Positions 1 through 64,000 of a stretch of 64,000 nt of DNA are shown piece after piece. A model generated the notes under the pieces. It saw only the letters and a list, made by a program, of their open reading frames with translations. It did not search any database and had not been told where the DNA came from. Made by a program: the position numbers and the translations under genes. Each line of letters opens with the position of its first letter. Positions within the stretch are counted from its first letter, which is position 1. This DNA comes from Oikopleura dioica (Eukaryota > Animalia > Chordata): contig OU015566.1 in the NCBI GenBank assembly GCA_907165135.1, positions 5,270,001 to 5,334,000 on the forward strand, written 5' to 3'.

Positions 1-367
1 TCTGTGAAAGAGGGGGCAGGTGTTTTCGAACCCAATTATCGCGCATGATTAGGTGAGGTTCACGACTAGATTAAGGGCGTCTCCTGGCTGAGACTCTCAG
101 TCAAAGACTGAAAATGCAAATTCCATCTCAACTCACGAGCCGTTCGCTTCAACGTGCTACAATTCAAAACGGGAGACAGCTGTTAAAACCGGATCCAGCG
201 GCAAATGTCCGATCACGATTTTCTGCTCGGAGCCGTGGCCACATTAGCGGCTAATTAGGTGATGAGCTCTAACCACGCGGGGCCGACCGCTGGAGATGTT
301 CAATCTCCTCTTTTTAACTTAAATTTTGGCGAAAACAATAATTGGATCCATTTTTGGTGAACCGCTC

Positions 368-3300
368 CTTGAATGGCCATGGAGACGGCCAGCGCGACGG
401 AAGCCAGGCACACTTAATTTGATAAGCTTAGACCAATAGTCACCAATACTGGTCTCCTTACTGGTAAAGGTAGACGTTGTTGTCGTGTGAGCCCAGAGCC
501 AAGTAGTTGCCATCTGGAGAAAATGAAGCTACAGAAATCGGCTCTTTCTTTCCGTCGGCGCCGCGTTGGAGGATTTCCCCGTTTTCTGAAAAAAATAAAA
601 TTAAAATTTTCAGCTAAAAAAACATTAACTGGAGGATCAGAAGCTAAATTCGGATTGCGATAGTCTATGACCGGAAAAAAGCCCGTGCCGCGCCCAAAGT
701 TGAACGATTTAGAAGGTTTAGCGATATTTAGCCACAACGATCTGATAAATATGAAAAAATGGAACATAATTATCCTCCTGGCACGAGCGGCAAATCCGGC
801 TCAAAACATGGGTGCCCATTCTTGTCCCCTGTGTAAGATACATAATCGCCGAGGTCCAAACTTCAAGGCCGAGATTTCAACATTACCGAGTTCTATGATT
901 AGCCATTCGCCCTTCGTCGTTCCCACTGCGGCTATGTTCTCCGTCGGGTGCACTCCAGCGCAGCGGAAGGCCAAGTCTAAAAAGCAAAGCAATTTCAACT
1001 GCGAAAAAGTGAGGCGGATCGGGCAATTACGCAAGCACACGTTGATCTGATTACCGGTTCATGCCTAATCCCCTTTTCTTCGCCGCCCTTTCACAAGTTT
1101 ACGTAACACACGAGTTTGACGATTCCTAACAGGTAAACAGCAATTTCCACTTACTGTATACTTTCGTCCACACGGGCTTGTGGTAGTCCAAGTCCCACAG
1201 CACTACTCGCCCGTCAAAACACGCTTTTTGGGTTGAAAAAATGATACATTTTTAATTATGGTTTTCTCTTGACAGTTTTTGAACCCTTTTGCCTGTAAGA
1301 AACTGACTGTTCTTGGTTTTGGAAGTGGCAAGTCCCCAAAGCGAGTCAAAATGTCCCTAATAAAACCGATAAATGCGACAGTGATGAACTGGTCCGTGAT
1401 TCGGCGTAAAATCGAGAAGCCGCTAACCTGCATAATTGTCGAATATTCTTCTTCGAAATTCATCTTCATGATCGAGTTCTTGGTAGTTCCCACGTAGATA
1501 GTCCCTGAAAACCAATTCAAATTCGAGCAATCGAGAAATTGAACTTGCCATTGCGGCCAAGGACAACACAGCGGCAGCCACCGACGTAGTCTAAAATATT
1601 ATCCGTCAAAATAAAAAAAATCAAAAAAAAGAGAAAAACCTGGAAGTGATGTTTCGTCAAGAACTTCGCCTTCCGGACTCGTGGCCACGATTCTTCCGTC
1701 TTTGCCCCCGCCGGTTATGATGTCGCCTTCAGGGTCGATTTCAATCGAAAAGATTCCGCCTAAATTTGTTGAGATTCTTATTTTCAAACAAACAGATGAG
1801 CTTTTAACCGATATTTTCGGCAAACATCGGAAATCAAATGAAAATTCGGGCAACACTGGTAATGTCGCCGAATGTCGCTGAATGTCGCCGAATGTCGCAA
1901 AAAATGCTATTTTTTGAACAAAAACACGAAAATGGCGACATTCGGCGACATTTGGGGACATAACCAGGGGAAAATCCGTGAAGTACCTTGGTGAACATTT
2001 GAAATGCAGAAATTCGTCTGGTTTCCACTCCATCCGACGACAGCTCCGTTCGAGTCGCCAGTTAGTAAATCTCCAGAGGGCTAAAACGATTTACCAAAAG
2101 TTTAATTCGAAAAACGTACAGTATAAACTGCGGAAGTGACAAACTTCGGCTTCTCGACGTTGCCAAAGACGCCAGATTTTTTGGCGATTTTTTCTTTTTC
2201 GAAGGAGACGAAAATCACGTGGTTGCGGCCATAAACGACCAGACGCTTCGCTTTGCCCGGATGTGGCGTCACTCCCAAGATTTGGTCCTTGGTGATTTTT
2301 CCTTCTTGGAGCTAAATAAACAAGTGAATAGAAATTGACAATGGTCCTTGCCTTCTCGGGCGGCGACGCTTCGTCTTCGGAAATCGCCCAAATTCGGAGA
2401 ACATGATCACTGCTGTCGTCAGTCGCAAACAAGTGTGCGCCCAGATCGGCTCGTGAAAACGCCAAAGAAACCACTTGTTTATCTGTTTCCAGGGATACTA
2501 CCTTTTTGACTATTTTTTTTGGAAAATAATCAAATTCCGACGAAAAACGCACACCTAATATTTCTTTTTCAGTGCTCTCAATTCTTAAATGCGGCCTCAG
2601 AAACCTGTGTAGAAAACCTATGTCAGGGTCTGAATGGAAAGCCTCGTAGCGGCTTTTTCAAAATACAAAGCCATAAAGATTCTAAAAATCCGCAAAACGG
2701 CTTTTCATTCACCTAACTCTTTCAGACCCCTGACTCAGGCTTTCTTCGGAGGTTGCCGAGTCGAGCCTTAATAATTCTACCCGAAAAAGAAAGAGATTTG
2801 GCAGCTGGGAAGAAATTAATGGAGCCGCCTTGTGAGATGAAAAATTTCATGCGCGGTTGAATGCGATCTTCGGGTGCTTAGAGAGCGCGAATTTCAATAA
2901 AAATCCGCTTATTGCACATTTCGGCGCAAGAAATTACGAGTGGGATAATATTAAAGCTCACGTACAAGGGCACGGAGAAAACTGTGATAACTTAAACTGA
3001 TAACTCGATAAAAATGGGCTTTTCTCACGTTTGAAAACGGTGATATTTTTGCGAAATCAAAAATAACCAAAGAAAAAACAAATTTTGTAAGGTTGTCTAT
3101 CCCTGGCGAAAGCATCGTTTATAACGTGAAAGGTCTCGAGAGTGTTGTAGTTCCAGAGGCGAATGTGTGGCGGTCGCGTGACACCGTTGCCGTTGCCCGC
3201 ACATTGACCTGAAAAGAGGACGTTCCAAGTAGCGCTTTTTCCGTAGTTCTGGCGAAAAACTGCGATCGTCTGACTTACCAGTGGCGACAAGGCATCGCGA

Positions 3301-4830
3301 AGGGTCTGGATGCAAGGCAAGGCATTTGATGTCGTCGGTGTGTTCCAGATAGTGCCGCTGGTACTTATATTCAGATTTCAACTTATTATCAAAAGAGAGA
3401 CCCCTAAATTTAGGGCCGTAATAGTTTCTTAGTCGAAAATTTAGTTTTTTAAAACAGCTTATTCCAAAAACCCTGACTATTAAAGAAACGCAAATCTGCG
3501 CATCAAAAAGGCTTGGACTCGGCAACCTGTGTAGAAAACCTGAGTTAGGGTTCTTAAAGAGTTAAATGAAAAGTCGCGTTTTAACCCTTACTCAGGTTTT
3601 CTTCTCAGATTGCCGAGCTCAGAAATAGGCCTTTTCTCGTCTGAGAATCTCGTCGCAATAGAATGTGTTTATCTTTTGAAATCTTCCCTGCTTGGTTGGG
3701 CACAAAATAACTGCCACCGCCGCTGTAAAATAAATCAGCTCGTCCGAGTCTTCGTTTGACTGCGCCGGGTTTCCTCCCTTCGCCGAAACAACACGCCGCG
3801 AAAGAGAAAGGAGGAATCCGTTCCTTGGGAAGGAGAAAAATATTGTTACGGCAGTCTTTGCCACGGTACCCGTAAACCCAGGATAAGTCCAACGTTGTTT
3901 CTGGAAGGCGGCTCGCTCCTTTTCAAGAGTTTAGCGAACGCGCCCATTCGAGAAATCATAATTTCAGTGGCGAAGCGGTTTTAACGGACTCAACCAATTA
4001 AATATTGAAGTTCATTTTTGGATTACCAATAAGATTGCTGTATTTGGCCTACCAGCCAATCAAAACGCTTATTCATAAAATCACTTCCTGAAATTGGTTT
4101 AACCCGTTTTAACTGGGAATTTTCTAGATTTTCATTCTAGATTTTAATTCTAGATTTTTTGTGCTAGAATCTTGATTCAATTTCGGGGAATATCGGAGAA
4201 GTCCTGTTTCCAGCTAAAGATGCTTATTTTCGTGATGAAGGGCTATTTATTCTTATTCTTGCAAATGATGATTTAAAAAGTGCAGCTCAATTTGAGAATG
4301 CAAGAGAGTGGTAGAAATTTCAACTGGAAAAGTCGCGCCTCTTGAATTTGCGTCCCCACTAATGCTCCATTTTACGTAAAGCGATTATCCACCGAAAGTG
4401 TTGAAGAGTCTTTAGCGCTGGAAAACGCGTTTTCTCGAAACAGAACGCTCGATCTGAAATTTCTGATTCTCGCCCGGTTTTTGTTTTCTGAAGGCGACGA
4501 TTCCCCGCGAGAATGAAAATCCGGCTCATCCGGCTCAGTGGGCAGCCAACTTTGGATCAGGAATCAGTTTCCTGGAGATTATGAGCGCTGACGATGGACA
4601 GAATCATCAATAAAAATTCAAAAGTCAAAAATCGCAAATTACATTTCTGAGAGTAACTTTAGATCAGGCCTATTTGTTTCGACTTGCGTGGCGGGCTAGG
4701 GCTAATTTTGATAAACTCGTCCCTTTTGGATCGTAATCCTCGGGCACATGGTGCACGATCGGTCGCCCTCGGAGGAAGAACCGAAGCGTCTTATCCGCCT
4801 CGTTATATTGAAACTGCTTCGCTCTGAATT
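368..4830 (-). CDS. EML: Echinoderm microtubule-associated protein-like (EML/EMAP) gene, multi-exon; 3' end continues off the left edge of the window and the 5' start is not resolved
   Basis: Manual splicing gives RFFLRGRP (about 4720-4830), the HELP motif DLSWVYGYRGKDCRNN (3892-3824), RHYLEHTDDIKCLALHP, KKSGVFGNVEKPKFVTS, GIFSIEIDPEGDIITGGGKDGRIV, VVLWDLDYHKPVW, CAGVHPTENIAAVGTTKGEWLIIE, SFSPDGNYLALGSHDNNVYLY and GRLHGHS. All match EML family HELP/WD40 motifs. Non-canonical donors at 3823 (GA), 3687 (GG), 2351 (GC) and 367 (GA). Confidence 0.93.
1854..1969. repeat. 10-bp tandem repeat (AATGTCGCCG x4) followed by inverted copies inside an EML intron
   Basis: aatgtcgccg/aatgtcgctg/aatgtcgccg/aatgtcgcaa at 1861-1900; reverse-complement units ggcgacattcggcgacattt at about 1934-1953; imperfect inverted ends cactggtaatgtc / gacataaccaggg. 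Confidence 0.75.
2592..2768. repeat. Short imperfect palindromic (MITE-like) element, copy A, in an EML intron
   Basis: Arms of about 45 bp (cctcagaaacctgtgtagaaaacctatgtcagggtctgaa ... ttcagacccctgactcaggctttcttcggaggttgccgagtcgagcct); shares an identical 18-mer aacctgtgtagaaaacct with copy B. Confidence 0.65.
3509..3622. repeat. Short imperfect palindromic (MITE-like) element, copy B, in the GG-AG EML intron
   Basis: Arms ctcggcaacctgtgtagaaaacctgagttagggtt ... aacccttactcaggttttcttctcagattgccgag; same family as 2592-2768. Confidence 0.65.
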
Positions 4831-6121
4831 TTTTGTTAATATTTAAATCAAGATAATGGTTTTAGGGAAGAAAACATTACTCTACGCTCTGCAGCCCCTG
4901 TCTAAAACTTCAGTCATTTTCTTTTTTTTTCACCCGAAATGGATTGCTCGCGAATCTTACTTTTTATTCGAGTTTTTCGGCGGCATGTTTCAGCTAAGTT
5001 GATTTGAAGACGGTTAAGCTTGCTCTCTTTTCTATCTCTCGTGGGAGAAGACTGACTGACGATGCAAAAAAGCTCGAGCAGCGATTGAGCATCATCAATA
5101 ATGAGTGCCGGCGCCAGACACCAGCTGGTCTTTTTGTCATTTTCCGAGCATCATTACGAATGCATCGCGCCGGAACGAAATGAACATCCTTTGCCTCCTC
5201 CTCTTCAGGGAAAATCACTGAGCGAACAAGGACATAAGTGCTTTTTGGTTTTTTATCGCTTTTGGCTACGTCTTGCTTTTGGTGCGAACCTCTTCAGCAC
5301 CTTTGATAACACGCACTTCTCATTACCACTCTTTCATTCTCACCCATTCGGAATGGGCCATTCCGGAGTCAACGAAAATCTCAAGATTGCTCAAACTGCA
5401 AAAACGTAATAAGGAATATGACAAACGATTGAGACAACCTTGTTCTTATGCGTACTACGGCGTACCTAAGGTCACCTTAGGCTAAGGTTTTGGTAAACCC
5501 GACCTAACCTGACCGAGTCGGTTCCGATTCTAGATTCGATGATCCTAAGCATTCACAAGGTTGTCAAGAAGCAGAATAATATTCCGTGAATACTGTTCTC
5601 AAGAATCACCAAGAAATTTGGAAATGATAGAACTGAAGCCTGTGTTTATCCTTTTTCTCGTTTTGAACATGTTGTTCCACGACATAACTCTGTTTTTGGA
5701 TTAGCAGCAGTGCTAGCTGGGCTACTCGCGCCAAAAATAAAATAAATCCGATTATGAAAACACTCCTATTACATTTTACACCGACGTACAAAATAGAGGC
5801 GACAAAAACTGCTTTGATTGTGACGTGGTCGGACATGATTTCGAAATCAGGCCATTTATTGCAGTAGATTAACGAGCAAAAACTACAGGAATAAGGAGTG
5901 AACTGTGATTTGCAGGACGCCCGATTCGGCGGCTTCTAAATTCTGGTGAACATCTTGTGGTCGATAGTTTTTGTTCGCCGTGAAATTTGCTGTCTTTCGA
6001 TGAGTCTGATTTAGCGCCAAAACCATCACTGCGGCCGGATAATTATATACAGACTTTTATATTAATCAATTGAACTTTCGAAAATTTGAATATTTACAAT
6101 TTCAATTTTTCTTCTCTCCTC

Positions 6122-6600
6122 CTAAGAAACAATTTTAGCTGTTTCACTTTGACTCTCTTTTTGTTTCTCTTCTCGGCCAGAATCTGGGGCATTTTCCCGC
6201 ACAAATTTACCAATATCAGCATTTTTCTTCTGAATCTCGGTTTCCATATTCGCTTTTTGATTTTGAACCCGTTCGATCAATTTATCTTTTGTTTCTAACA
6301 AGAGTTGCTCAGTACTCTCGTGCTTTCCATGTCTTCTTTTAGCAGCGAAGTGCCTGAAGATTTGCCGTTCCCATTTTCCCTTTTTCGGTACATTTTTCAG
6401 TTCCCCGATTTCTTTCATTACCTTATCCTTTTCATCGTTAATTGAAACAACTTTCTCTTCTAGTGCCATACATGTTACATGTATCTTAGTAGGAACTAGA
6501 CTCTCTGTTTCTTCGATACTTGAATCGACATCATTTTTACAGATGTAGTTGAAGAAGATATTTAAGATTCCTTCTTGAGAAAAAATGAGAGATTTCGGAA
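6122..6600 (-). CDS. Hypothetical coiled-coil protein exon (gene boundaries unresolved)
   Basis: The listed 115-aa E/K/Q-rich ORF (ETKDKLIERVQNQKANMETEIQKKN) stays open upstream to about 6600 without an ATG; no recognisable domain. Confidence 0.4.
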
Positions 6601-7101
6601 AGTGAAATTTTTATTAACTTAAATCTAAGTTTGTTGACTTTTATCCTTATTTCGTATTTTAAAATGACACTGGAAAAGAGACCAATATCTTATTGCAGAT
6701 ATGGAAGAGGAATAAGAATCTTCGAAATTCTCAGAAGAACCAGAGTTTGCGCAAATCGTCAGATCAGCAAAAGGTATGCTTGGTGCACGGAGTCCGCTGA
6801 CGCTGATGTTGATGGTGCTGCGCCTGGCTTTGGTGGCACCTCTCGCGCGGCACCGTGGCGGCGCGGCGCTAGCGAGCGCTATTATAAAACCTGCACTGAT
6901 AGGAGAATGATCAATTCTGACTTTGGACGCATCGCCGAGTTACACAACGGGGTCGACACGCACAAAACCCGCAGTCCTTACTTTTTGAAGGTAGTTTTTC
7001 TTGCTTCGAGAGAAAGAGAGTCTAACGAGTTCTTCAGAAATAAAAAGACAAAAACGCTGATACAAGCGCCAAGGACGAAAGCAAAACATTTTAACTCAAA
7101 G

Positions 7102-9047
7102 ATGAAGCTCCTACAGATTCTCGCCCTCGGAGTCTCCTCCATGGAGCTCCCACGGGTCAGCAGCCTGAACAAGAGATCAACCGAAGACGGTAAGAAAACA
7201 TCCCCCAAAACGAGATGACTTTGAGTAATGATTTCAGTGCTCAAACATTTGCCCCGCATGATACGAGATACTCGTGATTATGATGACGAAGACGACGATC
7301 CAGCTTTTGAACTTCGCGGCGAATCGCCAATGATGACAGAGGAACAAATTCAGGCTTCTGAAGAATTGTACAACTCCTACATCGCTGATCCCAACATCCA
7401 GAACACTCCATTCAAGGTGAGTCATTGAAACTGGAATCTCTCGTTTTTCAAAAAATATTACTAAAAACTAACAGAGGAAACTCCCGTTGATTCTCCCTTA
7501 AAAATCTTTATCTAGCCAATGGACTCGTTCGTCTCAGAAATTTTCGACAACAAGCGAGACGATCCCGTCGCCCTTCCAGAAGAAATCGGCCTCCGAGCTG
7601 ATCGATCCTCTCAGGAATTCAAGCGATTCCTCGACCGAAACCCCTCTGGTCTCGCCAAGATCAGCCTTCCACCAAACCTTCTCTCTGATCTCTACGATCC
7701 AGTCTACGAAGAAGGACCTCTGCTCTGCAAAAAGGTGAGAAACGCGATTCCAATCATTTTTGACGATTCTTTCAGTCGAGATCCGCTTCCGAGCGCGGAA
7801 TCGGCGCCGGTGAACAGCCAATCCACATCAAACCAATCGGCTGCTGCCCAAATCACGAAGATGGAAAGCCATTCGGCCCCGGAAAAGCCTGTTGCTGCGG
7901 ACACGTCTACAATACCACCAGCCACTTCTGCTGCGACGAGTCCGCCGGCCAGTGCACCGACGGCAGCTGGCACATTTACGAAAACACGGAACAGAACAAG
8001 CGAAAGTGCTGGAAGTCGCAGACCTGCGTCACCGAGCCCACCACCAACATCGTCGAGCTCAGCTGCACCAACAGCGTCTACCACGGCTCCACTTGCGACT
8101 TCACCTGCCCCACTGGTGAGTTTTTCTTTGTTTGACAGGCGCGCGCCGCCGTGTTTGGATTTTCGCAGTTATTAGCTTCACGCCCTTGAATTTGATTTGC
8201 AACACCTCGGCCCTTCCTCTCTGACTAGACTTTTTTTCTAATCATTCTTCTAGGATTCGATCTTGCCGGTATCGACCAGGCCTCTTGCGATCCGAAGACT
8301 GGCGACTGGACCAACATTTTCGGCCAAACAGTCGAAGAAACTCCCTGCTGCAAGCGAAAGTGCGACACCAAAGATCCCAACTACAAGCTCGACTTCTTCA
8401 TTATTCTCGATCAGTCCTCTTCGATCGGCGACGAGAATTTCCAGAAAATGAAGAATTTCGTTATCAACCTGTTGATGCAGTCGAATCTCGGCCAGCATGG
8501 TGTCCGAGTTGGCTTGATCACTTACAACCGACGGCCAACTCTTCGATTCCACATGAACGAAATGGAAAACCACCAACAAGCCATCAACGCTGTCGATTCG
8601 ATCGTTTACGAAGGTGAGTAGACTTCCCAAACTGACTTATTTTTGAAACACTTTCACAAGGACGAGGAACGAACACCGGCGCCGCCATCAAGTGGGTTGT
8701 CGAGAACGCCTTCCGCCCCGAGTTTGGTGATCGACCAGAAGTCCCCAACAAGGTTACCCTACTTTCCTCCGATTTCCCCTTCAACCTGCTTCTAGGTTCT
8801 CCTTATTACCGACGGTCGAGCCCGAGATCCACCAGTGCTCAAGGTCCAGTCCGGCCGCCTCCAGGAGCAGTCGACCGTCTACGCCCTCGGCATCGGCAAG
8901 CAGATCGACTACGTCGAACTCAACCGAATCGCCTCAGATCCCTCCGAGCGACACGTCCTCTACGTCGACAACTTCAGCTTCCTCGAGCGAGCCTTCCAAA
9001 AGCCCACTTTGTCTAGCATTTTCTGCGACGAAGTCTGCCTCAAATAA
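7102..9047 (+). CDS. Secreted Cys-rich + Sushi/CCP + von Willebrand factor A protein
   Basis: Signal-like MKLLQILALGVSS. GT-AG introns link an acidic segment, CCPNHEDGKPFGPGKACCCGHVYNTTSHFCC (galaxin-like di-Cys motif), a Sushi domain CVTEPTT...GSTCDFTCPTGFDLAGIDQASCDPKTGDW, and a VWA domain DFFIILDQSSSIG...GRGTNTGAAI...LLITDG...YALGIG. Stop TAA at 9045-9047. Confidence 0.85.
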
Positions 9048-10132
9048 TTTCCCGGCCTCTTTTTTCGCTCGTCACAGACTTTCTTCAAATCGAACCTTCG
9101 CGGTTTGAACCACGAAAACCCTTATTATTTAAAAATTAATTGAAATTCTCATTTTCGGAAGCCTCGAGGGGCCACTCCGCGTTATAGCGCTGATTGCGAA
9201 TGGGGTTGAAGCGTTTTTACGTTTTGATTTTTACAACGTTCCGTGAACGAAAAAGGTCCAAAAGTTGGAGGCTAAGACCTCGTCCAGAAATGTGGGACCC
9301 AAAGGGGGTGGCCTCGGCCAGGTCAAACTTTTTGCTCGGTCCAAAGTCGAACTTTTCGAAAGCGACATTTCGACGTAACCCTACTCACCGGCTTTTCCAC
9401 GCTTTAGGCGTTCAGTTCTTGTTCTAGAATTTTCGGTAAAAACTTTTTCCCTCCTTTCGGGTTAGGCTATCGTAACTCTGTAAATAACCAGTTTAACTTT
9501 CGTTGCAGTACTCTAAAATGCTCAAAACTGTCAATTTTAAACTCGCAATTTTTCTCGCAACTTTTCGCGTATCGAAAGAAGACACCACTAGATATTCTTA
9601 GATACAGTAGCTACAGTAATGTTATGTACAGCTTGCAAACTACCAAACTTGCCATTTCAATTTTCTTGCGTGGAAAAATTTCCGCCAAGAAATCGTCGTG
9701 TGGACCGATAAGGACCAACGATCAGAAGCCTTCAAAAGGGATGAAAACGCCCTTATTTCCGCTGAGCCCAAACGATTGAAGAAATGATGCTCCAGCCGTC
9801 GCTCAAAGTGCCACGAGACTTTGAAATAAAATTTTTCGCTTTTGAGGGAAGGATCAAAGCGAATCTGTAAATACGAAAATCACGCGAAAGAAAATCTTGT
9901 GCAAATCCAAGATTTTCTTTTACCCATTGTGCTATAAAATAAACCTTGCTTTACGAAACCAAATTATTCTTTTCAAAAATTATTTTTACGAGCAAAAACT
10001 CGCCATTGAAAGCGCCGCCCTCGCAAAGCGCCTATTCTATCGATCCTTTTGGGACGCTCGGCGGGCTCAATCGTTTTCTCGCAAAAAAAACAAAAGAATT
10101 TTTCAAATAAAAAAATGTAAAGAGATCTAGAA

Positions 10133-10891
10133 ATGGCAAAATCAAGCGAGCTTGACAGGAGATCGGTTATTTTCTGGACTTGGGTTCTGTTTCTCGTCTC
10201 GATTCTGTACTTTTTGTTCGCAGGGGGAGCACTCGGCTACAATGCTTGGTGGCTGGATGAGTACAGGCAAGTTTGATAAATTGAAAGTGTTACTTCAGAA
10301 AATTTTAAATTCTGGTCGTCTTTGAGGACTTTGCCTGTTTATAGTGCAGTCATCATTTCAATTTTGATGAAATTCGTTAGCTAAGAAATCTCTCACAACC
10401 TTTTCAGATTTTCGGTGGATAAAGAGCTGCCAATCGTGGAAATTGTGTATTTTTGCACGTCCGTGTGCAATTTCGCGCTCAGCATCGTCGGAATTATTGT
10501 CGTCGTTCACCTAATGCTCAAGCGCAAGTCCAGAATTACGCTGCAAGCGTATGGGCTCGTTGTTAGCGTGGCATTGGTAATTTCCGTCGTTTTATCCTCC
10601 GCGATGGTCATTCTGGACAATGTCGCAAGTACGTTTTCCCGATTATTTGTCTCTTTAAAAAGATGCTTTTCAGAAGTTTTGGCGCGGATCGAGGGAATCG
10701 CCCACCAAAACCCCGAAAACTACTTTGTCAAGTCCCCGTCCGAGCAGTTCTTTTACACAATCGTCATTCTGCCGCTCGGACACGCGCTTTTCTTTTCTGT
10801 CATTTCCGGGCTAGCGCTGGGACTCAACACAAGAATTCATAAAATAAAGAAGATCGAAATACTTGAGAAGCAGCTTCACCTTCCATTTTAA
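10133..10891 (+). CDS. Small four-transmembrane protein of unknown family
   Basis: Three exons (10133-10266, GC-AG intron 10267-10407, second short GT-AG intron at about 10630-10673) give four hydrophobic spans: VIFWTWVLFLVSILYFLFAGGALG, IVYFCTSVCNFALSIVGIIVVVHLML, AYGLVVSVALVISVVLSSAMVIL, FFYTIVILPLGHALFFSVISGLALGL. Confidence 0.7.
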
Positions 10892-11673
10892 AAAGGATTC
10901 TGTAAATAAACATTTAATATTCCGACAAAACAACTCAACAGTGTTTTCCTTTTTGAGACAATTTAATTTCATTTTTGGATGCAGAAAGTTCGCGTCACTG
11001 ACCATGTCGAACTTGACAAAACGGACAAGCGCGAGTGGGTTAATGCTTTTTAGGAAAGTTGGCCTGTCGGATTTGCCCCGCCGGAAGCAGAAAAAGCGTC
11101 TTATGCTCGAAGTGAACTCTTCTGTCGCAGAGCCGTATGTGAACTTCTTGGCTATTTTTCGAGGAAAGTGCTGGCTCAGATGCTCGAATCTTCGAAAAGG
11201 CACGCAAAGCGCCTTGTTCAAAAAAGACTTCAAATTTTAAGGCTATTATCATGCGACTTTGAGCGCTGGAATCTTATTTAAAATACGTCAGCCTGGAATA
11301 AAATCATCAAAGTGACTAGAATTTCGATGCAATCATGAAGAAACACATCTATAAAATATTTTCCGTTTTCTTCCCTCTAATTTTTTTTGATCTAGATTCG
11401 CGCCCAAATTGCCTCGAAATGCTGAAAATAATGAAATTTTAATTTCACAATTTGAAATTTAATTATTTTTGCAAAACCTGCGTTCTTTGCAGGTTCGAAA
11501 AAATATTCATTTTCACACAAATTGTATTCTTCCTTGATGTCCAATTCAGCTGATTCGGCTTTTTTAACAAGGTCTGAAAACATTTTCGAAAAAAACCTTT
11601 GCGTTATTTTTAGACAACAATCAAATTTGTTTCTTTGTTAATTTATTTGCAAGGGATGCTGTAAAAGTAGATT

Positions 11674-14600
11674 CTAAGAGTTGTTTCTTCTATTTTCTTG
11701 CCTCGACGGATGGTAGATTCCAGTCTTTGTCCGTTTGAGGTGGACAAAGTAGGAGAGCACCAGAATGACGATGAACAGGACAACAATGAGGATAATGAGG
11801 AAAATGAGGATCCCGTCGGTTTTCTTGGCGCAGCTTCTTCCCGGCTTCTCGGCGTTCTGAAATTGATGTTCGAAAGTGAAATGGCGATGGATGATCTTAC
11901 CTGATCTTCGAAACCTTCGTTGCAAGTGCAAACGACATTTCCTCCTTCAGTGGCGCAGGAAGCATCGGCTGAGCAGTCATTGAGGAAAGTATTCTCGCAG
12001 AGATTGGCGTTCGCATTGTCCATGTATTGGACCACGTCGGTGAAGGGTTCGATGTTTTCAGTGACTGCGAGTTTCTCGTCGCTTTCGATGATGAATTTAC
12101 ACTAGAATTGTTTTTGATAGATTTGCTAGGAAAATGCCGTTTACCTGAATGACGGATTTCAAAGTGTCGCCACTGGTGTCACTTCTAGAATCGCAGTTGA
12201 CATCTTGATCGTCGCCGAGTCGATCGCTGATCGTCTTTTCCAGCTCTTTCAACTCATCTTCTGTCACTTCGCCCTCTTTCTCGTAAACGGAAACAGCAGG
12301 AAGCTTCGTTTTCGTAATGACACTGGGAGTCACCGCGGGAGAAAGAGACACAGGAGTTTCAGTAGTAGTTGGCGCAAGTGTGGTAGGAATGTCGATTACT
12401 TTGCCTTCTTCGTACATTTCTGGCTCAATCGTGAGAGAATCTGCGACGAGCTCGGTTGAGAACTTGTCGGCGATGATTTCTCGACCGGCGGACTCGAGCT
12501 CCCCTGGAATAAGTCGGACGCCAGGCTGGCCAGAGAACTTGAAGATGATGTTCTGTTCATCGGTTGTGGCTTGGCGGCGTTTTCGGTTGCCTTTTGAAGG
12601 TTAATTTAATTATTTATGAAGTTATTTTTAAAGTCTGGAAAGCCAGGTTCGAAGAAACAGAAAAGATATTTATCTTGAGAGTCTCAAGGGCTGTTGATTT
12701 CGAGTCCTTTCAAATTACTCGCGACTTTTTTCCGGGTAACCCGCAAGTTTTTACGCGTTTTTACGCTTTACAATAACTACTCGTGCTGCCTTATAATACA
12801 TGTAGGTGAAAATATTTTTGTGAAATTAATTGACACCTAAATGACTTTTTTAGTCGCGGGTAAATCGCAAAGAAAAAAATTGAAAAAAAAGCTCATTTTC
12901 AAATTTTGTGGCGCTTAGAAATATTTCGAGAAATTTTAACCTTTTCCTGAGTTGACAATTGTCAACCGTTCTCCTTCATTATTTATATATTCTAAGTAAT
13001 AAATCGAAACAGCGAATCCTCTCGAATTCATCTCGACTAGCAGTCCATTGACAGTCGCGTTGACGCCTTCTCCGTTGAGAATTTCGTTGGCGCCGGCGAC
13101 TTTTCCAGTGAATTTTCGTCCTAGTTGAGTTCTAAAGTCTTTGATGCCCTCTACGCCGATGAAGTTTTCGTTGACGCGCGCGGCGCTCTCCGAATAGTCG
13201 AACTCGGCAAAGATGGCGAGGTAGATTTGATTGCTGCTGCGGGCGGCGTTGTAGTCCAAAGTCCATCCCTTTGGAAGGCGCTCCATGACTTGGGTAGCTT
13301 CGACTGGAGTCGTTTTCCAGTCTTCGAGGACTGCGAGGGCTGTTTCGTTTGAAACATCGACGTAGAGCAGAGAAAGCCAAGGCTTGGGAAGAAGCAGGTC
13401 TCCACCGGGAATGATAACTTTGGCATCACTGGTTCCCAACTCTTCGTTGATGATTTTTTCCAAATCACGGGGCGTCGCAGCTGTATTGCGGCTCGTTTCA
13501 AAGTCGAACTCGATCGTGTTGTTTTCTTCGTTTCTTTTGAACTGCGGAATCTTGTCGAATTCGTTGGCGAACTCTTCCGTGCGCAAACGCTCGTCTACTG
13601 CTTCCAAGCCTAGCGGAGACGTTGCGCTGCTCTTGAACTGTCGCGAGGTAGATAACTGTGGATTTCGTAACAATGCGCCATCGAGTGGCTCGTTGTTGAT
13701 TCCGTCGAGTCCTTGCTCGAGCGCGCGCTGAAGATCCGTCGATGTTTTCTCGCTTTGCGGGTTTTGGACAAAGGCGAAGTGGCCAAGAGCGCTGGAGGAG
13801 TTGGTCGGTTGGAAATAATCAACGCGCAGGGAAGTCACATCGTTTTCTAGCGGCTTGAACATCTGCCGAATCGCTTCTTCGAAGGGGCCGAATTTGCCGC
13901 GGTAAAGATCGCTGATCACTTGTGGCTCCAAATTGTGCACTTCGACGGTACCAGTAAAGGTCTTTTCAGTCGGCTCGACAGGAGTAACTACTGCGCCGAG
14001 AGTTTGCTGAAGCTGGATCCAGCCGAAAGGATAGACTTTGATGCCGTCGGTGGGAATGCTAAAGTCGTTTTGAGAGATTCTCGCGACAATGCTGTTTGCG
14101 GTGTTTTGTGTTCTGAAGAAGTCCTCGAAATGAGCAGGAGTAGCTGCTTCGTCGCCCAGTCCCGTTCGAGCGACGTAGCCAGGTGGGAGAGTGATCTTGA
14201 GCCAGACTTCTTTGACTGGATTTTCTTGGTTTTCGTCAGTAGGAGGGGAGAAATCGACTAGTTCGAGGATTCCGTCCATGCTGGTCACGCGCAGTTTCCG
14301 GTCGAGTTTGGAGCCGAGCTCGGTCAAAATTTGCTGAGTGTAGGGAATGTCCGGCGAGACGTAATCAGACGGAGAGGTGAGCTCGTAATCAGTGTAGACG
14401 ACCTGGACGGCGAGCTGGCGCTGGATCGAGTTGGAGATTTCGAGACTGTCGATGACGATTTCGACGTCGTCGCCGACCATTTCAAAGTTGTCCCGAAGCG
14501 CTTGTTTGGCATTGTCGACGACTTCCGAAACGTTCAAACTGTCGCTCAGCCGCATCGTCATTTGAGGATAAATAGTCGACTCGTTGAGTTGAGCTCCAGC

Positions 14601-17600
14601 GGCAAAGTCGACGAAATCGAGGCTGACGCGGGCGGAGGAGGGGAGAATGTTGTCGACCTTCTTCATGAGGTCATTTTCGACGTCCTTGAATGCTTCGGAT
14701 TGGTCTTCCAGGAGAAGGCGCTCGAGAGCGACCTTGTCTTTTTTAGCGATAAGCGGCGATTTAGCATTTAACCGAGCGAGGTAGGAGACGAACACGGGAG
14801 CAGCTAGAAATATTGTGAGCGGGGGTTCTGGGGAAAGAGTGTTAAAAAATAATGGTGTTAAAAATTAGTAAAAAGATCATGCGAAGTAAAATTTTGAAAG
14901 AAAATTTTGTGAAAATGAAATTTGAAATGATGAATTTTGGAATTTCGATTTTCGATTTTGATGGTTTAATTTTTGGTTTTTATTAGTACCAGTAGTAACA
15001 ATCGGAATCTCAGTCTCGGCTGTTGTAATAGCGACTGGATCGGTTGTTGTTTGACCAGGCGTTGTTAGTAGTATGCCCTCGTCGGGCTCGGTGGCAAATG
15101 GCACGGCTGAATTTTCATCTCAACCATGCTAACACGGCGTTTTTCAAGACACCGATTAACTACCTATTTTTCTAGTCACCGTTTGACAGGTGGTTCTACT
15201 GTTTTGTCACACTGTGTCTACTTTATTTGGTATTTTGAGGCATTCCGTTATCAAAATCATATTTTAGTTGGCATAAATTATGAATCATAATTTATAAAGA
15301 TGTAAATAATTATAATTATATGAACCGCGAAAATATGAGTTTTTCTTCTTTGAAATCAAGGAAGAAAATTTTTGAAAATATTTTCAGCGAAATCACCAGA
15401 ATCGTCACCCAGAAAAGCAGAAGCGAGGAAGAAAAGAGTATTTTAAAAAATCATTCTCAGTTTCTTATTTTTTTGGCGAGCTCGAACGGCAGAACCGATC
15501 GTGGCATACCTTCGGTAGTCTCGAAAAATATAAAACCATCGGTCGTGGGCAAAAGATCGATGGCTTTTGTGGTACGAGTTAAAGGATCATCTGTTGGAGT
15601 AAAGGCTAATTGAAGAATCGTTTAATTTTTGGACATTTTTGAGCAGAATTTGGTCGTCCGAAAAGTCCGCTCGTTTTTGTACAGAAAAGACACACCTTTT
15701 ATTTTTCAAAAAAAATGTAGAAATCCCCATTTTTTGTTGAAATTCGGAAATGATTATTCATAAATGCTCATGGATACAATGAGATTTTTATGAAGCAGCG
15801 AAAAAATAGTTCACGAATTTCAAAAACAAGGGTTGCTCAATTTCGATAGGAATTTGCTCTATCTACTTTTTAAAAGCTAAGCTCAGCAGCTAACAAAAGC
15901 CAGTCTCCAAGACTGTCTACCAGACTGGTCGACAAATCTGGAAGAAGGCCTTTTGGACTAAAATCGCTGAGCTTCTATAAAAGCGGATTTTAAAGCTAAA
16001 TACCCGTAGAAGGAACGAAGCCGAGCAACATTTCTGTTGTCGTCTCGTTTCCAATAAAAAATGTCGAAGAAGTGGTTGTAGGAAGAGTGGAAGAAATTGT
16101 AAATAAGAGATCTGTAATGAAATGAATTCATGCAGTTCTGACATGCAAGTTTTAAAAAATAAATGAATGATTCTTGGAAATCCAAGAGGCATTCGCTTCC
16201 TACCTGTTGTTCCCGGCGCAGTGGTGGTCGAATCGACGGGCTTCGTCGGCGCTGGATCCACCAAAATAGCAGTTGGACGGATTGGTGGTGGTGGTGGAGG
16301 AGGCGGTGGCGGAGGCAAGAATCTGAAGATCGAAAATAAAGGAGTGCTAGTTTGGTATTTTGAGAACCGTCGTGGTGGTTTCTTCCCCTCGTCCGGCTTG
16401 GCAGGCTTGACCACATCGAAAGTGACGCGTGGTGGCGCTGGTGGTGGAGGCATTGGCGGTGGCGGCGGCGGGCGGAGCTTCTTTTTCTTCGGAGCGGTGG
16501 TTGCATCCACGGGCGCTATTTGGAAATCAAATGAAAAAGAAAAAGATGCAAAGAAATTGAAATTATATTTTTTCAGTTTTTGGTTCATTTTTTAAGTTAG
16601 TGAAAAGGGGTTGAATTTTTCAAAAAGTTGAAAAATGCGTTCACTGCATGCACTTACAAGCGGTAGTAGCTACTGGTTCAAGCGTGGGTTTAGTTTTGGC
16701 ATCCAAAAGTACTCTTTCGAGTCTAGGCGGCAACATGGGCGGGCTCATTGGTGGCGGAGGCGGGAGCATCGTCGCTATTGTTCCAGTCGTCGAGTCGATG
16801 ATCGAGGCCATGGTGGTGATCACGCGCGTGAACTCGGTCATTTCTTCGGCGAATGTGGAAAGGGTCGGGAAAGAGGGAGGGAAGAACGATTCAGTCGTGA
16901 AGGCGAAAGTGTCGACGATCGGCTCAGTCGTCAGCTCGATGAAGGGCTCAGGAGTGGTGATGAATTCGGGCATTCCTTGAGTCGTCGCAATAACCACGTC
17001 TTCTGCACAGGCATTTATCTCCTCGATTATCCTTCCGGCCACGTCTAATTGAGGTCTGTCGCCGTTGCCGATGTTGATCGCGATCATTTCTACCTCCGGC
17101 TCGACCATTCGCGGCATGAGAGCGCGGATTTGCGAGGGAGGGACTGTATCAGAATGAAGAATGTACAGCTTCAAGCCGCGCATGTTAGAAACTGCTCTTC
17201 GGCCAAGCGCGCGAATTCCGTCGGCGATTTCGATTTCGTCCGAGCGGGATGATGACGTCATCACGATGATGACGACCATTGTTGCGTCAGATCGGAAGTC
17301 GTTTTCCATGTCGGACGAAATGTATTTCAAGCCCTTGTCGACCGAGTGACCACGGAGCGATCGCTTGACGACTTCGAAGTCGATTCTCTCCAGCAAACCC
17401 TCTCGATCTGCATACCCATTGAAGCCGATTATCTGCTCGGAGATGGGAGCCCGGGCGAAAGGAACGACAGCGACTCGAGCAGCATCAGGGTGGAGGACGA
17501 TCTTTTGGAGAAATTCTTCATGAACTTTTTGATTGGCTGGAGGCGAACGGAGTTAGAATTCTGGGTCAGAAGAACGACATCGTATTTTTGGCATGCGTCG

Positions 17601-20600
17601 TAATTTTGAACTGGTTCTGTTGGGAGAAAGAAAGCAGGCTCAGTTGGTGGGAAGAGAATGCTTGGCTCGGTTTGGAAGAAACTGGGGTCAGGGAAAGGAT
17701 CTTCTGTTGCGAATCCAGGAAAGACGAAAGCGTCCGTCGTGAAGCTTGGAAAGGGACCAAGAGTTGTTTCGGGTTCGATGTTGACCGCTAGAAAAAAATA
17801 AACAAGGAGAAGAGGGAGGCTTTTCCGCTGCTTTTTAGGAAAGAAAGATTTCCTACTATCGCAGATTTATTCAAAACTTACGGTCCCTACTGATCACAAC
17901 AGAACTTGATGTCGTTGTTGCTACAGTACTACTTGTCGTTGTTTGGGGCTGGGTGGTCAGTGCTAATTTTAAAAGTTTAAGACATTATAAAAATGAATTT
18001 TTAGCGAAGCAAAGCGAGTAAGGAAGAGACATTAAATTTTTTTCCAGCTTTTGATTTGTTGTATCGATAATAACGAAAAAACTGGGTTTGATTACTATTT
18101 AGTAATTACGCGTGCGAATTTGGTTTTGAAAATGGAAAAATTGAAGCAGCATTTTTGAATTCTCGGTCTTCCGAATAATTGGATGGAGAAGCAGACTTAC
18201 GTGGTGGTGACCAAATTCGCGAGGCAAAAGAAGACTTGTACTGGTCGGTCAAAGTGTTGAGGACGGAAAAGACTTGAATTCGATAATCTTTGTTCGACGA
18301 AAAGAGCTCTCTTTGTCTACTCAGATTGAGGCGGTACTCTTGTCGGTTCCCAGATCGTTGTTGGGGTTGAACAACGTCGCTGAAAACAGCTGCGAAGCCG
18401 TCCGAAGCGTCCGCGGGGAAGAATTGGACCTCGTAGTAGTCGACGTATCCTTCAGAATCGATCCAGGAAATTACCAAATCCTCCATGTTTTCATTCGAAA
18501 CGATCAAGTCGCTGACGGGCGCTGGCTTCGTCACGATTCTCAGCTCTCCAGGGCCAGGAACCGGTGGTCCGATTATTCCTTCCTCGTCAAGGGCCGAGAC
18601 TTGGACGTAATATTCCGTCGACGGCTCCAAAGTTTGCATGTTGAAGTTGGTGATGACCGAGCCATCTTCCGCGCGACGAACTGGGAAGGAAAACTCCGAC
18701 TGAGAAACTATCTCTTCATCCCCATCTCCGGGCTTTCCGCGAAGTTGGAAATACTCGAGCTTGTAAGTTGCAGCTTCGATTTCCGGCGTCCAGGCGAGAG
18801 TGGCAGAGTTTTCCGTTGTTTTGATGATTTTTGGATCGCGGATGAGAAGCGGCTCCGTTTTGATCTGCGTCTTCGATCTTGAAATCATGGTTCGTCCGTT
18901 GAAAGCTTGGACGACGACGTCGTACTCGTGGTTGTTCTTCAATCCGTTGATTAGCGCTCGAGGCTCCGTGATCTTTGTCAAGTTTTGGACGATTTGATTG
19001 TCGAGCAGAATCTGGACTCGGAAGAACTCGGCTTCTCCGCCGTCCCAAACCAGCTCGGCCGAAGTTTTTCCAATGTGCAAAAGTTCGATTCCTTCGATCG
19101 CTTTGTCCTCCACTTCGAAATTGAACTCGACGGGAGAACTGTCAGATCCACCACTTCTCGCGACGAGAGAGCCGCTGAAGCCTTGCCCAATGGAAAGCGG
19201 AATTTGAATTTCATGTCTCGTATCAGTTTCGCTCGCCTCAACGGGCTCGTTGAAGATGACCTCGCCAGTTTCGTCGTTTTCGATGACGATGTTGTATTCT
19301 TCTGTTCGACCGGGGCCGGGAGAAATGTAAAAAATTACCTTCTCCTCGGCGGGCACGGGCGAGACCTTGACCTTTGGCACCGAAGGTTCTAGTGGAAAAA
19401 ATAAATAAAGGAATTTGAATTTTTTAAAGGAAAAAATTCATCGCACCGGGTTCAAGCAGTACTGCCACTTTTAGTCGACCAAAAACTGAGAAAAGAAAAA
19501 AGAGGTGAAAGAAGAAGTTGGGTCATTTTGGAAGAGGTTTTCGGACTGATCTGCAAGTTGAAAAAATTTCCGAGTTTTATCATTTCAATAGCCCTAAAGT
19601 GTCTTTCTTCCCCTTGCCCCGGACGATGCTCACTTAGATAAGGAAGTTCATTTGCAAATAAGAACACATCTCAAGTTTCGCGGTCAAAAAGTGTTCTAGC
19701 GCTAGTTCTTGCTTTGGCTGCAAATGAGCTATCTTTGCTTTTACAACTGCCGACCATAAGTAGAAATGATAATTTTTGAGAACTCGTTGGATTTATCTTT
19801 ACTCGCGGTTAAAATTCAAGTTTATTATTTTTTCACCAGGCAGTCGTGGCGAGGACTAAATATGACTCGTCGTTGAAAATTGCTACAGCTTGAATAAATA
19901 AGAAAAAATATGTTTTGCATCAATCGCCTCCCACGCCCAGATATGGAGATTTTTGAAGGATAGCCCTGTATAAACTGTACATTGTTTTAGATAAGGATAA
20001 ATAAGGAAGCCATCATGAATCATGATTCGGGATATTTCTAAACGTTTATCCTGTTAACAAGGGGATGGTCTATGTAAGATAATTTTGGTATTGCGATTGA
20101 AAGCGAATAAAAATTCGATTTTACTTTTTTTAAACCTGATTGGCCTACCGACCTAAAGCGGAACTCTGATTGATTGAAGATTTCGGCATTTATGGCGATT
20201 CTTGTGGCCACCCTGTTATTCCTAGTAAAAAGTTTTCAAATCAATAAAACTTATTGATCTTTGAAAAAACAGAGCAATATTTTCTTCCTGATATGAAAAA
20301 TGGTTGAATACTTTTAAAGAAAAATTGTCCAAAATCAAAAAGAAAGAATGGCTCCTAGTTTAAAAAATAGCGGATTCCAAATACCAACTTTCCCAAGCTC
20401 AAAATACTTGTTTTTCTTTCGCAGTAAATTGAATCTACACCTGCAGAGTAACAACAAGCGATTTGTGTTAAACTCATATTTTCGAATGGTGTTGCCGCCG
20501 AAAACTATCATTCTTTTTGCCGGACGTTTAATAATATCAATTAAGGCGGAATGCGCCGGCCTAAATGTCAGGTGGCCTTGTGGCTGCAGCCAAAGAATTG

Positions 20601-23600
20601 AATAATCGACAATTGATGTTTTCGCATAAACACATTTTATTCAAGTGTCTTCGCTTCAAATGTCTATTTTTAATTGCTAGACTATTTTTGAGCTCAATTT
20701 TTCTTAAGAAAATTGATTATTTTAAAGCCACGCCTTTTTTGTTACACTTACTTCGGTCCAACCCAACTAATAGTATTTAGGTGATCTTAAAATGAGTTAC
20801 TTCTGTAGAAATCGCGAAAAAACTCGAAGAAACAGTTCTACTCAGCGATTTTTTTCCTTCAGTAATTGGCATGTAAAACCCGAGGAAAAAATCACCTCGC
20901 GGTTTGAATCACCGGTGCGGAGATTGAGTAAACCTGCGAAATTGACCGTGACCTGGTGGTTCGTTTTTTGCCTTCTCGAAATCTGAACTCTTTGGCAAGG
21001 AAAAATTCATTTGACAAAAAGGGCGGCGCTCTACTTTGAAAACGAAGCAGGTGGAAATTCTTCAATTTTTCAATTTCCAAAAGAGACGGGCAAAAATTCA
21101 TAAAACGTCTGGGCGCTGATTCGAATTTTGAATTGACTGGTCACGTGCTTTTTAGAGTAGAGGGGTAGATTGACGAATTTGCCCCATTTTAAGGATCCCC
21201 CGTCGACCTTGACGGAATTTTCAAACAGCGATTTCTACACTTTAACTCTAAGAAGACCAGATTTGAGTGTAAAACATAGTTTGCTTGGGGATACCCTTAA
21301 GTTTTCACACTCGAAATGCGGAACTAAGATTTCAAACAGCGATTTCATGCCTTATACCCTTAATATTCTTTCAAAAAAAAGTCCTTACAGCTGACAAAAT
21401 TAAGCGTAAAATCAACTTTTCGAAAATTCACAATTTTTGGCAAAAATTCAAAATATAAAAAAAGGCTCGAGTGTTGGAGACATTAATCCTTAAATTTAAC
21501 GCGCTGGATGATGAAGTGTTTAGCCGGGCGGAGACACTCGGAAATTTTTATTTGTGACAGAACGTTTACTCCGGCCAAGAGCGCGAAATTCCCAATTTTC
21601 AATTTTCTGAAATATTTTTCGCGTTTTTTTCGAATTGCGAAGTTCGCTGTTGAGTGGCGAAGTACTCGACGGTTTGAGGAGGTGTTGAATTTTACGAATA
21701 CTTGAATAAAAGAGGGCTTCAATTTCCAACTTGACGCCCGCCTTCTGTATAATCTCGTTCGCGCCTTTCCGCGAAATGAGTTTTTTGAGTTTTGTAGCGC
21801 TTTTTTCTTCTAAATTCGAACATCGATTTCTCCCCTTACACCCTTAAGTTTCCAGGTGATTTTCGTATCGAAATGTAGCACAAAAAAGCTCTAGTGCAAA
21901 AAATGGTTATCTTGAGGATACCCTTAAGATTCACCTTCAAATTAATGAATGAATATTTCAAACTTGAAAACAGTACAAAAAACCTTCCAAAAAGCCCACT
22001 TTTCCTCTAAAAAATTACCTATTTGTGCAAAAGCGGAGGCCAAAAGCGCAAGTTTCAAAAACAGCATGCTCTCTTTATAAATTACTGTACTATTCTCTGA
22101 TTTATGAACATATGAATTTCATTGGGTTTTTCGATTGAAGTAAAACTGCACTGGGAAAAAGAGGACTACATTATTTGAGATATTAGCACATTTTCTTTTG
22201 TTGACTTCGAAAACGAGAATCGACCGGTTGAAAAGCGATCGGTGCGTGATCGCGCGTTTTTTCTGGAGCGCGAGCGCCGCCGCGACGCCGCGCCTCCTCC
22301 ATTCCAGCCCGCTTTATTTTATTTTCTTGAGTATTACACGAATGCTACTTTGCTCTTTTTGTCTGTCTGGGAACTTATTACAAATTCAGAATTATTTGTC
22401 GATTTACGTCAATTTTAGCTTCTGGAAAGCCGCTTGCAGCTTTATAAAAGCAAAGAGATTAAGAATATTTTTTTGAAATCAAAAACCGCAAGCAGCTTAC
22501 AGTTGCTTTTATAATTTTTTCTTTGGTGAGAAACAGTATCTGCTAGTGCATTATCAATAAGACCGACAAGATTCTCGAATTTAAGGAGAAAATAGATCAT
22601 CAACGGAACTAGAAAAGGAGCATGCAATTAATCCCGTGACAGATCGAGTTTTAGCAATGTAAGCCGGCCTGCTAAGCACGCATGGCGCGAAAAGCTCAAA
22701 AGGCTCAAATGGCGCGGCGGCACCGTATTACTGAACTCGCGCCAAACAAACAAGAGCGCTCAAGGTTTCTGCGGCTTCAGTTTTTTCGGTTGCAAAGAAC
22801 AAAGAATGTCTTCTTGTTATTTTTTGAACCAATATTATGGGATCTCTCTGGATTCTAGAGCGGAAAAAATCTTCAACAAAAATTGAAATCTCCTTTTCCG
22901 GATTCCAGGGTTACCTCAAAAATTAGGAGAATGTACCAAAAAGGTCTAATTTGCCCATTATCGCGGTTTACCGAAAGGTGAAAGTTATCGATTTCGCGGA
23001 GAAAAGTGGGAGGGTAACTTTTTTTCATAAGTGGCAGTACTGCGCAGGTGCGGCCGGGAATCATCAAGTGGAACCTACTTATTGTCACTCGTTTGGTCAT
23101 TGAGGCGCCCTGGCGACCGATAACGGAGGGGATCACGTTCAGCAGATAACTGTAGCCATTGACCAGGTCAGCGACTGGACCGGTTGAGGTTGACTCGCCG
23201 TCAATGTCGGAAATCGTGGTGGAAAGGGTGAAATCCGTAAGATTAAGGTCTTGAGACGGTTTTTAAAAGAAAGATATCTTTGATTTCATTATTGTTCTCG
23301 ATGTTCGTATAAAAGAAACCGGTTCCTTTGATCATTTGATCAGGAAGATCCTTAATCAAGGAGTTCTGCGAGTCACTGAGTTCATACAGCTCGACATCAA
23401 TCTTCTCGACAACGAGGGGTTTCCAGTCGATCGAAACAAAGCCGGATCTTCCTTCCTCCGGAATACTTTCCGAAACCTCAATTTCAGACATTTCTGGGAC
23501 ATCGGGAGTGGCGATTTCCGGCTCGCAGATCACTGTACTTCGCATCGAGATCGACTTGGTCTTCAGCGTCACTTGGTAGTTGCTCAGCGGCTCGATGAGG

Positions 23601-26600
23601 ACCTCCTCGGGCGTGTTGTAAAACGAGAAACGGTTGTTTCGCGTTTCCTGCTCCGAAATTCGCGTCTTTTCGCCATCTTCCGAAATGCGGAAAAGCTCAA
23701 GAGAATAGCGCGTGTTTACCATGTCCATTTGAGGCACTAGCTTCTGGGTAACAATGTCGAACTCCCAAATCGTCTAAAAGAACCCGACTTGCACGTGGCT
23801 TTCCGGACGAACGGGAAATCGAAAAAACGCCAAACATGCAAAACATAAAAATAAACCCCTATTTCTTCTTCAAGGATAATGATAACAGAAATAAAGATGT
23901 GTAGGCGAATATGTCATCTCAAAAATATTCGAACGTGAAGCGCTAACACAGGGATGGAAATATAACAAAATTTTCCGGCGGCACCGGCACGGCACCGCAC
24001 AACTAAAATACCCGTGCCGCGGCACGGTACGGCACGGCACGGCACGAAATTCGAAAATGGGGTGCCGCGGCACCACGGCACGGCACGGCACAAATTTGAA
24101 TCATATTATATGATTCATATAACTTATGAATGAAAATGAAAAAAATTAAGTGAACTTATCAAATTTTGAAAAAATTAAATGAAAACCATAATAAAGTTAA
24201 TGTCTTGGATAATTTGAATTTTTCAACAATGGGTGAGGGTGGGGTTGAAGACAACACTGAGATTGATAGCAATGTTTCCAGCCAATGTCAAGCCCCTTAA
24301 ATTAACAAATCAAGGAACGGGGCTGAAACGGCCCGAAGGGCCGTCAAGCCCTTAAATTAACAAATCAAGAAACGGGGCTGAATCGGCCCGAAGGGCCGTC
24401 AAGCCCTTAAATTAACAAATCAAGGAACGGGGCTAAAACGGCCCGAAGGGCCGTCAAGCTCTTAAATTAGCAAATCAAGGAACGGGGCTAAAACGGCCCG
24501 AAGGCCCCCTTTAATTAACAAATCAAGGAACGGTCAATTATACTGTGCCGCGGTGCCGTTACCAGATTTTACTCTCCGGCACGGCACGGTACGGCACGTG
24601 CCGTGCCGTGCCATGCCGCTGTGCCGTGCCGTGCCGTGCCGCTCAGATTTCTATCCCTGCGCTAACATAGCTTTAGGAACATGTAAACATTAACAAACAA
24701 ATATGTCACTCGGCCCATTCCACTGCTGAAGGTCGCATTTTTTGGCATTCAACAGCGGGATGAGCGGCTTATTTGGAATTTACGGCTTTTTGGGCGACTT
24801 TGAATATTGACTTCAAAAATATTCGAGCGAATATTCGATTTAAAAAAAGAGAAAAATTGACATAAATAAAGAACGATTTTGAAAATTTTCGGGTAGAAAA
24901 TTTGGACATGCATGAGTTACCCAAACTGGATCCCACTGGAGATCAATCTTGGTCGCGTACGCGTTGATATCGATACTTTCGCAGTCGACCGATGCCGGCG
25001 GCGTCCAAAACGGTTGTTCGTCGCTGCGCCCAAAGTTCTTCTCGCCATTGGGACGGAGAATGTAAGGCGTCGCCGTGATTTTGTACTGCCCGTTGAAATC
25101 AAGATTGACGACTTGGTACAAATTGTCGCCGAGGTCGATTACTCTTCCTTGATCGCCGAATGTAAGCCGACTGAGGACTTGGATGTCTACTCCGTCAATT
25201 CCTTTTCAAAGGATAAATAAATAGAAAATTCCTTCTCGCAATGGAGACCCACTACGCGTGCAGTAAGCATTATGTAATTAAGTCGATTAGCGCAAGCAAT
25301 TGATAATATAAAAAGAAAGATCCTTAAATTGTTTTATGGTTATTTTCTATCCGGATTCCTTCAGAGGCAGTGACCCTAGCCGTAATGGTATTTTCTTCGA
25401 TCTTCGTCAGCATAACTCTCGCTGTTATATCCGTCGTTTGAATTATGAATTCAGTTGGCTTCTCCGTTTTCTGGTTACCAGCAAACGAATCAACACGGAT
25501 TTTGTAGGTTGAGGATGAAGAAATGCCATCTTCCGCGTTGAATTTGATCAAGTATCTTCCTTGTTCGTCGATATTTTCTGGATCGGTTGTTTCAACTTTT
25601 TGACGATCGCTTTTTGCCCTCGGCTTTCTGGTTGTCGGATCGCTTCGACCATGAAAAAGTCAACATGGCCATCGATTGGAAAAGCAGCGGTGAAGCTAGT
25701 ACTGCCTTCCAAGACTTCAATGTCATCGGTCTCGACCGAAGGCGGGCTCAAGCTTACGAAGTTGTTGAAGTACCTCCACTCGGAATAAACCATCTCCCGG
25801 GACACCTTGTGCTTGGATCGCACCTTGCAGTGATATTCGAAACCAAGAGGCAGATCGTCAAATGTGGAGCTGTCGCCCTTTTCTTCGCGGAAATAAATCT
25901 CCACGATCTCCTTAGTCGAGGTCCTCACTTGTTCCAAAACCACTTCAGTTGCGGCTTTTTTCGTCCGCGACTTGGCGAATTCGGCTGTCAAAGTGGCCTT
26001 CTTCCCCGTTGGCGTCATTTTTTCACTGACGCGCAGTTGCTTCGGAATCGGAGGATAAGGCTTGTTCGTGGCGTCTGGCAAGTTCTCGCCGATTTCGATG
26101 TCGAATGAATCTGGTTCCACGTCGGTGTAAACAGCACTGCGCGGGATGCAGCCCGCATGGTAGTTTGCGACTTTTGTGATTGTGTCCAAGTCCCGGTAGT
26201 TTTCCAACAAGAATACGTTGTCTTTCTTAGGCATAGAAGCGATCGCATAGAGCTCAGCATTCTCGACGGAGCGGGAAATACCAACGGCAGTGAGCGTTAT
26301 TCTCTCCCCGAAAGCATCCTTAATATCGTTTGCCATGTTGTTGACATCAGCCACGTCGGATTCCTTCCCATCGGTAATCAAATAAAGATAGATTTCAGAA
26401 TTCGGTCGTAAGCCGCTTTCCGGGATTAAAACTTTCGACATGGCATTCTGCAGCGCTCGGGCGATTCGAGTTCCTTTTCCAGAGTAGACCATTTTGTTGA
26501 TGGCAGTGATCATGTCGTACGCGTTCTGATGCTCGTTCAGGTCGAAGATTGTTCGGAAAATATTGTTGTACAAGTAGACCGACACTTGCGTTCTGCCTGG

Positions 26601-29600
26601 AGCGATGTTGAGGCCGCTAATGAGTCTTCTCATCCATGATTTCATCACTTGGAAGTTTGGCTTTCCGACGGAACCGGACGAGTCGAGCAAGAAAATCATG
26701 TCAACTTCCTTTGTCGAGTTTTCACAAATGAAGCTCGGGAGAGGGTCCACCAAGGAATCAGACAACTCACTGACGTCAATGACTGAAGGCTGTTCGCCAG
26801 GTGAAGTAGGCACCGTTGGAACCAGGCTTGAAGAGATTTGAATTTCCTTCTCTTCCCATTCAGAGTAGATCTTTCTCAGCTTACTTCGTACTTTGGCAAT
26901 GTACAGTCTTGTACTGTCGAATTCCGGCCGAGTGATGGTAGTTTGTCGGATGTTGTCGATTTCTAGCGCTGGAGCGGCATCTTCCCGTCCTGCTTCTTCG
27001 ATTTTCACATCGTAAGTCACCAGTGGAGCGAGTTTTTGATCGGTTACTTCCCAAACGAGTCGCAAATTATTTCGATCATCAACGAAATTTTTCAACAGCG
27101 TCGGTTTTGGTGGAGGTTTCATTTTGCCGCTCTTGCTGATTTTGTTTTCGCCATCAGCTCCGGCGAAACTCGAAACGGTTACGGTGTAGTCTTGTCCTGG
27201 GAGAAGCAGTTGAGTCTGAGAGGTCCAGACGAGCCATTCCCCGGCGCGTATTTGTTTGACATCGACGATTCGCCCTGGCTCGTTGCTGGGCTCGACGATG
27301 ATGTCGTAATAGTCCACTCCTCCATCACTTGGTGGCTCGAAGCTGACCTGAAGCTCAGTGGTTCCGAACTTGACTTGGAGATTCTCCACGACAGCCGGTT
27401 GAGTGAAAAAGTTCAATTCCTTAGAGCGCTTGCCGTAGACCCCGTTGGCGATGGAACTCATTGTCATTCCATGAGGGGAACCAGGGACGAGATTTTCGAC
27501 GACAATTTCGCGAACACTTCTGTCAACAGTTTCTCGCTTTCGAAGTTGCTTCTGTCGATCATTTGAATCGACGAGCTGGTAAACTTCGTAGTAGAACTCG
27601 TCCGCGTCCGGGGACGGATCAAAGGTGATAACTGCTGATGTTGGTGTGATGCGTTTTACTCTCAAGTTTGTCGGTGGAATCGCATGAGCTGAAATGATTT
27701 CGACGTCTTTTGTCAGAGACTTTTCATCGCCCCGGTATGTGATAATGTCGAGCAAATATGTTGTCGATGGTTTGAGATCAACGAAATTCGCCGAGTATTT
27801 CCCGATAAACTCAACATCCGGCTTTTGAACCTTTCTTTCCTCTTGCCAGTTTCCGTCTGGATCTCTGAGGATCAAGTCGAAGCTGTCGTGGCCGCCGATC
27901 GATGGCGGATCGAAGAAAATGTCGATCTGGTGATTTGCGTCGGAATCAACGCGAGTTGAGGAGACGATTGAATCAGGATTGACGGGATTGGGCTTGGTCC
28001 AAGCTCGGACTGCTTTCGATTTGCCAGCGTTTCCTTTTCGAGATCCTTGCACGAGAATTGTGTAGCCAGTTCCGGGTTGAAGGCCGACGATTCGACCCTG
28101 GTTGATTTTGAACGAAACGGTTTTTCTAGAATTTTTTGAAATCAAGGAAGAGAATTCGCCACCTACCGATTCGAATCAATAACTCTGAAGTCGCTTCCCA
28201 TCGACTCGTAAACCATTGCTCTGTACTCATCCGCGTCTGGCACATCCTCCCACTCGAGCTAGGGAGAGACGAATTAGTCGTCATCGCGTTTTTCGATGCT
28301 TACCTTGATGGTGTCATTTGTGACTTCGACGATATTGACAAGTGCGGGTGCATCAATATCTAACGTGCGATGGATTTAGTGACGTGCAATTTCAAGCACA
28401 ATTAGTTAACATTTTTTCTACATGCAAATCTACATGCTACAGCTCCAATTCTACACCGCCAGTAAACTTGAACGGTCAGAATTCGAGCGCTACTGTATAT
28501 GCAACTCAGGTGCATATACATAATTAGTTCTTTCTTAGGATTAGTGTTTGTTACATGCAAATTAGTATTGTTAAAGAAATCACATGCACATTCTAGAGTG
28601 GTTGATTGAAGGAGAGTGAGGTACGTACCGGTTTCTAAAAAATAATGTTCAAGATAAAAATTTCAAAATATTTGTAATGTCAACAACATCAAAGCATGAT
28701 TCCTAGCATTTGGCTCATTCCAAGATGCAGTTTTTTGTTTCATTCAAATATTTTTGTTTAGAAAAATGATGCGAAAAAAACGAGTTCCATCACCAAGCGA
28801 CAACAAGCATTGAAAAACAAGGCTCTACTAATTACATATTATCGAAAAATATGCTGAACATCCAAAAACATCGAGTTCTAGCGCTAACCTACATCGAGAT
28901 TTGTGACATAAGGTTACCCAAGAGTTTAGGCGTCCTTGAGCTTTGGGGCAAAGGACTAGTCTTGATCGTGGCTCGTGATTGGGTTTTTGATGATGTCGTG
29001 CTTGTCGCACTGGTTGTCATTGTTGTGGTCGGTATCGGTGTTGAGGACTGTTCTAGCACCGTTTCCGTACGACTGATTATGTTTTCTATCATGCAATTTA
29101 ATTAGGATGGGATAATTTCAAGTGATTTCACCAGATGGTTTTTACATAATATTTTTGCTGAACTTCCGATGCTACACATGTTCATGTACGACTAAGGTAG
29201 GTCTATGAATTCAATTAGCAAAAATAATTATCTAAAAATGTTAATAAAATTTCCGTCTTGGTTCTCAAGAAAAGAATCGTCTCTCTTGACAAACCTCTAG
29301 AAAACATCGAAAATCAAACATCAGGCAGCACTAGAATCAAAAGATGCCGCCTTACGTTCTCTGATCTGGCGTCTCAAACGCTGCCGAGGCAAGCGTCGGT
29401 ATTTCGCTAAATAAAACACTCTCACCAAAACACAACCACAAGTGAAGAATTACACTCCGTGGTTAAATTCTCAGACAATGTTTCTTTCGTCGAGATTTGT
29501 ACCTGTGAGGAGTTGGCGGCCAACAGGGGCGGATCTTGATTCGCCGGCTTGAGAAATGACTTCGACGTAGTATTCTGCTCCTGGCTCGATTGGTGTGTCT

Positions 29601-32600
29601 TCGGAGGATTCGAAAGTAACCACGTATTGGCTCTGTCCGTCCTTGAACGGGACAATTCGCTGGTTGATCTCTTCCCTGATTGCTTCATCTTTGTCATCAT
29701 AAAGCTTGACCACAAAGTTCTCAGCACTTCCTTCCTCTGGCGGGTAGAAGGTAAAGCGGACTTTGTTCATGTACTGCTGCGATTGCTCAACAGAGAACAC
29801 TTCTTCCGGCTCAGTGATGAAAATCGTTGGATCGGAGGGTTCCGATGTCTTCCATTCGTTCGTCGACTGCATAATGATTTTGTAGGCTGTTCCCGGCTCG
29901 AGGATATCGTCCACTTTGAAGGCTGGTTTTCCGTCTTCAGTCATCATCAGATCTTCCGCCGGAACATCCGATATTTCGAAGACTTCTTCACCGTCCATAT
30001 CTTGTATTTTCAAGCTGTAGCTTCTCACGGCATCTGACGGCTTCCAGGTGATCGTCGCTTCTTTGTTGCTCACTGTTGAGATTCCAACTCCTTGGGGAAC
30101 AGGCGCTTCCAAACTTCTCGTCTCGAATTTGAACTTCTTCAAATCGGACTCCATGGGGCCTTTGACACTCGTCACTTCGGCGACATAAGTGGTCGCCGGT
30201 TCGAGATCAATGTCATTCGACTGATCAAAGACGAGCGTAAAGTCATTCGCCACCACCTCTTCAAGCGGAAATTCAACAACGTTGATGACCTCAAAATCGT
30301 CCAGAAATGGACTCGTGTTTTTTTCTTGAGGACGACTCTCAGCAAATCCGCTTGGTTCTGCACAAGATCGCTCACTTTCAACGCCGCGCTCATTTCCGTT
30401 GATTCGTAATCCAGCATAATCGGCGCTGTAGGCTTTGTGAAGATTCGAGAAGGAAGGACATTTCGCGATCGAACGACTTGTTCTTGGTCGACGTTTTTGA
30501 TCGCGGTCAGAGAAATATCATAACTAGAACCAGCCTCCAGATCAGATAGAGTAAAGCTTGGGTCTTCGTTATTAATCGGGAATGTCTCAGTCTGTCCAAA
30601 ATCGTTTCTCTTTGTCAGCAAAAAGCTGTCAACTCCGACCAAGGGTTCCCAAATAATCTCCGCTTCGCCTTCGTTTTCGGAAAGAACTCGAACCCAGCGA
30701 GGACTGATGATTTCATTCTCGCAGCCTCCGTATAGCATGTCGACTTTGATCCGTCCGAATGCTTTGACGATTTCTTGGGATATTTCTTCCGACTCTGTGT
30801 CGATTTCGATGATGTTTTTCGGATCGACGACGCTGGAAAAGTCGTAATTGTTGTTGAAGCTGACAACGGCGATATCCGCGGATTCCTTCAAATCAGCAAT
30901 GTTCAGGACCATTTCTGCCTCGTCAGAGACAAATCCAGAGGAAAGAATAATGATCTTCGCTCGTTTGGAAATTTCGCGAGTGTCGATTCCAGTGTAGTCT
31001 TTTCCAACCGGGAAGCCTTTTCCATCGAACTTCATGATGAGCTCTTGGAAGCCTGCTGATTGGATGTTCTCGGCGATTCGGACGATTGTTCTGAGACCTT
31101 GGCCGAGATTTTGACTGTCAGAGGGGATGATTGTCACTTTTGACTGCAGAACTTTCTGGATGACCTTGGGCAGTTGCTGCAAGTCGAGATCGTAAGCAAT
31201 CGAAGAGGTGGAAGCAAAGAGCACGAGTCCAACTCGGACGCCAGACGTAGCAATGTTCATTTGCTCCACAAAGTCGACAATCGCCTTCTTTACTTGGTCA
31301 AGTTGCGCTTCCATTTTTATCGAAACGTCGATAAGGAAGATTACGTCCTGTTGCGAAAACAGAGGGCAGGCGTCCCGCGGGCACAGATTTTCAGCAATGC
31401 TCTTTTCTAACTGCTTGGTTTGCTTTTCGATGTCGTTGAAGTTCTTCAAATAGACGATGTCCTCGGGCGTGTGGACGATCGAACTGATTTCGGATCGGTC
31501 CACGCCGTTGCCGATCGCAACGACTTTGACGCTGTGCGCGATCTTTTTCAGCCTTGAGGCGGGTTCCTCGACTGGATCAGCTGATTTTCCATCCGCGAAA
31601 ATGATCACGTGAAGCGGGTGATTCGGTCGGCGACCGTTGGGCGCGTAATTCATCGTCCGAATGATTTCGTTTATCGCGCTGCCGAGTGCTGTACCCTTGC
31701 CCAAGGACTTGAGTTCAAGGTCGAGCAGCGACTTCAGAAGTGTTTTCTTATCTTCGAAATCGTCCAAATTGAACACGACGCGGTACTTGGCGGCGAAAAC
31801 GGCCAGCCCGAATTGTGTGTCTTCGGGGGAGACGGTGTAGTGCTTGATGAACTCGCGGATGAAGGTGATCACCTTGATCAGGTCTTCTTCTGAAACAGTT
31901 CTCGACATGTCCACGAGGAAGAAAACATCAGCCTGGGTTAGATGACACATTAAATCGTCAGTTGATGGCTGTCGCGGAGCCAAAGGCATTCCAGTTTCCA
32001 GTTGCTCGCAAAGTCGGCCTTCTCGGAGGCCATTTCCCCGGCCAATGTCTTTGTAACCAGCATCACAGGCGCAGGTAAACGTTGTTGATTTTCGAATACA
32101 TCTTGCGTTTTCGGAGCAGTCGTTTCCATCGCATGGGTCGCAAGGGATAATCCGGGTCATGCTGTCATCTGGCGAGCGATAGGGCTCGAAGTTTCCGTAC
32201 ACCTGACCGGCCACAGTGGCAAGATTGACCTGAATGGAGGTTTACTCTCGCTTTTTGAGAAAATAAATTCAAACCTGATAATTTCCATCGACGTAAACGT
32301 GAATTTTGCATCTGAAGACGACTTGATCGTTGAACTCGTAAAACTCGGCGAGTTTCACTTCCACTGTTGCAACAACTGCGTCCTCTCCATCGATGAAATG
32401 AACGTTTGGAACAAGCCCGACAAGGAGATCGTTCCAGATCATGTATTGCACAGAAGCTGGGTCGTTAAAATCGTCAGTCCATTCGAGTTCGCCATTTTCA
32501 GGGTCGAAGACAAATAGCTCCGCTTCGATGCAGCCAGCCGCTAGAAAATTATGTCAGCTTGATAAAAAAAAAGGTCAGGAAGCCCTTAAGCAAGTCGTTT

Positions 32601-35600
32601 TTATAATTTTTAATTATCAAAAAGATACCCTTAAAGAATCTCTTTATAAATAATAAGACGATGGAAAACGAGAGCGTCACGATTTTCTTTCTGGGGTTAT
32701 ATTAAAGGCAAAAAAGAGATTTGAGATAAACTCCCTTAAATTTGATCTGAACAAAGCGAGTCAATTTCAATTAGGCTTTGATTATTTTCTCAGCGTCGCT
32801 CGTGAAACTTTGCGGTCGGAAATATTCACTGCGTATTTCGGCAAAGTCGGAAATATACACCTACTGGAGCATAAAATTGAAGCAAGAGTATTTGATAACG
32901 TTAGGCCGAAGCGGATTGTATTCACCACTCGCTCCTTGGAAACGCGCCAAAAACAGGAAAAGAAATCGCCTTTCTGAGAGAGGCGATTTTCTGGCAGTTA
33001 GATTTTCTGGCAGTTAGACTTTCTGGCAAAGGCGATTTTCTGGCACTGCCAGAAAATCTAACTTCCAGAAAATCGCCTTTGCCAGAAAGTCTAACTGCCA
33101 GAAAGTCTAACTGCCAGAAAATCGCCTCTTTTGATTTTGAATCTACAGTTAATGATCCTGGAAGGTAAAAACGGAGAGGGTTTTCGACAGTACCACCAAT
33201 TTTTCTTACATGTTTTTTTAAATTCATTGACAAAAGCCACTTTTGACCCATTTATTCAAGATTATTGGCTGTAGCAAACATAAATCAGCTTCTTCCGGGA
33301 ATTTTGTGTTAATCACCAGGTGTTATTTGCATCTGATTTCGAGTACTTGGTCACAGTGGGCACCCACTGAGATAATGGCGCACGCTAATGCTTTTAAAAC
33401 TGAACTTGTTATAAAGCTCTCCAGAAAATTCTTCCTCAGGTGGTGAAATCGCCTTTATAGGATGGATATTATTTGAAATTCTGCAAGAAACTCTTAATAA
33501 TAATCATTTTATAAATTCGAAAAACTGGTGATTATCACACAAATTTCATTTCGGAGCAGTTTCAGCAGGAGTTTGCACCTTTCGACGGGAGCGTTTGATC
33601 TAAAAGCCGACTATTCAGGGCGGTAAAAGACTACGAATTGGGAATTGAAATTTCTGCGCTAAAAATAGAATGAGGGTAGCATCCGCAGTTCGTTCTAGCT
33701 GTTTTCGGAGTGACAAACGGGTTCACAGGCAGCTGAAAAGTTAGATTTTGATTTTTTGAGAAAATGGAGAATGATAAGGAAGAAAAATCGTATAGATAAA
33801 TATTGAAAATGACAGCGATTCCACCACCTTCTGAGGAAGAATTTTCAGGAGAGTTTTATAACAAGTTCAGTTTTAAAAAGCATGAGCGTGCGCCATTATC
33901 TCAGTGGGTGCCCACTGTGACCAAGTACTCGAAATCAGATGCAAATAACACCGGGTGAAAATTCCCGGAAGAAGCTGATTTATGTTTGCTACAGCCAATT
34001 ATCTTGAATAAATGGGTCAAAAATGGCTTTTGTCAATGAATTTTTATAAAACATGTAAGAAAAAAATTGGTGGTACTGTCGAAAACCCTCTCCGTTTTTT
34101 TACCTTCCAGGATCACTAACTGTAGATTCAAAATCAAAAGAGGCGATTTTCTGGAAATTAGATTTTCTGGCATATTAGATTTTCTGGCAGTGCCAGAAAA
34201 TCGCCTTTGCCAGAAAGTCTAACTGCCAGAAAGTCTAACTGCCAGAAAATCGCCTCTCTCCGCCTTTCTTACTTTTGATATTGAAGTTTAAAATTGAAAA
34301 TCGGCTTCGCCAGCCACTTTGCTAAGCCGGATTGCAGAAAGATAAACGAAACTTTCACACTTGCGAGAATCGCGCGCTAAGAAAACAAGAATTTGTGTCT
34401 TGGCGAAAAAAAACTCGCTGTAGATTTATTTTTAGGGCTCGTTTCAAAAATAGCTGTCAAATGTTTTTGAAAACGACTCGAAATGGAGCTGATCTAATAT
34501 TTACGTTTTCAGAAAATGATTTGAAATAAAAACAATTTTTTCTGAAATCTAATTGGCCAAACAGCCGTCAGCGCGAATCTGATTGGTCGAAAATTTGGTG
34601 AAAATCGGCGCAATATTTTGTTGATTCAAGCCAACGCGGAAAAAGCGGCAGCGGCTCAATTATTACAAAAACTGCCAAAAACTGCGCTCGCCCGCGAACA
34701 GCATGCTCGAACACGTGTTTCTGTCACAACTTCCGGCTTATCATTTTTCAAAATAAAAAAAGGGTTTTTTACCTTTACTTTTTTGAATTTCACTTTGGCT
34801 CGATAAGGTGGAGGTTTTGTTATCTCTTTTTGGACTTGAACACTTTGGCCGTTTTGTGTCGAAACAGAACTGGGCCCGGAAAATCGGGAGGAGAAAAAGA
34901 AAAGGGGCAAAGAATTTCATATTTTTGGCATTGCTCTTTTTCTGACTCTCTTTGGTTTAGAAAAAGGATCGAAAGTGGGCCTAATTCAGGATCATTAGAG
35001 GAGTAATTGGGTGATTCATGTAACGGCTCGGGTGGAAACGGCTATGGTGGTGGTGTTTTGGCTTGGTGCAGTTCTCCGTGGCCGGTGACTGATCCTCAGA
35101 AATCCCCCTTGATCCGCGCCCGGAGGCGTGGGGCCGATTGTTTTCCGTCTTCTTCCACTTATTTCCGGTGAAAATCTCCTCTTTCTCGCGATTCTCTTTG
35201 TTTCTTCGGATATTCTGTTGTATAGCAACAGGTAAAAGATCAAGTCATTACGCAAAAGTCCGGTTTTCGATCGGAAATAGTAATAAAAATCCGTGGAATG
35301 TGAAAATTGAGGTGTATGGAGCTGAATACCTCAGCTGAGTGGCCCGCGAGCTTTCGAGTGCAGGGGCGCGCGCTGATACTAGAACGCTCAGGGGGCGCTA
35401 TACGAGCAAAACGCCGCGATGAAGAAAATCCGAGAGAGCAAATCCGAAATTGCGCCTCACTTCCGGGATCTGTTTAAAACCCTATCACACCGACCCACTT
35501 GAGAAAAAGAAGGGAAAAGAAAAGGCAAAACAAAAAACTGAAGAGAAAAAATAAAAACAAGAGAAACTCACTTTATCGAAGAAAAAAAAAATTTGTCTCC

Positions 35601-38228
35601 GTGAAAACGAATTACTAACAGATAACAAATTATCGAGTCAATAAGCCACTTAGAGGATCTAAATATTTTTTATCGCCGTTTAAAAAAAATAATGATAAGC
35701 GTGTATAACAAGATGTTTTCCGTACAGTTGCCCAAGGACTTATTTTTTGCCCAACAATAAAAATGTGATTGTCAATATTTTTGACCAAAACAAAGCTTTT
35801 TTGGAATAAAGCAGGGAAAATCAGTGGGTTTTACTTTGCCCCATCTTCGAATTTGTAGTAATTTCGCCCTAATTAACCCTTCGTAAGTCACAGAACCCAG
35901 CAAATTATGTTTGAAGCCGACTTAGACCAAAAATTAAACAATTTAGGAAAAAACGAAATTTCGAATTGGCTTACCGATTTTGTCATCAGCTGCCGGCAAC
36001 TCGTTTGGCAAAATTCTCGTGGTCGTAATCTTCCTTGCCGCCAGGGTTCGGTAATTTGAGCTCACGCTAAAACTCAAGGAAACAAAGCTTGAGACTCACG
36101 TTTTTTAATTTGAGTTTTGAGAACTCAGAGATGAGAGCTCGCGTGAGAAATCAATTCTGGCGATCCATGAGCCAATCAAGGAAGCGCTCGCTTAATTTGA
36201 GTTTTGAAAACTCAAAACTCTCATATCTCCCAAAAACTCAAAACTCCCAAAACTCTCAAATCTTCTCAAAATGATTTCTCAAGTCACTTTGAGTTCTCAA
36301 TTTGAGGAAATTTGAGCGTCTAGCCAAAATGAGTTTTAGCTTGAGCTCAAATTACCGAACCCTGCTTGCCGCCGTCCAGTTGCCCTCGGTCGATTTCGAT
36401 AGCGCTTTGATGCGGTATTCATAGTCGGCCTCGGAGTTGAGCCCTTGAATCACTGCCGAGATCTGGCCAGACGGCTCGCTCGAACTTGCAGAGACGATCT
36501 TGTACTTTGGCAGACATTCGTCCTCCTTGGCCACTGGGCTCTGGCAAATTTCTGGCGTGATTAGCTTCGACTCAACGATGTAGTTTTCGATAAAGCCCAT
36601 TGGCTTAGCTGGCGGGAGGAACTTGACTTCAAAGCTAGTTCCCAGTACTTCTGTAACGACAGCGGCTTGGGGAGGGGAAGCAATGCCCGGGAGAGTCTGA
36701 GCGCGGCAGAAAATTTTTCGCCAATAAGAGCACCCTGTTTGGTTTCGAGTTTGACGCCGATATTGTAGTTTGTATCGGGTTGAAGACCGTCGATGATGAA
36801 CGCGTTGTAGGAATGATCCAAAACGATGTATTCGAAATCCGGCTTTCTCAGGCTCGTTTCTGCCATGAGATCTTCGTACTCCATGCTGCCTCCAGTGATC
36901 GAGCCACGGTCCATGCCGATTAGTTTGAATCGCTCGTCAGCTTGTTCTGTTTCCGTTTCGTAAGGAAACCAACTGATGATGAACTTGTCGATCACTTCCG
37001 GGTCAAACTGCCATCTTTTCGTAATCGACCAATAGACGTCGACTGAATTGGCGCTAGAAGGCGTGCAAGAGGCTGTGTCCTCGTTGTTTTCATCGAGCTT
37101 CAGGAAGCCGACGAGCGGCTCACAAGCGCTGGTGTTTTCGACATTTATCCAATCGCGGCCGCATTCGCACTCGTAACCGCCCGGAGAGTTGCGACACTGC
37201 GCAGTCGGATGGCAGGGCGCGGGCGAACGCTGGCACTCGTTGATGTCTCGGCAGATTGGAGGCACTTCTGAGAAAATTCCGCCTGACATGCAAATCAGAT
37301 CCCGAGAGCCCATCATTTCATATCCCTCCTCGCATTCGTATCGGAGAGTTTCTCCTTCCGCCAACGCTTGTTCGCCCGAATCGACAAAGTCGACCAAGGA
37401 ATTCGGGATGATAAAAGAGCCGTGGGGGATTTTAGGCAAGTCGTAGCAAATCGGCTCACGAGACTCGTCTGAGTCAGGTTCGCAGATGAAGCCGTTTCCA
37501 GAGTGACCAGGGGGACAATCATCGCACATGTGACCACTCAGCGGCGCTGCTTGATCGATGCAACGAACGCCAGGAAAGCAGGATGGGTTCGGGTTTTCGC
37601 AGCCGTCTTTGTCCTCCGTGCAAAACTCGCCACCCCAAGCGTCGCCGCAGATGCAACTGGCCATGTAAAAACTGTCAAAGTTCGCCTTCGTATCATAATT
37701 ACACAGTCCCCCGTTGCGACAGGCACAGTAATTCCAAGTAGGAGTAAACTCAGTGGTATGCTCTCCGTCGTCGAGGATGAAGACGACGCGGTTGAGATCG
37801 CTGAGCATTTCCAACGGCTGCGAATGCGCCGCGGAGTAGTGAAACTTGCCTGTTCTCGTCACTGTACCGGCTTTTACTTCTGGAGGAATGGAGACAGTTA
37901 CGGATTCTGGCGTTTCATCCGTCCAGTCGAGCTGGATCTCGAATTTTTCACCGAACATAACGTTTACGGCCAGAGGTCCTTTAAAAATCGGCGGCTGGTT
38001 TCCAGTTGGAGAGACATTCGACGAAATAGGTGGAGCACCAAGGCCGGGAATCGGTGGAGCTCCTGCTGGAAGGCCTCCTTGCTTTTTGAGGCCGAGGAGT
38101 TTGTTTTCATTTTCCAGGTAGGTTTTGACGCATTCCGCAGAGGCGAGGCATTTGTAGGACTCCCTTTCTTCTTTGGAAGGGATTTTTATTGCCCCGAGAA
38201 AAGGGAGCAGGGCTATCACCCAGATCAT
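11674..38228 (-). CDS. Giant single-pass mosaic adhesion/mucin-like protein (about 4,700 aa, estimated from exon lengths): signal peptide, MUC4/VWDE-type EGF cluster, Sushi, Ca-EGF, FN3, SEA, EGF, VWA x2, FN3 array, VWA, FN3 array, degenerate VWA, Thr/Pro-rich stalk, SEA-like repeats, EGF, TM, short tail
   Basis: About 20 exons join with consistent splice phases: 38228-36356, 36033-35975, 32540-32275, 32229-29503, two small exons at about 28360-28170, about 28126-25359, 25201-24921, 23773-about 23321, about 23250-23079, 19388-18201, about 17960-17883, about 17787-16658, about 16517-16202, two small exons at about 15600-14990, about 14804-12940, about 12596-12144, about 12103-11902, about 11857-11674. 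Four single-base frameshifts in short homopolymers must be assumed. TM ILIFLIILIVVLFIVILVLSYFV; tail KRTKTGIYHPSRQENRRNNS*. Confidence 0.8.
23949..24659. mobile_element. Non-autonomous hAT-type MITE (711 bp) in intron 23774-24920
   Basis: Perfect 8-bp TSD CGCTAACA (23941-23948, 24660-24667); TIR CAGGGATGGAAAT / CAGGGATAGAAAT; subterminal GGCAC pentamer arrays inverted at the two ends. Confidence 0.92.
24287..24533. repeat. 55-bp minisatellite (4 copies + partial) inside the hAT MITE
   Basis: Unit gtcaagcccttaaattaacaaatcaaggaacggggctgaaacggcccgaagggcc repeated head-to-tail with few substitutions; units end in the hairpin GGCCC-GAA-GGGCC. Confidence 0.92.
32976..34260. mobile_element. Foldback/Mutator-like non-autonomous element (1,285 bp) in intron 32541-35974
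   Basis: Perfect 9-bp TSD CGCCTTTCT (32967-32975, 34261-34269); termini GAGAGAGGCGATTTTCTGGCAGTTAGA on both ends; inverted arms of about 450-480 bp (32976-about 33452 vs about 33815-34260) with modular TTCTGGCAGTTAGA subrepeats; non-coding loop of about 360 bp. Confidence 0.93.
36042..36364. mobile_element. Non-autonomous hAT-type MITE (323 bp) inserted within a coding exon of the giant gene
   Basis: Perfect 8-bp TSD CTTGCCGC (36034-36041, 36365-36372); 34-bp TIR CAGGGTTCGGTAATTTGAGCTCA(C/A)GCTAAAACTC with 1 mismatch; interior rich in TTTGAG/CTCAAA motifs. Removing the element plus one TSD restores the reading ...EGNWTAARKITTTRILPNELPAADDKI followed by a GTAAGC donor. Confidence 0.95.
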
Positions 38229-39089
38229 TTTAGTTTCCCATTCAAAGTCTGAAAAGAAATTTTTTAATCAAAAAGAATTAAAAATTAGGAAAAAGACTTC
38301 TTTTTGCTCACAAATTTTGACAGTAAGATAGCAGAGAAGAAGTTTTGAATTCTATCAAATCTAATTATTCATAAAGAAACCTTACTTTTAAGGTCTCGTG
38401 CAGAACCGGTAGAAAAGATAAATTTTTGAATTTCATTTAACTATGTTAAAAATATTCTAGTAAGCATTTTCGATAAGGTCAAGTGTTGGTCACTTGTGGA
38501 ACCACTTTGTGGTGTTCAACAAGGCGTGAACTTTTGCGTCAGCGATTAATTCAATAAACAACTTCTTTTTCTAGCGGCGGCGCAGTTGCTTTTCTCTGAC
38601 AACAACAACCGCGAGCATTTGTTTCGTCACTCTCTGAGGATCATTAGGTGAAAGTAATTTCGTGAAATTGGTAAAAAAGAAACGTCAAAACGGGCAACTT
38701 GCTCGGAACTAGGGCAGCTTGGCCGCGGGCGGAGCCAGTCATACGCAAGAATTTATGAATCCCTCGCTGAACACCTCCTCCACCAACATAATCAGCGGCT
38801 CGCTCGGCAGGGCGCCAAAACACGCCATGACGCGTAGATTCTTTTAGAGCCTCTCGTGAGAATGAATAAGAGATAAAATGCCAAACATCGCTTAACTTTT
38901 ATTGAAATGAAAATTTTCCGAACAATCTCAATCAGGGTTAGAGTCTTGTATTTTCGAAAGAAAAACGTAGGAAAAAATATAGATGCTTGATTTATGAGTT
39001 TCGACTTTTTTTGTTCTATTCAAATTGAAAATGAAAATTTATCGGCCATTGCCAGAATAAAATAAACATAAGCATATAACAATAAAAAC

Positions 39090-39514
39090 GGGGGGTACTG
39101 AATTGTGCCGCCCTGCGCCGCCCTGCGCCGCCCGGTCCGGAACCAATCGACTATCAATCGGTCAAACCATGACCTAGGAAAGAGTTCTGAACAAGAGCGA
39201 GAGTTGGGCCCCGCCAACCCAATGAGTTCTCTACCAGAATATGCACGCGTAAGGGCCTTTGGCCCGTCGCGTGCTCAATAAATTAGTGATTTTATGCAAG
39301 ATCTGAATTTGATTGAGAAATTCGTTACTGGCACCCTAAATTAAAGGTTTTACTTATTTTAACATTTTGACTATATAAATAAGTGAGAATAACTAAGTTG
39401 ACATAAAAAGCTTAAATTGTGGCCTTTGAAAGACCAAATATCTTCAAACCCGATGAGGCTGGGCGGCACAGGGCGGCGCAAGGTGGCGCAGGGCGGCACA
39501 ATTCAGTGTCTCCC
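39090..39514. mobile_element. Non-autonomous DNA transposon (425 bp), GG-terminal, 8-bp TSD (Merlin-like by these criteria)
   Basis: TSD ATAAAAAC (39082-39089, 39515-39522); TIR GGGGGGTACTGAATTGTGCCGCCCTGCGCC vs GGGAGACACTGAATTGTGCCGCCCTGCGCC; subterminal GCCGCCCTGC repeats. Confidence 0.85.
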
Positions 39515-39748
39515 ATAAAAACCCTAATTTCGCAGGTTTTATTCTCTTCGAAGATTCGGAAGAATGGAGTCAAGGAAGAGGCTTATACTGTAACTGATAG
39601 GTTTTAAGGGACCTTGGCGAGCTGGCTGAGACGCGACTTCACGAGCGCTTCTTTCGTACAATATATACAAGCAAAATACATATCTCCTGGAAATCATGTC
39701 TTGATTTGTAGTGACAAAAAGGAAATTCAGAAGAAATTTGCAATGTTT

Positions 39749-41707
39749 TCAAACAGAAGTTACGGGACTGGTGTCTCTCCAGAAGCGAGTCAACACGGTG
39801 CTGAGAAGCAAGACAATCAGCGCCAAAATGTAAAAATACGCCATTACTCGGTCGAATACAGTCGCAGCGTATCTCCACTCTTCTTCGTACGCCGCGCCAA
39901 GGTCTCCATCCATAGTGGCTTTGTTAATGCAAGCGAGCTCTAGAATTCATTCGATGAAAAAAATTCAAACAAATCGTTCACCTTTTAGAATCTCCATCAA
40001 AAGACGTTCAGTGGGGGTTTTTACTTCGTCGACGAATTTGTTGATTTCTTCAGCTTTGGCAGTTTCTTCTTCATGGCTCTTTTCTTGTGGACGATCAGGT
40101 GGAGGGCCCAAGGTAAAAAGAATTTTTGGCAAGGAATCGATAAAAACGCATCTTATCTTGTAACGGACTTTTATACTTATTTTCGGGACGATTGATAGCT
40201 ATATAAGACAGATTGAAATAGATTCATCCGTTGCCCATTTTGCCATTCTCTTCGCTTCCTCTCCAGAAGTATGATGAAGTCGCAAGCAGAAAACGGTCGA
40301 AATAAGAGAACAAACAACAAGAACAAGAGAAGCGACGAAAAACTGACCGATCAGAGGTGTCTTGGACGGCATCGGTGGAATTTGCTGAGTCAACTGGTCC
40401 ATAAAAACGACCAAAGCAAGCATAATCGTAATATCTGAAAAATGTTTTGTGAAGCTCTTGGTTGAGCTTGGTTACTTAGGCCAATTTTTTCGCCAGCATC
40501 GGGGGGCAGGAAGAAGCCGAGAATGATCAGGATTACCGTCAAAATGCAGGGAACGACGATGGAAAGGGTGGGCAAGAGAGTGTACCGCTCGAAAACTATT
40601 TCGTAGATGATTTCTTTTGGATGGTTTTTGAAAGTCTTATTTGCATACCTAAATGATTAAAAAAAGCCAAGTTATCGCTTTTGACTTTATTTTTAAATAG
40701 TACGAACCATGCCTGGGAACTCGTCTTCGCAACAAGGATATTTCAGTTCCCTCATAATTCCATTCGTACTGAGAATATTCCATTCCGTTGAATTCGGTTT
40801 CATTGGGCCTGAATTATTTTAGAGAAGGAATTATGCGGACTCATCAGAAAATAAATGATTGCATTACTCACTAACAAGCATTTGTCCTGTCTGACCAGGA
40901 CCAGTTATATTATTCGTCGGAGTTTTGATTCGAAACGAAATATCTCTGCTTGAATACGTCCAGGGCCCGAAGGTCAAAGGACAAGCCTGAGTATCGTACG
41001 GAAAAAAGGTCATGTCGAAAACGCAGCCAGCCTCGAAATTAACTATCGTTACCCAGTGGCATGTTCCATCGTAGGCGACTGTCACTCCTGCTTGGTACTT
41101 TTTGTCGAAGTCGTCGGATAGATTGTCGATCAAAACTACATCCGGCGTCCAAATTTTATCCGGGGCGATGATCACGTGTTTGATGCCGTTGTTCAGACTT
41201 GGTCTCCAATGTAGAAAGTCGTCTCGCCAAGTAAAGTCCATTCTAAGAAAATTAATGAGCGTATAAATCCCTTTCAAAAAGTCTCATTTACATAGCAGTG
41301 AAGTACACTCGTTGCTCCCTCGCGTTGATTCCATGAAATTGCTCTAGAGTGACGTCCATTTCCATGGGCATCGGTGAATCCGTAAACGCAGTCGGAATTC
41401 TGCTCGGGTTCGCTGCTTCTGATTCATCTCTAATGTATTTGACGCACTCGTCTGGCACAAGTTCTGAATCCCAAGGATGCTCCTCGAATGCTTCAACTGC
41501 TTCATTATAATCCATGGTGCAACCTGTTTGATTCATGTCGAGAACATAGCTCCAGCCTTTCAGCAGACGATCGTAGAGGATCCCTGTGTTGAAGCGCCCA
41601 AAAACTTAATAAAAATTTATGGTGCTTGATTTCTTTCAAGATTCAGATTCTTTAAAATAGGTTCTCTTCAATTTACCAAGGCCAATAAAGGCAAAGAAAA
41701 TCCGCAT
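39749..41707 (-). CDS. Divergent nicotinic acetylcholine receptor alpha-like subunit (Cys-loop ligand-gated ion channel)
   Basis: Signal MRIFFAFIGL; IWTPD; Cys-loop CVFDMTFFPYDTQAC; FGPWTY; loop C KYPCCEDEF (vicinal Cys); M1 IVVPCILTVILIILGFFLPPDAGEKIGL; M2-M3; MX motif KW|IRCVFIDSLPKIL; M4 EEWRYAATVFDRVMAYFYILALIVLL. Two GC-AG introns (40614-40712, 40157-40234); stop TGA at 39749-39751. Confidence 0.93.
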
Positions 41708-42072
41708 TCTCGTGAACAGCCTTTTTTTAGCTGCTCAACACAATTAGTTTCTACGACCAAGAAATACCAAAATTTTACGATCACATCCAATTTTCTCACA
41801 ATTTTTCGCCTCCGGAATTTTAAAAATTGCTTTACGAGCGGAATAATTAGGGAAGAGATCAAGACTTTGCCAAAATATAATATTTTCGAGAAACGGTTGA
41901 TTTAGAAAGCGCTTGTCGGCGAGAATATCAAATATTGTCCCAGTAACATGCTCGGGGATGAAGACCCACACGCTACATTATTAAAAATTGGATGAGGCTC
42001 TAGCATAAATGTTGCAGCTAAGCGGTTTGCTGAGCATGTTCAGCGAAAAAGGAACAGAAGTGGATTATTGAG
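41708..42072. promoter_or_regulatory. Short head-to-head intergenic region between the nAChR-like and LDH-like genes (candidate bidirectional promoter)
   Basis: Divergent start codons at 41707 (-) and 42073 (+); no specific motif confidently identified. Confidence 0.35.
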
Positions 42073-43134
42073 ATGAAGAAAAAAATTGTGATTTTTCACG
42101 CGGGCCCGGCTGGACTCGCTGCGGCCCAGAGTATCATCGAGAAAGACCTAGCTTCGGAGCTGATCATTATTGACCCGAATGACGGAACCTTGCCGTCTAA
42201 AATCGCTGATTTGAAAGCTTCGTCCGATGTTCTCGGGCGCTTCATCGACATTCGCGGTTCAATCGAATTCGCTCAAATCGACGACGCTGATTTTTTCCTT
42301 CTCACTTGTCCTTTTGGTGAAGCTCCATCGAGTGATGAAGCACTTGCCGAAGTTCTCCCATTTTTGAGACAAATGGCGACGGAAATTGGCTTCAGAGCTG
42401 GACAATCTACAATTGTCGTTGCTTGCGAACCTGCAGATTTGATTACTTTTGCTCTCGCTAAGTTGACAAAAGCATGTGAGTGAAATCTCTTATTCTACTG
42501 TCGTTACAGATTGATTTTAGCGATCAAAGTTGTTGGAACCGGAACAGTCATCGAAAGTGCCCATTTCCTGCGATTGCTGAAAGGAGTAGATACCACTTTG
42601 CAAGAAGCAATGGTCATTGGAAACAAGCACTCGTCAATCAGTGAGATTTTTTTCAATATACAGATGTATGTTATTTCCTTAGTTCCCCTTTGGACATCGC
42701 TTAAACCCATTCCCGTCATCGAACACACGAAAAGCGATGCTCACAAGCGTCAAAAATTCAAGGAACTCTTGAAAACTGGCTACAGCCCTGCTCGTGTTCC
42801 AGCACCGGCGCTTGGAGTAGCGGGCGCAGAAATTATTCACGCGCTCTGCTCAGAATTCCCAAAACGGTAAGCTACAGTAAATTCTCCGACATAAAGCCAT
42901 GTCTGAAGAATGACGCTTTCAATCATGTGCAACGGGCAATTCGACATTTGCGAACAAGAAGTCGTCATGGGCCTTCCAGTTTCAGTTTCAATTGCTGGAA
43001 CTGTCATCGATGAAACTGTCGTGATCGGAGATCTGGAAAAGCAAAAACTTCTAGAGCTGGCGACAGAGTCTCAGGGAATTCAGCGACGACTGAAATTGAG
43101 AGAAGGACTGACAGGATATCTTGGTTTGTCTTGA
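42073..43134 (+). CDS. Lactate/malate dehydrogenase-fold protein with degenerate active site
   Basis: Four exons with GT-AG introns. Rossmann-like start KIVIFHAGPAGLAAAQSII..DLASELIIID, KIADLK, KVVGTGTVIESAHF (cf. RVIGSGCNLDSARF), VIGNKHSSIIPLWT (cf. LGEHGDSSVPVWS), SIMCNGQFDICEQEVVMGLPV (cf. LDH C-terminus). Confidence 0.85.
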
Positions 43135-43399
43135 AAAGACATTTTTGATGAATGAATGATTTTCTAGAGGTCGATCGATCAGAATACGTCGGCAACCCGC
43201 CTCACAGTCCAAAACTCCATCGAAAGATTCTCGCCTACGAGCCAGAAGAAGAATAAATTGCAAGTAATTCTATGTTTTTTTGTTGTTCAGAAGTTTCGAA
43301 ATAAAGCAGTTTATTAGCATTGAAATATAAAGGAAAATTTTTGTTAGTTGGAATATCAGCATCGATCTTTTTAGACCCATTTTACAGACTTCTTTCGTC

Positions 43400-45438
43400 T
43401 TATTTTCTTCTCGCCCAGAGATCCTCCTTCTTGTTTTCAACATTATCTTCATCAAACATTTTCGAAATAACAATCAATTATGACAAAGAAAACTTTCCTA
43501 AGCTGCTTGTAGTTTTGTCGCTCTGATCGGATAGTCGGCTATCTTCGTTGTCTTTCGAGTCCTGTTTCACTCAAGAAAAGTCTCAATCCAGCACTCTGCC
43601 AGCTGATTTAGCACGCAGGGCACCTTAAGGGTCTCTTATTCGAAAATTTTAACCCAAAAGGTGGCGCCAGTGCTTTTTCAATCAGCAGGAAAACGCCTCC
43701 AGGACCGTCTCCTACCCATAAATTCAGAACCTGTAAAATTAAGAACCGGACAATGAATTTATGGGTAGAAAACGCGTCCATAAATTCGGAGAAAAAAATG
43801 ACTGTAATTACCGTATCTGAAGATGATGGAGTGATTGTGGTTTCTGTGTAGCTGGAAGCGATGGATTCGATTTCAGATCGGTCTTCAGGGATTTCTTCGG
43901 GAGTTGGGGATGATTTCTGAACAAGAAATTTAGCGCTAGAATTTAAAAGAAAGAAGTTGTTTAAAAAATTAGCTGACTTTTTGTTATGCAACAGTTGTAC
44001 CTTTGGTACAGGTTTAAGGTAATCGCTGACAGTACTAAGCGGCTCTGGCGGTTTCACAACTATTCTGCGCACGGAGCTTTGCATATTCGCCGGCGGACTT
44101 GAAAGATTTCTTTCTGGACTGCTCGCTGGTAGCGGCTTTTTCTCAGGTTCTGGCGAAGTTTTCTTGTTGATGCCGATATCAGAGAGGTCAAGCTAATCAC
44201 AGGCTCCAAAAAGGCTGATAAGATAAGCAAATGTATGCAGTTACGGAAGGAGCTTATCGCCACCGCCGCCGTAAACAAAGAAATTAAGGAGCCACTCCTT
44301 CGATCTCGAACTCGTACTGGATGTTAGGCTCGTCGCGGAATTTCGTTTCGAAACACCTGCAATCGGAACGGGAGCTTCAACCGGCTGATCCAGCCCGCCG
44401 AATCCCTTTCAAATGGTTTGAATATTTGTCGACTTGGCAAGAATTTAGTTGAACTTTGTAAAATTGCTAAAGTGGTCGTTTCAACAAGTATTTATTTGCG
44501 CTACTTAAAATAATTAGCGTTTTTTCTAGAGACGAAAACGTTCAAATAAATAAAGTCCGAACTTCGAATAATCGGCAACTTTCATGGAAAACAATTTCTA
44601 TAAGGGTGTCACTAAAGTAATTTCGTGAGAAAACTATAGAAAAAATCTGTTGAAGATGTTTTCTTGATAAACTTTTTCCTCGGTAGCGAATTTGCTCAAT
44701 TAGTGCTCCAGAACACGTGTAAAACACGCTGTTTTCGACCATTTTCCTTGGTCGGGTCAATCATAAACGGACATATGAATTTCCGGCACTTGTCGAACAG
44801 GTCCCTGACGTTCAGTTGTCTCGACACTTCAAGAGCACTTAATCCATTCTCTAGCGATAGCCGCGCTCTGCCGAGGTAGATATAATCCAGCAAAACGGCC
44901 ACGCCTGATGCCGGTAAGTCGCTGTCAAAACAGGTTGAAATTAACAACACTTGCGCAAGTACGCAGAATCAAGCGTTCTCGAGAATAACTTTTCAACCGA
45001 AACTGAGGTCCACAATTTCGGAGTTGCGCGCTTTCACCTTATCAGCAATCGCGCTTGTCAGGAGGACCACAGAATGCGCGCGGAACTCACCATCCTTACA
45101 ATGTAGAGTTACGTCCGTAGCAATGTCCTGATACAGATTTTCAAGATATTTTGGAAATTTCAATTTTAAAAATTCCACCCGTTCGGTGGCGCTTTTGTGA
45201 ACTATTATAAATCTGATTGGTTAGACTTTTTTAAACAAAAAATAGAAAGAATTTTTATCAATCTGTTTTTCGCAAGTTTTTTTTTTAATTTTGAGTAACA
45301 CAAAAACAAAAATGAGATGAATAAGGCTAAATCAGTATTTTAGTCTTGAAATCGTCCCTGAGCTCTGAGAGCATGAAGACTCTTCATCACGTTCGCCGTG
45401 TGTTCTCTATCCACTGGTCCTGTTCTCTCCTTGCTCAT
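43400..45438 (-). CDS. BTB/POZ-domain protein with low-complexity Ser/Pro-rich C-terminal region (3' end approximate)
   Basis: ATG at 45438 after a tttttcag acceptor; HTANVMKSLHALRAQ|DIATDVTLHCKDGEFRAHSVVL (GG-AG intron 45128-45357) and VAVLLDYIYLGRARLSLENGLSALEVSRQLNVRDLFDKCRKFI are BTB hallmarks. Downstream exons are S/P-rich and the last exons are uncertain. Confidence 0.75.
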
Positions 45439-46186
45439 CCTGAAAAACTCAAACTGTCAATTCGATATTTCCAAAAAAGTGCGAATACTGGTGGCAATAC
45501 GTTTTTTGTGGCTCTTTGTGGCAGATAGGGCCCCGAATGGGGATCGGGCACCTCCGCCGCGGGCGCTCCATTGCGAAAATTCCGCAGTACACCGCCGCCG
45601 TATAATTTTTCACAGTTTTTTCCAACAGAAGAAACCGCACATTTTCCCGCAGCAAATTCAATTTTTCTTTTAAAAATGTTTTGACGGAAAAAGGAACGGC
45701 CAGGTTTTTAAGAGCAGCGGGGAGGAATAACGTGAGCTGAAGTAGCATACGTTCTATTTTGTATAAATATTTTTGATGCCCAAGGGCTTCGAGTTTCAGA
45801 CAGGATTTATCTTGAGATTTTCATCAAAAACGAATATTTTCATAAATAGTTTTCTAAAAATTTGAAGACAAATTAACTTTTATTTTTTAATTTTTTATTA
45901 AAATCATTCGTAATCTAAATAAAGAAAAAAAAGCTTACCAATAATTCATTTTTCTCTTAAAAGAGTCGGTCATTTTCACTTCCGACCTTATGGCTCTCTC
46001 AACCTCTTCGATGCGCATTTTCGCAGCGGTTTCTGTCGCGGTTTGAGCCCGCTTCGACCGCTTTCAAAACGAGACTGACAAATTGTAAAAGACTAATTTG
46101 TTATTTTTGAAAGAGCGCGGATGCAACGAAAAAGACGAAAACCCGTTTTTATCGAAACTGGGCGACCGTCTTTTCGAACCCGGGAA

Positions 46187-49100
46187 TTAGCCGGGCGACA
46201 GGGGGACGTCCTTAGTTCCTAAAAATAAAGAACTCGCTATCCGATTTCGAGTACTGTTCGTTTTTTAAAGCAGAAAAGTGAAAACTTAGGCGAGAGAGCT
46301 TCGAACTTGGTGAACTTTCTCCGAAAAACCCTCGACTTTTCATTTTGAAGAAAAATATTAATTATCGGTAAAAAATAAATTTTTTTAATTTTCTTTCGGT
46401 GATTTATAAATTTTAAAATTGAAAATCCGTTCATAAAAATGTAAGAATTTATCCATTCCTTCGCGTCGTCCACAAACAGGGCAGCAATCCTGATCATTCT
46501 TGCATTCCTTCCCATCCGGGCAACCTTTTTGCTCAATTTCAAGACATTCAAAGGAACAGTCCTCAAATGCTTGACACTTTTCCTTTAGACAGGTCCATCC
46601 AGGCCCGATCGTTTCGCAGAAAAATTCGCAGTCATTTGCTCGAACGCAATTTCCATTTTTTCCAACTGGGCACCTGTACTGCCCCTTGTATGTTCCGATA
46701 CTTGTGCAGTCAATTTCCGGGCACAAAGTGAGGGAACCAAGACCAGAGCAATCAGCGAGGTCGAGGCAAGGAGGGTTCAAACAGTCCATCTCGCAGGGAC
46801 ATTCAAATATATTCTCACATTTGTACTCCCCTGCAATTTGAGTGGGTACGCACTCAAGACTTGGATGATTGCAGTTGTGGAGACCAGTCGAACACGGGTC
46901 AATGATTTCGCAAGAAATGCCATCAGAAGACAAGAATTTAGTAACACCTTCATCTGGACACTCGCAAAAAGCGGAATCAAATGCATTTCTACAGACAGCC
47001 GGGGCAATACAAGGATCGTCTACTTCGCAGGGTGGAGTTGGATCGACGCACTTTTCGATGCCGAATTCAGTGATCAGCGAACTTCCATCATCAGGACATT
47101 TGCACTCGTACTGAGCCGTGGCCGGATTGGCACACAGGGAATTGCCACAAATCGTGGTGACTTCTTCTGATTTGAAGCAAAAAGTCGCGTCCATTCCAGC
47201 TGGAACTGAAGAAAAAGCAGCCCATTTGCCGTTGCTCGAATTCATAATGAATTGAGTTTGATTATTTTTCATCTTTGTAAATGCTTGATGATACGTCAGT
47301 CCATCAAAGTTGATGAAGCCGTTTGGATCGGCTGTATTATTTGCGATCGGCAGAGCACTTTCGGAAGGAACTAGCGCGCCAGAGCTAGTCGAATAGAGCG
47401 TTTAGATCAGTCCTATCATGAGACGCAATCCAGGAGTAGCCGCTTGCTGCTCAATCAGTCGTGCAAGCCAGAAATCATTGGCATCGGCATTGTATGGGTA
47501 AACCAAACTCATACCGAATTGAGAGCAGGCATTTTTCACCTCGTCAAAATCTGAAAAATCGCCGCTTGTTTTCTTCACAACAGCAAAATTGTATCTCCTG
47601 TCAAAATGAGATCCAAGTGCAGGATTAAAAAATCCAGGAAGAATTGCCTCTTTCCAGTAATCTCCTGTGTACAAGTCATCATCAAAACTGTCTTCCCCAG
47701 TGTATCGATAGCACATTGGATGCGTGGTGTCTTCCGGGTCCACGAAAGTTCCGCTTGTAACAGACGGGTTTAGTTTGCCAGTAGTTTCGCATTCGAACCA
47801 GTTTAGTGAAATCTTCGATAATTTCAGATGCTTCGAGTGAAATTCTAGAGTGATTCGCGAGGTGACAACAGGACCGGATTTCGATTTGAAAATGAAGGAT
47901 CCAGGGTTGAAAGGATTCTGAAAAGCTTGGATTTTCTCGTCAGCGAGAAGTAAGTACATTTGATTGTATTGAAAGACTGGGGTTTGGTCCGGAAGTTCAT
48001 CCCATTTACTGTCACTGAGATTGGCTCGAGGAAGACTGAGTGTATCACCGTAAACAGTTAGCTCGAGATAATCGAAGAGAACCTTTCGCAACTTGTTTTT
48101 CTTTCCCCCTTCGATCGAGTAAATCTCAATCAGCTGGGGAGACTCAGTAATTCCACATGCTTGATCGAACTGGTAAAATGTGTACGGGCTATTGTCAAAC
48201 AGGCGCGGTAAATCAGAGATGTCTCGGTCGCCGTAAGTTTTGACCTTGAAATCGTGGAATGCGCCAGTCGAATTTCTTGACTCAAACATCACGAAATCAG
48301 ATTCCAATGCATTCAGTAGCAAAATCGAATCTTTTTGAATATTCTGTCCAGTGAACTCGAACCGTTCCATTCCTTCTTTCGGATTTGTCGTGCACGGGTT
48401 TTCAGTGGGCGGTTCTTTGTGAATCACTTCAATTTTCACACAGTTTCTATTACTTGGTCGCTCAAAAACATCGTAACAAAGGCCGCAAACTGTGTGCAAG
48501 CCGACTTGTTCTACAGTTGGAGTCCAATTACACGTCGCAGTGCCATCTTCTCGCAATTCTGTGCAGGTCATCCCATCGGGGAGGGAGAATTGAGCGCGAT
48601 GGACTGTCGTGTAGTAATTTCCTTGAAAAAGGAAGCGAGCTGCCCAGACTTGGTAGTAGGAAACTGTCGCTTCGTAAATCAACAAGGACTCATTGGGCGG
48701 AGTCGGTGGAACCCAGAGTGGCAGGCCATCGCAATGATCAGTATTTCTCGGCTGGAGTCTGATGTTCGGCCTGTACTGATTCCATTCTATTAATTTATTA
48801 TCGCCATTATCTTCGCCGTGCCTTCTTCTTCTTCGATTAGTGACTGTAAATGGAGTGTCTAAAAGCGACTCGTCCATATCCGGAGTGAAAACCTGCGCGA
48901 TAAAAACCGCTGGGACGGAAGATTTGATATTGCCATTGTCGTCGAAATCTTCGACTTGAACAGCAATAGGTTTGTAGCCACCACCATTGTCGTGCTCAGG
49001 GTGATAAGTTACCGCACAGCTGGTTGAATTGAGAGAAAGCTGATTGAGTGGCCAGTGGGTTATGCTGCCGCCATGGTTTTTGTAGCCTTCCTTGTCGTGC

Positions 49101-49747
49101 GCGAAAAATGAAGCTTCCTCAAGTGTTGACCATCTACAGATGATTTGGTCGCCGTCCGGGTCCTGCGGCGTCAAGTAGTAAGTTTGCTCCTCGCAGCCGT
49201 CGATGATCCACCAAATCGCGGGGAGCTCGAATTGAGGAGAATTGTTGTCGTACTCGTAGACATGCGCCGTATATTGATATTTGCCCTTTCCGGTGTTACC
49301 GTTGTCGTGAGTTAAAAACACTGTCCATCCTTCGTTATGAAAGCCGTTTGTCATTGTGAACTGGTTTCCCTCAACTGCTGCTGGGAGCGCCTCATCGAAA
49401 GTTTTTCCGTAGCAATAATGCTCATTATCAGGGAGGGAGCTACTTTTCTCGATCTGCAGCAGTTCGTATTTTACGAGTTTTGCCTTTGCAAGGTTCTCTT
49501 CGTTCTTATCGACAACCCCGATTGGCAGGTAGAAATTCTTGTGGCTAAGTATCTTGCCTGATGTTTGACCAATGTCATCTTCGTCGCATCCTTCTTTTCC
49601 CCAGCCAGCTAAATATCGACGAAAGCCGACTGTTCTCGTTACACTGACGACTCCGTCCTCGTCTTTTTTAAACTGCAAACTTCCTGCTCTGAAATGCTCC
49701 GCCTCGACTGCTCTTCTGAGAAGCAATAAAAAAAGAAAATGGTTCAT
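46187..49747 (-). CDS. Secreted mosaic protein: HFRxG 'Sib/integrin-beta-like' N-terminal region, discoidin-like domain, C-type-lectin-like domain, EGF repeats, Cys-rich tail; in-frame TAA at 47402-47404
   Basis: ORF 47402-49747 (signal MNHFLFLLLLRRAVEA, then HFRAGSL; NNSPQF...C...LTPQDPDGDQIICRWS...YKPIAVQVEDFD...SSVP) and ORF 46385-47272 (EGF repeats) are in the same frame, separated by one TAA and 43 open codons. A terminal exon at about 46220-46187 is tentative. Confidence 0.75.
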
Positions 49748-50089
49748 TTCAAAACATGGAAATGCTCTCTCGATCTGGTGAAATAAGACCGATTGAGAGA
49801 CAAGTTGAATTCTGAGATTTTCGGAGATAATTCCCGGGATTTTACGGAAAAAACATCGGTCTAATCAAAGCAGCAACGAGCATTATCAAAACATTTATTG
49901 CAATTGCAGACGTGGATTCACTTGAAAAAGTTCGATTGAAATATCAAGTTGACGACTTTCGCGCGTTTCCAACAAAATTTACATTTCCGGCCAAAAGAAG
50001 TGATTATGAGAACTGATAATTGTTTTTTTTTCTTTCAGAGTAAGTCTTCAAAATGCCAGATTTTCCGTCATATTTGACTCTCGATTGAC

Positions 50090-50776
50090 TTGAATACCAA
50101 ACCGGCTTCGAGTAATCCTAGAGAGCGATGTTCTGACGAGCAAGGAGCATTAAGAATAGCTCTTTTAAAAGATTTACTCTATAACGAGCAGAGTTTTTAC
50201 CAAAGAGTAGAAGTTCATTTTGCTTTCTTCAAGGGACGGATCATACATTTTCTAATGCGATCAAGTCTCGAGGAAGAGAATAACCCCCCTGAAGAAAAGA
50301 CTCCAAGAAAATCAAAAACTGGGCCACTGGCGAATGTAAAATGCTTGGAGTGTCATTGTGTCGGAACAGTTATGAAAAGAAAGGATGAAGTAGTTCTCCG
50401 TCCGAATACTGTTAAAAAGACGCTTTTTGATCTCGGTGGAGGGTTTTTCATGCCGAAAGTGAATAAAGTGAAACCGACAGTGAAGATTGTCAATAAGAAA
50501 GCAAAGGACTTCGTTGAAGGCTTCAATCGAACCGTCGAAAACGTCGAAAATGACAGAGGAATATTCAAAAGATCAACAAAAAGAGTCCGAATTTTTCGAG
50601 AAAAAATCACTAGAGGAATGGAGAATACTAGACCCAGAAAGAAAATGAAACTGCCAAAAATGATTCAGGCGGAAATGGTGAAGACACCAGCACCTGATAA
50701 ATTTATCGGCTGGTTTTCAGACGAGTTCGAAGAACATGCTTTTTGGAAGTCGAAAAAACGATTTTCGCTTCAGTAA
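50090..50776 (+). CDS. Hypothetical basic (K/R-rich) protein
   Basis: 228-codon open frame with a CLECHC motif; no recognisable family; true start unclear. Confidence 0.4.
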   Translation: MNTKPASSNPRERCSDEQGALRIALLKDLLYNEQSFYQRVEVHFAFFKGRIIHFLMRSSLEEENNPPEEKTPRKSKTGPLANVKCLECHCVGTVMKRKDEVVLRPNTVKKTLFDLGGGFFMPKVNKVKPTVKIVNKKAKDFVEGFNRTVENVENDRGIFKRSTKRVRIFREKITRGMENTRPRKKMKLPKMIQAEMVKTPAPDKFIGWFSDEFEEHAFWKSKKRFSLQ

Positions 50777-50830
50777 GTTTATTAAACGTAAAATTTTAAA
50801 TATAACCGGTATTTTAGTGGGAACAAGACA

Positions 50831-52090
50831 ATGCGACAATTCATAGTTTACATGGCATTTGGTTGCTTCTTTTGGGGAAGCATCGTCGGCATAAGTATTC
50901 TTCTTTATTTTTCAAAATAAGATCGAAATTTCAGCAAACTACTATTCCTTCCTTGAATCTCAAATTCAACCAACATATTTGACGAACATTTGCCAGCTCG
51001 GATTCAAGAAATGCATCAAAACGAACGAAATGGACTACTGTGCGCACTTGCTTCATGGTTGCATTGGAACCGGAAATTTTACTCAACCAGATGCGGCTTC
51101 TTTACCAAATAGGGTGACTCAGCCAGCGTTAACTTTTACGGATAGAGAAAATGAGATCAATCAAGTTCGATGCAAGAAAAAAAAGTTCTATGCCATGGTT
51201 TTTTAATGTTTTGTGTTTTTATCATCTATTCTCAAAAAACTAAAAACCTTGAAAAGATAGATTTATCTGCCGGCATTTGTGCTCTCAATCTCTTGTCTTG
51301 GAGTCAACAAAGAATAAGGCGTTCAACAACTGCGAAGAAATCTGCTTTGAATTGACGAGATCGCACAATTTTGCTGGAGAAATTTGTCCTTTTGAAAAAT
51401 ATTGCAATGGAGGATGTCCTTGTCCGTTTTATCAGTGTGAGAAAATCGAGAATGAGAAAACGCTTGTTCCAGTATGGGATTTGAAGACGCCCGAGGTTAT
51501 TCAAGGAAAGCTGACAAAATTTAACGAAAAAATTAGCTCGAGTATCGTTTTGCCAGCTTTTTGAGCTCCCGAGACTCGACAGTTGATAACAAAGAGACTA
51601 GACAATCGCAGGGTTTTGTATAAAAAGTATCCGATTATTTTTTCTGATCTTAGAGGGAGAACTGAAGTTCTCATGGACGACTTTCTAGCGACAAACTTTT
51701 TTCCTTATGAATGTTTTCGATCTTTTGACAGTCAAATTGCACTGAAAATGAGAGAAAGCTTTGAAAGTCTACAGGTGCCACTTTTCTCAATGGCGAGCAC
51801 TTTTTGGTCGATGCACTTGGCAATCTGATGAAACTCAAGGAAATGGGCGATTCTTCGATATTCATTCCAAACAGACGCAGAACAATGTAAGTACACTTGT
51901 ATACACTTGTTGATAATATCGCCATATTTTTTCAAAAGTGGTTTCTTCGTTTTTCATTACGGGTCGTCAATCGGAACTCATCGAATCGAGATTCGAAACG
52001 AAGAAAAGGGGATCAATGTGTTTCCAGTTGTCGTCATTTGAAAAGGGTCGAAAAATATTCTCCTAACATTATTATTATTTATTGACAATA
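50831..52090 (+). pseudogene. Disrupted member of a Cys-rich secreted family (CPxxxYCxGGCPCPxYxC motif)
   Basis: Fragments ICQLGFKKCIKTNEMDYCAHLLHGCIG and CEEICFEL...CPFEKYCNGGCPCPFYQCEK..LVPVWDL are interrupted by stops and frame changes that I could not resolve by splicing. Confidence 0.45.
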
Positions 52091-52094
52091 ACTT

Positions 52095-54528
52095 TTGACC
52101 CTTCAAAGTCGTCCAACAGACAGAGCAGACAAATGCTACTACTACGCTCCCGACTACAATTTGCGCCGTTTTGAAGAAGCACAGGGTTTCATCGCCAGCA
52201 ACCACCTTAACGCAAAAGTCTCCTCACTCAGCTTCAAAGGAGTGTTTTACTTGATGAGCGTCAAACTGGGTGAACATTTCATCAAGTTGTCGACAACGCT
52301 TGCGTTGAACTCAATAAGAAAAAGCGAAGAATTGGAGAAAGGATGGAAGAAAGGCGACTTTGGAGTTCCAGTAGAACTCCGAGACTTGGATCTTGTTCAC
52401 GTGGTTCCTCTGGAATGGGGTTAAATTTCTAACCTAGCTTTTCTATAAAGAAATATTGTGGAAATTAATTGCCATATTCAAACCCAAGAAAGACCGATTT
52501 AGACAAGTTCATACTTATTCTTGTGTCAAGAAGAATCGATCTCTCAAACACCCTTTACTCGGTGATGTTAGAGGAAGAAGGGAAGTTCTTGACTCTCGGT
52601 CGCGAGTGGATTGGTTCGCTTGATAAATACCAAGAACATTCTGTTTGTTATTCAAAAATGTTTGAAAACGATGGCAACTACACAGACCTTCAGGGTTTCA
52701 ACAATGACGAATGCGAGTACTTTGGAAACGGAATCGCCAATGATGAAAAAATCTTCATCCACAATTATGTTTTCGATTTTTCATTCGAGATCAAATTTCA
52801 CTTCGGAAAGGATTCAATTATTATTTTGCGTTATTCAGCAATTCATCCATATAATTTGTATCCTTCGTAGACGCCGTCGAGCTCGAATTCGTCCAACAAC
52901 CGGCGAAGAAACAAATGCACGTGACCAGCAATCCGTTCTTTGCGTTCCATGATGATGTTTTTCCTGCTTTTGACAAAAACTCTGTCGGCCAGCGGCCATT
53001 TCCAGCCAATATTTACTCCACGACAATTGTTCCTGATAATTTGTTTTCCTCACTTGAAGAATTAAAACATATCTCAACTGTCGAGCTGAGACTTGATGGA
53101 AGCGATAGTTTTCAATTAGAGATCGACTTTCGGGAAGATTCAGCTGTTTTGAAGGAAACGAAAATTCTTGAGTTAATTTTCTTTGATGCTACGAGTCTCT
53201 TCAGCATCGGAAATTTCAAAAATGGTTCTCTTTGGATCGAGTCAGACTTTCACGATAAACGGTTCATTTTGCAGTCAAATGCTGCGAAATCGACAGAATT
53301 GACTCTTCATTTTAAGACATCTGATTCAACAAAATCATTTAAATTAAGCGTTCTCGAGGAACAGTTAAATTTTAGAGAATGAGTGGGGCTTCCCAACTTG
53401 GAAAGGCTCAAATATTTTAACTCGAGAAAGATCTCAAGAGAGAAGAAGAAAAAGAAAATTGCTTACTCAGAACTACCGATGGTCGGCCTTGAAAACGTAA
53501 AGAACAAAAAAATCCGGATTTTCAAAACTGATCGACGCTCGAGACTGAAACATTTTTTCTCAAAATCTAAGAAGAAAAGTGCGATCTTGATTATGGGCTG
53601 GGACTTGCATAAAGCATTCGCAATTTCTTTCGATGGATTGACAAAAAGGGCAGCATCGATCGAAGCACCAAGTGTTAATTATCTTCAATATGCTCATCAT
53701 GCTCTTGTTAAAAATGAGCTCTTCGTTTTTGGCGGAATAGATGAAAAACGAGTAGGAAAAAATAAAAAAAATTGATACTATCTGTACTTAGATAGCGAAA
53801 CTCGAAAAATGCGAGTGGAAAAAACTATCATCTCGATTGCTCTTTGAATATGAATCTGGCTCAGCTGCACTTTCAATTGAAAAGGGAGAGAAGGCATTGA
53901 TTTGCTTTGATAATTGGTACAACAACAAGTGCGAAGTTTTTGATGGGGAATCTTCGCACGCAACTTCCACTTCAAAGTTTCGACATAGGGCTGGCAAGCT
54001 CGGCTTTTACAAAGGAAAGCCAACGACAGTTGGAGACTTTTATGGCTCTAGAAATAACAAAGTTGAGAGTCTGGACTCTAATGGCTGGTCGTCTTTATCC
54101 GATTTTCCTGAAAGGTCTTTGAACAAAATAATTTCTTTCTTAAAATATTTAAAAGTGAAACAGCTTATCATGTTTTGATGGGCCTTCCGAGTGGGAGTCT
54201 TTTACTCGCCGGGGGAACAGGTTATTTGAAAGGTAGTCAATCAGCAATTTGGCTTCTTCAAAACGACATCTGGAAAAAAATCGGCGATCTTGAAAACGTA
54301 AATTTAAAAAAAATCAAATCTGAATTTAGTTTCCTTTAGCCTGACAGTAGTGGATCCGCTATAATGATCAAAAACTCAATTTTTATTGTCTCTGGAATGG
54401 AGGCTCCTTTTGAAATTGAGCGACTTGACTTTGAAGAAGACGAAATGCTTAATCAAAGAGTTATCGAATATACTGACAAAAGTATGATGCCTGTTCTGTA
54501 TGAGGTCCCTGTCGACTACTGTGTCTGA
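52095..54528 (+). pseudogene. CTL-like + CUB-like + Kelch/galactose-oxidase-like beta-propeller gene carrying an in-frame TGA (53380-53382)
   Basis: CYYYAPDYNLRRFEEAQ and HSVCYSK...ECEYF (lectin-like), a beta-rich segment at 52915-53379, then ALVKNELFVFGGIDEKR|IAKLEKC...ALICFDNW..KCEVFDG...LGFYKGKPTTVG...GWSSLSDFP...LLLAGG...IWKKIGDL...FIVSG...PVLYEVPVDYCV*. C-terminal exons splice cleanly. Confidence 0.55.
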
Positions 54529-54863
54529 AAAGCTGTAATAGAAATCACTAAGAACAGCTTTTTCACCTTATTTTCTTAACTTGACCAGAAATTAATTAAA
54601 TATGGACTAAAATGTAGTACTGTTATTTTTTATTTACAGCGAATGTATTTTTCATGGCAGGAATAGTGAAAGTCTTTTTAGATTTTTATCGTTTTGAACA
54701 AAAGAGGTATTTGCTGCTTCGTACAAAAGTTAGTTTAAAAGATAGTACTGGAAGTAAAGTAGATACAGTGTTTTAGTAGATACAGACTTGACCTTGGTTT
54801 GTGAACTTTTTCATTTTTGGGATAGGTCAGTTTAATTAAGAAGTCTAAAGAGTTATGTTACGG

Positions 54864-57800
54864 CTACGATGTCGTAGTTGCTTGACTGGAAGAGGGAGTG
54901 TTTTTCAGGATGGATTTCTGTCTTCGCAGAGCTGAGCCCGCGTCTAGATCCGTGCTCAGACTAGCTTCTTTCTCGATGCTTGGAATGACATCTGGAACGA
55001 CGATTTCTGCTGTAGACTTGAGGGTAGAGCGAGCAGTTGAGGCTAGAGTTCCATCTGCTTGATCGTGCCAGATGATTCTAGTGCGGCGCGTTCCTCCTTC
55101 TATGAATCAATTACAATCATGAATCGAAGTATTTTCTCTTACCAGAAATTGTGTCGGCTTCTTGAGGAAGTTTCTGTTTTCGAAGCTTTTTGTTGGCCTT
55201 TTTCGCTTTTCTTCTGAGCAACTCGCCGTCGGAGTCGGAGTATCCGTCGGATTCAGACATGCTGTCCGAGGATTTTACCCGGCCGATGGATTGGTGCTTC
55301 ACTTGGTACATTTTTTCTTCGTGGCGATCGAATCTAAAAATGAGGAATGAAAATCCGATGATTTAGTTGTAAGCTCACCGTTCTGATGGAGGCTTGGAAG
55401 TGTCTGAAGAAGTAGTGCCAGTGTTATTCAAGTACTTATGCGTATGAACCATCGATCTATTCCCAGTCACCATCGTTGCATTTTTGAGCTGTTCCTGGCG
55501 TTCTTTCTTCGTCCGCTCCAGTTGCCAGGCTCGTTTCACTTCTGCGGATCGAAGAACATGAGCGACGAGGATGAACAGCGAAACGGCAAGGTGGAGGATG
55601 CAAGTGATGATGTAAAGAACTGGCGAATTGAGGTTAACCGCGGCGAGGCTGCTGGCCCAGGCGAAGAGTAAAACTGGTGCGAGGAATGAAAGTAAGCGGA
55701 TGTCACGACGGACTTCTTCCTTGATGATGTCAACGCGCTTGACGGTCAAGTACTCGCGGATACTCATAACCAATCCGGAGCAAGTAGCGATGAAAATCAG
55801 ACAAACAGGCACAATCATCGCACCAACCAGGGGATCAGAAGAATCGAGCCAGCAAAAACGTGCGTTTCCGTACCCGGCTGGCTGGAGACCAACAGAGGTA
55901 GCGACAATGATTGCTGGAACACCAAAACCAAGGCCGTAGTAAAACTGAACGGCTTGGCGATCAGCTCGTTGAGCAATTTGAAATTGAGGCTGAGCGAGGC
56001 GGCGATAAAGGTGGAATGTTTCGAGCGCCACCCATGTGAACACGGCGAGGTAGAAGTAGTGGAGACCGATGGAGACGATCATACAGCTGTATTCGTTCTC
56101 CGTCTTGTCGATTCCGAGCAAAAATGTCACGTGCAGGAAGATAAGGCAAATGCTGAGTGCGTTGTGAAGATGAGCCTGGGCAGAGCGAACTTCGCTGAGG
56201 CAAGAAAAGACCCCCGCGCAGCCAGACAAGATGGCGATGGTGATCGAGAGCAAAACAATGCAAATGGTCTTCAATGGATTCATATTGAAAACAGACTCTT
56301 CGCCCTCGTCCATCAGAATGGCAAAGGTAGACAGATGGGCGCAGCTACAGTCCACATGCGTCCGGTTTTCCACAATGATGTAGCAACCATGCGGGGACCA
56401 GGCGTCGATTTCCGTGTGCCAGAAAACACATTGGGGACGGGAGCGACCTTCTGACTTGAGCAAACGGAAATGAATTCGAATCGGCTCATCCGGAATGGAC
56501 TCGAGAACCGTGAAGTTCTCATAAAGCGCGATGGAGATGATGGCGGAGTTGATAACTGGATGCGGAGGAATTTTGAAGCCTTTCTTTTCAGGAGCGAATT
56601 TGAGCGGAAGAAGCGAGGCTAGTCTTCTAGAAGTGAAAACTGAGCTTGCTCGTGGAACATCGCCCGCGAGCTTGGAAGCGTCGAAATAGATCATCGCGTC
56701 GTCGGAAGGAATGATTTCGTTGGAAGTGCCGTTGATCGCCAAAAACGCCAAATCGTCGCCAGAATCGATCGGGTGCTTTGCGCTGATTTTGGATGTAAAT
56801 GTCCTTGGTAAATTGGCGGCGATTGTTTCGGCATAAGCGGCGAGAGCGTTGAGAAGGTGGACGGCGGCGAGTGGGTCGAGCGATTTCCACTCTTCGTCGC
56901 TGAGGTGGATCATTCTTGCGCTAGCTGCAAAGAGGTGTTTTGAAAAATCGGTACTGGAGGTCATTGACAAGTCATAGCCGGAATGCGAGTTTTGGAAAGC
57001 GAAATTTTCTAGCAGCAGCTTAAAAGCGACTTGAATATCCCGACCGAAGAGAGTTCGTTCATCGGGGTCTTCTAGAGCCAGGAAGAGATGCTCGGCGAGG
57101 TTGACAGCTTTCTGCGTGGACAAGTTTCTGTTGTTGGACTTGAGCGCGCGCTGGAAACGAGCCAGTTCGCCGAAGCGGTCTGATTGGCAATTATCGAGAT
57201 CTGGCTGAGCCCAGCCTAACCGAGTGCAATCTCTTGTCGCTAATCCAGAGCTGCCAGCTGGACACTCGGTCGTTACAGTGGCGCCGTACTTGACTCGGTC
57301 CCAAACGACGTTTGCTTCTGAGTTTCGAGGGCATACTTCTGAGCCGAGAATTTCGCAGCCCTTGAGCGTCACTTCTGCGAACTGATTCGAGCATTTGTCG
57401 CATTGGCGGCCGAACACTCCCCTGCGGCAAGAGCACGCGCCTGTTTCATCGGAGCAAGTTGGTGATTCTGCTCCAAGTCTATCGCAATTGCAAGGGACGC
57501 ATTTCCACGGCTGATCTTTTGGGCGGTAGTAGTTGTCTTTGCACTTGCAGTCGTTTATGTCTTCAGAACAAGATTCGGCAAAACCAAGTTCTTGAGTGCA
57601 ATTGCACGGTCGACAAGAGCCAGGAACAGAACCAGACCAGCTCTTTGGACAAGAAGATTGACGTTCGCAAAACTTGCCACTGAATTCAGTTGGACAGCTG
57701 CAAGTGAAGCCGTCTTTGCCCAAAGGCTCGCATTTTCCTCCGTTTAGACAAGGATTGACAGAGCAAACACCAGAGCAATTCGGCCCGAAGAAACCGTCTT

Positions 57801-60800
57801 TGCATTCACACGTAGTGCCACTCCATGTTTCTTTGCACTCAGCGCCCTTGGAGCAGGTGGAAGATTTGCATCGTTCTTGCGGATTACATCCGTCGAGAAT
57901 AGTTCCGACTTGGGACATTAACGGGCTTTCGGAAACGCCAGATCGAACATCGGTGACTTTGACGCCAGCAATGCAGCCTACCAATTTGTGTTTTGCTTTG
58001 TCGCCAATGATGAGACCAGCAGTGGGAGTAGCAGTGCCACTTCTAGCGTTGATGATCAATTGATCGTCCACGAAAATGTATGTTCGACTGGTGGAAGCTT
58101 TGATTCTGATTTGGTGCCATTCGCCGTCGCTGATAAGAGCCGTGATGCACTGGTCGGCACAAGAATGTCTCGAGCGTTTTGTATGGAGTTGAAGATAGCC
58201 ATCGACAATGACAAGTTCGCTCTCGTCGTTTTCGAAAGTAAGGATCGAGGTTGAAGTGGATTCGGTTCTGATTTGGAAGTAAACTTCAAAGTCTTGTCGA
58301 TCAACGAGATTCTTCAAGTTGCGAACTCGGATGTAGCCGTTGACCAATCGTTTTGCGTGATTTTTGGTGTTGGTTTCGCATCGATTGCCAGTAAGATGAT
58401 CTGGACAAGAGCACTGAATCTGCCCGCCGAGCTTGGTACAAGTTCCGACGTTGTTGCAGATTTTGTCGTCGCAGGAGGTAGAAGACATGTCGCAGCCGAC
58501 TTGAGAATTGCTCGAAGCAAGAGGCGTCATGAGATCCTTGAATTTGCCATTGATCTTCAAGTTTCGAAGACAACCGGTGAATCCATCGTCTCTGAGGAAT
58601 TCCGGAACGCCTCCGACAAAAAGCGGTCCAGTCAAATCCATTGTCGCCGGTTCCTTGTCCGAAATGACCAATTCTGCGGCGCATTCATTTCCATCTGAGC
58701 GGAAGCAATCACTGATCATGATGTTCAAAACTCGTTTCTTTCCCTTTCCGTCGAGAAGATGAAAGTCTCCTTTGGTCTCTTTCAGCAGGCGCGCTTCATG
58801 GCGGTACTGAACACGGACTTTTTCGAACTCTCCAGAAGCGACGTTTCTGTTTATGTGAAGAGAATGCGTTTTACCGCCAGTAGAAAGTTCCACATAGATC
58901 TTTCCGTTGCGCAATAAGACTGAGAAATGATCGCCTTCTGGGCTTAATCGGCCGTTGTGGAGCACGATGGCATTCTTGACCACTGTTCTGAGCTCGAATT
59001 CTACCGTCAGTTCCCAGCGTGATTCCAGTCCAGGGAGCATGATGAACGAGTTTTTGCCGTTGAAGCTTCTCGTATCTGCATCGCAGAACTTATTCTCTAC
59101 ACCTGGCTGGCATTTGCACTCGTAGCCACCTTTGAGAAGATTTTGGCAGCTTTTGGCTCCACCACCGCAAGTTAATGGGCCATCATCGCAGCGGCCTTTT
59201 CCCTCGACGAGTTCGCAGTGCTCCCCGCGAGTTCCTGCGGGACATTGGCAAACGTAGCCAGTTTCCATGGGCGTACAAGTTCCGCCGTTTTGACATGGCG
59301 CGGACCAACAAGAGTTGACGGGAGATTGACATAATTGCCCAGCGCCGTAGCCGCTTGGGCACACGCAGCGGGTCCGTTTCTGCATCACGAGACGGCGAAA
59401 AATAACATCGCGCGATTTGACAAACTCAGCTTTCTTGGCAAAGGCAACACCGGGAACGCAAATGTTGAAAGCTTGACAAGGCTCTCTAGAGCAGGTTTCG
59501 GAATCGCTTAGATCCGCTATTCGCGGGCTGATTTCGCGCTGTTTGAGGTAGACCAGTGCGCTCAGCTCTGAGCTAGAAAAGTACTCGCCGTTTTCTTTTC
59601 TCACTGCGAGGATGATTTCGACGTTGTCTTTGGATTGCTGCGCATCGAAGACAATCACGTGATCGGATTTGCTGACTCCCACAGCCCTTGAGACGGATGA
59701 GCGGAAGTTCTGGAAATCCACTGAAAATATTTTGTTAGCGGAAAAGATAAATAAGGCCACTTCCGAGAGCGCTTTTTACTCTCGAGTAAATTTGGCATCG
59801 AACAAACGTCAAATGATGCAATCGACTGTACTAGAATGATTCGACTCGTAGAAAAATAAACAAACCTTGAAGAAACTGCTCGAGGTTCTGTCGCACTACT
59901 GTTAACACGATGGCATTTTCGAGCGCCTCGTCCGTCACCATCTTGACCTCAATCGTAAGTGTTGCCTCAGCTTTGTTAAGGCCGTCTTTGATCCACACTC
60001 GGATTGGCGCTGTAAACTCGCGAATCGCCGCTAAATTTGGGCCCACCGCGAGTTCTCCAGATGTTTTGTTCACCTGAACGTACAATTGTAAACTCTTTAT
60101 CGTAATTTTACTACTGTCTCTTTTCGTTTGAAGATCAAACAAGACTATCATTCAAACAATGCAGAATTTCTGTATTTGCTCAATCTTTACCTTCACAAGT
60201 TCTTCCTGTCCCTCCTGCCCGAACTCGAAAATGTCCATCACATCGGGGTCGAAGAAGTTCAACTGGCCGATAACTCGGTTGATTGGAAATTCAGTATCGT
60301 CTCCGGCTACGTCTTCCATCAGGGAAGGCCGGCTACTTGTACTTTTCTGGACAAAGTTGTTGAATGTTATGTACATGTCTTTGAGGGTGGGAGTGTTGTC
60401 GTTGATGTCAAGGACTTCTATTGTGAGGTCTTCGGTTGTTTGGAGCGAATCGGAGAAAACCTAAATGAAACCATAAATTTGTGAAATCAAGGAAGAATAT
60501 CTAATTTTCACAAATTTTTAAGATGATAAAAAACTTCTTTGATCTTCTAGTATGATATCATTCCTTTGGTAGGTAAATTTTACCTGAACTGTGATTGTAT
60601 AGTTTCTCTTCTTTTCAAAGTCCAGTGGCTGGCGCAGTTCCAGCTCGCCCGTTGCCGAGTCCAAATAGAACATATTGTTCGTCTCCTGATTCGGCAGCAG
60701 AAAGTACTCAAGATTCGCATTATCCCCAATATCTCGGTCATCCGCTTCAATTTTCGCGATGATCGTGCCTGGATCCTTGTCTTCTCGTACGTAGTAGCGC

Positions 60801-63667
60801 TTCTTGCTCGATTCAAAGTGGGGCGCATTGTCGTTGACGTCCAAAACAGTGATCATTACTGTAGCCTTTGCGTAGAGGGACGGTGTTCCATGATCGCGAG
60901 CTTCAATTTCCAGTTCATAACAGGGCGTGGTTTCGCGATCCAGCGGCTTGCCCAGACGAATCGTCCCGTCGTACGTATCAATCAGGAAGTAGCCGAGTTC
61001 ATTTGGATCCACACGCGACAACTAGAGGATTTTTTTAATAAACAAATTTGACATTTTCAACAATATCAGTGTGGCTGCAAACACGGGCGCCTCGCGATTA
61101 CTGTATCTGCTGCTGATTACCTGATAGGAAATGGCGCCGTTGCGACCTTCGTCCGCGTCTTGTGCAATGACAGTAGTGATGATAGAATTGACATGTGCGT
61201 CTTCCGGAATTGTGACTTTGATTTCGCGCTTTTCGAAGACCGGAGGGTTGTCGTTGACGTCCATGACGTTGATCTCAACCTTGGCGCGGTCGGTTTTTTG
61301 AGGAATTCCATGATCTCTTGCAATGATCTGAAGTAAAAGATGAGGATTAAGCTCAGGATCAACAACTTACCTCGAAGCTGTAGTATTTAGTCTGTTCGTT
61401 ATCGAGATTTTCAAGCAGCGAAATCACACCACTCTCCTCATCCAATTTAAACAGCTTCTCGATTTCTTCCTGCGCGATTCCTTGGCCAATTGTATAACTA
61501 ACACGGGCGTTGTCGCCGGAATCAGAATCCGTTGCAGCGATTTTGCCGATTATCTGCCCTGGCGCTTTATCCTTGAGACAACAAAATTGAGAAACTATTA
61601 GCGGATTATGAAGATTACCTCTGAGACGTTGATAATATAAACATCTTTGTCAAACACAGGTGCGTAGGAGTTTTTGTCCTGCACATGAATGTTCAGAATA
61701 GCTCTCGCTCGGTGCCCGACAAGATCGGTAGCAATGAGGGTAAGGGCGTAGGTCTTATGGTCCGAATAATCCAGGTTTGTTCCTAGAATGACATTTCCGC
61801 CACCAAGCCCATCTGATTGAACGAAAAAGACGCCGTTGTCGGATCGCTCATCGATTTCCAGCTCGATCTGGTCGGCCAAGTCCAAATCGACGAGAACATC
61901 GTTTTTCGAAATTTTGAAAACAACGCTTCCGGGACGCGAGTCTTCCGCTACCTTGACGCTGAAACTGCTCTGGCTGAATTTCGGAGGACTGTCGTTCACA
62001 TCGATCAGGTTGACTCGAAGGTCGACAATGTCGGATAAGCCGCCGCCGTCGGTAGCTTTGACTTGGAATTCGTAGTGGTCGATGGTCTCGCGATCGAGCT
62101 TCTTGACCAAAGTTATTCGGCCGGTATTACTGTCGATTGCAAAAGGGAGAAGTTTGGGAGAAATCAACTCGTAGGAAAGCTTCCCATTTGGGCTGTTAGG
62201 ATCGTCCTTGTCCGAGGCAATGGCGAATGTAACTGTGTGGCCGATTCTAGCGTCTTCTTTGACCCGGGCGACGAGAGGATTAATGTTGAAGTGCGGCGCG
62301 TTGTCATTGAGATCGACGATAATGACCGACACGGTCACGATTGACTCTTGCCTCCGTCGACCATGATCTTGAGCACGAACACGGAGCTCAAACTTCCGGT
62401 TTAGTTCGAAGTCCAAATCGCGGATCAAGTTAATATCACCGGAAGTGGCATCAACGGCGAAGGTATCCTTGTCATTCATCAACGCGTAGGTAACTCGGCC
62501 ATTTTCCCCTTCATCGGCATCTGTTGCCTTGACTGAAATGACTTTGGTCCCGATTTTCGTTCCTTCGGAAAGACGAACTTCCAACTCGTCTTTTGCAAAA
62601 ACAGGTGGCGAGTCGTTGTCGTCGAGGATCGTTACTTCCACGCTTGTCTTTAAAACAAATGGTTAGGTTTGTGAGAGCCACTTGATTAGGGTTATTTACA
62701 CTGCCATGAAATTATTATTTGCTGTAAATTGGAAAAGCACTTGACTAGAGCTGCGTTTATCGAGGTCCTTAAAGGACGCGCCAAAAGTTCAATTTTGCTG
62801 GAATTTGGAATTCCATTTGTTTCAATAAAGACAATGCTAGTCAAAGAAGCTTTGAGACACCAACGCAGGTGAAAATTCCCAAACAATGGTGATCAACCAG
62901 TAGCTGGGCAACATGGCGTGTGCCCAAACACACCCGTGAACTTGTTTGTTGTTTGACGATTCTAGTTGTATTTTTACCTGGCTCTGATGAATTGGACTTT
63001 GACTGTCCTTGGCGATAACGTAGAACTTATAGAAGGCGATTTTTTCGCGATCGAGTTTTTCGTGGGTCATTATTCGCCCGTATTTGTCGATTGTAAACGC
63101 AGTTGGGGATTTTCGCGATTTCTTCTCGACAAGAGAGAGCCTCAAATTGCCCTGATCCATCAGATCCTTGTCCGTGACATCGACAGAGCCGACGATTGTC
63201 CGCGTGGGAGTGGATTCGTGAACCGAGAATTTGTACTCGCTCTGGCCGAAAACCGGCTCGTTGTCGTTGACGTCGTTGACGTGGATAAGCAACCAGCAGA
63301 AACTGGCTTCGTTGGTCTTTGTGTTGCTCGCTGTGACTTTGAATTTGTATTGCGTTTTCGTCTTTCCTTCGGGATCCTCCAGGTCGATCTCAGCTGCGAC
63401 TGTAACGACGCCAGATTTGTCCATGACAAAGACGGGATTGCGCTGCTCCTCGACAGAAGCCCTCCAAGCCTGCATCGAGTAGTTGACATTTGAGTCGGTC
63501 TCGCTGAAAGCCTGGATGTGCGCGACGACGGATCCGATTTTCGAGTTCTCATCGACCTTTTCTTCGACGATGTTATTTGGGTAGTTGAAGACAGGCCTGA
63601 GCGCGTAGGAATATTCCGCGAGGAATAAATAAGGGAGGAGTCCTCCGAGCCATGATATAGCTTTCAA
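54864..63667 (-). CDS. CELSR: Cadherin EGF LAG seven-pass G-type receptor (CELSR/flamingo/starry night orthologue)
   Basis: Signal peptide, 9 cadherin repeats (DxNDNxP linkers, DRE/DFE motifs, ITFNN in EC9), EGFs, two laminin-G domains, EGF-laminin, hormone-receptor motif, GAIN/GPS CVFW...WSPHGC...CSCAHLSTFAILM, 7TM, cytoplasmic exons ending ...SILKNTPSSSQATTTS* (TAG 54864-54866). Canonical GT-AG introns with consistent phases. Confidence 0.96.
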
Positions 63668-64000
63668 ATGCGTTGAAAAATCGGTTGAAAGAGGGTTTGT
63701 AAAAGAGGGTTGATTTTTGTAAATATTTTATTGAATGAGTATTTACTGAAGATGTCCAACAAGCAGCAGGGGAGGAGGCTAACCGCATCACGATAAACTT
63801 TATTTAGTGCTAAAATTTTTGCGGTCTCAGGTTCGCACGAGGCGGTGCTGTTTCCGGCTGAACATTTTTACGGGCGCCTGCAAACACAGATGTACCTTTC
63901 CGCGGCGATTGACATGCGCGCAACTATTTGCGAAAAAAAAGACAACTCGAAAGAATAATTTGTTGCGGTCAAAAAGTCATTCTTCTATTTGCTACGGTAC

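What the first reader, a model, noticed from the sequence alone, without database searches (positions are those of the whole stretch)
36034..36372. hAT MITE inserted in a coding exon that can be spliced out in frame: an intron in the making (introner-like)
Seen: a 323-bp element with 34-bp TIRs and a perfect 8-bp TSD splits an FN3-end exon of the giant gene. Read unspliced it gives a stop (…AASRVR*). On the coding (-) strand the TIR contains CG|GTAATT (GT at 36355-36354), and the downstream TSD copy ends in CAAG|G (AG at 36035-36034), preceded by an AG-free stretch of about 25 nt. Splicing 36355-36034 leaves exactly 9 extra nt (…TAASRVRKITTTR vs ancestral …TAARKITTTR). A second route (G|GTTCGG to GAAG|ATT) is also in frame. 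Established: introner elements create introns by supplying one splice site from the TIR and co-opting the other from the TSD, and Oikopleura shows massive intron gain. Inference: this is a fresh, probably polymorphic, transposon-to-intron conversion by a CAGGG-terminal hAT family.
Basis: partly seen in the sequence, partly recalled or inferred. Interest (0 to 1): 0.9.

Follow-up and report, generated by a model that had tools for sequence, protein, structure and literature searches.

The report
Young transposon insertion splitting an Oikopleura exon
A 323-bp miniature transposon has recently landed inside a protein-coding exon of the tunicate Oikopleura dioica, and its end carries a good splice donor, so it could be removed in frame as a new intron, but no RNA evidence was reachable and the known idea remains untested here.

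Summary
A 323-bp element (36042-36364) has 35-nt terminal inverted repeats (34/35) and a perfect 8-bp target-site duplication. It interrupts the end of an FN3 domain in the first coding exon of a large secreted-protein gene on the minus strand.

The window is Oikopleura dioica Okinawa (GCA_907165135.1, OU015566.1:5,270,001-5,334,000). Three metagenome contigs from a related lineage (92% aa identity, dS about 0.8-1.8) carry the exon uninterrupted (…NWTAPRKITTTR…). The insertion is therefore derived and young.

- The donor in the repeat (tcg|GTAATT, 36355) looks as strong as the exon's own donor.
- The proposed acceptor in the duplication (GGCGGCAAG|G, 36034) is poor.
- A better in-frame acceptor lies inside the element (TTTTAG|, 36067), adding 42 nt.
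- A competing acceptor 36 nt downstream of the donor would give stops.

Two things were missed. A 1-nt deficit in an A-run (36714-36718) already breaks the frame upstream, so the public annotation ends a 555-aa protein at 36561 and leaves the interrupted exon part in no CDS. The transcript would also fold into a strong hairpin that buries the donor.

Transposon-derived introns are already reported for Oikopleura. This is a testable candidate, not a demonstrated nascent intron.

The parts
36042..36364 (-). 323-bp non-autonomous hAT-like MITE; termini CAGGG...CCCTG; internal TTTGAGTTTTGAG-type sub-repeats; no coding capacity
   Evidence: absent from the orthologous contigs L002-L004
36330..36364 (-). 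terminal inverted repeat at the 5' end on the coding strand (CAGGGTTCGGTAATTTGAGCTCAAGC...)
   Evidence: pair I1: 35 nt, 97% complementary
36042..36076 (-). terminal inverted repeat at the 3' end on the coding strand
   Evidence: pair I1
36365..36372 (-). upstream copy of the 8-bp target-site duplication (GCGGCAAG on the coding strand)
   Evidence: D5; the orthologous single site reads GCGCCGAG
   Evidence: 1 T in the 15 nt before the AG, AAG, 11.6th percentile of all AG sites in the window
36352..36354 (-). in-frame TAA created by the insertion (…AASRVR*)
36354..36355 (-). candidate 5' splice site tcg|GTAATTTG inside the repeat, phase 2; its GTAA contains the stop
   Evidence: PWM score 7.9, 99.4th percentile of all GT sites in the window; the exon's natural donor tcg|GTAAGCCA scores 8.4
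36067..36068 (-). alternative in-frame acceptor TTTGTTTCCTTGAGTTTTAG|cg inside the element; with donor 36355 it gives a 289-nt intron and +42 nt (…AASRVRVSSNYRTLAARK…)
   Evidence: 9 T in the 15 nt before the AG, TAG. The position-specific PWM score is mediocre.
36320..36321 (-). competing acceptor CATTTTGGCTAG|ac 36 nt downstream of the donor; its use would leave 278 nt of element with stops in the mRNA
   Evidence: 96.5th percentile acceptor. A 36-nt intron is shorter than all 13 curated introns (41-63 nt).
35975..36033 (-). remainder of the interrupted exon (RKITTTRILPNELPAADDKI); the natural donor G|GTAAGC follows at 35974-35973
   Evidence: the donor position is conserved in L002-L004
36367..36708 (-). 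FN3 domain coding sequence immediately upstream of the insertion
   Evidence: PF00041, 33 bits, cut-off 25
36714..36718 (-). A5 run where the window lacks 1 nt relative to three orthologous contigs (GEKIFCRAQ there, GEKFSAA… here); breaks the frame 350 nt upstream of the element
36561..38228 (-). publicly annotated 555-aa CDS (signal peptide, EGF_CA, Sushi, FN3) that ends at the stop caused by the frame break

Best explanation
Shown: this is a young insertion of a 323-bp non-autonomous hAT-type MITE into the linker just after an FN3 domain. The domain sits in the first coding exon of a large, strongly constrained, secreted EGF/Sushi/FN3/VWA protein gene of Oikopleura dioica (Okinawa reference individual).

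Inferred: the allele is most likely a recent, possibly heterozygous or polymorphic, disruptive or hypomorphic insertion, not an established intron.
- The unspliced transcript stops after four extra codons.
- The repeat's strong GTAATT donor is probably recognised by U1 as it emerges.
- No equally good acceptor is placed to give one clean product. The TAG 36 nt downstream gives stops, the T-rich TAG at 36067 gives +42 nt in frame, and the poor AAG in the duplication gives +9 nt in frame.
- I therefore expect a mixture of products, in which in-frame rescue is at best partial.

The upstream 1-nt frame break is most likely a homopolymer error of the Nanopore-based assembly, not biology.
For: - The insertion is real and derived.
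- It is young: repeats match 34/35 and the duplication is perfect. The surrounding exon shows dN/dS 0.03-0.08 against orthologues at dS 0.8-1.8.
- The genome uses short canonical GT-AG introns with T-rich YAG acceptors.
- Donor 36355 is at the 99.4th percentile of all GT sites. Several alternative acceptors exist with different outcomes.
- The transcript folds at -144.6 kcal/mol (z -7.5), with the donor inside the 35-bp stem.
- The public annotation has no CDS over 36560-34921.
- The sequenced animal had about 3.6% heterozygosity, and the assembly is haplotype-merged, Nanopore-based and Pilon-polished (PMC8008620).
- The frame break is a 1-nt deficit in an A-run. Three further frame switches sit at A-runs in the same gene.
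Against: - A gene under such strong purifying selection carrying a disruptive insertion in the reference haplotype is itself a hint that the insertion is tolerated, for example because it is spliced.
- The donor removes the stop codon.
- Six of the nine AG sites in the last 90 nt keep the frame.
- The insertion lies in an inter-domain linker where 3-14 extra residues could be harmless.
- The Oikopleura spliceosome is described as permissive (PMC4122922).
- My splice-site models rest on only 14 donors and 15 acceptors curated by eye from this window.
Confidence: 0.5

Rival explanations
1. Nascent intron. The MITE is removed from most transcripts in frame, using the donor in the repeat at 36355 and an AG in the duplication (36034, +9 nt) or in the element's 3' part (36067, +42 nt). 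The allele is then functionally near-neutral and on its way to becoming an intron.
For: - The donor is strong and overlaps the stop.
- There are six ORF-preserving acceptors.
- AAG|GA acceptors appear in 2 of 15 curated introns, at 8660 and 61572.
- The insertion lies in a linker after FN3.
- The gene is under strong constraint.
- The mechanism of one site from the element and one from the TSD is documented for introners (PMC11282704).
- Transposon-insertion introns are listed for Oikopleura (PMC3443670, Table 1).
Against: - No RNA evidence was reachable.
- The TSD acceptor lacks any U-rich tract.
- A competing acceptor lies at 36320.
- The hairpin sequesters the donor.
- This is a single copy, so no family-level enrichment can be shown.
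- The annotation, made with transcript hints, has no model here, although the frame break confounds this.
Confidence: 0.35
2. The gene, or its first exon, is a recently dead pseudogene in the Okinawa lineage. The frame break at 36714-36718, the other A-run frame switches and the MITE are all real lesions, so splicing is irrelevant.
For: - The frame break is confirmed against three orthologues.
- Further A-run frame switches sit near 30310, 25590 and 23270.
- The annotation splits the locus into a 555-aa gene and a 4156-aa gene.
Against: - dN/dS is 0.03-0.08 on both sides of the frame break.
- There are no in-frame stops other than the one from the MITE.
- The splice donor and downstream exons are conserved.
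- All the lesions are 1-nt changes in A-runs, which is the typical Nanopore error.
Confidence: 0.1
3. Assembly artefact: the element is not really at this site.
For: The assembly is Nanopore-based and haplotype-merged.
Against: A perfect 8-bp duplication of exactly the orthologous target flanks a complete element with matched repeats. That is the signature of transposition, not of mis-assembly.
Confidence: 0.03

Closest known systems
Introner elements of Micromonas pusilla, Aureococcus and other aquatic eukaryotes (non-autonomous DNA transposons that become introns on insertion)
   Same: Short element with TIRs and a TSD. One splice site can come from the element and the other from the duplicated target (PMC11282704, Fig. 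2; PMC12130899). With the +10 donor and a TSD ending in AG, the footprint is always 9 nt.
   Different: Introners are defined by many similar copies that are demonstrably spliced. Here there is one copy, no RNA evidence, a poor TSD acceptor, an 8-bp hAT-type TSD (against 3 bp in Micromonas), and a footprint that changes the protein.
MITE-derived non-canonical introns of the larvacean Fritillaria borealis (Henriet et al. 2019, as summarised in PMC11282704 and PMC13326754)
   Same: Same animal class. TIR and TSD sit at intron ends. Exonic MITE insertions are neutralised by the spliceosome.
   Different: Those introns are AG/AC, AG/AT and similar, and depend on lineage-specific U2AF paralogues. 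This window's introns are canonical GT-AG. Precise removal of element plus one TSD would need CA-AG, GC-AA or GC-CG ends, none of which is among the hinted O. dioica types GA/GC/GG-AG, GT-CG and GT-AA (PMC11067885).
Transposon-insertion introns reported for Oikopleura dioica by Denoeud et al. 2010 (cited in PMC3443670 Table 1 and as an introner report in PMC12130899)
   Same: Same species complex and the same proposed route of intron gain.
   Different: I could not read that paper, so I cannot say whether this family or a still-exonic, unfixed case was described.
Maize Ac/Ds (hAT) insertions in exons that are spliced imperfectly from the transcript via donor sites in the Ds terminus (Wessler and colleagues, 1987; from my own knowledge, not checked here)
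   Same: hAT-type element with a CAGGG terminus and an 8-bp TSD. Cryptic donors near the element end give leaky, partly in-frame alleles.
   Different: It is a plant system, with larger elements and experimentally shown splicing.

Membership tests
hAT-superfamily non-autonomous element (MITE) | 8-bp target-site duplication | tested here: met
   A perfect 8-bp duplication GCGGCAAG flanks the element. A single orthologous site is present in L002-L004.
hAT-superfamily non-autonomous element (MITE) | Short terminal inverted repeats beginning YARNG (Ac: CAGGG…) | tested here: met
   The termini are CAGGGTTCGG… and …CCGAACCCTG, with 35-nt arms. The YARNG rule is from my own knowledge.
hAT-superfamily non-autonomous element (MITE) | Target preference nTnnnnAn | tested here: inconclusive
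   GCGGCAAG has A at position 7 but C at position 2, so it matches half of the palindromic consensus. The consensus is from my own knowledge.
hAT-superfamily non-autonomous element (MITE) | Autonomous partner encoding a hAT transposase with matching termini | not testable with these tools
   No other copy is in the window. Five large unassigned ORFs have no Pfam domain.
Introner / introner-like element | Many similar copies residing as introns in unrelated genes | not testable with these tools
   There is one copy in 64 kb. Collection scans found nothing relevant. The O. dioica genome cannot be searched by DNA here.
Introner / introner-like element | Removed from the mRNA by the spliceosome | not testable with these tools
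   No transcript data were reachable. Protein searches for spliced or empty-allele fragments found nothing.
Introner / introner-like element | Carries or co-opts usable splice sites that preserve the reading frame | tested here: inconclusive
   The donor is strong and six in-frame acceptors exist, but the TSD acceptor is poor and an out-of-frame competitor is present.
Fritillaria-type non-canonical MITE intron | Non-GT/AG termini at the element ends (AG/AC, AG/AT) with YAY context | tested here: not met
   The window's introns are GT-AG. The ends needed for precise removal (CA-AG, GC-AA, GC-CG) are not of that type (sequence).
Fibronectin type III domain (host exon) | Pfam PF00041 match above the gathering score | tested here: met
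   33 bits for window 36367-36708 and 43 bits for orthologue P0001 residues 513-618.

The most novel reading that the evidence does not exclude
This MITE family is a working introner of a chordate with canonical splicing. Its repeat places a GTAAT donor 9 nt inside the element, so any insertion whose 8-bp duplication ends in AG (favoured by the hAT preference for A at position 7) is removed with an always-in-frame 9-nt footprint. The copy at 36042-36364 would then be a still-segregating intron birth caught in the reference genome of a culturable animal.
Probability: 0.15. Interest if true: 0.75.

Novelty: new member of a known kind. Interest (0 to 1): 0.45.

Why it matters
Intron gain through transposon insertion is accepted in principle, but it is almost always inferred from old, fixed introns.

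This case offers a dated, unfixed exonic insertion with a known empty ancestral site. It lies in a gene under strong constraint, in a species with a laboratory culture and existing RNA-seq. One read-mapping experiment could show what the spliceosome does with a fresh MITE, including which acceptor wins and how much in-frame product is made.

If the element is not spliced, it is simply a disruptive insertion allele. It is then also a warning that the reference assembly carries homopolymer frame breaks that split gene models.

Tried and rejected
- **Related copies of the element.** The exact 19-mer scan of metagenome contigs gave one hit (L001). It diverges right after the 19 bases, has no partner repeat and looks bacterial, so I treat it as chance. 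Scans of viral and prokaryotic genome contigs gave 0 hits. BLAST of the element against the window and L002-L004 found only self matches.
- **Transcript or allele fragments.** Three word-index protein searches and one exact look-up of the 82-aa ORF found nothing beyond the P0001 cluster.
- **Automatic intron discovery.** The first heuristic was far too noisy. An EM on ORF junctions converged on junk and mis-called a known intron. I replaced both with 13 introns plus 3 single sites curated by eye. The resulting PWMs are small, so I rely more on T-count, the -3 base and percentiles.
- **Fritillaria-type non-canonical splicing.** I considered it and rejected it, because the window's introns are GT-AG.
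- **Rfam scan of 32500-36500.** It returned only sub-threshold miRNA-model hits on palindromic repeats.
- **hAT transposase in the window.** None was found among five large ORFs.
- **Papers not held.** Denoeud 2010 and Henriet 2019 could not be read.
Full report
**What is there.**
On the minus (coding) strand the sequence reads …ACGGCG GCGGCAAG | CAGGGTTCGGTAATTTGAGCTC … GAGCTCAAATTACCGAACCCTG | GCGGCAAG GAAGATT….
- The repeat finder gives inverted arms 36042-36076 and 36330-36364 (35 nt, 97%). The flanking direct copies are 36034-36041 and 36365-36372.
- The 22-nt terminus occurs only at these two places in the window, with none expected in shuffles.
- The element has no other copy in the window.
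- Read through, the exon ends …NWTAASRVR-TAA (36354-36352).

**Where the window comes from.**
- The 555-aa ORF 38228-36561 is an exact match to a protein on record for NCBI assembly GCA_907165135.1, record OU015566.1 (14,533,022 bp). This places the window at 5,270,001-5,334,000.
- That accession is Oikopleura dioica from Okinawa (PMC11384887). It is the Nanopore plus Illumina plus Hi-C assembly of one male with about 3.6% heterozygosity, haplotype-merged with HaploMerger2 (PMC8008620).
- Introns that can be read off a Cys-loop receptor gene and other genes in the window are 41-63 nt, GT-AG, with T-rich YAG 3' ends.
The non-canonical AG/AC splicing of Fritillaria (PMC13326754) does not apply.

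**The ancestral state.**
- A full HMMER search with the first 508 residues found one close relative, P0001 (653 aa, 92% identity). Its 90% cluster also contains P0151 (703 aa).
- Both proteins read …STEGNWTAPRKITTTRILPNEL… straight through the site.
- Their contigs (L002 and L004 from JGI metagenomes, L003 from ENA) align to the window at about 81% nucleotide identity. The alignment breaks exactly at the element, with a 4-nt overlap in the subject.
- The single target reads GCGCCGAG where the window has GCGGCAAG twice.
- The exon's natural donor is conserved just downstream: G|GTAAGC in the window, GTATGT or GTAAGT in the contigs.
- Downstream exons are conserved too, at 91-98% aa identity.
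- Nei-Gojobori estimates give dS about 0.8-1.8. dN/dS is 0.03 upstream of the frame break and 0.05-0.08 for the FN3 part around the insertion.

The exon was therefore under strong purifying selection for essentially all of the divergence time. The insertion, with repeats matching 34/35 and a perfect duplication, is recent.

**Classification.**
- An 8-bp duplication and CAGGG termini fit a hAT-type non-autonomous element.
- The target matches half of the nTnnnnAn preference. That rule is from my own knowledge.
- No autonomous partner could be sought.
- A second, unrelated hAT-like MITE lies in an intron of the same gene: 23949-24659, termini CAGGGATGGAAAT and CAGGGATAGAAAT, perfect 8-bp duplication CGCTAACA.

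**Host gene.**
- The interrupted exon is the gene's first coding exon. It encodes a signal peptide, EGF_CA, Sushi and two FN3-like domains.
- The insertion sits just after the end of the Pfam FN3 match, which covers model positions 1-79 of 84 in the window piece and 1-82 of 84 in P0001 (residues 513-618). That places it in an inter-domain linker.
- The public annotation has a 555-aa gene (38228-36561) and then a 4156-aa VWA/EGF gene starting at window 34920. Nothing is annotated over 36560-34921.

- The 555-aa model ends where it does because the window has GGCGA-AAAATTTTCTGCC. The three orthologous contigs have GGCGAAAAAATCTTCTGCC or GGCGAGAAAATCTTTTGCC.
- One base is missing in the A-run 36714-36718. 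This turns GEKIFCRAQTLPG into GEKFSAALRLS….
- As assembled, ribosomes starting at 38228 never reach the FN3 frame that the MITE interrupts.
- Three more frame switches in the downstream giant gene also sit at A-runs, near 30310, 25590 and 23270. They leave no room for an intron by my reading.
- Given the sequencing technology and the low dN/dS on both sides, I infer homopolymer errors rather than lesions. This is inference only.

**Can the element be spliced?**
I curated 13 introns plus one extra donor and two extra acceptors from the window. I then scored every GT and AG site around the element.

| Site | Sequence | Measure | Outcome with donor 36355 |
|---|---|---|---|
| Donor 36355 | tcg\|GTAATTTG | score 7.9, 99.4th percentile of all GT sites | n/a |
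| Natural donor 35974 | tcg\|GTAAGCCA | score 8.4 | n/a |
| Real donor at 61618 | GTAATC | curated intron | n/a |
| Acceptor 36030 (second route) | n/a | 0.8th percentile | in frame only with donor 36360 |
| Acceptor 36067 | TTTGTTTCCTTGAGTTTTAG\| | 9 T in 15 (top 2% of AG sites), TAG | 289-nt intron, +42 nt, in frame |
| Acceptor 36320 | CATTTTGGCTAG\| | 96.5th percentile | 36-nt intron, stops |

- The 15 curated acceptors have 4-9 T in the 15 nt before the AG, and 13 of 15 are YAG. Two of them are …CAAG|GA, so AAG itself is not excluded.
- With donor 36355, six acceptors keep the frame open through to the natural donor: 36088, 36073, 36067, 36061, 36034 and 36016.
- Acceptor 36067 gives the product …AASRVRVSSNYRTLAARKITTTR….
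- The small position-specific matrix scores 36067 only at the 58th percentile. I do not lean on that matrix.
- The 36-nt intron implied by acceptor 36320 is shorter than any curated intron.
- A GG-AG join (CAG|GGTTCG to 36034, +3 nt) is also in frame by inspection.
- Precise removal of element plus one duplication would need CA-AG, GC-AA or GC-CG ends. None is among the non-canonical types allowed for O. dioica annotation (PMC11067885).
- The transcript of 36385-36020 folds into a long hairpin (-144.6 kcal/mol, z -7.5). The donor lies inside the 35-bp terminal stem. This would hinder U1 unless it binds co-transcriptionally before the 3' repeat is made.

**Weighing.**
Points in favour of rescue by splicing:
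- the strength and placement of the donor, which removes the stop;
- the number of in-frame acceptors;
- the linker position;
- the constraint on the gene;
- the reported permissiveness of the Oikopleura spliceosome (PMC4122922).

Points against:
- it is a single copy with no RNA data;
- a TSD ending in AG is expected in about 6% of insertions by chance, or more with the hAT A7 preference;
- the TSD acceptor is poor;
- competing outcomes exist;
- the hairpin buries the donor;
- there is no annotated model;
- the animal was highly heterozygous, so a null allele could simply be carried.

I put about 0.35 on predominant in-frame splicing. I put about 0.5 on a mainly disruptive or leaky, probably polymorphic allele. 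The rest goes to a recently dead gene or an artefact.

**Comparison with what is known.**
- The mechanism proposed is that of introners: one splice site from the element and the other from the duplication (PMC11282704, Fig. 2; PMC12130899).
- Transposon insertion as a source of introns is already listed for Oikopleura (PMC3443670, Table 1).
- MITE-derived introns dominate the genome of another larvacean, with non-canonical ends (PMC11282704; PMC13326754).
- Introners have been validated in another tunicate, Styela clava (PMC12130899).
- The classical analogue is maize Ds being spliced from exons via donors in its terminus. That is from my own knowledge.

If it is spliced, this would be a new member of a known kind. 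Its value is that it is fresh and directly testable. If it is not spliced, it is an ordinary insertion allele.

**What could not be done.**
No DNA search of the O. dioica genomes and no RNA-seq access was possible with these tools. All routes through the protein collections were exhausted.

Noticed in passing
window 36714-36718 (minus strand): The window lacks 1 nt in an A-run relative to three orthologous contigs. This breaks the first exon's frame. It explains why the public 555-aa protein ends at 36561 and why the ancestral gene is annotated as two genes (555 aa and 4156 aa).
   Followed up: yes
window about 30310 (A7), about 25590 (A5), about 23270 (A5), minus strand: There are three more reading-frame switches inside long exons of the giant gene. 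Each sits at an A homopolymer, and domain sequence continues in the other frame. They look like uncorrected Nanopore homopolymer errors, and gene predictors may paper over them with false mini-introns.
   Followed up: partly
window 23949-24659: A second hAT-like MITE of 711 bp, with termini CAGGGATGGAAAT and CAGGGATAGAAAT (Ac-like), a perfect 8-bp duplication CGCTAACA and internal CGGCA-type tandem repeats. It lies in the intron between the exons ending near 24843 and starting near 23773.
   Followed up: partly
window 32970-34260: A 1.3-kb foldback or palindromic repeat with nested arms of 65-93 nt at 95-99% complementarity. It sits in the large first-intron region. Its hairpins give sub-threshold Rfam miRNA-model hits on both strands.
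   Followed up: partly
window 35073-35144 versus L002:6580-6651 (also L003 and L004): A block of about 70 nt in intron 1 is about 93% identical at the nucleotide level between lineages whose exons are only about 81% identical, with saturated synonymous sites. It may be a conserved non-coding element or a tightly constrained micro-exon. It has no Rfam match.
   Followed up: partly
window 39090-39514: Another inverted-repeat element with GC-rich 47-nt arms (GCCGCCCTGCGCC repeats), located upstream of the gene.
   Followed up: no
L002:650-3002 versus window >38900: In the related lineage, a GH9 cellulase gene with a CBM2 domain lies divergently upstream of the orthologue. The window has no GH9 sequence at all and has a Cys-loop receptor gene there instead. 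This is a synteny break, consistent with the reported genome scrambling between O. dioica lineages. About 350 nt of upstream sequence (window 38475-38820) is still 79% conserved.
   Followed up: partly
window 40649-40708 (minus strand): One intron of the Cys-loop receptor gene cannot be closed in frame with GT-AG at the obvious sites. It is either a GG-AG intron (40708-40649) or a GT-AG intron using a distal AAG acceptor (40707-40636).
   Followed up: no
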